A stretch of 61,703 nt of DNA, filler included, from Porpidia crustulata (taxonomy: Eukaryota), in assembly GCA_964255105.1 (NCBI GenBank). It is 8 parts of 8 records of this genome, joined end to end, with 100 filler letters (N's around TTAATTAATTAA, not from the genome) between each part and the next. Parts side by side here need not be neighbours in the genome. Positions count along the whole stretch, not along the records: positions 38,659 to 46,277 come from CAXUWE010001276.1; 7 more parts are not named here. One strand, written 5' to 3'. The position numbers and the translations under genes were made by a program. Within the stretch, counting starts at the first letter, position 1. Each line of letters starts with the position of its first letter. The notes beneath the pieces are model-generated. The model had not been told where the DNA came from. It was given only the letters and a program-made list of their open reading frames with translations, and did no database searches. Positions 1-61,703 of the stretch are shown one piece after another.

Positions 1-46
1 TGTGATCGTGCTGAACAAGACGGACCTGGTGAGCGCCGAGGCGCTG

Positions 47-3000
47 GAGGCGGTGGCCGAGGGTGCGGACGGTGGCGGCGAGGGTCTCGAAAGGGATCAG
101 GTTGCGCTCGAGGGACTCTTCGTGGGTGCGGTCGAGCAGGTTCTGCCACGTGGCGCGGATGTCGGCCGGGTTGCGGTGGTCGGCGGCTTGGTAGATGAGG
201 ATGCAGAGGTCAAAGTAGCCGGCTTGGTCGGCGTATTGGTTGTACAGTTCCGTGAGGCTGAGGATGGGGCCGTTGAGCTGGGCGAGGACGTCGGGTTTTC
301 GGGCGGCGGCGATGCGGGTATCTTCTTTGAGGCGGAGTAGGAGGTCGGATTGGATGTTGGCGACGTCGAGGAGGTCAGAAATTTCGCGGAGGAGCGCGTG
401 GCGGTTGGAGCGGGCAAGTCCGGGGGTGGAAGTTGAGGCGTTTGCTTTGGCGCGGCCGAGGTATTCGATTCGGCGGTCTAGGGAGAGGGCGAAGGCGGAT
501 TTGGCGAGGGCAAGTTGCACGGCGGCGGAGTCATGGAAGCGCGAGTGTTTATTATGGTACCTCCAAAGGAGATCGGCGTGGGCAATGTCGTCCGAGGATT
601 TGCGTTCGAGGTAGGTGACTATGTAGGGGGAGTGAATGTCGAGGAGGCGGTCTGCGCGGCCTTGAGAAAGGTACCAGTCGTAAAGATCGGTTTGAAAAAC
701 TTCGTCATCGGAGGTGTCTATGATTGTATAGGCTTCTGATATGCGTTTTGATAGTTGGGTATATTGGCCGTCAATGATTTCGGGGGCCTGTCTGGGAACC
801 TGTTCTAGAGATATGATTATTTCGTGGACGAGATTATAACATTGTTTACGGGATTCAAAGGCTGCTGATCGCGTATCCTAAGAAATCAGCTTGAGTTCCG
901 AAAAGGGGGTTGAATGTTTACCTGTTCTGGCCGCCCTTCTTGGATCCACGAAAGCGCCCTGTTACCGCGATCAGATTCTTTGGCCACGGTGAGAGCTAAT
1001 TGGATAGCTCCAGCGTAGAATTGCATAAATTCATACTGCTGTAACGCCCATTGCAGCTGCTCCATCGAGAGCTGGGCAGCCACTTGCGTGAATAGCCTCA
1101 AACTCTCATTCAGCAGGTTTCGCCCAACCTCGGAGTCGATGCCCTCTACCGAACCCTTTTTGAGTAGTTCCTGGGCTTTGAAGATGATAACATCACCTGC
1201 ACTGCAAAAATTACCACATCTTCGACGTAAAGCTTCCGCAACAGTCTCGACGTTCGATCCATTGGCAATGTTGCGATTCACTACAGCCTTGACTAGCTCC
1301 TTTGCCATGTCTTTTCCCTTGTCTGTACAGAATAAACCTTCATAGGACAAGTTCCTTACGTTCTGTCGCGTCTCGTTGGTGAGAGAGAGCATGATCTCTT
1401 CGATACGTTCATCAAACAAAACCAGCACAAACGCTATACCTTCAATCATATTGTCCAAAAGTAAAGTAATCGAATGTAGAGCACGGTGCTCGGCTTGAAG
1501 GCAAACCTCCTCTAGCTTTGTCGATACTCGCCCAAGCGCAGCAGGTCCTGCGAGACCCTCAATGAAGCTCTTGTTTGTAGAAAGGAATTCTTTGAGCTTC
1601 AAGAGATCACGGGAGATGATCTGAAGCTTAGATAAACTGATAGCGGGAGTAACTGAGAGTCCGGTGACAGGGGACACTGATTCGATCACGATCGGAGCCT
1701 TCCAGACAGAGCGGACCAATCTTGCAATATACAATGATAGGCCATGATGGCGTGCAGATGGTATTACCATGTCAATGGTTGGGATCTCAATTTCATCTAA
1801 GAGGGTTGCCCTTCCACCGTATTCAATAAACGCCTTGCGGGCATATTCGAGGACGTCCGGTTCCGATATAGTGGCCACACGAGAGTCAGGTGCTACTTCT
1901 ACGCCCTGCCCACATGCTACAGCCAATGCTGTCGACGTTGTCTCAGCACGGCCATATTGTGCAGCAAATTTTTTGATCTCCCCCGAAAGACCGTCGTCGC
2001 CACCACCTAACCTAATGACTGTTGCAAATATATCTACAAGTCTTCTTCGCCGCAGCATATGAACTCCAGTGTTTGTTAATATGGCGATCTCAGACGCAGG
2101 AGAATCATACTGTACTGCAAGCTCATTACCAAACCCGATAGGATGAGAGACTGCGGAAAACGAAGCAGTCGCGAGACCGATATCTTCAGCACGGCTGCCA
2201 AGATTGAGCCATTGGCCTGATTCGGGATATTTTGACATATTGGACATTTCTGGGCCTCTCGCGATACGCCCAGACTCGGGTGCGGAGACGAACAACGCAT
2301 CGGTTGCCAGAGAATCTCTGGCAACGAAACAGAAAAAGTATCCTGGCGGATATCTGATCGCGCTTCGAGTGGGAGCAAGGGCCACTGAAGAAACATCAAG
2401 GGATTGATTACTATTATAAGTTAAGGACTGTTGGGAGCCCTGTGATGGACCGGATTGAGGTAAAGAATTATCGGAGGGAGGGAATTTCACATGCTGTATT
2501 TGCATACTACTTGGTGGCCTTGAGGAGTCAGAAGACATAGTCCATCCATAGGACGTGGCACTAATGAATACTCGACATCCAGTGGAAGTTGTGGCCATAA
2601 GGTGTAATTTAGATGCTTCCTTCGAAGAGATAGGGCTTATAGATACAATTGTAGTACTGGTAGAAATAAGTCGCGATTGTGATGACATATGCCCAAGCTG
2701 AGTGAGCGTGTCCTTGAGGGTGCTGGTTATCACTAAATCAAGGACGCCTTTAGATCTCATATGGAAGGTCCGGATCGTCGATAACGAAGAGAGAGCGTAG
2801 AGTAGGTTTCTCGTATCGTCGGTTACCATTTGCGTAATATACTCCTGCTGGGAGCTCTGACCGAAAGAAATCTTTGGCACAAAGGAGGACCTGTTGGTGT
2901 GATTGATTTTCGTACAGCGGTTGTGGAACCATTTTTCTTCTTGCTGATAGGTGAACTCGTAGACGTCGTCACTACCTCTGCCGGAAAAGAATATTCTACC

Positions 3001-3823
3001 GCTAGCGTTAGAACCCTCGATCACGTTGACATCAATTCCTTTGACAGATATTGACAGACGGGTATCGAACAGAGTGATAGACTGAGCACCGCCAGCGGTT
3101 GATTGTGAAGCCAGTCCAAGAAGCAGAATATCTGCCGTAGTCGCTACCACCAGAACTTGTTTTATTGAAGGATTGAACACTCCAGCCCGAGGAACCACCA
3201 GCCGCACTGCCGTAATACTATTCGGCTGTTCCTCGAAACCTATCAGATCAGGATCTGGGTGCGTGTAATCCCATAGATACACAGAATTATCAATTGAGAC
3301 CCAAGCATGGCTGATCTCTGCAAACAGGCCCATCATTGTCGAAACCTGGGCGCGATTGTACTGCTCGAATATCTTATCCGGGATGTTGTGGGTCGTCGCT
3401 TTTTGGAACGGCGCCCATGCTGGTTGCGCCGCGATGTCGTAGTCCCAGGATGTTCCCTCTGTACTCTGTCAGCATTTATAGACGTAGTTCTTCTACAAGC
3501 CTCTCCAAGAACTTACGACCTAGGTAGCTATCTAGCTCAGGATACTTCATATCCGCACCCAAGGTATCATTGATCGCTTTCGCTGCTCGCTCGATGGGAC
3601 GGAGAGCTGCTGTTGGCGACTGTGCAACTTGTTGTGCGTTGGTTGATCTCTGCTTAGAAAGCGCCTGGCTCTGGGGCTGAGATCCATACCGTTGGGAATT
3701 GGCCGCTGCACCGGATTGAAAACTGGGCTGGCTCATTGAGACTGACTGATACCTGCTGACTGCAGGCGTCTGGACATATGCGCCTGGTAAAGGACGTTGT
3801 GGGGTCTGGATGGAGAACGACAT
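47..3823 (-). CDS. NUP170: Nucleoporin Nup170/Nup155 (3'-truncated, multi-exon)
   Basis: ATG at 3823 (MSFSIQTPQRPLPGAY), intron near 3517-3460, long exon with MGLFAEISHAWVSIDNSVYLWDY and LRRRCGNFCSAGDV, intron near 921-878, and a last exon reading ELYNQYADQAGYFDLCILIYQAADHRNPADIRATWQNLL...TLGHRL. Runs off the contig without a stop. Confidence 0.93.
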
Positions 3824-4190
3824 GTTTGGGGGTAGGTATGTTTGATGAAATTAAAGGCCAGCGCGTCAGTCGCAGAGCGGGCCAGTACCCCAAGTCTTAA
3901 GACCACTTCTCACTTGCGCCTCTTTTCCGCTTAGTTGTGTGCTATATGCCTCCGCGAAAATCGTGTGACTGTAGGCTGTTTCTCTGTAAAATGGTGATTT
4001 CAGACATTATATACAAAGCCGTTTCGTAGCTTATCGAAAGTTACAATGCGAGGAGCCGCAGAGCGCTTGGACCACGTCCAAGCCCAAGCCATTTACGGTT
4101 AGTCCAGGAACAGAAAAATAAGGATACCTGACTACCAAGATAGCTTCTGTCACCATATTTCTCCGTACCAGCTTCCTTTTACTTTTCAAG

Positions 4191-4830
4191 ATGTCAGTAG
4201 CATGGGTTGTACGCCCTATATGGAAACGTATGGGGCGCATTGAGGTAAGATGCTTATCTACCTCAGCGATTCCAACGCCTCCACTTCTACTCAAGCTGCG
4301 AGACGATATGAAAAGTGCAATGAAAGCCAAGGACAAGAACCGGTGAGGAAATTCATGTTCAAACTACCAAATTTTTCCGCAACATACCAGCTGAGTTTAT
4401 ATCAAACAGCCTCGACGTCCTCCGAGGGATCATCGCAGAAACCACCAACTATTCCAAAACGAGCACGAAATCTCTCCGCAATGATGCGCAGATACTGAGC
4501 ATGTTGCGTAAACGCGCCGAAGCTGCGGAATTAGCCGTGGTGGAGTTTAAGGCTGCGAATCGCGACGATCTCATCGAAAAAGAATTGTTGCAACTGGGTG
4601 TTCTGGAAGGGTACATCAACAGCGTGGAAATGGTGGGGGAAGAAGAGATTACAGCGGTGATAGCTGAGACTATGGATAGGAGGAGAGAAGACGGACTACC
4701 GGTGTCGAAGACCAGTTTACTCAAAGCGCTTAATCGTGATACTGGGGCTTTTGGTGGGAAAATAGTTGATATGGGAAAAGTGGCTCAGATTGCTGAAGAC
4801 ATGGTGAAAGATGCAAGAAATCCGTTTTGA
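4191..4830 (+). CDS. AIM41: Mitochondrial GatB/YqeY-domain protein (AIM41-like)
   Basis: Arg-rich presequence MSVAWVVRPIWKRMGR, then LLLKLRDDMKSAMKAKDKNR, GT-AG intron ~4343-4409, then LDVLRGIIAE...EFKAANRDDLIEKE..Q..VLEGY, a YqeY pattern. Confidence 0.8.
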
Positions 4831-5191
4831 AGACTTACATAATTTTAGCTTCTCCAATTCGATGCACGTCCTCCACTCCCTCAATACCCGTCCGGACTTA
4901 GTCACGACGGCATTGAGATGCTGATCGGGGAACAATTCGGGAAAGGATTGACTCGAGATCTATTTTATTTATTCTACATGAGCGCTTGGCAGATACTTGT
5001 CTATACAGATTGACAAGAACTTCCAGTCCTAGTGTATAAGACCAAAGAACGGATTTAGACAGAGTCCTGCATTCTGGCTCTAGAGGCCTGGACTCAATTA
5101 TGGCTATGCTTGTTCCAAAGCATCGACTTCAAGACTCGGGATCTTGCTTTCCCTTTTGCTGTTCAGGTAGCCATAACCTCCTCGGCTGCTC

Positions 5192-6340
5192 TTACACACT
5201 ACTTCTTGTGGCAAAGGATCCGAATATCATAGCTTTGCCGGAGTGACTCCTCGTATCGAGTATCGATTTCTCCACTGTCAGCAGAAGGTGCGTTGTCCGA
5301 ACAAGCACTTCTTCGCAATTTTAGCCGGACCCTCCCGAAATATATGAACAGCTCTTAGATCTCTTTATGAAGTCTAAGAATGCGGTTCCAAACGACATAC
5401 CTGTAAGTTCTAAGGAGTAGCTGATAGCCTGATCCTCATCTTGATGGATCAAGATTGGAACGTTCCGCCTCCACTTGCGCTCGCGCGCCCTTACACGAAG
5501 CTCGACATTCTTCCCTTGGTCGACCCAAATTGAGCGTGAACACTGGGCATGAGAGCTGCCTGACTTATTGGTGTTGTCTGTCGAAGCACATTCATACGCA
5601 CCGCATACATGTTCTTTTGGATCACCGTTTCTCCCTATAAGCCAGTCCCTGAATATTCGGGTTGTTGTCTTTTTGAGGACGTCGACGCAGCTCAGGAAAA
5701 CACCCCTCCGCGGACCCGTTTGCACAAGGCTAATACTGACGCATAGCTGGGAGAATAGTTCATGCGGTTCCATACTCACAGTTCGGGTGATCTTTTCTGG
5801 TTCATGCGCCTCACTGGCCGAAGAAGGACCTGGTGTCGGACTTGTGCGCGACCCAAGAACATCGCCGGCTGGGTGGGACTGCAATATCCTCGGTTCCGAT
5901 CCCATGTCCTTGCTGTGGGGCAGAAACCGCGAATATAGCTTTCCGAGCTCATCTATACCATTATCTCCAGCTTTACCACCCCCCAATTTTACTTTTCTTT
6001 CGTTGACATCATTCAATCCTGGTGTGCCAAGATACTCACAAAGTAGATACGGTTCAGAATATTGAGCCGTCGGGTGATAGCATTCCAGGATAATCTTGTG
6101 ATCTTTCAGAGACGCGGCCTTGAGGAGACGATTGAGGACGATCTGATTGATTAAATTCCGGAAACGATGACAGACGAACGCAAAGTGGATCAATGACTGC
6201 GTAGGGAACAAGTTCAAGACCTGGCATAAGATCTATATTACTCTATCAGCTTGATCATAATACACGGGGAACAGGATCTTGACCTCATTGGGTAGGTTAA
6301 AAAGACTCGGAGCTTGCGGGCTGTATCTGTCGACTGCCAT
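5192..6340 (-). CDS. F-box domain protein
   Basis: ATG at 6340 with SLFNLPNE, intron, then ILCQVLNLFPTQSLIHFAFVCHRFRNL (F-box), the 298-aa ORF body, an intron near 5400 and a short final exon ending at TAA 5192. Confidence 0.75.
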
Positions 6341-6532
6341 CATGAAGTCTTAATTACATCGAATTGCACTACATCTAGTCGTCAATGGAGCCGATGAAGC
6401 TCAGCATCCTCATTCTCACTACGGCGAGTGACTGATCGCTGACATGCATGGACTTAAAGCAGTAGGTAAGGCTATCTGAATAGGTACCTCGAGCGTCATG
6501 AACTTTGACCGCTGATTGAAGTCTTGCCCCGC

Positions 6533-6544
6533 AGTCACGTGACT
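6533..6544. promoter_or_regulatory. Perfect palindromic E-box AGTCACGTGACT in the divergent F-box/GAL7 promoter
   Basis: 12-bp palindrome with a CACGTG core, ~130 bp upstream of the GAL7 ATG. bHLH (Cbf1-type) site by consensus only. Confidence 0.35.
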
Positions 6545-6664
6545 ACTGGAAGAGAGAATTGCAACCCCACCAAACGTTGCTAGGAAATGATACTGCGCTG
6601 CATTGGAGTGCAGTCTTCGCGGATACAGCAAAGTATACGTGTCTTACAATCAACTGCAGTATGA

Positions 6665-7642
<978 letters not shown>

Positions 7643-7742
7643 NNNNNNNNNNNNNNNNNNNNNNNNNNNNNNNNNNNNNNNNNNNNTTAATTAATTAANN
7701 NNNNNNNNNNNNNNNNNNNNNNNNNNNNNNNNNNNNNNNNNN
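7643..7742. other. Artificial contig spacer
   Basis: N44 + TTAATTAATTAA (stops in all six frames) + N44. Confidence 0.99.
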
Positions 7743-8118
7743 GGGTAGGGATGGTGATGGAAATGACGGTGGGGGATATCTGGATTTTCTTTCTAGATTT
7801 TCAGATGGGATCCAGTCCCGTCGGAGGCTCCTGCAATATACCCATAAAATAGGGTTTATTTGGGGGTTTTCGATTTGACAGTTCGATATTTGTTGGAAGT
7901 ATTGGTTGTGTTGTAGTGGTTCTGTTTATTGATACGAGAAGCAATATCTATTTGACCTTTCCCGCTCCAAATATCTATCTCTACGCGAAAACTTCGCTTC
8001 CTTCTACCATGTCATCATTATCAATCCAAATCCCCTTTTGAATCTACGCCAGCTATCAAGAGATATCTTACGTGCCTTCTTGATGCTGAATGCCGTGATA
8101 CAAAGCTCGTTGTGGTGG

Positions 8119-10917
8119 TTATCGAGCCTGATGCAAGCGCTGTACATACTGCATAAACCCCCTCCTCGTCACCTTGACGGAGATGTCAGCCTTGTTTGTA
8201 GATAAAACCAGGGACGGGGGAAACTTCTTACGGTACCGATGTACGTGCCCTCCTGCGAAACAAACGCGGACTCCATCTGTAGCTTTCGGAAGCACTCATA
8301 GACGAAAGCCTGCTTCGCGGTTGCTTCGAAAACTACAGAGGAGCTGTCGACGTACGACGTGAAATCTACTGTGTAGTCATCGCGTGATGAAGGCTGTTGC
8401 GTATAGTTTGAGGGGTAAGGAAGTAAGAGGCATTTAGTGTGAGTAGGGTCTTCAAGTTTGTTCAGCGCAGTTCTGAGAGACGCGGCCAGGATGTGGCCGA
8501 CCACGGTTCCGTGGGAGAGAAGTGGAATATCGATATTGAAGGTACAGGAGGATTGAAATATGTCGAGGTGCCTTTGTAGATGCGTTGCCGGAACTGCAGC
8601 CGAGGATGTGACGTCGATGACTTCCCCTTCGTGGTAAGGAGCTGATAGAAGGTCTCCGATTATGCCGGTCAAGCTCTGACCTATGTCGCTACCTAGCGGC
8701 GGATATGACTTTATCTCGTTGACGAGATCCTATAGGGTGTGCGTAAGCGGATGTTAGTCATATATCTTATTACGGACTTACATATATGTTTGACTGTTCG
8801 ATAGCATCGGCAACCCATTTCGAAACGAATATCGCAATCGAAAACGGTATCATGTACTCCAAGCTTCCGGTCAGTTCGAAGAGGATTACCGCGAGTGTTA
8901 CTGGTAACCTTGTCACTCCGCACATAGTTACGCCTGCCCCTACCATGGCATATATTCCTGGCGTGATACAGCCGACACCGTTTCTAGACTGGCACTCTGT
9001 GAAGAGGCTGAAATGTGGAAACGTGTAAATAACTAGTTGCGTCGTATGACCAATGAGTTTTCCAAACAAGCCTCCGACTACCATGGAAGGTACGTAGATC
9101 CCAGCGGGTACGTGGAGCCCAAACGTAACGACTGTGAGGACTCCCTTGATAACAATAGCAACCGCCAGAGACCTCAACTCGTCAGGAATATTCTCGATTG
9201 GAGGGCAAGCCTCTGATTGAGAAAACATCTGAGCCCATCTATCGCAGGGCGTAGCAAGTTCTGAGAGTAGTTTAGCAGCGCCAGATCTGGTGTATCTGTT
9301 CCAGAAACTGAGTAGGCCGGTAAGTAAGCCGACAAGAGCCGTCTCCAAAAGAGGTGTCTGCCTGATGATAGGAACGCGACGAAAGCTCTTTTCCCAGAGC
9401 CTAGAAGTTTTGACAAAAAGCGCTCCGACTGTACCGCCCGCGATCCCAAGAAGGATGAATACAACCGTTTCAAAATACTTCCAGTCAGCTGTGTAGTTAA
9501 CCTCAAAAAGCACCGTTTTGTGGGTGCCATACGGATTTAGAATTTTCAATGACAGCGTTGATGCCTGTTGCCATTAGCCCAGGGAATAGACGTCCTTACA
9601 GTTTTTCATGAATGTAGAGATACTCACTATGCAGCAGAAGAATACTAGGAAGAGTTGCCGGGGCGGAAGTCCATGGCTTGCATGTCGTTAGTGTTGTTCA
9701 AGTTAATCTGGACGGAATTAACGCAAACCCAAAATCCTCCAACACAAACACAACACCACTGACAGGAGCGCCAAAGGCAACCGCAAGCCCTGACGCAGCT
9801 CCCGCGCGTAGCATCCATTTCTTTCCATCACGATCATCGTACCCAAAGAGTCCAGGTACAATGTCGCTGATACAGGTGGCAAGATGGATATAAGGGCCTT
9901 CCTTGCCTAAGCTTAAGCCAGACGCAGCACTCAAGATCAAGGCAAATGATTTGACAAGCAGAGTCTTCGCACCCAAATAGCCCTCCGCCCTAAAACCACT
10001 GATTATCAATTTCATCTCGGCAACACCACTCCCAGCTGCTGTGTAATGCTTTTTACGGGAAAGTACTTCAGAACCATCATGTTCATAGCACACAACTAAT
10101 GCTGAGGCATCTGCCAAAAGCATAGGGGCTTCCGTTCGTAAAGCAAGCAGACAAGATAAACTTGCAAGAAATATGACCAGCAAGAAGTACACGGGAAAAT
10201 CTACGAAGCTGTTGATTTGACCATCTCGGGTAAGAGCTTCTGACCAGTTCCACCACGAAACGCAGTCACCAACTGGGTCGGAAGTAAGCTTATGCCGCGT
10301 GTGCCTATGTAATCGTAGATGCAGAAAGAATTGGATTCGATAATACTCACAGCCAGAGCAACACCTTCTTTTACTCAAATACCATCCGCCTGCACTCGGT
10401 TAGTTTCGACTGTACTGAGATTAGAGGCTATGCTCACTCTTGCAGAATCCATATTTATAGTCAAATATCACACTCTCGCTCACGTCAATTATATAAGCCA
10501 TCAACGCAATGAGACCGCCGACGAGGGCAATTAACGACCATTTTTGCACAGCTACGAGATGTTTTGATGCTAGTCCCACGTGGTGAGTCTTCTACAGCGA
10601 ACATGTGAGCGTAGTCGCGAAATTTCAAACGATTCGCATACCTGACGAATGTATACTGGGTCTCCACATGCGAAAGCAGTAGATGAGTCCTGTCCATGAC
10701 ACGACTTTTTGGAGCGGAAAGCGTTTGAACAGCGCTCGACGCAGAATCGAACTCTTCCGGTAAGAGTGGCGAGTCTATCTTTCGTCTTTGTACTGTACGA
10801 TTCCTCCTCATCCTGGGCTATTGCATCAGGCTCGGGAAAGCTTTGGTACTGTCGCTGCGCTCCTTCAATGCGATTCAGAAGCTTCGAGTACTCTTGGTTT
10901 ACCTCATCGACTGTCAT
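8119..10917 (-). CDS. CLC-family chloride channel/transporter (multi-exon)
   Basis: Exons give WSLIALVGGLIALMAYIIDVSE, GSGVAE, GLSLGKEGPYIH, AFGAPVSGVVF, PAGIYVPSM and ILFELTGSL, then a CBS-like C-terminal region. GT-AG introns join the ORF pieces. Ends are inferred. Confidence 0.88.
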
Positions 10918-11833
10918 TGCTCCTCGAATCGAAGACTTGGTACAACGAAATGGAGGTGTAAAGGTAATATGCAGGGTACCATGCCAGAAGAATAGACATC
11001 AAATGTATGATGAACAGTGGGGGTAAATCAAGTTGACTGGGAACGAGGGTTCGGATTGACTGCAGTCTCGGCGCACCCAAAATCACCATAAACCACGGTG
11101 AATCACTCGAACAAGCTGAGGCATGGCTGGTAGCCATTACGAAGTCAATGGCGACAGACATCAACATGGAGATTTACCGCAGAGAGCGGCGATGAGCACC
11201 GACAGGCCTGTGGAATTGGTGTAAGAGAATCATAACGCTGAATCGGAGGCGCATGTGGTAAGAGAAATGTCCGAAGCGGGAGTAATTAATTACGAACTGA
11301 ATGTTTAGAAACGGGGTCAAAAATTACCATACGTGCCCCAGAAACTCTAGCTTGGTATTAGCAATCCGGATTCAGTTAGGCGTATCTCATGCAAAGACGG
11401 GCGGGAGCGGGGACGCTAACAACAGGGCTGAGGAAGCTCTCATTGTTGATCAATTGATGTATCGAGTGAGTCACGTCTGCTTTACGTGCGAGTAGGAGGG
11501 AAGCACAAGCCTTTTCACACCCATAACGAGGCAGAAACGGCCTAATGGTCCGCCCGTGTCTTCAATGCTTAGAAATCCAGGCAGATGGACTTCCATCTGC
11601 CGCTTTCTATGTCGCCAAGGGCCTCGTTCACCTTTTGTTACTGTTAGCACATTCCTTTGCTATTTTACTGATTAGTGGATCTGAGTGCGGTGTCATCGAT
11701 TACTATACAGCTGGCCATCACCACACAGCTCTCGTCTACCTAAGCTGTTCTCCTACTCTTGGGGATAACTTCCATTTCTCGTAAGATCTGTCAGCCTTTA
11801 GCGTGCCAACAACAAACACGGCTGCCCGTGATA

Positions 11834-13813
11834 ATGGAAAATCCCAAGGCAGTGCCCACAACGGCAGCGCCAGAGGGAGCTTTGAACGTTGATGTATTTG
11901 AGCATGAGAAGCTGGATGCCCCCAGTTCTGGTGCAGCAACTCCTCCCAATGTTATTCAGAAAGAGGAATCCCCGCGCAAGATACACGGTTTCAAGGTAGG
12001 CTGATACGTACATTTATTCACGGCTAGGCATACTAAATATCACTTAGTGGGCAATTGCTTACGTCTCCATATTGTCTTCGACCTTTCTCTTTGCCTTGGA
12101 TAATACCGTCGTGGCTGATATTCAGCCGGCCATTCTGAATCGATTTGGACAAATTCAAGACCTACCATGGATGGGTGTTGCGTTTGCGCTTGGTGCAATA
12201 GCTATCCTTCCATGGGGAAGAGCTTATGGAGTTTTTGACGTCAAATGGCTCTACATCTCCAGTGTTCTTCTTTTCGAGATCGGAAGCGCGCTGTGTGGAG
12301 CAGCACCGAACATGAACGCGCTGATTATTGGAAGAGTGATCGGCGGAGCTGGTGGTGCTGGCATGTACTCAGGATGTCTCACCTACATAGCTATAACCAC
12401 TACGAATCTTGAGCGGCCAATGTACATGGCAGGTGTTGCTGTCGTTTGGGGTCTTGGCACCGTCCTCGGACCAGTTGTTGGAGGTGCCTTCACCACCAGC
12501 AGCGCAACTTGGAGATGGGCATTCTACATCAATCTTCCGATAGGTGCCATTTTCGCCCCAGCCTACTTTTTACTTCTCCCAAGTTTCAACTTTCGAGCTG
12601 GCACCTCCCTGGTCAACAAACTTAAGATGATGGATTGGGTGGCCATAGTGATATTCTTTTCGGGAACGACTTGCTTTACCATGGCTGTGAATTTCGGAGG
12701 GACTATCTACGCTTGGAATTCTGGATCCGAGATCGCGCTGTGGGTTCTATCTGGGATACTGCTTATCGTCATGACAGCCGTCACAGTTTATCATCCGTTC
12801 GTTACCTCGGAGAACAAATTGTACCCATCACACTTCTTGAAAAGGCCTGTACTTGTAAATCTTCAAGTACAGCTTTTCCTGATAGCTGGTGTCATGCTTG
12901 TCCGTAAATTACCTCGTCTGTCAAGTTCGCTGCTAACAAATTCCAGACCACTGCATACTATATTCCGCTGTACTTTCAATTCACCAAGGTAATTTCTCGA
13001 CTTTGATGACTCATTCCACTTTCTAATTAAATCAGGGCGACTCTGCACTAAAAGCAGCCGTTCGTCTATTACCGTTCATTGTGATGATAGTTTTCTTCTC
13101 AATCGTGAATGGTGCACTCATGCCAAAATTTGGATATTACATGCCATGGTATGTGTTTGGGAGTGCTATGGTATTGATCGGCTCGTCCTTGATGTGTGAG
13201 TGAAAACCATCTGTTTTGTTCCTTGGCTACTAACCCCCATAGACACTATCAACGTTGATACCTCCGCCTCTCGGGTTTACGGCTATACTGTACTCATGGG
13301 CATAGGGGCTGGGTCCTTCCTTGCATCCAGTTTTGCTGTTGTTCAGGCTCTGGTTCCCACTGAAGAAATCAGCAATGCTGTCGGCTTCATGAGTATTGGT
13401 AAGTTGAGGCAAGTTTTGGTTCTGTTTAATCAATAATTCTAACTTTATATAGGCCAGGACCTTGGGATAGTTGTGTTCTTAGCAATGGCTGGCACTATCT
13501 ACCAAAACATTGCCATTGGCAAGATAACGCCCATTCTTCCAGGGGCACCGGCCTCAGATATCGCAGAAGTTATAGCGGGTACAAGCAATCCTGTCTTTCA
13601 AGCACTGCCCTCGGTTGTCCGTGCAAAGGTGGTGGTAGAGATTATTAGTGCTATGAGTACTGTGTGGGCCCTGCTGATTGCGGGAATGGCTTTGAGCTTT
13701 ATTCTCTCTTTTTTCCTCGGTGTAAGTCCCCAATTATCCACGTGGGAACATCCTCTAACTTGCACCTGCAGAGGAAGAGGCTATACATGGAAGGTGGAGC
13801 ACCGGCTGCTTAG
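11834..13813 (+). CDS. MFS drug/toxin efflux transporter (DHA2-like)
   Basis: FLFALDNTVVADIQP, LFEIGSALCGAAPNMNALIIGRVIGGAG and GPVVGGAFT...WRWAFYINLPIG. Six GT-AG introns. Stop TAG at 13811-13813. Confidence 0.92.
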
Positions 13814-14692
13814 AAACCTCGCTGAAAGGCACCGGAATGACAGAAGTGACCGAGCCATTGCAATCCTGACTAGTTCATCCAAATTGTACGTTATAGTTGA
13901 GGGGATTGTCGGTTTTCGCATGGTCCAGGAACTCGAATGGAATTTGAAGCAAATATTCTAGTTCATTGTGAATTGTTGTCCCTGCTCACTCATCTCCGCA
14001 ATTCCTGCGACCCCCTTTCTTCCAAGGGTCTGAGCGGAAAGGCGGGGACGAAGTCCGTCTCTGCATTGTACATGAGCGCTAGTCCTTTGGCAGTTAGGGC
14101 GATCTCAACTCCCATTACCTTTGTACGGTAATACGGTAATATCGATACCTTCGTAGAAATATACACGTATTGTATTCTGGCCCCTAATTCGTCCACCCCT
14201 TGCACCACTGTAAAAACATCGTCTCTTCGCCGTCTCGCCCCTGCGCTCCTCCGCCTCCGGCTTACTTTGCACCTGTCAAGCTCTCCACTGTGTTCATCTG
14301 TCTCTGCGGACCTCGGGCCGCCCGCACAAACTCACTGTCCCTTTCGCTGTTTGTTGCGTGATTGCAGATGGGCCATGTCCCCCCCTTCTACGGCCGGTAG
14401 AAACACCCCAAAAAGATGCGCTCAACGAGGGAGGGCCGGTACGGTTGTCGTAGTTACATTTATATACGTAGGCTCCGAATGAGCGAAATTGCCATGAAAT
14501 GTCTGATATAATATCCTTCTTCGTCCATCTACGCTCCGTCCTCTACGATCGTCTGATCCTTCCTTTTCGCTTTGCACGTGTTTCCAAGTCCAAGCAAAGA
14601 TCCGTTTCTGTTTCGTCGCCTGTGACTATTGCTGCTGCTGCTTCTTCTTCTTCGTCCTCTTCTTCCGCGAAAGGAGAAGAAAAGAGAGTCAA

Positions 14693-15376
14693 GATGGGTT
14701 CCAAGGATTCCGTCGCGGGGTTCCCGACCACGGAGCCGGCAATGAAGATTTCGGTAAGTGATTAGGGGATACTGGGTATATATATTTTGTATCGTGGAGG
14801 CTGATGGAAGATGAACAGGTCGACATCTCCGTCAAGTATCCCGTCGGCATGTCCTCCCTCGGTTTTTTGCCAACCCAAGGGAGAAGATGCTCGGCTGACT
14901 TCAATCCAATAGGTGACACTTTCACCGGCTCCACCCTCGTGACGGTCGTATGTCTTCATTCCTTTCCTCTCCTTTCCCATTCTCCGTCCTCCTTTCCCGA
15001 CTTCCTTCCGCACCCCCACCCAATCAACCAAAAACGCTAACTCCCCCCAACAGCCCTTCTCCTCCGGCTACATCAAATCCGTACCCGGCTTCGAGCCCGC
15101 TTTTGAATTTGAAGTCGTGCAAGGCGAAGACTGGTTCTACATCGATGCCGACAAAGGCCACGCCCGTGTCAATGTACGGGCAATGGCCAAAGACAAGGAT
15201 GGCATCGTACGCTTTTTCCTCCACTCCCATTTTTTCCACTTTCCCACGAAAAATTGCTAAGCTTTCCGGGATTTCACCAGCACATCGCCGTCAAACTCGG
15301 TGGCGTCGTCCACCTGAACGAGAAAGTCATGCCCTTCCTCATGGGCGACGATAACGCCACATCCAGTCCTTTTGGT
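14693..15376 (+). CDS. DUF3237/UPF0311-like protein (3'-truncated)
   Basis: Spliced reading MGSKDSVAGFPTTEPAMKIS|VDISVKYPVG|DTFTGSTLVTV|PFSSGYIKSVPGFEPAFEFEVVQGEDWFYIDADKGHARVNVRAMAK resembles fungal DUF3237 proteins. Confidence 0.65.
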
Positions 15377-15476
15377 NNNNNNNNNNNNNNNNNNNNNNNN
15401 NNNNNNNNNNNNNNNNNNNNTTAATTAATTAANNNNNNNNNNNNNNNNNNNNNNNNNNNNNNNNNNNNNNNNNNNN
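15377..15476. other. Artificial contig spacer
   Basis: N44-TTAATTAATTAA-N44. Confidence 0.99.
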
Positions 15477-15771
15477 CCTAACTTCGGTTGCTGGCAATGA
15501 GATCAATCCGTTGGTTTTCATTACCGTTTTGTTTTGCGGTTCCGGCGCAGGTTGTGGGGAGAGAAACAAATAGCGCCGCTGTTTAGCTTGTGAAAAAATT
15601 GTGATTCTGCTGGGAGTCGTAAAAGTACATGTTGCGCGCTCGTGAGATGGCGGGTTCGAGGAAATTGTGAAAGGAGGTTAGGGGAAATTTCAAAGGGTGT
15701 GGTTATTGGGATTTGCTCTTAGTGAAATCGTCGATGGGAGCGACCCTTTGCTATGTTAAAGGAGTTTATTG

Positions 15772-17824
15772 TTAAGCAGTGACCTCCGCGGTTTCTGCGG
15801 GAGGCTTGTACTCTTCGGTTGGAGCGCTGTCGACGGCTGGCCCGTCTGTCTTCTTTTCCTCGGCGGTCTTGTCGGCTTCAGGTTCTTTCTCCTCGTCAGC
15901 TTCCTTCTCCCCCTCGACGGTGGTGCCAATCTTCTTCTCCATATCCTCGTCTTTCGCTTCCTCGGGCGCAGCAGCCTCGCCAACCTCGGCCTTCTCCACC
16001 TGCCCTTCATTTTTCTTGGTAATGCCATTGGTCTTCGCGTCTGCTGCTTCCGGCTTCCCGTCTTCTTCTTTGTCTCCAGAACCTCCTGCAGCTGCATCGT
16101 TTGACAGCGTTGTGGTCCATTTATCGAGTAAATCGTGCGAGCGCTTCTTGAATTGAAACTCCCCGTCAAGTGGGATTGAATGGAGCTTGATCATAGCCTT
16201 CAAAACTTTGTGAATCTTCGTGGTACGGATTATAGAGCCCTCTAAATCAGGATAGCCTTCGAGTTCGCCGAGGAAGTCGGACATAGACTTCGTCAAATCA
16301 GCGTAGTCTTCCCAGGATAGGTATCTCTGAATCTTACCTTCATTTCATCTTCCTTTGGCATAGTGTCCCTCGATAGAAATCCACGCTGCAATTTGTGACG
16401 ATAGTAAAGCACTGGCAAAATTTAGCATCGGGAAGTCTATAAAACGGAATGAGCTTACCCTTCTTTTCCTTCATTTCCTTAGCTGCCGCTGGCGTAAGAG
16501 GCTTCTCCTCGACTTTGGGGGTATCAACAATGTCCTCATCATCACTAGCGGTGACCTTTGCCGCCTTTTTGGAGGATGATCCTTTGGATTTTGCTGATTT
16601 CTTCTTGCTTGAGGGCTCAGAAGCAGGAGTCTTCGGCATTGACAGCTTCACTGTCTTGGGTGTTTTGGCTGGCTAGTAGTAAAGTCAGCATGGTGTACGC
16701 GTAAAAAAAAGGACGATTATCGGACCTTTCCTTCGCCGTCGCTATCAACGGCGTCCTTCTTTCGTTTTTTCGACTTAGGCTTTTCTGCGCTCGGAGCTTC
16801 ATCGATGTCCATTTCATCTCCCTCATCTACCAGGGCGCTGGCATCCATGCTCTTTCGCTTGGATTTGCTCGCCTTCTTGGCGTCTCGCTCTGCTTGAGCA
16901 TCCATGTCCTCTTGCAAAGCCTTTTGGTGGTCAGCAAGCATATCCTTATAGTGTTGTAAAGGCTGATTCTCTGCAGCCTTTTCGTATGCTGCTAGAAGGA
17001 GCTTCGATTTCCCCTTCTCTGTGGGTTCTTTGGCAGCTTCGATATCTAAAAGTGTTAATTCCGTGTTCGGAATCCAAGCACTGTACAAGCATTAACTTGC
17101 TATCTAGAGAGTGGGTTGTACTTGGTCATTGACCGCCAGCTTGACACTTACAACTCGTTGGTGTGTAAAAACATAATAGGGAACGTTCTCTCGTAGGCCC
17201 GCTTGCCTCCATCCGCATATTCCGGCTTTTTATATGTGCCATCAGGCTGCTTCGTAGTGACGGGTCGGGTCTCAATCAAGCTCTGGGGGAGCATCTCTTC
17301 ATCGCAGACGATCGATGGCCATGGTGGGTGACCCTTCATACGTGCAAAATAATATTCACCAGGCTTAGCATCCAAATTCAACAAGGACTTGGACTTCTTC
17401 TTATTGAGTTTCTTGCTCTTATGCTCTGGCACCGCTGTTTTCTTCTTATGTGAGCTGTTGTTGGCCTTCTTCGAAGAAAGTGGGGTGCCGTTCGTGGGTG
17501 GCGCTGCTGGGCTAGACGCAGGCCCATTGGTACGGCTGGGGGCCTCATCACCCTTCATTTCTGTGTCCTCGGAAGCTGGCGCGACAGCTGCCGCGTCAGT
17601 GCTCGCTCCATTAGCAGCATCTTCTGCATCACCATTGGTGGTAGTACCTATACAAAGTAAAATGTCAGCTTTTGCTTCTTCCATTGCTGGACAAGGCTTG
17701 ACAAAATTGGCTGACCTTCCGCGACACCATTGTCAGCCGTATCTCCCCCAGCTTGCCCCAATGTGTGTTCTTCTGTAGTCGCGTCCTTCGCTTTACTCTC
17801 AGTACCAGCTTGCGAAGCGTCCAT
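15772..17824 (-). CDS. PWWP-domain chromatin reader (Pdp3-like)
   Basis: YYFARMKGHPPWPSIVCDEEMLP (PWWP variant), FPIMFLHTNE, LYYRHKLQRGFL and IIRTTKIHKVLKAMIKL. Several introns. Start inferred at 17824. Confidence 0.85.
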
Positions 17825-20419
17825 ATCGGCGTTGAGTAGAGCAGTGGGAGTTGAGGTGGTTCTGGGAGTGGCCTCTTTAAGGTCTCGTAGCTTGTAACAG
17901 CAGCCGATGGGAACGCTGAAAAGTTATGAGTTGCCACGCGTAGGTAAATCGACGGAAGTCGAAATAGTATTCAAAGCAATTGTGATATAGCAGAGGTGAT
18001 GAGGGAGATGTAGCAGACGCGCAATAAAGTCAGTGTTGGAACAACAAAGTGGATGACGTGAAGTTTTGACGGATGAGAAAGTTGCGAACGAGAGGAGTGC
18101 GCGACAATGCCAACCAACGGTAACTTTTAAAATACTACTGGTGCTAAGTACGAGATAGCCTTACGTAAGATTTGCCTGTCCCAACGATTGCTATTGTGTG
18201 TCGCCTTATAGACGGGATATAGTTTGACTTATTGTGCCTATTGTAAAACAGTCGAGGACCAGATGATCAAAAGAGAGAAAAGATTCTGGTGTTTCGCAAG
18301 CGAAGAATGGCGATGAAGATGATGGAGGTTGGGAGCCGGAACTCCTCGTCAAATCATTTATTTTCATCCACCAGCCAGTGACCGACGAATCAGAACTCGC
18401 TTGCTTGATCCGCCATTTCGCCCCCCAAATGAAAACTTAGCGTCTGTCCTCCATGTCACGCTACCCGCACACCGGCAGGCTCCTTCCCTCCTCATATATC
18501 AGTCCTTGCTTGCCATCACCGTCCACTCGTTCGATCTCGTCGTCCCGAATCGCTGCATAGAGGTGTCGCCCATCTTTTTGGTCCTTTGTACACACTGACG
18601 CGAATCGCAACGCGCAAGGCATGTGAAATCGAACTCAAACCTCTTCTCAACCCGCTCGCGCCCTGGGACCGGACACCGAAAGAGCGCTTTGCCCTCGGAT
18701 ACAAACTGAACAGAGCATGCGGGGTGTGTCCAAGACGAAGTTGAGACTAGCCTTGGTACCAATTCGAGCGTGTCCATGGACCTTCACGCGACCGCTGCCT
18801 GAAATTAGCTTCGGAACCTTCATAAATATAGCTGGCACATCATCGCAATAGATAAAGGGCAGAGGCAAGCATCGAACAGGCCAACGATTCCTTGTCTAGC
18901 AGCTAGAAGCAAAGGACCTTAGCTTCGTAGTAGCCGTGGCGTAGAGAGGTGAAGGAGCTGATTGATACTTTAAAACGGTAAGAGTACAGAAGCTGAGCTA
19001 GGTCTTCCCAATGTATATGGACTCTTAAAAATGCAACAAAAAGGGACTCTGTAGAAACCATTAAGAAAGCTTTTGAGAGATCCTGAGGCAAGCGAAGTTA
19101 GGAATTCGTCCGGGTGCGAGATTGTATAGAAATATTATTCGAAGGAATAATTGGACAACGCAGCTCTTCGCGTTGAGAGGATGATGCAATGTTTAGTTTG
19201 AGAAATTGAAGAACCAGCTGCTTCGTCCAGTTTTGGGTTCGCTTTCTTTTTAACGCGATCTTGTCAACGAAGGAAATACAGAAGATGGCTCTCATTGGCA
19301 GACGAAGCCTTGACTATGATATTTACGAAACCTAGAAGTAAACAAAGAAGATGCGATATAGCAAAGATCGAGGAGATATTTTGCCGTCGGCAAGACATGA
19401 TGGAAATCATGGAAGTTACCTTAAGAGCGTTACTTAAGATAGACATTAATCAGACGATACTTGAGTAGTACGTAGTAGGCTCTAGTGAACCTTCTTCATC
19501 AGAATGAAGGGGCCATTACTGATATCTCTCGGTAGCGATGAGACCCCGGGACTTGCAGTATAGAGTGTCTATGGGCTCTGAGAAGCTTTCTGCATATGCT
19601 GCCATGCATTGCATGACACTTCTAAAGCAAGTCGCACTGCAGTAGATATCCTCATAGAGACATTGATTGCCAATTGGTGCCCGATTGTTTCTAGACTAGG
19701 TATGGTTTGAATGAGCAATGCACGGTAGCTTAACGCCGCGCGACCTTTCGGAAATGCCAGGCAGGTCGAGAAATCTTTATAGAAGACCCATTCTATCCAG
19801 CTCTGACGAGATTTCGGATAGGTTTGTGTGTCGCATTGAGGAGTGGCGGTCAATCGTGCACCTTGGAGAAGCGTCCTGGGAGAACATACAAGTTGGCTGA
19901 CCCAACAAATTAGCCACACCTAAGTACTTCTAGTATTCGTAAGCTGAAGAGTTAAGGGGGGCGGACCTCCACGAGGTAGTTTTGCCCCGAGGACTTCCAC
20001 CGCCTGTAACAAAGGACAAGTAGAGAAAGCTCTCTGTTCAGATCCCTGGCCTCTACATTTAACTCGAATGCGGAAGCCATCCAAGTCTCACTCAATACAT
20101 GGGCTGCTATGTGCAGATGGTCGGAACCACATCCTGTTGTACATAATGTGATGATAGAGACGAGATATGCGATAGACAAGGTGAGTGGGTGTTAGAAACA
20201 TCGACCGACTTGACTCGCACGACGCGCTACTTCAAGGACTACTCTAGTATATAATTTAGGCTTGGTGCACGATTCTAGCTATGGTACTTCAAAAAACACT
20301 TGTCGAGACTCAGGATCCCAATGTAGACGATGAAAATAATTATATTGTGAGGAGCGCGAGTCATAATTAAGTAGTGATTTGACTATCTACTCATATAACA
20401 TAAAGTGACCGAGTCGCCT

Positions 20420-21062
20420 TCATGGCTGCACTACCCCTCTAGGCACGGTTTCCACCAACTCACCACACTGTTTGCATTTTCTTTTCTCTTCATCATTTTT
20501 GAAGCTATTGACCGCCTCTTTTATCTGTGTCCCTAAATCTGTACAATGAAAGGATACCTCATGTACAATCGCTCCACAGCCTTGACAATACCATCGTAGT
20601 CTGTCCTGGCTATCTGCCGGCCGAGGCTGTTCCAGGACTATACCGACCGTGTTCGCAAACCGGACAGGGTTGTGGGGGGTGTTTGGTGGTAGGAGAAACA
20701 TCTCACCCTCTCGAATGGAAATATCACGGAAGGAATTCTCTTTGGGTTCGACGACCTTGAGAAGCATTGAGCCACGATATTGATAAAACCATTCGGCGGT
20801 TTCATTGATGTGATAGTCCGAGCGAGCGTTAGGTCCACCAACAATCTACAGTAGATTGAGTTTTGGGGCAAGCATAAGCAATTTGCGTGCTAACCATGAC
20901 AGTCACATCGTCATTGTAGACGCAGTAGTTATTGATAGGTGGCTGGAGCAAATGCGAATTTTCCTCGAGCCTGCGCCCTTATTACTATGTGCCAAAACGA
21001 TGCGGTTCCGTCATAAGAGATAACACCTACCACTTTGGAAGGTTCAGTGGGTTTGAAAGCAT
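20420..21062 (-). CDS. BNA1: 3-hydroxyanthranilate 3,4-dioxygenase
   Basis: [29 protein letters not shown]...|[22 protein letters not shown]...[13 protein letters not shown], with rubredoxin-like WYCQGC and CKQC motifs. Confidence 0.96.
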
Positions 21063-21281
21063 AGCGTGAACGTACAAGCTTCTATATGGTATGATTCTTG
21101 CCTGAATATCATGATCATGAAAGAGATGTTTTGAGGTCCAAGACTATGCATGACGGATAGACGATTACCGAGCTCCTATCTTAGGCTTCATGCTAAGATA
21201 AGGGAATGCTTCGGTTAACCTTCCTTCGACCAAAATCTAATACTGTAGGGATAGCTTCAATAAAATTGAGATTTTGTAAGT

Positions 21282-22487
21282 ATGTCAACAAATCCTCAGG
21301 CACCTCTTCGATTTACTTCACAGAAAGCACTTGCTCAGCGCCTCATACTGTCTACACTCACAGGTCGTCCTGTCCATATATCGAAAATTCGCCCTTCCTC
21401 GCCAACAAACCCTGGTCTTGCGCCGCACGAGATTTCACTTCTTCGGCTTCTTGAAGCAGTCACCAATGGCTCGAATATTGAAATCTCGTACACGGGAACG
21501 TCTTTGGTGTACCGACCTGGGCTGATCACTGGAAGTGCACCTGGTTCCGGAGCAAGCAGCGGTGTTATTCGACATGAGCTACCAGCTGGTTGTACAAGAG
21601 GCGTCAGCTACTTTCTGATACCATTGTGTATGCTGGCGCCCTTCTCCAAAGCACCGATGAATATCCTATTCATAGGCTCCGGTGTAATTACTTCTGCGAC
21701 GGCTACTGGTGATATGTCCGCCGACAGCGTTCGGACTGCAATATTGCCCTTGTATGCTAATTTTGGAATATCAAATAACATTGAGTTGAGAATATTGAGA
21801 AGATCCAATGTCGATGCTGGTGGCAAGAGCGGAGCAGGAGAGGTACAATTGGTATTTGGACATCAAGTACGATTACCTAAAACTATACACCTGCTGAATC
21901 CGGGACGAGTGAAAAAAATTCGAGGCGTGGCTTACTGTACCGGTGTCTCTGCCTCGAATAATGCTAGAATGATCGAGGCAGCCCGAGGAGTCCTGAATCC
22001 AATGACCGGCGACACATATATCTTCTCGGATGTGTCCTCAGCGCCATTCTTACCATCATCAGACAAGTCAAATCCAAGTAAGAGAAAGGTTGGTATCGGA
22101 TTTGGCCTTTCCTTAGTTGCTGAATCCTCTACCGGGTCGCTTTACTCTGCCGACCTGGCTTCACCGCCATCTGGAGGAGTACCACCTGAAGACCTTGGGC
22201 AGCAGTGCGCCTATCAGCTCCTGGAAACCGTCTCGCACGGAGGAAGTGTGTCGCTTGCAGCAGCTCCGACCATGCTTATCTTAACGGCAATGGGTTCAGA
22301 AGATGTCGGTAGATTGCAAATGGGTAAAGACGTTCTTGGCAATGAGGACATCGTCCGCCTCGGAAGAGACCTTAGAGCCTTCGGAGCCAGTGGATGGGGT
22401 TTCAGAGAGTCCACCACTGGGCAAGGAGACATAATAGTAAGCGTGGTAGGCAGGGGCGTTGGTAATGTCGGACGAAAAATCGCTTGA
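21282..22487 (+). CDS. RCL1: RNA 3'-terminal phosphate cyclase-like protein (18S rRNA biogenesis)
   Basis: Intronless 401-aa ORF with QRLILSTLTGRPVHISKIR, NPGLAPHEISLLRLLEAVTNGS, VKKIRGVAY and C-terminal GRGVGNVGRKIA. Confidence 0.95.
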   Translation: MSTNPQAPLRFTSQKALAQRLILSTLTGRPVHISKIRPSSPTNPGLAPHEISLLRLLEAVTNGSNIEISYTGTSLVYRPGLITGSAPGSGASSGVIRHELPAGCTRGVSYFLIPLCMLAPFSKAPMNILFIGSGVITSATATGDMSADSVRTAILPLYANFGISNNIELRILRRSNVDAGGKSGAGEVQLVFGHQVRLPKTIHLLNPGRVKKIRGVAYCTGVSASNNARMIEAARGVLNPMTGDTYIFSDVSSAPFLPSSDKSNPSKRKVGIGFGLSLVAESSTGSLYSADLASPPSGGVPPEDLGQQCAYQLLETVSHGGSVSLAAAPTMLILTAMGSEDVGRLQMGKDVLGNEDIVRLGRDLRAFGASGWGFRESTTGQGDIIVSVVGRGVGNVGRKIA

Positions 22488-23109
22488 AAACTGATACCCT
22501 AGCTGGACGGAATGATTGCAAAGTCATCTGAACATAGCAGTAATGGCTGCTGCCCATATTTGGGTTTTCGTCAATCTCTGTGACGCGAAGGTCGGATGGA
22601 ATCTTGCTCTCGTTTTGCGTTGACCTCTTTAGCATGTGATTTGTTCCTCTTCCTAACGGTCAAGCTACTGATATTTCGATTTTTGGGTATATCTTACATT
22701 GTCAAGCTAATCTACATCGATCATTTTTTCCTTCGGAATTTCAACTAAGCCTAAAAGGGGTATTCATCGTCGAGCTTTTCTGTTCCACGATACTGTAATG
22801 CTCCATTTTGAGCATGAATTCAATCCATGTCCCAGTCTCAATGACAACCTTTCCATGTCTCTCGTTAGACTTTACCTAATCAGGACATTTCGCATACATG
22901 TGCAGACAATGCCTCGAGGATAAAAAGATATCAGATCCCCTTCTTTCTTTCTCCCTCAATCCAATGCACTTTGAATACATACGGCTACAGTGACAATCTG
23001 ATCATCCATCAAAGTGACATTATTAATTTACAATCCCCTTTTGACTACCTGCCCACCTCCACACACCGCTATCCAGCGGCTCACATACCTCCCCATCCCC
23101 TTCCACCTC

Positions 23110-23209
23110 NNNNNNNNNNNNNNNNNNNNNNNNNNNNNNNNNNNNNNNNNNNNTTAATTAATTAANNNNNNNNNNNNNNNNNNNNNNNNNNNNNNNNNNN
23201 NNNNNNNNN
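23110..23209. other. Artificial contig spacer
   Basis: N44-TTAATTAATTAA-N44. Confidence 0.99.
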
Positions 23210-24030
23210 CTGAATCCTTGCTTGTATGAAGATGGCTGAAGACGGCACGAGCAATGATCTTGCTCTTGGGAATAGGATCGTTCCGCTTCTTTGGAGGCTT
23301 TGGGACGTAGATATGCCTGCTCATGAAAGTTCACCCCCCCCAGTGTGGGCATAGAAGAATGCGAGAAAATCTGAAGCATATTCAAATTCAATAAGTTCTC
23401 CATCAAATTCTCTTCGATCACAACTGCGGCTTCTCGAGAAAGCTGTGCATCGCTCCGTTACGTCTAGCAGAACAAGGTTGCCAATTGATGGAACGTCGAC
23501 GGGTCATTATATTGCCACGTTGAACGTTATGGATGCTTCTTTTGTTGTCACGCATTTCGTCACAGTATCGTATGCACGACTCGCCGGAAACAGTGTTAAA
23601 CAAAGAGCGGGCTCGAATAAGAAGTGACCACGTCAAAAAGTTCGCATGCACTGCATCGATCGTGTGGAGGAGGGAGGGAAAGACGAAAGAAAGTTTGGCT
23701 GTGTATATAGGTGGGGGTAGCACGAGGCTTTCGTTCAAGCAAAATGATTGGCTAGACTTGAAAGACAAAGCCTCCAATAGCATTCCCACTTCTCCTCTTG
23801 GCGTCCAGCCGACACTTCATTTATTTTTGTGATATTCGAACATTTCCATTCCTAAGTCTGCTATGAGGCTCGATTTTCTTCCTTTTGGAGGTGTGACCAG
23901 TGTGGATTACGTCCTTATCTCGTACGTACGAGTGCCAAGCTCTCAGGTCATGTGTTTCTGACCATAAGAAAGAAGCAAGCTGTATTGATCTGACGAACAC
24001 ATAGGTGATACCTTTCTTAGCAATCATTCC

Positions 24031-24044
24031 TTAGGGTTAGGGTT
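24031..24044 (+). repeat. Interstitial telomere-like repeat TTAGGGTTAGGGTT
   Basis: 2.3 copies of TTAGGG directly abutting repeat A. Confidence 0.45.
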
Positions 24045-24165
24045 GTGTTCTCTCTTTCCAGCTATCCCATTCCTAGGATCTGTTCCGTGATGCGACGTTT
24101 GGCACTAGTGTCAGCGCGGGCCGAACCCCCAATATCATCCGCAGAAGTGAAGACCGGTTCAGCTG
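24045..24165 (+). repeat. Repeat A (inverted copy at 27071-27256)
   Basis: TGTTCTCTCTTTCCAGCTATCCCA...CGTGATGCGACGTTTGGCACTAGTGTCAGCGCGGGCCGAACCC matches the reverse complement of 27071-27256, which has an extra internal segment of about 55 bp. Confidence 0.85.
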
Positions 24166-24330
24166 CCGAAGATGCCTATAAGAGGTGTGCCTGGAGCCGT
24201 GACGCGTGCACTACGACGTTTACGGTAACGGCTCCTGTCGACTGATGTACCTCCACACGTGACAGAAAGTGCGCGCGCACGTTTTGCATCATGTGACGAA
24301 AATTTCTGATCTCTTCACCCGCAGAGCACA
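24165..24330 (+). repeat. Repeat B (direct diverged copy at 26704-26865)
   Basis: Shared blocks GCCTG(G/A)AGCCGTG, TGCACTA and TTTACGGTAACGGCTCC..GACT.ATGTAC..CACGTGAC in both copies. Confidence 0.75.
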
Positions 24331-24484
24331 GCACGATAGTATTTGATAGCACCCTTAAAATTGTATTTCGAAGAAAGACAATCCTCACTGTCTCTCGATG
24401 CCTACATACGAGTCTGCTGGATCATAAACAGACTGCATCACGTACCAGAGTTGTGACGCACCTACAGCCGCGACAAAGAAAGAC

Positions 24485-25104
24485 ATGCAGCCCGCAGCAC
24501 GTCAAAGCCCCGACAGCGCTCTTTTAGCCAAGCTTGTTGACATGATCATTGACCTCAAAAGATACGAAGATACACGTGCCAGCTGGGCAGAAGAACGGGC
24601 CCAAAGAGCAGAAGAACGGATCCAGAAGGTTGAAAAACATGCTCAAAAAACGAAAGAGAAGGTGAAGTTTCTTCTGCAGAAGATAAAGGGCATGAACGAA
24701 GACATCATCAGTTGAAAGAGATGCGTGACCAAATTGAGCAATCTCTCATCGCCTGAGACCAGCTATGCGAGCCTGATGAGATCAGCAAACGCTCCCCTAA
24801 TAACTCAACCGGGATCCCAGGCCTCGCTCATCAACTCGTCATCAATACAATCATCTAGTTCAGCATTCAGACGAACTCAGGACCAGGCCCCCAATATCGT
24901 CATCGACCTCATCAATGTCAAAGACTAGTCCCTTGATACTGAAAATGCAGGCTCTGTATACCATCGAATCAAGACCACTCTCGCCGCCAATAAAGAGACA
25001 GAAAACATATCCAACTGCCGACTTAGCAAAGAACCCCAAAACCCTAGTAAGTAAAAGATTCTGTTTCCCTCAAAAGATGACGAGAAATGCGCCAGGAGAC
25101 ACCT
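24485..25104 (+). mobile_element. Degenerate gag-like ORF1 fragment, probably of a Tad1-type LINE
   Basis: Coiled-coil start, then SPETSYASLMRS...NIVIDL...KILFPSKDDEKCARRH, broken by stops and a frameshift. The pattern resembles fungal non-LTR ORF1. Confidence 0.5.
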
Positions 25105-25299
25105 GAGTGCGTAAAGATAGATCTGATTTCGGACCTCTCGCGGAAGTCGAAGGAAAGGAAATGTTGGCTCATCAACAATGTGGCCCGCAGGCTTAAGCTC
25201 TAGTCTAGTGAGATCAAGCTTGGTCTCAAGGTATTCTACTCGACGTTGCAAACGAGACATCTCTTTCCGGAGCTGCAGAACTTCGGATGAGAGATTCAT
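25104..25299 (-). pseudogene. Truncated coiled-coil + F-box-like gene fragment
   Basis: MNLSSEVLQLRKEMSRLQRRVEYLETKL...FPFLRLPREVRNQIYLYAL, then runs directly into the antisense of the gag-like relic. Confidence 0.55.
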
Positions 25300-26703
25300 A
25301 TTGCCAGGACTTTGTCGGAGGAAATCTATGGATAGGATTAATTGATGGAAAAAGATCTTATCCGACCTTTATTAGATCCTCTGGCGGGAACAGCTCGACT
25401 AAGCGAAAAGGTGATCATAGAATGGGTCTAAGGCAACAAATTACCTCTACTCGCCATATACTCCCATTTACCGCCCCCTATCACGGCCACAGTAACCTCT
25501 ATGCTGAGGTTTTAATTGTCGTAATTATCCAATTCTATGATACTATGACTTCCCCTTTGTAATCAAAGCTCGGCCGTGGCGTTCATCCTAACATTGTAGG
25601 GCCTATCTGACTAATTAGTCTTGTGATATATTTACGTCAACTGGAGGGAGCATGAGAAAAGAAGAAGGAATTGAGGAAGGGCGGAGAAGAGAAGAGTTAA
25701 CTAGGCTGAGTGAGGTGTAGGTGGATGGGTGCTAAGGTGAGGAGAGAAAGGGGGGTGTACAATGTGATATAGGATATGGAGACATGAAGAAATTATAGGC
25801 TGATTCCAGCTGATGAAAGGAAGTGGATATTCATTGTACGTTGACTGACCAGAGGGCGCATGAGGTGATAAACACTCTTGAAGGGTTTACCGCTAGGGCT
25901 TTGGCACTGGACATACGCACGCTGAAGCTGTCAACTACGTAGATTACAGCTAGAATTAGCGGAGGCTATCATTCTTGCGCATTCAGTCGTCCTATCATAG
26001 ATACAAGAACAGACCATTAGTCCTCCTTCTTCCAAAAAAAGCCCTTCACGTTCCCCATAAAGCCGCTTATCGCTTCTTTTGCATTCTCCGTCAACCCGCC
26101 TATTGCTCCTTTTGCATTCTCTGTGAACCATGCGTCCCCTCTTATGACATCCAACCATTTACAGGTGGAGTCGCTTTGTACAGCTGGAACCACCTTGTAC
26201 AGGTGGAGCCACTTCACTTAAGTCTTGGCGTGCAGTAGCGTTCCAGCGGTGGCCTGGCTCCGGCTGTAATCGATGTTCCGGCGAGTGTGGAACATGACAA
26301 ATCGTTCAAGCTCCAGTCGGCCAATAGAAGGGACTACAGAGGCTGTACCTCCGTACTCTTACTACCAAAACCGAACCAATATTCCAGGTTCCAGTGTTCC
26401 AAGGGAAACCAAAATTGAGGTTTGGGGAGTCAGAACTGGAGCTTGGGAGGGAGCCGGAACTGGACTCGAGGGTTCAAAGATGCGTTGGTATTCTTCTTTA
26501 ATATAAGCACCCGTCTCGCTCAGTTCAAGATAAGAATTTTCTGCAGTTTATCCCGTTTCGGTCTTCTGCAGAGATTGTATGCGTGATCCTGATACATCGA
26601 TCTAAAGCTGACTAGTCTAGAAAACATTGTGTCCTTTGCCTGTCTATTTACCATCTAGAGACTTTGAGCACGTTACTCGTAAAAGCTCGCAAAATTCGGA
26701 GGT

Positions 26704-26865
26704 GCCAAGGATACCTACAGGGGTATGCCTGAAGCCGTGTCTCATGCACTAGGACTTTTACGGTAACGGCTCCAGTTGACTAATGTACGTTTATCACGTG
26801 ACCAAAACTGCGTACGTGCATCATGGATCACGTGATAAAAAATCCTGATTCTCCGCGCAGACCAC
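26704..26865 (+). repeat. Repeat B' (second copy)
   Basis: Diverged direct copy of 24165-24330, with two TCACGTGA motifs. Confidence 0.75.
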
Positions 26866-27070
26866 GTCCATGTTCGTAATTCGGGCTGAAACAGGAAATA
26901 GACTTCCTCTGAGACCAAGCTTTGCTCTGATAAAGATGAAATACACTTCACTGAACATCTGCCGGCCTCCTTCGGCTTTACTATGCGATGCAGTACAAGC
27001 TTTCACAACCTTTAGCTGTCCTTTCAAGACTGTAGCTCTACTTAGCTAGAACTTATTTTTGAAGATTCCT

Positions 27071-27256
27071 TCAGCTGAATCGGACTATCACACTCCTCAG
27101 TTCTGCAGGTGATATTGTGGGTTCGGCCCGCGCTGATACTAGTGCCAAACGTCGCATCACGAAACAGCAATGTGCACTACCGAGACTCGTTTGTGACAAG
27201 CCCGGTGAGAAGACGTAGAAGTTTCTGAAAGTGGGATAGCTGGAAAGAGAGAACAT
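27071..27256 (-). repeat. Repeat A' (inverted copy)
   Basis: The two ORF-track translations share MFSLSSYP...VMRRLALVSARAEP.IS.AE on opposite strands. Confidence 0.85.
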
Positions 27257-28027
27257 CGGCAGATTCGCGGAACAGGAGTAGAAATAGACAAAAATGAGAG
27301 GAAGGAGTAAATACTGGTGTGAGAGGATGAAGTGCCGTAAAAAGGTTCAAGAATAGGGAACTTCTATCATGTGACCAGACTATAGAAGAAAATAGACTCA
27401 GGCCATTCTTCTTCTATCACGTGACCAAACCCGAATACCAGGCTCAAATAGCAGATGGCGAGGCATCACAGGTGCTGCCTCAGGCTCCCCAAGAAGAATT
27501 CTCCTGGGAGACATCACCCAGGAGAGCTTTAATTACAGGTAGCGAGGCAACAGCTATCTCCAAGCATTATTGGTCTCGAGACTTCCATATGAGTCTATGA
27601 TTTACGAGTAATTGGGTCCGAGCGATAAGATAGGACCGAAGTTCCAGATGTGTTAAACTTCATAATTTTGTACTTCCTATTTATATACAGTATTTGGACT
27701 TAAACGTTTCGGATTTATATACCTTTTAACCTTGGATGCCTTCAAGGTTTAGATACCCTTCGATTTTATATACCTTTTGAGCCTGCATACCAAAGTAGAC
27801 CTTGGATTACAACGCGAAGGGAAGTACGATGCTAGGTCAGGATTATCTTTGTCGAGAGCAGTAAGAAGTCACGAGGGCGAAGCTGCGAGACACATGATCA
27901 GCAGCAGAGGGTCATAGAACTCAGCCGACGGTCGGTGCCGGAATGAATCTGTCGGATGGAAAGGGCGATGAACACGTATAGTAAAGAGCCAGAGACGGCA
28001 AACCCGTAGGTGCAAGCCGGGTGACGG

Positions 28028-30271
28028 TCAAGTAGGGGTCTTATGCACCAGGTCTGCGTGGTTCTGCGAATGCACAGTGCTTCCCAAATCGACGTGGCAC
28101 CTCGGATGAGGGCACGCAATCCGCTGACCGGCCGGGTGATGGCGAAGGTGTTTGCGATGAAAGTGCTTTTTCAGGTCGCCGCGGCTGTGGAAGGACTTCA
28201 GGCGGGTCTCGGTGGGCAATGCTTCACAACCGAGACAAAAGATGCATTGAGTGGCTTCGCATTCGATAGGGATGGAGTCGGAAAGACTCGGCAGATGGAG
28301 GACCGCTGGCCGTGTCAGATCCCGTTCAGGCTGGGAATCCGAAGCGGAAGGTTTCAGGCGCCGTGTACGCTTGCCTTCCTGCAAGCGGCAGAGTGCTGTT
28401 AAAGCATTGATCGCTTCCACCCGCCGTCTGCACTCTTCTTCGGGAGACGAAGTCGCAAAAGTGAAGATCGCGTCAATGACCCGGACACGCTCAACGAAGA
28501 CGTAATCCTCTGCCTTCGCCTTTTCCAGTTCTGCCGACGGCAGTCCTTTCAGTTGTCGCTGGATGTCGATCACCGGCTGCTCCCTTTTATACCTCGCTTT
28601 GACCTCTTGTAAGAGAGCCTCCTCACGCCGCCGTTTCATGTTGCGATGGGCGTGGTACGTATTTTGGTACTCGTCGTACACCGGCGTCCCCTTCATGCTC
28701 ACGACGGATCCGTGTTTCTCTCTGATGAACTTTGAAAGCGTCTTCTGCCTCCGGCGAAGGAGCCTCACCTCCGGGTGGCGATCGACTTCTGCTCGTTGGG
28801 CAGCATCGAGCTTGCGAGGCCGTCGTCGATCGATGGTGCGACTCATCCCACTGGCCAGTCGCATCAACGCGGTTTGCGGCTCCAGGCCACGGTAGGCGGC
28901 TCCCGTATCACCTGTAATATACCTCGAGAGATAGCTTTTTAAGAACACAGTGGAGTTGTGATGTTGCAAAATCAGATTCCGTTGCGATTCGCTGATGAAG
29001 CCTGTGCACGATTCAGCGAAAATATCGCAGGGAGGTCAAGGGTGACTACTCACTGCTGTTGTCGAGGGCTTCGCCACTGCCGCGCCGAAAGGTATGTGGA
29101 CCGGTGGGAAGCTCCATGCCGGTGACACTCCCAAGAGTGACCATCCGCGAGCGGAGAGTACTGTCGGGCAGAGCTTCGTCGTCGGAAATTTGAACCCCGT
29201 TCACGGTTGGTTTGGATCGGCGGAAGAGGGGAACACGTTGCATGGTTTCCTTAAGAGGCACTGGCAACTGTTTCTGTCCAGAGGGGATCCGAAGGCGGAA
29301 CAACTGTTCGGGAGAAGTTAACTCGGGCGCGGCGAAGGCCTGATCGGTAAAGATCAGAGTAAGCAAGTTCACGTGAGGACAAAGCAGCAAGCAAGGTTCG
29401 TTAGGTACGTCAGGAATCCCGAACTCATTCCCAAAATAATTGTGAGCCGCCCAGCCAAACGGTCCGTCCCCACGAAGGGGGCGCAAAAGGGGACACGGAC
29501 GTCTCTTTCTCGCCCAGGTAGCCCTTGGTATTTTTGAATGCGATTTCAATCAGCCTTCGAGGAAGTTCCCCTCCCTTCGGATCGGGAAGCAAGGTGATTT
29601 TGATGTCTTCGTAGCGAACACCCAAAAGAGCAGCAGGCCGGTTGCCCGTGATCCCTGCCAACTGCATGATCAACGCCAGCTGTACACGGTGCCGCTCGTG
29701 ATCAAAGGCGATCTCCAACGGAGAGGAACAATGTCTTCAAGAGCTCGAACTCGTCCTCGGCCCGCATGATGGGCTTCTTCTTCTCCTCCGTTCTTAATCC
29801 ATGCTTCAGAGCCAGCCGTTGTCTCACCTGATACCCGTTAGCCGAGAAGAAATGGCGTTGAGCCACGTACCCCGTGCATCTGGCTCTTGATGAGCGGGTC
29901 GATCTCGAGACAGCCCGTCTCTTTCTTTCGCACCAGGCAAAACACATTCCAGTATGTTTGCAGGGTACTGGCCGCGCCCAGCCGATCCTTGCGAACGGAG
30001 AGTAGCCAGTCAAAGAAGACGAAGAGAACGTTGATGGAAATGCCCTTCAGAGCCATGACAGGCTCCTTCCCAGTGAATTCGCAATATCTGCCGAACTTGA
30101 TCAGACTTCGCCCATCCTCTGATCGACAGCACGAACATCTCCTTACCGATACCAAAGGTTCTTGATCCAGCTCTGCAGATCCTCGCTGCTATCTTTGTAG
30201 ACTCGTTGGGTGAGTGTCAAAACGTCCAACTCGACTTCCATTTGCTTGTAGTATTCTGCCGAGAGTTCCAT
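28028..30271 (-). mobile_element. Starship captain: DUF3435 tyrosine recombinase with C-terminal Cys/His zinc-finger region, apparently disrupted
   Basis: Exons approx. 30271-30147, 30087-29871, 29827-29501, 29430-29053 and 29002-28028 give AEYYKQME...LWYRYC, LQTYWNVFCLV, HRVQLALIMQLAGITGNRPAALL, TKGYLG, LLCPHVNLL, HTFRRGSGEALD, QRNLILQH, YLSRYI, GMSRTIDRRRPRKL, QCIFCLG and CPHPRC. Candidate R-K-HxxR-H-Y catalytic residues are present. Frameshift near 29720. Confidence 0.92.
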
Positions 30272-30836
30272 CGTGTTTGACGCCGCTTTGCCGTGTATTG
30301 GAGGAGAGATAGGGTCAACGAGCGTGGGCGACGGGCGATTGTCATGAAGGTCGAACGGCGAAGATGGAGGTCGGAGTGTACGAGGATTTGATAGGAGAAG
30401 AGGATAGGTGGAGGGATACGAAGAGAAAGGTCGTCAAAGATGATAGGGACGGTGGAGTGAGGTGGCAGAGCAGAGCAGCCATTTCTGGAGGTCGGGGGAG
30501 ACGATGATATAAAAACATGGCGCCGGACGATGACCATAAGAGCCAGCTGAGCGATAATGAATTGAGGACCACCAGGACGAAGGCATGAAACGGCAGGCGA
30601 GGTGGGGTGGTGAGCGCTAGAGCGACAGGGAACCGTTTAAAGCGGCGCGGGAAACCTGGCAAAGAAGCTGTCAAAAGCAGCGTCCGAACCGGCCGAAGAC
30701 GGCTACCGTTCCGCCGTCCCCTCGTTTAATTTTATAATTTATAACTAAATAAAAATTACTTCAGAATTTTTCTTAATGTAAAATATGTTACGGCCATACC
30801 CACCATATCTAGTAGTATTGGACCAAGTCTTCCAAC

Positions 30837-30936
30837 NNNNNNNNNNNNNNNNNNNNNNNNNNNNNNNNNNNNNNNNNNNNTTAATTAATTAANNNNNNNN
30901 NNNNNNNNNNNNNNNNNNNNNNNNNNNNNNNNNNNN
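30837..30936. other. Artificial contig spacer
   Basis: N44-TTAATTAATTAA-N44. Confidence 0.99.
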
Positions 30937-32278
30937 AGCGTAAGCACCCCGAACACCTAGTCGTAGGACCTAGATGCTCTGTTTTCAACAAAAATATTTA
31001 TTAAATATTAACGATAATCATAAAATCGAGTTAATCGTTAATTTGTATGCGTTTTTACAGTGATAGCAAACAATATATCGTTGTAGCTTGATTATCCTTA
31101 TAGAAAGAATTGTTATATCGAGGTTTTACTATACTACTATTCCTAGCTTAGAGAAGATTCGGGCGTGCGCTAAATGTAAAATCGTAAACAGCAAATTCAC
31201 CAACGGGAAACGTTCACGAGAGTTGAAATAGGAATCTGGAACAAAATATGAACCTCAAATGTGTCTTAAGTTTGTCTGGTCTGAATATTACCCAGATAGG
31301 CTAAGATGTTGGCAGGACCTCATCACCTCGTGTCAATCACAGCATAGCAATCTTGCCAAGATGATCCTCTTACCAGCGATCAAATTGGACCGCGACTTGC
31401 TCTGACATCGTCAAGCTGATAACAACGACACCTGTGACTCACGGAGCTATTTCAACATTCCAGTGACTTCGTTTCTTACATTGAATGAATCCACATCGCT
31501 GGTTGAACCGATTTTGCGTGAATCAAGGCCTTGCGCACTGCACGAGGGAGCCGATACCATGGCGATTAAAAACCTAAACGGAGGTTTGCGAGATCGCAAG
31601 AGCACGGGTCGAGAACATAACATGTAGGAAGTAGTGTCCTTTTCCATGTACGTTAGTGTGGTGCTCGGACCAAAGTAAGGTACTCTCTACTTCCGTGATA
31701 TGTAGTCCTATAAACTCGGAAGAAAGGGCGATGCGTTAACGAGACATTGGCGAGTGGCACTGTGTGAGTGGCAGGTAACAAAAAAACCCATACCGCAAAT
31801 GTCGACTCCTCGTCCACATTATCAAATTCACTACTGCATTTTGGGAGACATTTATGAAACATCGTTTCTGTAGTGGATGATGCCCATGCGCTCACAATAT
31901 TTCATGGCGCTCTCAGACTTTAGCTTTCGTAGGTGCATCACGGTCTTGATCAGAGCTTCATCCCATGTTATTGAATTGTCATCTCCAAAAATGCAGTAGT
32001 GAACATGGTGTGTGGGCGGCGGGGGATCGGCATCACAGCATTGCCTATCGATATGTAGGAAATACGTGGGTCCCGATATCGGTAAGGCGGTCCTACTGTC
32101 CAACATTATACGTTCGGTGCCAACGAGCCTTGAAGATCGTATGCTACGAGCCTCAATCTATCACCAATTGGCTTTCAGCCGCAAGCATTGCCACGTCCTT
32201 TCATCTCCTGCCTCCACGGTCCTCGACTCTTTATTGAGACCAGCCTACCTCTTTCAGAAACGAGCAACGGCTACAGCT

Positions 32279-33410
32279 ATGGCAAAGCGCCTTGAGGGTA
32301 AAACAATAGTCGTGACTGGGGCATCATCTGGGATCGGGAAAAGCATAGGTTCCTGGCACCGCTATCTTTGTCTGTCATTGCGCGCCGGTCTAATAACATG
32401 AAGCGATGGAATTTGCACGAACGTCTCCGAAAAGCCTCAAATTGATCTTGACCGCCCGCAGATTCGATAGCTTAAAAAAAGTGGCAGAAGATATCAAGAA
32501 AGAGGTAGGTGAGGGCGTCCAGGTGCTACCAGTCAAGCTCGACGTCAGCAAGCCGGATGAAATTCGGGGCTTCGTAGACTCGCTGCCAGCAGAATTCAAG
32601 GATATCAATGTACTCGTAAATAATGCGTGAGCATGGTTCAAGCTTCCTCTCTATTATATAATGATATGCCTACGGCTAATATATATTTTCATAGTGGCCT
32701 CGTGAAAGGAGTAGCTAAAGCGCCAGATATTGATCCACAGGACATGGAAGTTATGTTTTCTACGAATGTAACGGGCCTGATCAATATGACCCAAGCAATA
32801 CTGCCCATCTTTAAGAAACAAGCGGATGGAGGCCAAGGCGATATCATTAATATTGGCAGTATCGCAGGAAGAGAGGGATATCCCGGGGGATCAATATATT
32901 GTGCTTCGAAAGCCGCCGTACGGACCTTCACAGATGCTCTACGAAGAGAATTGATAGCTACGAGAATACGAATTATGGAGGTTGACCCAGGCCAGGTTGA
33001 AACAGTACGTGAATTTTGAACTATTTGGCAAATCGCTGATCAGGGTTATAGGAATTCTCCGTGGTACGGTTCTATGGTGATAAAGCAAAGGCAGATGCGG
33101 CTTACGCGTACGTATTGGATCCGCCTTTTAATTTCGAAGCTCACGGAATTTGTAGCGGCTGCGAGCCTTTGACGCCTGATGATATTGCGGAAGTCGTAGT
33201 CTTCGCTGCTGGCAGGCGGGAGAATGTCGTGATAGCAGACACTTTAATATTCCCAAATCACCAGGTAAGTTCCCAATCCTACAATTATCCACGAACGGGA
33301 CTCTTTCGAGAAAGAGTAAGCCGGATGGTGCATCTTCTTCTCCATTGTCTGGCTCCAGTCACTGACCGCATTGCTAGGCTGCGGCAACTGTTATGCATAG
33401 GAAATCGTGA
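32279..33410 (+). CDS. Short-chain dehydrogenase, NADP-dependent 3-hydroxy acid dehydrogenase type (YMR226C/YdfG-like)
   Basis: TGASSGIG, LILTARR, NNAG, IGSIAG, YCASK catalytic motif, VDPGQVETEFS and PLTPDDIAE. An in-frame upstream ATG lies at 32141. Confidence 0.92.
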
Positions 33411-33728
33411 ATATGATGGAAGTGACTAATTGGTGCACTAGGCTGGGGCTGGTGGTGCCATGTATAGAAAACCCTCGAAGATGTAAGAGCCAAATCAATG
33501 CAACAGCATCCAAGGATTCAGTAGGGTAATGTGTGTCGTTCTTATCACCCAGACAAATCGTGAAGTTCTATAATCCTGTGTGACGGAAGTAGGTGCTCAG
33601 TATGCAAGACTGCCAAAATCCAATGTGCATCTGCAAGGATTACTATGTCACCCTTCGTGGTGTCACGTAAGGAAATGTATGGTAGATCGATTTTCTCAAA
33701 AAAAAAGTCTCCATCTGCACCGTATCCA

Positions 33729-34342
33729 TCACTCGCCCCCAAGCTTCTCCTGAATAGACTCTAAATCCTCGGCCTCCGATATCTCGAGGACCCTCCCAGC
33801 CTCGGCAGTATTCCTCATCAGTTCCTTGGCCCCCGCATACAGCATTCGTAGTTCTGCGTTGCAAGTCACAGGTAGATGATAAAGCAGCACATATGGTACC
33901 GATACGCGTCCATCCGACTACGGCAGTGTCAGTGTTTCCTTCGAGGAGCCAATGGGACATGGTCGCACTAAAGTCAATGGATAGCTCAGCAATATATAGC
34001 GCGGCGAATGGGGGGGCAATTCGTCTCCTAGTTCTTGCATGTTCGTGTAGGTCTCATCGTCGGCCTGGGCAATCTCCAAGGTGTGTTTATCAATCTGGTC
34101 TTGTGTCGGAGCGTATCAGCGGTGCAGCCCAGTTTTTATCCGGTCAATGAGGCATGCGTACGGTGTCAGAGCTAGTAAAACATACATATCACCGCCTGTG
34201 GGTCTTTGGCCCGCGAAGTCCCTAGACGGAACTTCCGCAGCTTCTCTTTTGTCTCTGGCGAGAACGTGTATAGTCTGGACTCGGAAGACTGCGAAACTGT
34301 GTAAGTACATACGCTGCTGCTGAACGTCACTGTGGTCACCAT
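33729..34342 (-). CDS. AIM7: Glia maturation factor (ADF-H family)
   Basis: M|SSESRLYTFSPETKEKLRKFRLGTSRAKDPQAVI...ELPPHSPRYILLSYPLT...CNAELRMLYAGAKELMRNTAEAGRVLEI. Start exon inferred. Confidence 0.88.
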
Positions 34343-34558
34343 GATCCAGTAACTCCACTCAGGGTCGATACCCAAATGACGATGGTCAATCCGACGTGGT
34401 AAGATGATACACAAATAATAGCTGCCTTCGCAGCTTCTCAGATTCGCGGATTTATGATTGATAAAGTCCGGGTTTAGTATTCTAACCCTGGCAAGACTTC
34501 AAGCTTCTGCATCACACTCCATAGGCAAAGTATATACATCTACCTTCCTACGTACCCA

Positions 34559-35709
34559 ATGTTCGCTCGACTGAGCCAATTAAGTCGACATCTTTCCAAA
34601 CCTCTTCCAAATTACCTACACAACTCCGCTGTGGCCTCTCGAGCAGCTTTGGGAAGCGGCATCATGACATCATCCGCAAATGAGCGAAATAAACGCATGA
34701 TACACAGCGCAGGGTGTGTAATTATTGGCGATGAAGTGCTTGGCGGCAAAGTGAGCATGATGAATTTGTGAAGGTGATTCTTCTAACGTTTCTACCTTAG
34801 ACGCTTGATACAAATTCCGCTTTCTTCGCAAAATATTGTTTTTCACTTGGAATAAATCTCAAGCGGGTAGAAGTAATCGGCGATGTTGAGAGCGAGATAG
34901 TAGAAACAGTGAGACGGATGAGCGAGGCTTACGACTTTGTGGTCACAAGGTAAATCGGCGTGAGGAAATTGGTCGTTCTTAGAAGGTGGCTTACGTTACA
35001 TTTAGTGGAGGAATAGGTCCGACGTTAGTATGCGGAAGATGTCCACACAAGACACTACCAGGTCACTGATAGTACTTTCAGACATGACGATATTACCTAC
35101 GAATCAATAGCAAATGCATTTGGATTGCAACTCAAACTTCACGACGATGCCCTAGAACGCATGAAGCGCTTATCTAAGCCCCATCCTAGCCAGCCAAACT
35201 TTTCCTACGACGTACCATCACCGGCACTTGAGGCCAAGCTACGTATGATACGACTACCCACGGACGAGTCGAGAGATATCAAGGATCAAGTTCTCTTTGT
35301 GGATGAAAGTCTTTGGGTACCCATAAGCGTTGTGAATGGTAACATTCACATACTCCCTGGCATACCCAGATTATTCACACAACTTCTCGATGGGTTGAAG
35401 CCGCGATTGGTCCCGCGCTTGACAGATCCGGAGGGTAAGGGCATTTACAGGCTGCTGTTCTCTACACCGATGGCGGAGAGCGAGGTGGCAGGGTACTTGA
35501 CCCAGTTGGCAGCCAAGGCAGAACCTCGAGGGATCAAGGTCGGAAGCTATCCACGATGGGGGAGAAAGCGAAATTCCGTGACTCTCGTCGGAAAAGACAA
35601 GGAATATATGGACAGCCTGATACCGGAGATCGAGAAGGGTGTCAATGGGGTCCGGGTTGACAAAGAAGAGGATGCGGACGAAAGCGCCGATGAAGACCAC
35701 GGCAGTTGA
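34559..35709 (+). CDS. Molybdopterin-binding (MoCF_biosynth/CinA-like) domain protein, FAD diphosphatase-like
   Basis: IIGDEVLGGK|TLDTNS, DFVVTS|GGIGPT|HDDITY, ILPGIPRLF and VGSYPRWG, with a mitochondrial-type N-terminus. Confidence 0.88.
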
Positions 35710-37002
35710 AATATGTATATATATCGAGTGATCATGATAATCAGTTCTAGGTGGTATGATCAGGCATCTGATCGAGCCCTACCAACATAAACGCCAAGGG
35801 ACCAGTATTTTCCCATGGCCCAATCCACGGCCATGATATAGACATGTGAGATATATGGGACTTGATCGACTGAAGCGTGTACGATAGTTTAGCGGCAGAT
35901 TGGTGGTGGTAAGATGGTAAACTGCTGGGATTTCCCACCTGAGGGAATTAAGGTGCTAGGAAAAGCCCCCGGCGCGGCACATGGCAAATGCATGGACGCA
36001 TGGCTGACATTTCCCCCAGATTTATTAAAGTATATTATTTTCTACTCTAAATATTTCATTCATTGGGTGTCTGAGCGCGCACTTGCATTTTCCGGATTCT
36101 CCTAGTCGCCTGGAGCAATTTACATCCGTACCTTGAAGGTCGAACGGTCCAAGGAATTCCAGAAGCACTTTGGCACTCTGTCCGTCCTTCACTACTGTCT
36201 AGTTTCTCGGGATGTGGGCCGCTTCAGGGTTGACCCCTAGGTGCCCTAGGTATGTACCTCCTACCCAACTTACCACCTGCTGAGCTACACTGATATCCCT
36301 TGCCCCTCTATCAACGACGTTCATCAGCATTCTTTGATCATCATTACGAGGTACATCTCATCGTGATCAAGTGAAATCTACCAGCTGAATAGACACTGCC
36401 GTAATCCTACCGAAGTTGTCAGCTTAAGAATTTACTCCAATAAGCAGATTTTGTTAGCATCGGGCCAAAGTGTGGTGCGGGTCAAACGCTAACAGTAGCA
36501 CCTTCCCCCCCCCAGTCTCGCCAGTCTTTACGCCCCTGCCTACCTTATCACCCTATCACATCTCTGCAGAGCCTTTCACCAAACGGGAACCCAAAGGCAT
36601 TGGCAAGCAACCCATCACTCTGCACTCCGGCTTACAACCCCCCTCCGTCCCAAAGGAGAAACTCATCCCATTTATCGTCACCTTCAACCCTTTGATCCCT
36701 AGCAACATCATCTACTCCACATCATCCATTCCATCCTGTCGCCTCTTTTCATCACATCGACCAATCGTCGCAAGTGCATCGATCCTTCAAACTACCAGCT
36801 TCTAGAACCATTTGTGCGGGTAGCTTTTGGCGACAAGCGCTTCAACACATCGCTCGTCTGTCCCAATTACCTCACTCGTGTGCTTCAAATTCTCCATCCG
36901 CAACAGCTCTGACGTCTTGGGTACGGCAATCGAAACACACGATCCACCCGCGTGTCACGCTGCCCTGTGGAGATTTAGAGCTTGGAGCTTTCCCCAGACG
37001 CC

Positions 37003-37849
37003 ATGGCCTCAAAAGTGAGCAAATTTCCCCTTTTGGCGGGGTTTACATCATGTCTTGGGAACGATGGGTGCTGACCGGCCGTTACTCAAGTTTCTCAGAG
37101 AGTACAAGCTTGTGGTGGTAGGAGGAGGAGGGGTGGGGAAATCATGTTTAACAATCCAATTAATTCAAAGCCATTTTGTAGATGAGTATGATCCTACGAT
37201 AGAAGGTACGCTCCCATGACTTACCTTACCAAACAGACCACTTACCAGACCCAGATTCGTATCGAAAGCAATGCGTTATTGATGGCGAAGTGGCCCTTCT
37301 CGACGTCCTAGATACAGCAGGTCAAGAAGAATATGCGGCGATGCGGGAACAATACATGCGAACTGGGGAAGGATTTTTGCTAGTCTACTCAATTACATCA
37401 CGGCAAAGCTTCGAAGAGATCTTGACCTTTCAGCAGCAAATACTGAGGGTCAAAGATAAAGATTATTTCCCTATCATCATAGTGGGTAACAAGAGCGATC
37501 TGAACCATGATAGACAGGTTTCGGAACAAGGTACGTCTACCCGTTGTATAGGTTGAAAATCCACCACGGTTCCCACCCCTATCTATCCTCAATGCTAACC
37601 GCCATTCTTTACACAGAAGGAAGAGATCTAGCCCGACAATTCGGCTGCTCATTCATCGAATCCTCGGCTAAGGGACGCGAAAATGTCGAGGAAGCATTCC
37701 AGGGGATCGTCCGCGAAATCCGAAAATACAACCGGGACGATTACCCGCCCGGCGCCCAATCAATGGGCAATGGCCAGCACCCTGGCAAGCTCGAGGGCCC
37801 GGCGGACGCCAGCCCAGGATGTTGCGGAGGGAGGTGCGTGATCATGTGA
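37003..37849 (+). CDS. RAS1: Ras small GTPase (RasA/Ras1)
   Basis: [46 protein letters not shown], a CC palmitoylation motif and the CAAX box CVIM. Three introns. Confidence 0.96.
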
Positions 37850-38558
37850 GCGAAAGGAGCGAAAGGAGCAAAAGAAGTGTGTGGACGACGACGGAAACGG
37901 TGGATATCGTCGGATGGAAGGGAATACCATAGAAAGTGGTTGGGATGTCCACGACACGGAAGTCGTGGAGAGAGCGCTACAGTGCTGAACTGATTATTTC
38001 GCTCGGCGGATTCACAGGAGCATGGATTCCGATTTCATCTTGTTTTTTTTTTCCCGCGATGGCTTGGGGACTCGGGGGAAAAGGTGGCATTTACTGGCTC
38101 GGCCGCAACGGTGTTTTGTTTTTGTTTCTGTCTTTTTTCTTTTTCTTTTTCCCCATTCTCGATTCGGGGGAAAATTTCCTTCCAGCTGGACTTTCGGTGC
38201 ACCCGGGGAATTTTATTTTCCTTTTTGGTTTACTGCCAGGGGAATATTTTAAGGTAGCATATTCCAACTTTTTTATTTTTTGAAAGGAAATGAAAAATAA
38301 GGAGTGGGATTTGTTGAGTGTTTTTGGTGCTGGGTTTGTGCGTTGGGGTCCAGTCGGGGCCATGGTGCTTGCGTGCGTGATGTTTGTGCACATACCTGAC
38401 GAGCACACTTCCGAACCGTCATCTTTGATTCCGGACCGTACCCCCGCCCGCTTCGAAAACGTTCCCAACACGTCGTAGACATCGCAATTCCAACAGCAAA
38501 TTCCCCTCTTTCCCAAATTCAAAATCCAAACCCCGACTTTCTGCCTCCTCCCTCACCC

Positions 38559-38658
38559 NNNNNNNNNNNNNNNNNNNNNNNNNNNNNNNNNNNNNNNNNN
38601 NNTTAATTAATTAANNNNNNNNNNNNNNNNNNNNNNNNNNNNNNNNNNNNNNNNNNNN
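38559..38658. other. Artificial contig spacer
   Basis: N44-TTAATTAATTAA-N44. Confidence 0.99.
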
Positions 38659-39725
38659 AGCCACTTCCTACTTTGTAGTTGCTATTGCCTTCTTATAAGT
38701 TTAAACGAAAACGTGTAGTCAGCCTGTTTTAAATGCTGATCGGAGGAGCTGGTTATAGCTCCTCTGACCGCCCACCATGTTATCTTCTGCTCTTGCCCTC
38801 TTTCTCTTTCGCTTTTATTCTTTCCCTTTCGCTCTTCTTCTTTCCTTTGACTTCTAAATGCCCTGCGGCCTGCAGCAACCCGTCAGTGTACCAAAAACGC
38901 CATTGTGTACGTTGTCATCTCATATCCGCTTGTTAGCACCTAACGTCGCCAGGCCGTCGCTCAGACGTGGGCCAACCGGTTACCAGTTGCAAGAGTATTT
39001 GTGACAGTGTGGGATAACACGGGATTAAAAACAAAATCGGGGCTATAACGGAAACCTGTTAAATACATATAGAAATTTAATTATTAACGAATTGAAAAGC
39101 AAATATGTTTTTTTATATAAAAATATTACGTCATAAATGTTTTATAAATAAAAAAATTACGAAGTTGTGGCGTTGTTAAACCACAACTCCTTTTGTGGCG
39201 GAGACCCAGCTACTAGCAATGGTCTAGCAGGCCTACCGCCCTAAGCCCTTACCAACCCTCTTTTGATCAAAATTATCCTCCCTGCGCTCAATAATCAACA
39301 AATATCATCAAGTATGCCTCGAAAATTTAAGTCGGGTACATGGAGGATGTTAATAGATTACTGGGTGCCGTGGACTGAACACGATAACACGCCAGCCACG
39401 ATAAGCGTAGAGGTGTTTGAGGGCAGGTAATTGTTTAAGCAGTGCATGAGGGAGGAGAAAGCAGTGGGTAAAACGACGAGTAAGGTGGTGTTGGATAGTG
39501 GGATGATTGAGGGGACGGAGACGGAGGAGAATTTTTGGGAGGGTGCAATGTTGGCTGCAGCGCATCAAACTAGCTGCGGAAGATCCCTCGGGCTGAACAA
39601 ACATCCTTGAAAATGATGCTCAGTTGCAACTATCGACGGCTCCATTGACGATTGATGGTTACCGTGAACATGCAGCTGGATCATCAAACCGCCTTGTGAC
39701 GTGGAGCTCATACTCTTAAAGGTCC

Positions 39726-40268
39726 ATGCCGGTAACCGCGCAAGCCTTGACCACTAACACGGACGGATACATCATCACATTGCCGTATGTTCGCAGCACA
39801 GCAACGTATACAACCCTTCTAACTTTGAGTAAATCAACACCGACTGCGGAAGCTGTCACTTCATCCGATCACCACCATGGGCTTTCATCCGCATCAATCG
39901 CTGGTGCCGTTATCGGCTCCGTCATTGGCGTCGCAGTCCTGTTGTTACTGCTCTACTTCTGCTGCTTCAGAGATTATGATACCTATGAGGACTCCCCTAG
40001 CAACAGCACCACATCGGACGGAGGAGGTCGACACGAAATGAAAAAGTCCACGACCAAGACTTTCCCAGGCGCAACGATGGTCAAGAATAAGGGAGGGGGA
40101 AAAGTCGGACTTGCCGACGACAGCGGCAATGCAGTCGCATGGGTTCGGAAACCTCGACCAAAACATAAAGCGCCATTGAATCAACCAAGGTCTAGTACTC
40201 GGTCGAGAGGACCAGGTCGAAGGCATCCTATTGAGGCTGTCGAAGGCTTGGACTACCCTGGAAACTAA
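39726..40268 (+). CDS. Small single-pass membrane protein (Thr/Ser-rich N-terminus, TM helix, basic tail)
   Basis: 180-aa ORF. GLSSASIAGAVIGSVIGVAVLLLLLYFCC is a Mid2/SKG6-type TM helix with juxtamembrane cysteines. Confidence 0.7.
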   Translation: MPVTAQALTTNTDGYIITLPYVRSTATYTTLLTLSKSTPTAEAVTSSDHHHGLSSASIAGAVIGSVIGVAVLLLLLYFCCFRDYDTYEDSPSNSTTSDGGGRHEMKKSTTKTFPGATMVKNKGGGKVGLADDSGNAVAWVRKPRPKHKAPLNQPRSSTRSRGPGRRHPIEAVEGLDYPGN

Positions 40269-40649
40269 CTAGGCATGGCTGTCTTACAACTCATCCCCTC
40301 CTCGCGTACAATACCAGCAGTAACTTTCACCTTTTCTTGAGACGGACAACTTCGTTTCCTCCAGATTGAAGTTGACGCCAACGTAACGATTGGCTATGTA
40401 TCTGTTCCCCACCAATTGGCTGTGCGGGCCGCTTATTACAAGGCAGTGCATGAGCTAAGCCAAACCCACAATCAGCCTCACGGAAAGCCGCTGCTCATCT
40501 CTAATTTCAAGTAGAATAAGGCGAAGGTCGACTGAGACCGTGGAAACCCTTCCATCGAAGATATTAAATGCTCTATCCGCAGCTGGAAAGTTGCCATATC
40601 GAAGCGCAGTTTTCTCTCATCCTTCAGGATAGTCTTCCCAATTGCAAAA

Positions 40650-41495
40650 ATGGGAAAATCCTATCTCCTGGCCCCAACGCGCGATAATCCCCCCAACGGC
40701 CCTATCGCCCTCGGCAATATCATTGCCTCCCCCTCCGCGCCCGAAGACCGCCTAAATCCCACCCCAACCCTTCTGAATCTCCCCATCCACGAGTCCTACC
40801 AAACGAATTTCTTATCAGAAGTGAGCCGGTACAAAGCCGGCAAGATCGGAATATGGACGAGTTTCCTCCAATCCCTTGGCATCGGAATCGACCTCAGCAT
40901 CAACTATGAGATTGCGAATACTGAGAAATTCGAGTTTGAAAGTTTGGAAACTAGGTTTTTCACTCCGGATAGGCAATTTGTGGAGAGGTCAATGGAGGGC
41001 GATGACGTGCAGGAATTTATTAAGAAGAGTAAATTTAAGGCTAATGTGTATATGATCATTGGAATCAAGATCGCGAGGGGCGCGTCTGTGACGAGCACGA
41101 AGCTAAGGGAGAAGGGTTTGCATGTGCAATTTGGGGTTGATGCGACGCCAATGGGCGTGCCGCTGAGTATTGGCCCGAATGTTGAGGTTGAGGGTGGACC
41201 GAGGGAGAGTACGGCTTTTGAGAGCGCGGAGGGCTTTGTATTTGCATATAGGTTGAGGGAGGTATTTTATTCCAGGAAGCAGGGTTTGGTCATTCGTGAG
41301 TATAACAAGGGCGCTATATTTGGGATCGATGGTGGGAGTAAGTTTGAGGCGGAGGTTGGGGGGTAGGAGGTAGGTAAGGTTGATATACTGGGGATAGCTG
41401 AAGAGGATGTTGGAGGTGAGGATTTGGATTTGGATGGTGAGGAGGTTGCGGATGACGATGACGAGGTTTGTGAGAGTGTAAGTTTGAGCGCATGA
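40650..41495 (+). CDS. Fungal gasdermin (HET-Q1/RCD-1 family). ORF stops at TAG 41364-41366 (238 aa); the frame continues to TGA 41493-41495 (281 codons)
   Basis: Family hallmarks: YLLAPTRDNPPNGPIALGNII, GIWTSFLQ, FESLETRFFTP, VYMIIGIKIARGA, GVPLSIGPNVE, FVFAYRLREV and YNKGAIF. An acidic tail ending DDDDEVCESV lies beyond the TAG. An S8 protease gene is adjacent. Confidence 0.87.
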
Positions 41496-41781
41496 TCTGC
41501 GATTTATGCCTTGTTGGACAAGCTGCTTCCACGCTTGTTATGTTTGATGGTCGACGATCTTGTTTAAACTTGTTTGCTTCAGGCTCTCATCTCATACAGT
41601 CAAGCTTGGAAGATAGATATCGATGAGGTCATGACAATCATATGTACATAAATATATACCGCTGTATCGTATGATGAAGGAACGCTTGCTCAAGCGCATG
41701 ACAGAAAGGCAGTGAATATCACTCCATGCAATGCCACAAGCCTGGATCGGCACCACATCCCCACCGGTGGCTGAAAAATAC

Positions 41782-44235
41782 TTAGCCTGGATCATCTTCC
41801 AGGCCAAACGCGCTGTCAAGGACATCAGATATACGGGAAGCGATACGAGTGACGGAGTCTTTGCCCATTCGCTGGTCCAGCAATTTCCAAGGAACGATAT
41901 TCTTATACCCGTCCTTCTCCTCACCCATGGCGGCTAGAACTTCCCTCATGCCTTCCATGGTTTTTAGTCGCGCACGGTGGGTGATTTTGATTAACGGTAT
42001 CTTGGAGAATTCCAGGATTAGAGCGGCGATAGCAGCAGCAATTGGCGTTGCTGTCGACGTCCCCCACTGACGTTTTTCCGGGCCTTTCTTCAAGTCTTTA
42101 GGCCAGGCAGAAAGTACAGCTTCACCCAGAGCGGAAAAGTTGTGGCTCAGAGCGACAGCTGGAGGATTGTATTTTGATCTTGCGCCATTACCATCTGCGG
42201 AGTTGATGCAGATGACTTTGAGCATCGCCGAGGCGGGAAAGGCGATTTTGTCATTCGCACCATGGTTCGCAGCAGCAGCAAACATGATGATGTTCTTGCT
42301 AGAAGCGTAGTCGATGGCTTTTTCCATACTTAGATACCTGCGCGGGAAGCCGAAGGACATGGTGATGATGTCGACTTTCCACTTGTCCGCTGCATGCATG
42401 ATGGCCTGCATGGGCTTGATCAGCTGGAAAGGGAATGTGATGGATGACTTCAAACCTGAGAAACATTTTCCGGTTCCAACGTGTCTTTATAGTCTTTGAC
42501 CACTCGGGCGACATAAATCTGCGCTTCTGGCGCGACTCTCATTAGCAATGCTGCAGCATGCGATCCATGACCGCAGGTGTCTTTGTCGCCGTCTTCTACA
42601 GTCCAGCTCTTTACCTCCTTGCCGCGCTTCTCCCACTGCTGTTTAAGATCAGGATGGCTTAGGTCTATCCCGGTATCTAGGATGGCGATCTTGACTCTTC
42701 TCATGAGTTCTTTTCGATGAGGCGCAAGTAGTCCTTGTGTGTACGCCTCCAGACGCTGAAACCAAGCGTCTGCCACTTTGGCGCTGCTTGAACAAGTGTC
42801 ATCATGAGAGAATTAGACATTTGGTTCTTATAACGTACCTTGGCAAATCTTCGACTCCTCTATGCGCGTCACAGAGATTGCTATAGATGTTAAGCTCTTT
42901 CAGTAGATCCCGTACTTCCACCGGCTCTTTTGGCTTCTTGGCGCGCTCACCCGTCTTTATTGGACCTGTCTTTGGTAAATTAGAAACGGACTTGGAAGCC
43001 TTGAGCTTTGAGGGTACAGATTCAGGTGACTGGTCGTCATTGGTTTCTGCTGGCTCTCTTGGATGTGGCCCAGCTGATGACGCTCGTATCGCGATGTCAT
43101 TGGGCACGGGGAGCCGTCCTTTGTCATAAGAGATTTTTCTCTGGTTGCGGTCATGGTTGCTCTTCGAACCTTGGTTGGTAGTTTCGGGTGAAGAGGATGA
43201 CCGGTCGATAATCGTGCTCCCACGTTTTGCTTGCTTATGCCCTTGCTCTTCCTTTGGCGTTGTGCGTGATTCGTTGTCTGATTTTGATCTGTTTTGCCGT
43301 GACGCAGCCTTTTTTGCGGAGTCCACTCTCACTCTGAAATGGGTGCTGCGATTTGGAAGAGCTTCATGGCCAGCGGTATCATCCTTTGCCCTCTTATCCT
43401 TCTGATGGTCTATGGGCTTCCCATGTGTAGTCGTTGTCACATGGCTTTCTGCATTCTTAGTATCCTTTTGCTCAAGATTGCGTTTTGTCTTCCTCTTCTC
43501 CCATTCAAGCTCATTTTGCTTATCAAGTGCTTTGGTGATCTTTCTACAAAGCTCTTCGCTAGTGGCGAATTGAGGATCGTCTTTACCTTGCGCTCTTAGG
43601 ACGTTAATGTTGCCCAGCACGAGTGACTTGGCTTCCCTAAGGCGATCGAGGTGAAAGAGATTTGTCGCGAGGTTGTGTTTGGTCGCAATCAGGTCAACGT
43701 CCGTTAAGGGCTGCTTCTTACGCTGCCCAAGATTTTCTCTATTCAGTTTCTCTGCTTCATCGTACAGGTTGAGCTCTTCAAGAGTAGCAGCGAGGTTGTG
43801 CCGACTGGAAAGCGTGTCTTCATTATCTTTTCCCAGCGTGACTTCTCTTGTCTTAAGCGTCCTCCGATCTAGCTCTGCGGCTTCTTTGTAGCGACCCAGT
43901 CTATACAGATTGTACGCAAGATTGTGTTGAATCTCAAGCGTCTCAGGATGTTCTTCTCCGTACTTCCTCCTCCTCATATGTAGAGTCTGCTCGTTAAGGG
44001 TTGCTGCGTCGTCGTATTTTCCAAGCTCGTGCAAGGTGAAAGCAAGGATATCTTGATCGTCAAGCGTCACAGGATCCTTGGGGCCAAGGGTTGTTTTGGC
44101 CCATGCAAAGTTTTCTTTAAATAATATGGACGCTTGGCCGTATTCGCTGCCCTCGAGATGCTTACGAGCAAGGTCATCTTTCCTGTTATGCTCCCGAATA
44201 CCTTGATCGCGTATCCAAACGCTGTGCAGGGCCAT
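41782..44235 (-). CDS. TPR-repeat / S8 subtilisin-like serine protease fusion (~783 aa, 3 exons)
   Basis: Exons 44235-42839, 42786-42456 and 42405-41782 are joined in frame by 52- and 50-nt GT-AG introns. About four 42-aa TPR repeats (e.g. YGEEHPETLEIQHNLAYNLYRLGRYKEA), a charged low-complexity linker, the intact triad ILDTG / GHGSH / GTSTA and oxyanion AANHG. No signal peptide. Confidence 0.9.
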
Positions 44236-44468
44236 GCGAGCCAGTTGTCTGGCATAATAGACCTGAATACATAAAGCTCAAAAAGGGACCGAATAAATTT
44301 TAGAAAGTAAAGCTTCGTCGCCAGAAATCAGCATACTAAATGTGCCAAAGGAAGGCTGAGGCCTCCATGACTCGAGAAAACTCCGCGAGTATTCCCACAA
44401 GCCCCTGCAACTTTCGGGGTGCCCCGCCAATTGGCTTATCGCGGGGGCTTACCGTAGATTTCATGCTA

Positions 44469-44725
44469 CAATAGAGTTGGTTTTTAGTCTAGACCCATTA
44501 GGCTAGTCATCACACTCCGACAAAAAACATGCCCTATTGTACCTGCTATGGCGGAACAGCCATAGCAGCTGGGAGAAAATTGTATACAGCGAAGATATAG
44601 AGAATCAATAGCATTACAGACACTGAATTTGAAGATTTTTCATCAGAGCTTCTGTTGTTGATATACGGAGCGTTTGGTAATGCCCCATATTTTGCGATGG
44701 TCTAGACTAAAAACCAGCCTTACTG
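44469..44725. mobile_element. MITE (Tc1/mariner-like, TA target duplication), 257 bp
   Basis: TA|CAATAGAGTTGGTTTTTAGTCTAGACC ... GGTCTAGACTAAAAACCAGCCTTACTG|TA: ~27-bp imperfect TIRs flanked by TA, with no ORF. Confidence 0.75.
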
Positions 44726-45037
44726 TAGTCATGGCTCGTTGGCCTGTGGGGGCGAAGGCACAATCTCAATGCAACTTCAGACCCTCTCTTCAAATACCAT
44801 GCAAGCTATCAATTCCAGTGATTTTCCGGTTCGGCGCAAATAAAGTTGATTTTACTTGGTTTTAGAGTAATGAACAACTTCAGCAAAACTAAAAGCGTAT
44901 TCGGACTGGATAGCTACTTTGCTTAGCCAAACAAGCATAGACTATACGCTTTGATAAATTGGACCATTAGCTTTATTTGCTGTCCTTTTTCCTCCAGGGT
45001 TGCCTTGGTTTATGTAAAAGCGTCAATCCATAATCGG

Positions 45038-45875
45038 TGTCATAAACCGGACTTCACGTGACGTTCAAGGGACCTCATAGGGTTCGAGGAAGCTCTCTGA
45101 GGTTTGGCCCAATTGGGTTGAATCTTGAGTTATATTAGTATCAGAGCTGTGATCAGGGTGAAGTATGCAAAAGGGATAAGTCTTGTATTGACTTGCTAAG
45201 CTAAAGTGGCTCAATGATTTAGATTGACTACGGTTCTTCATTATGCAAGGGAGAACGAGGGTGTTTATATACACGACATTGCTCAGGATGTTCAGGATGC
45301 TCAGTGACTGATCATACTGAGCATACTGAGCATCAGTCCCGATGCTTGCCCTTCTGGGGTTGGCGTAATGCTAGCTCCCCATCATACTCAGGTGAACACT
45401 CTCTTAGGTTAGTGTGTCTTCGGGATTCCACCAATCCTAACATTCCAATCCTAACAACGGAACTCGTTGGCCTAAGGAAGGGGTTCAACATAGTACGCTA
45501 ACCCCACAAAAAGTTCTCCCTAGCACGCCTGCCCAAAAGGAGAGGCAGAAGAAGGTGACTAAGCAAGGGTGCCAAAGAAAGTAATCAGAGAGATCAGAGC
45601 GATCAGGCATAATCACTCTGATCAAGCTGATCACCTCAGATATATAAACACCCTCGTTCTTCCTTGCAAAGATGAAGAACCGTAGTCAACTTAAGTCACT
45701 AAGTCACTTTAGCTTAACAAGTCAATATAAGACTTATTTCTTTTGTATACTTCAATCTGATCGTAGCCTCGATACTAATATAATCTAAGATTCAACCCGA
45801 TTGGACCGAACCTCAGAGAGCTTTATCGAACCATATAAAGTCCCCTGAACGTTACGTGAAGTCCGGTTTATAACA
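45038..45875. mobile_element. 838-bp element with ~235-bp inverted arms (fold-back/MULE-like, or two inverted solo LTRs)
   Basis: 45038-45271 matches the reverse complement of 45642-45875 at roughly 80% by eye, mostly transitions. Termini are TGT...ACA. Confidence 0.8.
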
Positions 45876-46277
45876 CATGGTCTGATAGATTTCAGAAGAC
45901 CCTTTGAGGATTTGGCTAAGATCAATCGAATCAGCAGGGTATGGAGCAGAGATAGAAGGGAATTACATTGCAGAAGTGAGAACTCATTTACCCTGGTCTC
46001 TTTTATTTTAAGCTATACATCGAGATAACCGCTTTACTCCTAAAATTATACGAGGGAATCAATTAAGCAAAGAAATGAGTAGGGGGTAAAAAGGGATAGC
46101 ATTTAGGATGGCTAAAAGGAAGCTTTTAAGAATATAAGGACCTCAAGGAATTAAAAAACAACTAAGGCAACTCAAGCCGAGATAGAGGAAGCCCATTTCA
46201 GGCTCCCACGTGCTGCGCCCTGCACTGCCTCGTGCTCCCTCTCTGTTCCCTCAGCGCTCCCCCGCGCTCCCCCTGTG

Positions 46278-46377
46278 NNNNNNNNNNNNNNNNNNNNNNN
46301 NNNNNNNNNNNNNNNNNNNNNTTAATTAATTAANNNNNNNNNNNNNNNNNNNNNNNNNNNNNNNNNNNNNNNNNNNN
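46278..46377. other. Artificial contig spacer
   Basis: N44-TTAATTAATTAA-N44. Confidence 0.99.
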
Positions 46378-49353
46378 CCGCCCCCCCCCCCCCCCGCCTG
46401 CCGATCGGGGCTCTCAAATCATCTCACTTGCCTGACTTTGCCTAGAGTAAATCCCCCAATGACCGGTCAATCGACCTTGTCACTTGTGTGCCGGCCAAGC
46501 TCCCACAAGACCGGCTGCTGCTCACTCGCTATCCTGATCCCGACGTTCCACTAACCATACTTACCATAACGCAGGCACATCTAGCTCGATCGCAATTTTC
46601 GGACCCCGTTAGCTATCACCCCCGGAAAAGATTGACCATACGAGTAATCAAGTATTTCTCCGTCCGGAGATGTGGGAAATTCTATCAATTAGAAAACATT
46701 CACCCCGACATTTGACAACACAATTGAGAACCATAATAACATTCTAGAACAAATTGCTTTTCCGGAAACCCGTCCTATCCGGCTGGCTCCAGGTTGACCG
46801 CAGAACCGAATTCAGGAATTCGTTAGGTACCAAAGGCATCTCGGGTCCAGCTTGAACGGGAAGAAAGGTACGGGATGCTTCATCGCGGCAAAGTCGACCC
46901 GCTTGTGCGGAATGACTGGAAAACGCTACGCCATGTCAATAATCCTCCTGCTTGTAGGATTGCATTCCAGAATTTGCAGCAGGATCGTGTAACATCAATC
47001 CGACCGAGCAATTGCAATTTTGGATAGAGCAACGCCCAAAATGGATGAGGCGAGACGTCTTGCGAGATATTACTATGTAATCAGCGCACTTCACAGCCAT
47101 GCCGCGCCCAGGTAGGAATTCATTTACCTAGTGATCGTTCAAATTGCTAAACGACCGAACCCAGGCCTTGATAACGAGCACGTAGCTGGAACAGATGGCC
47201 GGGAAAGACCCTCCGCAAAAGGCAATTGTGATTTCGTTATCATCTTTCCTATCCAATATCTGTTGTGGCTGGCCATTACAATGTTTTGATAGGCCGTTCA
47301 AATGCATTTAGCTGAATCAATGACTTATATACAAGCTGCCACGAAAATTCGAACAATCGAGCATTGATGCTGCACATAGGAATTGCAACACGTTTGACCA
47401 TCTAGTTGCAGTCCAAGAAATCGAACAAGATAAGAAATTACAAGAATCGGCGTCAGGTACTATACATGTTTGGCCAATTTTTGATCAAACATCCCTACCT
47501 TATTGATAAAGCTGGTCCATCTTAATGGGGTTATTATCCACACAGCCCGCCATCCCAGGGCCATTGCTACACTCATGTATATCACGAGGCCAAAGCTTCT
47601 CCGATGCATGTCCTGACGATACTCGATCTATCGACAGTTGGTGCAAGTGTCTTGCCCCTAGTCCTTCGATACTAGTGAGACACGAGAGAGAGCTCATCAC
47701 GGCCATCGTGACACTTGGGCATGTCAAGCAATGTAGTCACAGATAGACCGCGCCTTTCTCGTCGGCAATTTCGGGTACCCAGGCGAGTGCAAAACAGGTA
47801 GGCAAATCAGGCAAATTTAGAAGATGTCGCTTGCAGGTAAGAGAGCTCTTAAGGCCCGTTTCGTCCACTATTGTGACACCCCCTTGGTGACACGCAGGAT
47901 CACAATATCCGAATCGTGAGGGAATATGAAATGGTGTTCGCAGAGTAATCCGGAAACGGAGTTTCTTTTGCATCCTGGACCCTTGTGATCTCTTTTGTTA
48001 ACACGGAGGAAGGTGTGCACGTTCTCGAGTTTCATCAAGCGTGACTTACCCATCCACACGAAGGTGAAAAGTCTCTCTCTATCCTTGCTGTCTCTGCGGC
48101 CTTTAGGTACTATGAGACTGGACTATGTGAAAGACTGCAAATTTTTTGTTTCTTGGCTAGGACTCTCTTTAACATGGCTGGGAAAGCATACGAAACCTCG
48201 GAGTGTTAGGAAAGTCATAATCCAATCCATAAGCAAAATTGAAACGTGACATTTGAAGCATGTAAGTCCGAGTCTCTTCATAAAATCTCAGCTAGAGATT
48301 GATATTCAGAGCGATGCTCACAATTCACCAAGTGGAGTGACGGCCTTTGCCCAACAGTATCGTCATTCTGGAGTAATTGTAATATTCAATGTTCAATGTA
48401 ACTTTCTTGCTAGTAGGAGTATATTGACCGTGTATTCGATTGTATAACCTGAAGATATATGCTTGCAGACGTCAGGATGAGCGAATCTGACTTCACTGCC
48501 GTTGGAAGAGATACCGGTTTGTGCTGTGGTATCGCTGTCGTCTAAGTGATACTTCCATAAGGGGCATAGCCAAGGCTAGCAAGAGATAGTGAAAGCATTA
48601 CAGCAAAATGTTGAAAAGCTTTCCTCAAGTAAAAAGTCTTGAAGTCCATTGTCTCAAGTGACTAGCTACGTACCCATCGCTATTTGCGTCTGCGGAAGAA
48701 TCTCATATATATGTAGTTCAATAAGCCTTCCGTGCACAGTAGATTGTATCTTAAAATATCCACCTTCAGCTTTCTCGATTTTCCGTTGCATTGTTTTGTC
48801 TGCTCAGCATACATTGACTACAGGTAACACTCCTGATTTGATGTTCACTTGCACTGTGAGTCGAGACTTCTTTCTGACGAGATTAGAATTGATGATAAGA
48901 GAAACGAGATTGAGAGAACCACTAACAGCAATGGGTAATTCTGATACACCTCCAGAAAGACCTAGCTGAACAATGATTATTATTGAATATTAACTGACTT
49001 TTGCTCTAGACATAAAGCGATAGAAAGGTGGAAGACGTCACAATTGTAATAACATTATCGAATATTGAATATGACGTTCGGGCAATTTAACGTGCTGGCC
49101 TGGTCCGGAAGTCCAGACGAATCCCTGTCTTGGTTTGTAGGGGAGTAAAGTGGAGGGTCCGGTTCCAAACTCGGAAGGGATGGTATTGACCCAGGCTTGT
49201 GACTATCGTGCTAGAATTCTTCAACCGGAAAGCTGTAAAACAATATCATAATCCCAGTGCTTGATGCTATAAAATTTTTAACGAACGTCCAAGACCCGAA
49301 TCTGACTTAAAGTAGATACGCTGATCCCATTTCCAAGCTGTCGGGTTCTCGGG

Positions 49354-52300
49354 ATGACAAGCGCTACTCCCGATCAGTCGCCTCGTACGCGACCTCGAGA
49401 CAAAACTCCAAACAACCCTCGCGTAGATGCCGGCAGATTGCCTCTGGTCATGGAACGACCAGAGATCACTACTCATGATTCTAATGAGTCAGGCTCCTCG
49501 GATGATTATGCGGTCAATCTCAGTATCCCAGGGCATGAACCAAGTTTTGAGGAAGAGGAGGATACAGATGGTACGATAGAGTATACGCCTGGATCTACCT
49601 TGGATAATATAACGCCTTTGACTGGTTTCTCCTCAGGCCAGCCACCATGGAGTCCGCAGATGCTACCAAGGGCAAGAGAAGGAAGCGTTGGAGATGTAGA
49701 GGAAATCCCTCAGCCCTTGAGCAATGGGACAGCACTCCGCAGCAGTGTTGCAAGCCCTAGGCCCCAAAGACCCACAGCACCGGCACGAACTCCTTCAAGT
49801 ACATACGCTCCTCCCCGAAAGCCTCCACACTACATGGCCCTCCATTCGAATAGACAGCGATCGTTTTCTGGCACCCGGAGTCGGCGGGATCCGAACGCTC
49901 AGTATCGAGCCCAGGAGAAGGCCTACATCCAGCAACTACGACAAGATCCTAACAACGATTACGACGAGGGATATACACCTAGCGTGGTCTACAGCACCGA
50001 CTCGGAGACTGAGGAAGAGTCGCCATCGTCGGAAGTTCATTTCGAACCCGACAACTACGACCAAGATACCCAGCTTTTCTACAATACTGATGAGGTTCAA
50101 CCTTCCTCGGAAGAATTACAAGTCCCTGAGAATCGAGAAAGACTGGAATGGCATTCTATGCTGGCGTCGGTCCTGAAAGGGGATGTCGTCAAGCAGGAGA
50201 AGCAGCGATTAATTGGTACAACCGAGCAAAAGGGCGAAAAGGCACTTAGCAATGAGATTTGGATAGGGGTACGGGCCAAGGTGTGTGGGCGTAGTATTGC
50301 GGCGCAGAAGCGAATGGTTGAGGAGGGCAGGGCTGCTATCAATCTCGAAATCGAGGCTATAATCGCCTTCCAAATCAAAGGAGCGCGGGAAGCTGGCAAA
50401 CCAGCCACACAGCAAGTTCAAGATATAGTCCAGAAAATCGAGCGATGTGAGAGCTTGTACCCGACACGGCTAGCCCTCGAGAAGGCAAACGCAAGAGCTG
50501 CCTCAAATGCATTCAAGGCCAGCTGTGATGCAGTAGTGGCTTGGCACAACACGACGGAGCTGATCAATACGGAGCTTGCTATATTGCAGGGCTGGGTGGG
50601 TAATCAAGAGCTCGACTTTGTCAAGCGAAGGGTCCGTTCACCTGGTGAAGCTGGCCTTGCCGATGACTCCTCCTTCCTTGACCGAATACTCAAAGACGAC
50701 GGCCTCAGGTCTCTTCATGGAGATCATAGCATGTTGTTGGGTGTAGCAGAAGTTATCCGGAAAGCCAAAGTCACGCTGATTGACAACGCCCTAGCATTTG
50801 CACAGCGTCATCTCCCGCCTTATATTGAGGAGCTTCTGACATTAATCAACTTCCCGTCGCGGTTGATTCAAGAGATTATCCGAATGCGACTCAATTACGC
50901 CAAGAAGATGAAAGATCCTGCCCAGCAATCCGCAATCATGACTGCACAAATGATTTCCCAATTTCAAATCCTGCTGAAGCTGGCTGTGCGCATCAAACAG
51001 GAGTATACCCTGGTCTCACAACCAGAACGCGGTTGGGAGTTGCCCTCTTGCATCGATGATAATTTCGATTTTGTAGTGCTGGATGCACTCAAGTTTTACT
51101 TTAAAATGTTGAATTCGAAACTAGTGGGAAATAAGAACACATTCAAGGAAGCTGAGATTCTGGAACAAGAATGGGAGTTCTCGAATGAGATAGGTCGATT
51201 TCTGGACGGTGGTGATGTTGAGGTCGCAGAGCAGTTCAGTGGCCTTACGGCAAAGGCACTACAAAGATTGACCACCAATTTTGATCGGGAGTTACAGAGA
51301 AAGCCTGAAGAGAACGCCGCCGATATGGATAAGCGATATAAACAGATATTGGATTCTGTGCGTGTTAGACAAAGGAAATTGTTTCGCTTTTCGAGACTTT
51401 TGGGTCAGCGATTCGAGAATGCCACTGAGTACAACATCAATTTGGATCGATCGCAAGCTCAGGAGCTGTATAGCTCACTTATGGCGAGTGGCCATTTCCT
51501 CATTTCAGGCTCGAATGGACAGCATGAAGGGATTTTTCTCATTGCCTCACCGTCTCTGTACGATCGGCCGAGGGACATTCAATCTATCCTCGGCACTTCT
51601 TTCCGTACTGACGAAGTCATGGAGGATCATTCGAATCCTTACGTCCTCATTTTGAGACCAGATGAGCCAATATACTGGGATAGCAAAAGACTTGATGTGG
51701 ACATACACTCACCTGCCATGGATATTAGACCAGGACGGTTACGTCTTGTTGCAGACGGCTCTATGAAGCGGTTACAAAACGCCCGGCTGGCATTCATCCA
51801 GTCTGTAGGGATCGATCTCGATATACTCACGGAGATGAGGGCCAACCTGACTAGGGTGAACATGGAGCTGGGCAAGATCAAGAAAACAGCCTACAAATTA
51901 TCCAACACAATTATGGAGAGCGTCGAAATCATCCGGAAGCAGACCAAAGGTCTCGAGAACCAAGAGCTGATCCAGACCTGCTTTGCATTTGCAACAGAGT
52001 TCGGGAAACGCTCTGTGACATACATGGATGTGAACAGACGGATGATGAACAACCTCAAGCTTACAAGATTGGCATTAGACTGGGTGAGCTTTATCTGCGA
52101 TGACTGCGTGGCTCTGGATCGAAAAACCTTCAGGTGGGCAGTTGTAGCACTCGAATTCGCGATGGTCATGACCAGGGGACCCAACATCCTCTCGATTACC
52201 GACAACGAGTTTACAAGACTACGGACAAAGGTGGCTGGCTGCATGTCGCTCTTGATCTCGCACTTTGATATCATGGGAGCTCGATCAACCTTGGCTGCCC

Positions 52301-53560
52301 AAGCCGAGAAACAGCGAGTCGAGGCATTACAAGGGCAATTCCGAAAGATGGACATTAGCAGATTGAAGGATGATGCCGAAGCCTCCGACTATGTTCGGGA
52401 ACAGTGGCTCGCCCAGCTGCAGGAGATTGACGAGATACGGAAACAGAAAGACGCAGAAAGACAGGCCTTGGGGCGCGTCCTGGAAGACTCAAACGAGGCC
52501 GACCGATCTTTGACCTTTTTATCGTCCTCTGCAACCAATGTCACGCTAAGATGGCAGCAGGGCCAATTTGTTGGCGGAGGAACATTTGGATCTGTCTATG
52601 CAGCAATTAACCTCGACTCTGGCCAACTGATGGCTGTCAAGGAAATACGATTGCAAGACCCTCAGCTAATTCCTACAGTGGCAGGGCAGATCCGTGATGA
52701 GCAGGCTGTTCTTGAGGTTCTGGACCATCCGAATATCGTTTCTTATTATGGCATCGAGGTTCACCGAGACAAGGTGTACATTTTCATGGAATATTGCTCA
52801 GGTGGCTCGCTAGCGAATCTTCTGGAACATGGACGTATCGAAGACGAGACAGTAGTACAAGTCTACGCTCTGCAGATGCTAGAAGGGTTAGCATATCTCC
52901 ACCAAAGTGGCATCGCCCATCGTGACATTAAGCCCGAGAGTAAGTCTACCGTCATCTCTTTAGCATACAGCACAAGTATGCAGTCGCTAATACTCCACTT
53001 TAGACATTCTCCTCGACCACAATGGCGTGATCAAATACGTCGACTTCGGCGCGGCCAAAGTCATCGCGCGCCAGGGCAAAACCCTTCAGCCCGACCACTC
53101 TGCCACCGGCGCCGCCTGGGTCCCCGGGAAACAAAAATCCATGACCGGCACCCCCATGTACATGTCGCCTGAAGTCATCAAAGGCCAGAATGAAGGCCGA
53201 CAAGGCGCCATTGACGTTTGGTCCCTCGGCTGCGTCATCCTTGAGATGAGCACCGGCCGCCGACCGTGGGCATCGCTCGACAACGAGTGGGCAATCATGT
53301 ACAATATCGCTCAGGGAAACCCGCCGCAGCTGCCCAGCAAGGACCAACTCAGCCCCGAGGGAATGGAATTCCTCAAGCGGTGTTTCGAAAAGGATCCGAG
53401 GAGGCGGGCGAGCGCGGCGGAGCTGCTGCAGTGCGAGTGGATCATGAAGATCCGGCAGCAGGTCGTGGTTGGCGGGACGGCGGATAGCCCGACGCAGTTT
53501 ACGAGCGGGAGCGACACTAGCAGCGCGAATAGTTCGAGGCAGAATTCGAGTGTCTTTTGA
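49354..53560 (+). CDS. SSK2: HOG-pathway MAP kinase kinase kinase Ssk2/SskB
   Basis: ENRERLEWHSMLASVLKGDVVKQEKQRL N-terminal block, and kinase motifs GGGTFG, AVKE, HRDIKPE|N, DFG and GTPMYMSPE. One intron at ~52940-53003. Confidence 0.96.
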
Positions 53561-53930
53561 AGATTGGATGGGATATATACTCTTGTGAAAAGCTGAGAAG
53601 CAAAATCTGCTCGAGTTTGATGAGCGTGTTGGCAGGAGAACAAGAAAAGAAGGATCCTGACACCATGGAGACGAAAGAGGCCACGACGCACACTCCATCG
53701 GATCATCCACGCTGCGCATCTCGTTTCGACGCAAACACGATCGCTATTTCTACGACCTCTGAGCATCCCGTTCCTTCAATCTCCTACAAACACACACATA
53801 ACCGCAGCTCACAAACCCCCATGTTCTTCACCTCCACCTTCGCTTTCAATTCCATCAACCCCATCAAATCCAACAATCTCGCGATCACCGTTGCCCCTCG
53901 CTTCGTATGCTTCGCAACCTCTAACCCCCA

Positions 53931-53970
53931 AGCAACACCAACACCCACACCAACACCCACACCAACACCC
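53931..53970 (+). repeat. Hexanucleotide microsatellite (ACACCM)n
   Basis: ACACCA ACACCC ACACCA ACACCC ACACCA ACACCC near the contig end. Confidence 0.8.
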
Positions 53971-53993
53971 ATCCTCTTTATTTTATTTTGCTC

Positions 53994-54093
53994 NNNNNNN
54001 NNNNNNNNNNNNNNNNNNNNNNNNNNNNNNNNNNNNNTTAATTAATTAANNNNNNNNNNNNNNNNNNNNNNNNNNNNNNNNNNNNNNNNNNNN
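53994..54093. other. Artificial contig spacer
   Basis: N44-TTAATTAATTAA-N44. Confidence 0.99.
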
Positions 54094-54141
54094 AGCCTGA
54101 ACTATTTCCACAGCAAGAGATCTTCAGGAGTCACAAAGTAT

Positions 54142-56166
54142 CTATCTGCCTCCACCAGCCATCCTCCTCATCCTGTCCTCGGCAGCCCTCGCTCTCCTCT
54201 CCCTCTCCAATCTCGTCCTCATCTCCGGCGTCAACCCCCTCGCCTCTTCCTCCCTCTTCTCCGCCCCCGTCTTCTCCAGCGCTCCCAAAGCACGTCCACT
54301 CACCTTCTTTCCCTGCACTTTATCACCGTTGGCCATTGCCTCCTTCTTCAGTCTCTCCGTTTCTGCTTTCCGCCTTTCAACCTCCACCTTCTCGGCCTCG
54401 GCACGCTCGCGCTCTTCCCTCTTGTCCGCTTCGGCCTTCGAAAGTGGCGGCGGGCAATGAGCGGATGACCAGTCCCAGCGATCTTCGCCAAGCTCCGAAC
54501 GTGCGATGCGGAAGGCGTCGCGGGTTGCGCGGTCACCCGTTACGTCAAAAGCGGGTTTTCCTTCACCATTGGGAAAGGCTGGGTTGGCGCCAGCTTTTGA
54601 TAGTAGTGCAAGGACTACGGCTGGCGAGTTGACGCTTGCGGCGAGGTGGAGGGGCGTTGAGGCGTGGTGGTTGGCTTGCGTTTCTGGGGGGTGGAATTCG
54701 AAGTCCGGGGTGAGAAAATTGCTGGAGAGGTAGGAAAGGACTGCGGGGGCTTTTGACCGACGTATTAATGCCTGAAGCTGGGACGTGTGTAGGAGTAATG
54801 CTTCTTCCTCTTTAGATGGTTTCGGGGTTGCAGGCTTGCTGGTCACTGTAGCCGATTTGGAAGCAGCCGCTTCACGCTCCTGCTCAGCAGCTTCGGCTGC
54901 AGCTAGAGCTGCCTCGTCGACCTCACTGATCTTGACTCTTGTCAGTTCGAGAAATGCCCGCATAAGCTCGGCTTGGGTCGCACGGCGTGTGCTGAACGGA
55001 AAGCCCCTGTTTCTCGGATCGTTGTGCCTTAGTACCTGACCATCGTACGGCCCAAAGAGAGTTCTACGATTCGAGCTGCCTGTAGCTCTGAAAAATATCA
55101 ATTGTGATTTATTGATGAGCTCTTTCCACTCCGTAAGGAGAGCGCGTATTTCAACTTCGAGTGCTTGTTCGTTGTACCGCCGTATTGAGGCGCCAGCTGA
55201 GTGTGCAGCACCTTTCGCAGAGTCGTTAGCAGACTGAGATCCACCTTGCTTGCGACGGGTCGTATAACGATGGAAGGTTTTATGAGCGATAACAATGGCT
55301 TGGCGCTGTTCCACGCCATTTGCGACGCCCATTCTTGGACAAAGTGATACAATCATACCAGCAAAATGTCCGCCGCCGCTCATACAAAGGAAAATATGAG
55401 GGCTTGTCATAGTAGATGGAAGCGCTACCCCATTTGAAGAGTTGGGCGGTAATTTTGAGGATACTGCTTTCAGCTGCTTTTTCCTAATGATGTTCAACAG
55501 GTTGGATTCATCCTGTTTTTCTTCATCCGTGAAGAGTGCTCTGTAAATGCCCAGCGAAGTATTAGACGGTAGCAGAGGCGTGGAGAACCAAATCAAAGGG
55601 GGTTTTCCCGCGGATCGGTTTTCCCTCTTGGGAGTGAAGTCCACCTCATCTTCACCTGTCTTGATCCTAGCTTGTTTCTTTAGCAGCGTTGCTAGAATAC
55701 TCTCCTTTCGATCGTCCTCATGCTCCGACTCCTCGGAGTCGGACCCAGAACCCGATATGCTCTCATCCAAATCGTCCAGTAACTTCTCAAATTCATTCTC
55801 CGTGACCAAGGATTGCCCTCGCAGCTTTTGCTTCAAGTTGTAGCCATGCCAGTCTGATTTGACGTGTCGACGCTGTTCCTCAACGTTGGGAACCGTTATC
55901 TGACACAGGAGGCAAGAAGTAGCCGATTTCGTATCTCCCTGGGTAACGCCTTGCCCATCTGTCAGAGAATAATTGTGCTTGGGTGTGTCTTCACTCTTGA
56001 TCAAGGCCTGTAGCAATGAGGGGTCCTTTATTTGTAGGGTGATAAGCAGTTCGGGCGGGAGATCAAAGACTGTTGTGCTTCATTAGCGTACATATATTGC
56101 CTGGAACAACTTGAAGCTTCTACCATACGGCGGTCTCTTGCGAAGCTCTTCTGCCTTGTCCGTCAT
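54142..56166 (-). CDS. VMS1: Vms1/ANKZF1 (C2H2 finger, VLRF1 domain, ankyrin repeat, coiled coil)
   Basis: SCLLC...HVKSDWHGYNLKQKL, GGHFAG, HKTFHRYTTRRKQGGSQS and TPLHLAA. First exon from ATG 56166, then an intron, then VFDLPPELL. Confidence 0.95.
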
Positions 56167-56475
56167 TGTGGCCTAAAAACCAGGATGTATGTCGATAGAA
56201 TGGACTTCAATGGTGCACAATGTCGCTAAGTACGTTGAAGGTGAGAACCATGACACTTCACTCTGAGTCATGGGATGAGTCAATAAACCACAATATCATC
56301 TTCTGGTGAAAGCATTCTGTGCTATTTTTACCGCGTGATATGTTACGGCCAACGGGTTCGGTCGAAATGCAGAAGCCGTTTCGCCCATATATGGTTGTCT
56401 TTGGTAGATATTGTGTCTAACACTACTATGCTAGATATACACAGCCCGTCCAAAGCTCAAATCTCTCGACCAAAT

Positions 56476-58223
56476 TTACGTCGCTTTACAATAATTAGCC
56501 GGAAAGCTTCCTTGGATCCCTCTGAGCTCGCCTTCCCACCAATCGTCCAAGCTTTCTGTTTTCTTGATGACTTTGATACGGTCACCTTCCTTGAACGCTA
56601 AATCGCCTCCCCCTTGACCAGGAAACTCATACAATGCAGTGACCCAAACTCCTTGTTCTGATGGCCTCTTCTTTGGAGGAGGTGGTGGTGGCTTCTTTTT
56701 ACCCGCTGCGATCGAGGCCATTGAAGACGTTGTAACCACCGATGAACTCGACGGTAACCGATCTCGGCTGAAGTAGTCTGACCGCGGCCCAGCTGGGGCA
56801 TGAATGGTCTGGACGTCCCCAGGTGAGGGGCTCTTGATAGTAAGTGAATTGTAGTTTGGAGTTGCCAATGAGAGCGATGTCTGCGATGGGACGGAAGAGA
56901 TTCTAGGTCTCGTACTAGGATCGGGTGGCGTAGGTGGTCCGTCGTATTCGCTTGTACCTGGCGACACCGCCGGTCCTGAAATTGCACTGATAGCAGGCGA
57001 TGTTGGGGCTTTTAGTGTCTTGACTTGATTGCTTGAGCGTCGTTGAGCGTAACCGTTACGGAGATTAAGCCCAGTCAAACTTCCGTGAGGTTTTTGATCT
57101 TCCATCCTCATTGGTTGACGGACAGTCTTGCCACTAGCAACAATAGGAAGACCTTCCAATTCATCCTGAGCTAGCTTGAAGTCCACGTCCCAAGTAGATA
57201 TTATATTGTTCATGGGCGGAGGCGGCGACGGGAAGCTCTCTTCCTCAGAGTAAGTGTGTAACATAGTATAGTAGTGACCAAGAAGTGCATTCTGTGTCAT
57301 AATTTGCGCTGCGAGTAGATGGGGAAGTAACGAAAACGCGGCGGTAACAACTGGGGGTAGACATGACTTTAGGTTATCATCCGCCACAGCATACTCCTGG
57401 GAACAGCTTAGCCAGTACCCTTGGACCTTGCAATGATACCACAGCGGTTTGCGGGAACGTTGATGCAGTTGCTAGGTCACACGGTGGAGCATATATTATG
57501 ACAAGATGGACGAAGAAACCGAATTTCACAGAGCCATGACTCTGATATAGCTATTTAATCGTGTTGACGTACCTCTTTTGCATAAAGTAATTGATCTTCA
57601 GCTTTTGCTAGACTTATATTGTCCTTTTCTGTTCGTTTCGTTTTCTTCCTTGCAGTATCCACCCGGCCTTGGTACTTCTCAAAGTCGAGCTGCAGGAATC
57701 AGCTTCAAATTTTCAAGAAATGTTTCAAGCCATCCAAACCTTCCTATCGCCTCGCTTTTTGATGACCTTTTTCAAAGGCTGTATATACTCTTTGGCGTCT
57801 GTTGCGGGCCCTATGATCCTTATGTCTACCAAATTGATCTCTTCGACCAGATCCGCTTTGAGCTCAGCATAGCCTTCCTGAAGCTTTGTTGTTCTACTCA
57901 TTATGTTTTGCGGCGTTTCCATTGGCTGGTGACCTTCATAGTGCTCGTTAGACCCAATGAACGGAGAGTACATGACCTCGAAGCTGTAGATAAGTCGTTG
58001 TTGTGTAAGCAGGATGTCGGTCCAAGCGTCGCGCCATGCTTTCGATGCCTCAATGATCTACGAAGTTCCTTAGTACCGTTTATGCATCGGCGACCTACGA
58101 TGCTGAATTTACCTTTGCAAACATCTTGTCAGCATCGTCAAAGTCTTTGAGCAGTACAGCGACTTGGGATTCGTCGGCGGTCCTGGGAAGAAGCTTCCCA
58201 AAGCGCCTTTGCACGCTCTGCAT
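56476..58223 (-). CDS. BAR-SH3 domain protein
   Basis: MQSVQRRFGKLL...LLKDFDDADKM|IIEASKAWRDAW...KKVIKKRGDRK|LDFEKY (BAR), a KKKPPPPPPKK segment and a C-terminal SH3 ALYEF..GDLAF...DWWEG..GSFPANY. Confidence 0.9.
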
Positions 58224-58762
58224 CTTAAATTTATTCTTCCCGATTCCGAGGTTAGTTGATAGCTTCTTACTTTTACCTCACAGGAACACTGAGGGCGTAA
58301 GACGTGAAGTTGGTACGAAGACTTATTTCCTCCAGCTCTCAGCCTTGTCAGGCCAACGGCGGGGTTTCAAAGTTTTGCGAGAACCCCACCGGGAAACACA
58401 GACCATGGACATATGAAACCTAACTGCGTATCTTACACACTCAATTGATGATCACTAGCAGAGAGAAGGCTGAATACGTTCGTAAATAAATTACAGATGG
58501 ACGATGCTACCCATTAACGACAGATCCAATTTAGCACCTAATGTACCTTCTTTAGCGCTCGAGGCGGCTACCTAGTGAAACAACTCGCGCTTGAGATTCA
58601 CCTATCTAAGTCTACCAAAGGGGAAACTCCTTACCTCGAATGCTTCCATCAGTCGACTGTTGGCAAACACTGAATGATCTATCGATACTCGATCGGAACG
58701 CGGATTGACGCCTTGGTCGTGACAGTACTGTCTGCATGGCATCGTAAGTTAAGATGTATTGA

Positions 58763-59743
58763 TCAATCGATACCTGTATGAAGCAAGTTATTACCTTTAG
58801 CCTTCTCTCGTACAAACATTGGCCTATACTTCGCCGTGCAAAAACGCCATTCACCAATGTCAAAATCTTCTTGGGTTCCTGCTCTGATGTATACCCGGAT
58901 CTTTCTCGTGGGACAGATGTCACACTCTGGAGCTCCTGGCCCTGTATGAGGCCACTTAACCAAGCAAGTGCATTTCTCTCTTATTTCCACTTTTCCACAA
59001 TACATGCACATTTCCTGCATCGTCGAGATCCACCTGGGAATGCTGCTTGAGTATGGGACTACATCTTCATTTGGAAAAACCACTTTTGCAAGATGCTGGG
59101 GACAAATTCTCTCTACGGACTTTGTTTCGAAGAGAGCCTGTGCTGCAAAGGTACAGAACTGGGGAGATACCTGTTTCCAAGTCTCCGGGCTGTGCTTAAC
59201 TTTGCAAAGTGCGCAGGTCAGCCCATTAAAGCGTTGATACTGATCGGACCTTGGATGATACTGGTCCATGGAGGGGTGAGAGTGTCTTTGGTGAAGAAAT
59301 GACCGATAAGATGCCTGAGGAGGGTAACGGTTGATATAGTCCTGCTCCAAGCATGCCATGACATACCACTTTGCGCAACGGCTAAGAGAGTTTCCCCCAG
59401 TTCTTATAAGCTTTCTGAAGCGACGGCAAGTAATGCTCAAACAAATGGCCGCCGCGGGGTTCAGGAAGCTTGTGATGCGACGTATCAAGTCATCTGGCAA
59501 TTTGCTGAAGCGATGAGCTGATAACGCGCGCAGATAAGCTGACCGAACACTTGCTTCGGTAGGAGGTTCGGTGGATCGCCATTCGTGGGTTGGAAATTCT
59601 CTAGGAATAGACCCAACAGGGCGATATTCCGTACGACAGGACTTGTACTTCGATGGATTCAAGAACGCGTCATATTCCAGAATCTGCCTCTCTCTGTGAG
59701 TTAAACCTGAGCCAGAGGCCATCCAATTTACGATGCGTCTCAT
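58763..59743 (-). CDS. F-box protein with Cys-rich C-terminal region
   Basis: FSKLPDDLIRRITSFLNPAAAICLSITCRRF (F-box), followed by CALCKVKH, CMYC and CDIC. The start could be 59890. Confidence 0.75.
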   Translation of the reverse strand: MRRIVNWMASGSGLTHRERQILEYDAFLNPSKYKSCRTEYRPVGSIPREFPTHEWRSTEPPTEASVRSAYLRALSAHRFSKLPDDLIRRITSFLNPAAAICLSITCRRFRKLIRTGGNSLSRCAKWYVMACLEQDYINRYPPQASYRSFLHQRHSHPSMDQYHPRSDQYQRFNGLTCALCKVKHSPETWKQVSPQFCTFAAQALFETKSVERICPQHLAKVVFPNEDVVPYSSSIPRWISTMQEMCMYCGKVEIREKCTCLVKWPHTGPGAPECDICPTRKIRVYIRAGTQEDFDIGEWRFCTAKYRPMFVREKAKGNNLLHTGID

Positions 59744-60829
59744 GATGAAGCAATCAAATGCCAAACTGCTAGTGGTAAAGGATAAGAATGAATTAGGAGA
59801 TGACCAAATACGTATAGAAGGAAGACTGCTCTGGAAATGGAAGGAGCGGTGTTTTGGCAGTGAAAGGTATGGCAAGTGCCAGGGCGCCACCCGGTCCCCA
59901 GTGAGTGTGCAAAGCCCCTTCCATAGTGAGATTTTATCTTTATCTTCGTTCTTTCCTCCGCTTTCATAGTTTGATACTTCAGATATCCAGACTATGTTCT
60001 TATCAGTATTTGGTTATTCAAAAGGAAAGAGAAGGCCGATGTCCATTTACTCAAAATCATCCCCACTTTGAGTTCATTGAAATAAATTAACCCCCTTACA
60101 GAGGAAGCTCTGGATTTGAGCCATATGAGAGAAGACCCCAGTAGTCTAACGTACATAGAGAGCGCGTTCAGGGGTTGGGCCCAATACTCCTCTTTCTATT
60201 TTTTTGATCTAGTATTGATTCGAGAACATGAAGCCTTCCTTCACGGCATCTGATATGTTACGTTGAGGGATTGCGATTATGCTCTAGATACGCTTCTCTT
60301 TCGACGGTATAGGGACTAAAGCAACTCCATCATCTTCATACCAACCAGCAGCTGTAGTCTGTGTGGTGAATTGCCAACCTCTTTACAGGAGGACTTAGAT
60401 TAGAATCACATGAGACTAAGAATCAATAATTTGGTATACTTAGATGGTAGATTCAGGGGTTTGGTGGGTTCAATTTTCTTTGCCGTCTTCTTTCCATTTG
60501 AACTTATTTGAGTTAAAATTGAAAGAACAACCCTTTCTATCAGTTCCAAGACTGGGCATTGCGGTTTTGCAATCATTTTTTGGGTGGAGGGGGGATCCGA
60601 TAGGCTCAATAGACTGCCTTCTCTGTAACTCGACCCCCATATTGTTCTTCTACCCATTGCCTTGCCCATAGAGAACCTTTTCACCGACTGCTTCTTGATA
60701 CAAGATAATGTCCGAAGCATACTACTTTTTATATTTGCGGTGTCCTGAAGTTAATGATCAGATGAGCTGTGTCATCCGTCTTCTCGTTGCTTAATCAACA
60801 TTCTATCCTGATTGAAAGAGCCCTGCTAC

Positions 60830-60927
60830 GATATCTAAGCGAATACTCGACATCTGGGCGCGATGTACGCGAATACCCGACATGTACGCGAATACTCGCG
60901 ATGTACTCGAGTATTCGCTTGGATATC
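60830..60927. repeat. 98-bp hairpin with 21-bp inverted arms and internal tandem repeats
   Basis: GATATCTAAGCGAATACTCGA ... TCGAGTATTCGCTTGGATATC (20/21 complementary), with two internal ATGTACGCGAATAC repeats. Confidence 0.8.
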
Positions 60928-61428
60928 TTGGTTTATTAGACGAGCTCACGATTTCCGGTCGAGTGCGAACTCCGCCGCGATGTTCTGCCGAGTTCTGTGA
61001 CGATGTTCATGTGGAAATTCCAACATTGTCATATCTTGTTTCTTTGTTTAAGTCTTAGCGTCAGTCTTTGCAAGATTTCCAAACCCCCTTCCCCTTTGTT
61101 GAAATACAGCAATCGCGTTGTAATTCTCATGCTCCGGTGCCTTTGTCTTTGCGCATTTGTCCAGCTTTTTAATTGTTTTTTAAATTCTTTAATGTGGTCA
61201 TTGATCTTAAACCTGCCATATTACATTTTAGGCCCAAGATCACAATCTCTCAGGTCCCTGTTTCCAAATTTCGAAGCCTGTCACCCTCCTATATGCGACA
61301 GAATACGTCTCACAGGTCCTTCTAGAAATCTTCCTAATCAAGAACGGCGTGACGTACCTGGCTGGATTGGATTCGCGCGTCTTGTCGATAGCATCTCCAT
61401 TCTTATTACCGCCATTGTTCTCATCCTA

Positions 61429-61703
61429 ATGGCTCACAAGTGCTCCCCGGAGCGCTCTCCAATCAAAATGTCTCCCATTACTCCGAATGAGGAGAAATTT
61501 GAGAGGCCGCCTTTTCTCGAGAATCTTCTGGACGAGATCTGTAGGTTCCCCTATTTACCAAACTTAAAGAACAAATTTCCTTGGCTGATGGATCGGACTT
61601 CCAGCGCACCAGAGCCGGGCGAGACAACCCAGATGACGAGGATGTTCTCCCTGTCCCCTGAACTAAGAGCCGAAATCCAAGCATTCCGTCCCCTGGCACG
61701 CGC
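61429..61703 (+). CDS. Possible 5' end of an unknown gene (runs off the window)
   Basis: Frame open from ATG 61429/61468 (MSPITPNEEKFERPPFLENLLDEI...) to the end. No recognisable motif. Confidence 0.3.
   Translation, partial: MAHKCSPERSPIKMSPITPNEEKFERPPFLENLLDEICRFPYLPNLKNKFPWLMDRTSSAPEPGETTQMTRMFSLSPELRAEIQAFRPLAR

Follow-up and report, generated by a model that had tools for sequence, protein, structure and literature searches.

We describe a gasdermin gene in a window of 61,703 nucleotides (filler included; eight parts of the Porpidia crustulata genome joined end to end) that carries an in-frame TAG at the very end of its linker, directly ahead of a preserved C-terminal tail. We propose, with a probability of roughly 60%, that this represents a recent, genuine nonsense mutation in a standard cluster of a gasdermin gene and a TPR-S8 protease gene, and that the truncated product is probably inert, making this a null allele. 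In our model, the locus is a typical het-Q1/het-Q2-type pair of cell-death genes, in which the gasdermin gene converges on the gene for a TPR plus subtilisin (S8) protease. The gasdermin of related fungi, ~281 residues long, comprises a pore domain, a disordered linker bearing a cut site (K-G-A-L-F/Y/L) and a structured acidic tail of ~40 residues that, by homology, would keep the pore domain inactive until it is removed by the protease. A single substitution would have turned codon 239, at the end of the linker, into TAG, and the DNA of the window would now encode the pore domain and a 14-residue stub without the structured tail. The mutation would be recent, the remainder of the gasdermin gene, the tail and the protease gene being intact, and its product would most likely be an inert or poorly expressed null rather than a constitutive or newly regulated pore former. 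The allele may be polymorphic in the population; polymorphic loss alleles are common among fungal cell-death and incompatibility genes. We infer that the TAG is present in the DNA of the organism at high frequency.

As originally predicted, the gene encodes a fungal gasdermin belonging to the HET-Q1/RCD-1 family, an assignment that follows from matches in both sequence and fold. Pfam returned no match to the 238-aa protein. A phmmer search against solved structures matched it to Neurospora RCD-1-1 (8jyz_A, E 8.6e-10) and to the Podospora HET-Q1 pore chain (9uv9_A, E 7.3e-5), and a profile built from 24 homologues gave E 1.5e-22 and 9.2e-12 for the same two structures and extended to bacterial gasdermins at E ~6e-3. 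By profile, the family comprises 2,188 cluster representatives at E <= 0.001, of which 636 pass E <= 1e-30, and the residues that are nearly invariant within it are all present in the window's protein. An AlphaFold2 model computed from 126 aligned sequences (mean pLDDT 77.3, pTM 0.73) had the RCD-1 pore (8jyz_A) as its top Foldseek match (E 9.6e-13, TM 0.54/0.64); the next matches, each at probability 1.00, were bacterial, Trichoplax, GSDME and GSDMD pores. The model contains very long beta-hairpins (strands 47-69, 78-103 and 146-163), and with the tail included it still resembles pore-state structures more than soluble ones.

The closest named homologues of the gasdermin and of its neighbour gene belong to lichen-forming ascomycetes (Cornicularia normoerica, Lecanora helva, Lambiella insularis and Usnochroma carphineum), and our literature searches found no paper on gasdermins in lichen-forming fungi. 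Judged by these homologues and by its other genes, the window would derive from the chromosomes of such a fungus. Elsewhere in the window are ordinary fungal housekeeping genes, including those for Nup133, a CLC channel, an MFS transporter, an RNA cyclase, a MEKK-type kinase and a Vms1-like protein. This is the only copy of the gasdermin gene that tblastn with the nearest homologue found in the whole window, and base composition around the locus revealed no AT-rich block of the kind left by RIP. Just upstream of the gasdermin gene, at 39726-40268 (+), lies a 180-aa ORF with no Pfam match; it begins Ser/Thr-rich, contains a single hydrophobic stretch (GAVIGSVIGVAVLLLLLYFCCF) and ends in a basic tail. 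The coordinates of the features are collected in Table 1.

Table 1. Features of the gasdermin-protease locus, in positions of the window.
Feature	Position	Strand	Basis or comment
Gasdermin ORF as written	40650..41366	+	ATG at 40650, 238 codons and TAG; pore-forming domain and first part of linker
KGAIF motif (K220-F224), F224 being the predicted P1 of the protease cut	41307..41321	+	Family motif, mapping onto HET-Q1 chain
14-codon stub G225-G238, variable disordered linker that stays on the truncated product	41322..41363	+	pLDDT, identity to P0002
In-frame TAG, codon 239	41364..41366	+	Aligned with E of P0002
Preserved acidic tail, 42 codons and TGA (41493-41495); putative inhibitory C-terminal peptide by homology	41367..41495	+	Alignment to P0002, model
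Candidate 60-nt in-phase GT-AG intron (GTAAGT...TTGAT...TAG)	41338..41397	+	Enumeration; judged unlikely
Protease exon 1, TPR repeats and low-complexity spacer	42839..44235	-	Pfam TPR_12 5.9e-26, TPR_10 5.4e-25; P0036 residues 87-304
Protease exon 2, initial part of S8 domain, bearing Asp (AILDTG) and His (CGHGSH)	42456..42786	-	Pfam Peptidase_S8 1.9e-10; P0036
Protease exon 3, rest of S8 domain with Ser (WGTSTATP) and stop codon	41782..42405	-	Pfam Peptidase_S8 1.4e-13; P0036

Past the TAG, the gasdermin frame stays open for 42 codons (EVGKVDILGIAEEDVGGEDLDLDGEEVADDDDEVCESVSLSA) before it reaches TGA, giving 281 codons in total. By our own estimate, an open frame of 42 codons has a probability of ~0.13 of arising by chance, but chance would not account for the homology of the tail. 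Re-reading the coordinates gave the same codon 239, continuation and total as had first been described, and likewise placed the stop 14 residues after F224, the last residue of the KGAIF motif. As written, the ORF ends at codon 238 and lacks a C-terminal inhibitory peptide, which would be present in the same ORF if the TAG were read through.

Comparison with relatives demonstrates that the sequence behind the TAG is a true gasdermin tail. A homologue search yielded 35 proteins, the window's own included, and the nearest of these relatives (P0002 to P0010) are 279-292 residues long. Residues 1-281 of P0002, a protein of 281 aa that is 66% identical to that of the window, fall on 40650-41492 in a single ungapped tblastn segment with the TAG inside it. 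Counted part by part, the pore domain shares 152/224 residues with P0002 and the tail 29/42, whereas the stub from F224 to the TAG shares 3/14; the alignment needs no gap across the 281 positions. The tail was also set against the C-termini of gasdermin homologues, and on its own it aligned ungapped with that of P0002 (29/41 identities, E 3e-9), so the preserved acidic tail of the original prediction is indeed homologous. Given that the tail is as conserved as the pore domain and colinear, without gaps, with 281-aa orthologues, the stop must be recent or not real. At the TAG column, a 126-row alignment has 31 gaps, 23 Glu, 18 Asp and no Trp. In the structural model, residues 212-237 of the linker are disordered (pLDDT <50) and the tail forms three short strands (244-253, 263-267 and 273-277; pLDDT ~78-84). 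The stop therefore lies at the very end of a flexible linker and removes the whole of the structured tail, which, by homology, would be the inhibitory C-terminal peptide.

Is an interrupted but preserved tail a habit of this family? We assembled a set of 178 proteins (the 35 homologues and 143 new ones from a profile search, matches to the protease being left out), among which 143 reach position 270 of the 284 in the profile or beyond, 20 reach 250-269 and 15 are shorter. The median number of residues after the P1 column is 57. Fewer than 30 follow it in five of the 178, namely the window's protein (14), P0189 (18) and three fragments too short to reach the cut-site motif, such that only 2 of 175 motif-carrying family proteins end this early. 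At the DNA level, a metagenome scan recovered 80 loci of relatives, none conspecific and the best 46% identical; 77 could be evaluated, the other three running off the ends of their loci. Counting from the FVFAYR motif, 75 of these 77 have 66 or more residues of open frame, as compared with a stop after 44 in the window, and neither of the two exceptions (L009 and L062) has a same-frame tail behind its stop. Thus, an in-frame stop followed by a same-frame tail occurs in 0 of 77 relatives' loci, and both counts indicate that the combination seen here is a one-off. The earlier proposal of a readthrough or editing switch finds no echo in these loci, in which the stop does not recur. No conspecific intact allele was found either, the best other protein being 66% and the best locus 46% identical. 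One of the exceptions deserves separate mention: at 4580-4710 of L009 the gasdermin frame breaks right after a KGAMYS cut-site motif and several stops lie behind the break. L009 looks like an independent pseudogene that arose by frameshift, and its close relative L008 carries an intact gasdermin.

The second gene of the cluster is intact. Adjacent to the gasdermin, as first noted, is an S8 protease gene, here resolved into an exon model of 783 codons with TPR repeats and a Peptidase_S8 domain, free of stops and with two canonical introns at 42787-42838 (52 nt; GTACGT...CTAAT...AG) and 42406-42455 (50 nt; GTTTGA...CTGAT...CAG). It is convergent with the gasdermin gene, from whose TGA it is separated by 286 nt. 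The S8 part is 66% identical to that of P0036, a TPR+S8 protein of 940 aa that aligns along the gene, and the Asp, His and Ser motifs are all present, the triad being assigned by motif. An S8 match lies within the 4-kb flanks of 64 of the 80 relatives' loci, or of 28 of 32 when only loci of 8 kb or more are counted; these counts include copies from sister assemblies and do not represent independent events. Clave et al. (PMC8851545, in the portion available) reported that, of 1,884 fungal gasdermins, 63% are clustered with an S8 gene and ~80% with a protease gene of any kind.

Two other stretches of the window stand out. The ~5 kb that separate the protease gene from the gene for the MEKK-type kinase (44300-49300) have normal composition (GC 0.41-0.46) and no tRNA, and the longest stop-to-stop frame there is 108 aa, with none of at least 120; a tRNA scan found no tRNA genes in the window. 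At 28031-29035 (-), an ORF with a DUF3435 match (4.1e-55) sits in a locally GC-rich block (0.56-0.57, against ~0.47 around it) and is possibly a piece of a mobile element.

Whether the truncated protein could be active depends on where it ends relative to the protease cut. The KGAIF sequence had been proposed as the likely cleavage region, and it fits the family's cut-site motif, K-G-A-L-[Y/F/L], in which K is found in 104, G in 158, A in 138 and L in 106 of the 178 proteins; the P1 column holds Y in 64, F in 48, L in 41 and M in 9. HET-Q1 is cut between F238 and A239, and both L237 and F238 are required for its cleavage (PMC8851545, PMC13475620, from the available parts of both). The deposited HET-Q1 pore chain has 232 residues, and the Tyr at its position 15 fits Y21 of the paper, an offset that would make the chain residues 7-238, ending at F238. 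Our profile alignment stops at chain residue 223, opposite R216 of the window, which leaves nine chain residues facing eight window residues up to F224. F224 would therefore match HET-Q1 F238 within one residue, marking it as the predicted cut site, and the window's product would end at about HET-Q1 residue 252.

The behavior of HET-Q1 truncations does not favor an active product. In the available text of PMC8851545, HET-Q1(1-238) is strongly toxic, 1-239 only slightly so, 1-237 not toxic and 1-233 partly toxic, and constructs 1-218, 1-247 and 1-261 gave transformant numbers like those of wild type. When 1-261, 1-247, 1-233 and 1-218 were confronted with a HET-Q2 strain, a barrage formed with 1-261 only (PMC8851545, same portion). 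The original prediction held that the 238-aa product mimics the processed form. That view now appears untenable, as the product extends 14 residues beyond F224 and HET-Q1 proteins that end 1-23 residues past the cut have little or no toxicity. By analogy to HET-Q1, itself a distant relative, the 238-aa product would not imitate the processed form, would not clearly be open to activation either, and is probably inert. A complex prediction for residues 1-238 with the 42-residue tail scored 0.00 and carries no weight either way.

Our preferred reading requires that the TAG be real. The locus was found in a single run, X1 (93% of sampled words), in contigs only, and in no RNA run. The contigs break at the gasdermin gene, into a piece that stops at 40727, a second covering 40739-41393 and a third that begins at 41385. 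The middle contig, of 655 nt and depth 5.1, covers the TAG, and the contig from 41385 has depth 11.8. Relative to the window, the 655-nt contig has three differences and the flanking 328 and 616 bases have none, indicating that the sample holds a second gasdermin haplotype. Two of the differences, 41339 T>G and 41343 T>A, fall in the linker and are non-synonymous (S230R and F232I by our reading); the third is close to an end of the contig, from which the T of the TAG is 30 letters away.

These data bear on a competing explanation, namely that the TAG arose as an error of assembly or consensus, or reflects a minor variant in a mixed-strain sample, and that the real gene encodes a full, capped gasdermin of 281 aa. 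Such an explanation would need a single base change to account for everything, and it sits well with the low k-mer depth (5-12), with a tail that displays no decay and with a second haplotype of exactly this stretch in the sample, at three differences in 655 nt, the third of which could be at the TAG itself. We nevertheless consider it unlikely. A random stop-making error within one 843-nt gene should be far rarer than a real nonsense mutation, by an estimate of ours that was not computed. Moreover, F232 of the window agrees with P0002 and the residue of the other haplotype does not, which argues that the window's allele is not simply the error-laden one. A contig of 7,619 nt is also recorded as encoding an identical 238-aa protein, a modest corroboration since the reads behind it may be the same. 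Together, the record and the agreement at F232 weigh in favor of a real mutation.

If the nonsense mutation is real, the truncated protein could still function, either gated by the stub and trimmed at F224 by the neighboring protease, or through allelic co-assembly without cleavage, as in RCD-1. In support of this, the pore domain, the KGAIF site and the protease gene are intact, in length the product is close to the tail-less RCD-1 chains (248-261 aa), and the same sample holds a second haplotype with non-synonymous differences. To our knowledge, RCD-1-type control involves no clustered protease, a point against the second of these modes. A further argument for stub gating is that few extra residues suffice to block HET-Q1 toxicity, yet HET-Q1(1-247) gave no barrage with HET-Q2 (both from the available text of PMC8851545), so a substrate with nothing more than a stub may not be cut. 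Considering also that only two of the 175 motif-carrying proteins end this early, and that the fully preserved tail coding sequence implies no time for selection of a new mode of control, we regard a functional uncapped form as improbable. We attach still slimmer odds to a more elaborate version, in which the TAG is real and maintained, and the 14-residue stub would act as the sole brake on the pore, to be fired by trimming at F224, or the cap would be restored stage-wise by editing or by an allele-specific intron.

Could the stop be bypassed in RNA instead? The original claim denied that any in-phase intron of normal length could take out the TAG; it has to be revised, for enumeration uncovered four in-phase GT-AG candidates: a GTAAGT donor at 41338 paired with AG at 41397 (60 nt), 41403 (66 nt) or 41415 (78 nt), and a GTGAGT donor at 41296 paired with AG at 41373 (78 nt). 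The real introns of the protease gene measure 52 and 50 nt. Splicing remains unlikely in that it would delete the conserved hydrophobic VDILGIA block of the tail and relatives read as one uninterrupted frame at this place; in addition, the other X1 haplotype (G at 41339, A at 41343) has the GTAAGT donor of the 41338 intron destroyed. As for readthrough, UAG followed by G is not known as a leaky context. RNA folds of 41355-41500 and 41325-41405 were no better than shuffled sequences (z +0.78 and +1.92), and no hairpin loop was predicted at the A of the TAG. In the accessible part of PMC11156358, genome-wide A-to-I editing of mRNA is described for Sordariomycetes and one Pezizomycete, and was not found in Aspergillus nidulans or Botrytis cinerea. 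Fungal editing is reported to prefer U at -1 and often to correct UAG in 'pseudogenes' during sexual development (PMC11156358, PMC10776026, as available in part).

A bypass yielding capped and uncapped forms by UAG-to-UGG A-to-I editing, readthrough or 60-nt splicing thus has in its favor the preferred U at -1 and the known repair of UAG in fungi, a normal-sized in-phase GT-AG pair with a perfect GTAAGT donor around the TAG, and a fully preserved tail, and is the least probable of the explanations considered here given the A outside any hairpin loop, folds worse than shuffled, editing confined in the partly available source to the two fungal classes named, no relative with Trp or a stop at the position, the unfavorable G after UAG and the loss of the VDILGIA block that splicing would entail. 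Among the options first put forward, a nonsense allele, a dead allele and a sequencing error all stand, with a dead allele, or a recent nonsense allele without new control, now favored; the readthrough or editing switch finds no support, there being no RNA structure, no Trp in the column and no recurrence in relatives.

A plain nonsense allele, if that is what this is, would add one more case to the turnover of fungal cell-death genes. Its main value would then be as a warning for annotation: what gene callers report as a 238-aa 'tail-less gasdermin' would in truth be a truncated HET-Q1-like gene. The analysis further documents the gasdermin and TPR-S8 cluster in lichen-forming fungi. Should the truncated form prove functional, it would bear on the minimal C-terminal sequence that holds a gasdermin inactive, and a maintained TAG would amount to a natural experiment on the minimal element that silences one.

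Several known systems resemble this locus in part. With HET-Q1/HET-Q2 of Podospora anserina (PMC8851545, PMC13475620, in the parts available) it shares an S8 protease partner with Asp, His and Ser motifs present. Sequence similarity to HET-Q1 is distant (profile E 9e-12), and the two genes here lie side by side in one haplotype rather than as idiomorphs. The protease has N-terminal TPRs and ~783 residues, compared with 366 for HET-Q2, and the part of the gasdermin after the cut has 57 residues rather than 40 and is broken by the TAG after 14. A further likeness is to the clustered het-Q1-like/het-Q2-like pairs of other fungi (PMC8851545, available portion), in which a gasdermin of ~281-292 aa sits beside a multidomain TPR+S8 protease gene, although their tail is uninterrupted and that of the window is not. 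In Cudoniella acicularis the pair bears consecutive locus tags, g6947 and g6948, and several of the relatives' metagenome loci have the same convergent order as the window.

RCD-1 of Neurospora crassa reportedly has no inhibitory tail and becomes active when two antagonistic allelic forms assemble together; we know of no clustered protease in that system. It is the best match in sequence and fold (PDB 8jyz), and the truncated product is of similar length, but the window retains both the tail coding sequence and a protease gene. Hence none of the three marks of RCD-1-type control (no tail, no partner protease, two antagonistic forms) was found here, the second haplotype differing at only 3 of 655 bases. 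Bacterial gasdermins likewise combine a pore domain with a short peptide that is removed by a neighboring protease, yet they are very distant (profile E ~6e-3) and their partner protease is caspase-like.

Two further comparisons concern the stop itself. Genes of Fusarium graminearum with premature stops that are restored by editing (PMC10776026, PMC11156358, each available in part) also have an in-frame UAG in an otherwise intact, conserved frame, whereas the UAG of the window lacks a hairpin context and its host belongs to a class for which the available parts of these papers report no editing. Lastly, het-Vb in Neurospora has acquired independent premature stops that are polymorphic within species (PMC9262711, available portion). 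It belongs to a different family from the window's gene, but the likeness is that of a gene for cell death or allorecognition in which one lineage carries a premature stop and intact copies exist alongside.

What the first reader, a model, noticed from the sequence alone, without database searches (positions are those of the whole stretch)
40650..44235. Two-gene cell-death module: gasdermin convergent with a TPR-sensor-S8 protease
Seen: a gasdermin-family gene (+) and a cytosolic subtilisin with an intact D/H/S triad (-) lie tail to tail, ~290 bp apart from the extended gasdermin stop, on a contig with transposon relics. Known: many fungal gasdermin genes cluster with S8 or caspase-like proteases, and in het-Q the protease cleaves the gasdermin to cause cell death. 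Inference: this is a self-contained immune or heterokaryon-incompatibility cassette in which the protease activates its neighbour.
Basis: partly seen in the sequence, partly recalled or inferred. Interest (0 to 1): 0.8.

Follow-up and report, generated by a model that had tools for sequence, protein, structure and literature searches.

The report
Fungal gasdermin-protease pair with truncated gasdermin
This is an ordinary example of a known fungal cell-suicide gene pair, a pore-forming gasdermin beside the sensor-protease that should switch it on, except that this copy of the gasdermin is cut short by an unverified stop codon and may be dead.

Summary
The pair is real and of a known kind. The + gene is a fungal gasdermin (RCD-1 and HET-Q1 hits; fold Z 16.0 to the RCD-1 pore). 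The - gene is a three-exon, 782-residue TPR-linker-S8 protease with an intact triad, 285 bp away, tail to tail. Of 78 related loci, 61 have an S8 neighbour. Clave et al. 2022 catalogued 1,187 gasdermin-S8 clusters, including a TPR-S8 relative of this protease. It removes the 42-residue acidic tail that relatives keep and ends the protein 14 residues after the predicted cleavage site. The lost tail is still 69% identical to the nearest relative's, so the stop is very recent or an assembly error. A second assembly of a near-identical sample disagrees at two bases within 25 nt of it, at about 5x depth. By analogy with HET-Q1(1-247), a real truncation is probably inert. Verdict: new member of a known cluster type; probably disabled in this copy (0.5) or intact and mis-assembled (0.35). 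It is not a het-Q-type incompatibility locus.

The parts
40650..41366 (+). Gasdermin coding frame as assembled, 238 aa, ending at an in-frame TAG
   Evidence: PDB sequence hits RCD-1-1 E 8.6e-10, HET-Q1 pore E 7.3e-5; profile hits to E 1.3e-22
41310..41321 (+). G-A-I-F 221-224: predicted protease cleavage motif, cut after F224 (inferred equivalent of HET-Q1 L237-F238)
   Evidence: consensus KGALFG in 30 relatives, G221 nearly invariant; position within 2 residues of F238 counted from the alignment; inference
41364..41366 (+). In-frame TAG, codon 239; real nonsense change or assembly error, unresolved
   Evidence: low depth and nearby disagreement between assemblies
41367..41496 (+). 42 codons of the acidic inhibitory tail behind the stop, ending at TGA
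   Evidence: 29 of 42 identical to P0002, ungapped; modelled as three strands
41338..41397 (+). Candidate 60-nt in-frame intron spanning the TAG (GTAAGT donor, TAG acceptor, no CTRAY branch site); unproven
41497..41781 (.). 285-bp gap between the two convergent genes
42839..44235 (-). Protease exon 1: N-terminal TPR block and long low-complexity linker
   Evidence: Pfam TPR_12 E 5.9e-26, TPR_10 E 5.4e-25
43555..44202 (-). TPR block, residues 12-227, 42-residue repeats
   Evidence: 50% identical to P0037 87-304; HNLA motifs at 104, 146, 187; direct repeats 123-126 nt apart
42856..43488 (-). Linker, residues 250-460, basic and S/T/P-rich, probably disordered
   Evidence: 14% hydrophobic residues; pLDDT under 50 over most of the matching part of orthologue P0037
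42784..42838 (-). Intron 1, 55 nt, GTACGT...CAG, branch site present
   Evidence: the spliced product aligns across the joint with P0037
42456..42783 (-). Exon 2: pre-S8 helix, catalytic D502 (42677-42675) and H538 (42569-42567)
42406..42455 (-). Intron 2, 50 nt, GTTTGA...CAG, branch site present
41782..42405 (-). Exon 3: S8 domain with oxyanion N622 (42267-42265) and catalytic S692 (42057-42055)
   Evidence: Pfam Peptidase_S8 E 1.1e-13; subtilisin hits
44466..44728 (.). 263-bp element with 30-nt terminal inverted repeats (87%), 230 bp upstream of the protease ATG; MITE-like
   Evidence: no second copy found in the assembly
45037..45876 (.). 840-bp element with about 235-nt inverted arms, 85% alike, mismatches mostly transitions

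Best explanation
[quoted passage not shown] How the intact module works, inferred from HET-Q and Q1-6/Q2L-6: the cytosolic TPR-linker-S8 protein is held inactive until its TPR block meets an unknown non-self or danger signal. The S8 domain then cuts the gasdermin after F224 and removes about 57 residues of linker and acidic tail. The freed N-terminal domain oligomerises into membrane pores and kills the hyphal compartment. Shown here: the folds, the triad, the linkage. Inferred: sensing, cleavage, pore formation. In this copy a recent nonsense change at codon 239 most likely leaves a 238-residue protein without the tail, neither toxic alone nor properly activatable, so the module is switched off at the executioner while the protease stays intact.
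For: Gasdermin by sequence and fold (Foldseek E 9.7e-13; Z 16.0, rmsd 3.8 over 212 residues). Triad intact, and D, H and N are kept in 45 of 45 relatives, S in 42 of 45. S8 neighbour in 61 of 78 related loci, 28 of 32 with both flanks of 3 kb or more. Distances of the two genes correlate (Mantel r 0.74, 29 pairs). For a real stop: at one of the two disputed bases the window's residue (F232) matches the nearest relative, which favours the window's reading of this stretch. A similar linker truncation, a 1-nt insertion, occurs in L006 against L005. For inertness: HET-Q1(1-247) is neither toxic alone nor activated by HET-Q2, and toxicity needs the end at F238 almost exactly (PMC8851545).
Against: The stop sits in a 52% G stretch where the other assembly breaks and differs from the window at three bases, two listed (41339, 41343) and one not placed, at depth about 5. 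The tail shows no decay (29 of 42 identical against 152 of 224 for the body). 61 of 66 distinct loci read 70 or more residues past the FVFA motif, against 44 here. HET-Q1(1-261) is still activatable, so a partial tail need not be null. No cleavage or toxicity was measured. The Mantel correlation also follows from shared descent.
Confidence: 0.5

Rival explanations
1. Same cluster, fully intact: the TAG is a consensus error in a low-depth, G-rich stretch, and the true gene encodes 281 residues. The first reader's working cassette is then right.
For: Independent contigs of run X1 break here with a 9-nt overlap and differ at three bases in 40739-41393; the unlisted one must lie near a contig end, and the stop's first base is 30 letters from that end. 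Ungapped 281/281 alignment with P0002, tail 69% identical. Protease intact.
Against: The unlisted difference cannot be placed. The other assembly's change at 41343 would lose a match to P0002, so that contig end may itself be the faulty one. Truncated tails occur in 3 of 66 distinct loci, the window's included.
Confidence: 0.35
2. The stop is real and the tail-less protein is a functional allele: an RCD-1-like gasdermin activated by meeting another allele, or one half of a nascent allorecognition polymorphism.
For: The truncated protein ends 43 residues after the FVFA motif starts, close to RCD-1-1 (38) and RCD-1-2 (28), counted. RCD-1 lacks the repressor and is activated by heterodimerisation (PMC13475620 passages; PMC12881547). 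Both known gasdermin incompatibility systems are proposed to derive from such clusters.
Against: Only one gasdermin found in this assembly. Identity to RCD-1 is about 22%, against 54-66% to tailed, protease-linked relatives. A single recent change is unlikely to make a partner-specific switch. No allele data.
Confidence: 0.07
3. The stop is real but bypassed: a 60-nt in-frame intron (41338-41397) has arisen from coding sequence, or the TAG is read through, giving a protein that keeps most of its tail.
For: Consensus donor GTAAGT, TAG acceptor, length like the protease introns (50, 55 nt). 0 of 65 distinct relatives have such a donor-acceptor pair spanning the same position.
Against: No CTRAY branch site; the stretch is G-rich and aligns as coding sequence with relatives. 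Splicing would delete most of the first modelled tail strand, 244-253. Both listed differences of the other assembly fall inside this donor. The test was chosen after seeing the donor.
Confidence: 0.06
4. The two genes are chance neighbours and the protease has another substrate.
For: TPR was detected on the partner in only 7 of 78 loci, all divergent, none convergent as here.
Against: This is the only S8 match of its kind found in the 22.9-Mb assembly and it lies 285 bp from the only gasdermin found. 61 of 78 loci are linked. The closest named relatives of both genes are three locus tags apart in Lecanora helva.
Confidence: 0.02

Closest known systems
[quoted passage not shown] 2022, PMC8851545), e.g. 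TPR + Peptidase_S8 protein PVH73169.1 of Cadophora sp. DSE1049 in Dataset S2
   Same: Gasdermin adjacent to a multidomain S8 protease with N-terminal TPRs. P0055, from the same strain and with matching Pfam domains, is 42% identical to exon 3.
   Different: The gasdermin carries an in-frame stop. The nearest named relatives are lichen-forming fungi; the two Lecanoromycetes rows of Dataset S3 list 0 gasdermins.
Podospora anserina HET-Q1/HET-Q2
   Same: Homologous gasdermin (E 2.2e-13), similar full length (281 codons against 278), hydrophobic-Phe motif at the matching place, cytosolic S8 with D/H/S triad.
   Different: [quoted passage not shown] Here both genes are on one haplotype and the protease is 782 residues.
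Podospora anserina Q1-6/Q2L-6 (TPR-CHAT) cluster
   Same: Linked pair with N-terminal TPRs; the isolated protease domain cleaved the neighbour and caused barrage.
   Different: CHAT caspase-like protease there, S8 serine protease here.
Neurospora crassa RCD-1-1/RCD-1-2
   Same: Best sequence and fold hits in the PDB; the truncated product has a similar length past the FVFA motif.
   Different: RCD-1 needs two alleles and no protease. Here a protease is linked and the tail is still encoded behind the stop.

Membership tests
Fungal gasdermin (HET-Q1/RCD-1 family) | Sequence homology to RCD-1 and HET-Q1 | tested here: met
Fungal gasdermin (HET-Q1/RCD-1 family) | Gasdermin pore-domain fold | tested here: met
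   Model pLDDT 69.6; the top nine rows are all gasdermins, Z 16.0-8.8
Fungal gasdermin (HET-Q1/RCD-1 family) | Membrane pore formation and cell death | not testable with these tools
   needs expression
het-Q1/het-Q2-like cluster (Clave 2022) | Gasdermin gene within 10 kb of an S8 or CHAT protease gene | tested here: met
   285 bp; 61 of 78 related loci linked
het-Q1/het-Q2-like cluster (Clave 2022) | S8 domain with D/H/S triad | tested here: met
   D502, H538, S692
het-Q1/het-Q2-like cluster (Clave 2022) | Cytosolic protease: no signal peptide, no I9 propeptide, long N-terminal extension | tested here: met
   crude hydropathy check only; no I9 hit at E 0.1 in the three frames, TPR hits instead
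Working protease-activated gasdermin module | Short inhibitory C-terminal tail translated in frame | tested here: inconclusive
   tail encoded but behind a TAG; the stop is not verified
Working protease-activated gasdermin module | Cleavage of the gasdermin by the linked protease | not testable with these tools
   motif position inferred only
het-Q allorecognition locus (P. anserina type) | Gasdermin and protease are alternative idiomorphs in different strains | tested here: not met
   both genes on one contig
het-Q allorecognition locus (P. anserina type) | Protease reduced to a bare S8 domain | tested here: not met
   465 residues of TPR and linker precede the S8 exons
RCD-1-type allelic system | Two divergent tail-less alleles that kill on meeting, without protease | not testable with these tools
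   one copy found in the assembly; no population data
Fungal NLR | Central NACHT or NB-ARC domain | tested here: not met
   no such Pfam hit; the middle is low-complexity

The most novel reading that the evidence does not exclude
The stop is real and segregates in the population, so the locus is a snapshot of a linked sensor-protease/gasdermin cluster turning into an allorecognition system: a haplotype that is in effect protease-only (as het-Q2), or a tail-less gasdermin allele (as RCD-1), possibly with coding sequence being recruited as a new intron. It would be such an intermediate in a relative of lichen-forming fungi, a group with no gasdermin in the 2022 survey's two rows.
Probability: 0.12. 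Interest if true: 0.65.

Novelty: new member of a known kind. Interest (0 to 1): 0.3.

Why it matters
As a cluster it matters little: the type is published and common. It extends the type to relatives of lichen-forming fungi and supplies a compact TPR-S8 pair, with intact natural orthologues, for the open question of what activates these sensors. Activation by a TPR-bearing partner has been shown for a CHAT protease; I saw no such test for a TPR-S8 in the papers read. If the stop is real and polymorphic, it would let one test the proposal that incompatibility systems arise by breaking such clusters.

Tried and rejected
Pfam gave no family for the gasdermin; the call rests on PDB sequence and fold searches. 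No RNA holder listed, so expression and splicing were not tested. Run X2, a related strain, has contigs over parts of the protease and none over 39929-41706; at depth 2.5-6 with 20 of 30 bins covered this is not evidence that the gasdermin is absent there. X2's 16 listed differences in the protease exons give 13 changed and 2 silent codons, no stop; this does not depart from neutral expectation (P 0.13-0.24), and two X2 differences were not shown. Of eight GT-AG pairs of 40-120 nt spanning the TAG, none has a CTRAY branch site and three are in frame. No second gasdermin found in the assembly with two single-protein queries; a profile search was not possible there, so distant paralogues could be missed. 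No further copies of the two inverted-repeat elements were found, and no clear target-site duplication, so 'transposon' is a likeness only. A phrase search for TPR plus S8 rows in Dataset S2 returned nothing, so I have one example and no count. No complex was predicted: enzyme-substrate pairs are a poor case for it. Paper searches listed no study of gasdermins in lichen fungi or of truncated alleles in protease-linked clusters; the library lacks most subscription papers.

Full report
Verdict. The one feature particular to this copy is an in-frame stop in the gasdermin, which I could not verify. Interest 0.3; new member of a known kind.

Setting. The window is eight contigs joined by N spacers. 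The finding lies on one contig of 7,619 bp, window 38659-46277, G000:C1276, in a fragmented 22.9-Mb assembly of 2,447 contigs. Spliceosomal introns and the housekeeping genes on the other contigs mark it as fungal. The closest named relatives of both genes come from lichen-forming fungi (Cornicularia normoerica 59%, Lecanora helva 54% for the gasdermin; L. helva 58% for S8 exon 3).

The gasdermin. The frame from ATG 40650 reads 238 residues, TAG, 42 more residues, TGA at 41496. Pfam has no model for it. The 238 residues hit 5 PDB sequences at E up to 10, all RCD-1 or HET-Q1. A profile of 30 relatives hits 7, adding two bacterial gasdermins. A model of the frame read with X at the break has mean pLDDT 69.6; residues 212-240 score under 50, and the tail forms strands 244-253, 263-267 and 273-277. 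Foldseek ranks the RCD-1 pore first (E 9.7e-13). Against 48,161 chains, the nine rows with Z of 8 or more are all gasdermins, led by RCD-1 at Z 16.0, rmsd 3.8 over 212 residues.

The protease. Three exons (44235-42839, 42783-42456, 42405-41782) with GT-AG introns of 55 and 50 nt, each with a branch site, give one open frame of 782 residues. The intron-free orthologue P0037 aligns across both joints at 65% (residues 447-781) and over the TPR block at 50%. D502, H538, N622 and S692 are present; D, H and N are kept in 45 of 45 relatives and S in 42 of 45, with two gaps and one F. A model of P0037, not of the window's own protein, shows a confident TPR solenoid, a low-confidence linker of about 330 residues, one helix and the S8 fold. 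There is no NACHT or NB-ARC hit, so it is not an NLR.

Linkage. Of 78 metagenome loci with a gasdermin relative, 61 have an S8 relative in the DNA held: 39 convergent, 13 divergent, 9 tandem, 17 none; 28 of the 32 with 3 kb on both sides are linked. These counts include near-duplicate loci. TPR was detected on the partner in 7 of 78, all divergent, so the convergent TPR-S8 layout here was not matched among them. After keeping 42 pairs long enough to align and removing those over 80% alike, 29 remained; gasdermin and S8 distances correlate at r 0.74, 0 of 2,000 permutations as high. Shared descent alone gives such a correlation; it shows co-inheritance, not specificity. Annotated genomes agree: L. 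helva ACLMJK_002771 and _002774, Monosporascus DL769_004432 and _004433. In this assembly the only S8 match to P0037 is this gene and the only gasdermin found is its neighbour.

What is known. Clave et al. 2022 (PMC8851545; I read parts 1-5 of 8 of the text, the first part of Dataset S2 and term searches in Datasets S1-S3; the SI appendix was too large to open, so Figs S5-S6 are known from the text only) found 1,187 of 1,884 fungal gasdermins clustered with an S8 gene. Their Dataset S2 lists PVH73169.1 of Cadophora sp. DSE1049 as TPR plus Peptidase_S8, matching P0055 in my hit list by strain and domains. They showed cleavage of HET-Q1 after F238, and activation of Q1-6 by the isolated CHAT domain of a TPR-CHAT neighbour. 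A 2025 review (PMC12881547; passages and section 20) calls the activating stimuli a major open question. PMC13475620 (abstract and passages) places the cut at F238-A239 and models the tail as inhibitory. PMC11138114 (passages) adds a CHAT idiomorph in Aspergillus fumigatus. PMC13733946 held 2,520 characters and none of my terms. Other papers were seen as listings only.

Cleavage site. Relatives share the consensus KGALFG; the window has KGAIFG with F224. Counting on from the alignment to the HET-Q1 pore chain, and taking a numbering offset of 6 from the Y21 named, HET-Q1 F238 falls within two residues of F224. This is inference.

The stop. Close full-length relatives are 279-292 residues. From 79 loci including the window's, 2 ran off the contig and 11 were duplicates; of the 66 left, 61 read 70 or more residues from the FVFA motif to the stop (median 82), against 44 here, 41 in L006 and 49 in a degraded L079. 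L006 has a 1-nt insertion against L005 at a similar place; it too could be a sequencing error. The tail behind the stop is 29 of 42 identical to P0002, the body 152 of 224, with no gaps, so it has not decayed. Run X1 holds 97% of the sampled words and may be the source sample, so it is not independent support. Its contigs match the window without a difference over 2,066 and 4,893 nt, but the 655-nt contig over the gasdermin (depth 5.1) differs at three bases, two listed at 41339 and 41343 and one not placed, and ends at 41393. The stretch is 52% G. One of the listed changes would lose a residue shared with P0002, which favours the window there. I put the stop at about 0.63 real and 0.35 error.

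If real. The protein keeps 14 residues after F224 and none of the modelled tail strands. HET-Q1(1-247), nine residues past the site, was not toxic and gave no barrage with HET-Q2; 1-261 was not toxic but activatable; 1-238 was toxic and 1-239 only slightly. The nearest analogue is the inert form. Nonsense-mediated decay could lower it further (recalled, not tested). Two escapes remain. A 60-nt in-frame candidate intron with a consensus donor spans the stop, and 0 of 65 relatives have such a pair at that position; but it lacks a CTRAY branch site and would delete most of a tail strand. And the truncated length is close to that of RCD-1-1, which works without a tail; nothing here shows a partner allele.

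Flanks. Upstream of the protease lie a 263-bp element with 30-nt inverted ends and an 840-bp element with arms 85% alike; 29 of 32 arm mismatches are transitions. The contig's last 370 bp have six matches elsewhere in the assembly. These are plausible non-autonomous relics, no more.

Shown: both families, the triad, the gene model, the linkage, the stop in this assembly. Inferred: sensing by TPR, the cut after F224, pore formation, the null state. Not met: the defining features of a het-Q-type incompatibility locus.

Noticed in passing
window 39720-40268 (+): 182-codon frame 380 bp upstream of the gasdermin: Ser/Thr-rich stretch, one hydrophobic segment, basic tail; Mid2-like hit just under cut-off (E 1.6e-4). 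Start not defined.
   Followed up: partly
window 28028-29549 (-), a different contig: DUF3435 gene split over two frames (E 4e-55 and 8.5e-42); looks like a decayed mobile element (likeness recalled).
   Followed up: partly
L006:6580-6900: Gasdermin 95% identical to L005 with a 1-nt insertion that ends the frame 11 residues after the motif; TPR-S8 neighbour present. A parallel truncation or an error.
   Followed up: partly
L040, L043, L045, L046, L049, L050, L069, L074: A subgroup with a short tail (70-73 residues from the FVFA motif) and a G-A-F-M/L motif, all with a convergent S8.
   Followed up: no
window 41877-43931, run X2: A related strain differs at 15 protease codons, 13 of them changing the residue, most in the linker; not significant against neutral expectation.
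   Followed up: partly
P0037 615-649 and window residues 447-490: A conserved segment and helix just before the S8 domain (L615, D617, W634, L638; helix 630-649) could act as an internal brake in place of a propeptide; untested.
   Followed up: no
P0007 and P0086/P0087: A gasdermin relative and two fragments from the cluster of TPR-S8 orthologue P0037 share the same longest-contig length, 13,292, suggesting one contig.
   Followed up: no
G000 contigs C1893, C363, C1830, C1112, C153, C32: Other TPR-repeat genes of the same repeat type, some in open frames of 600-1,100 codons; possible NLR-like genes.
   Followed up: no
window 886-60013, other contigs: Ordinary genes by Pfam: nucleoporin, CLC channel, MFS transporter, PWWP, RNA cyclase-like, Ras, MEKK4-like kinase, VLRF1, SH3, F-box.
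   Followed up: yes
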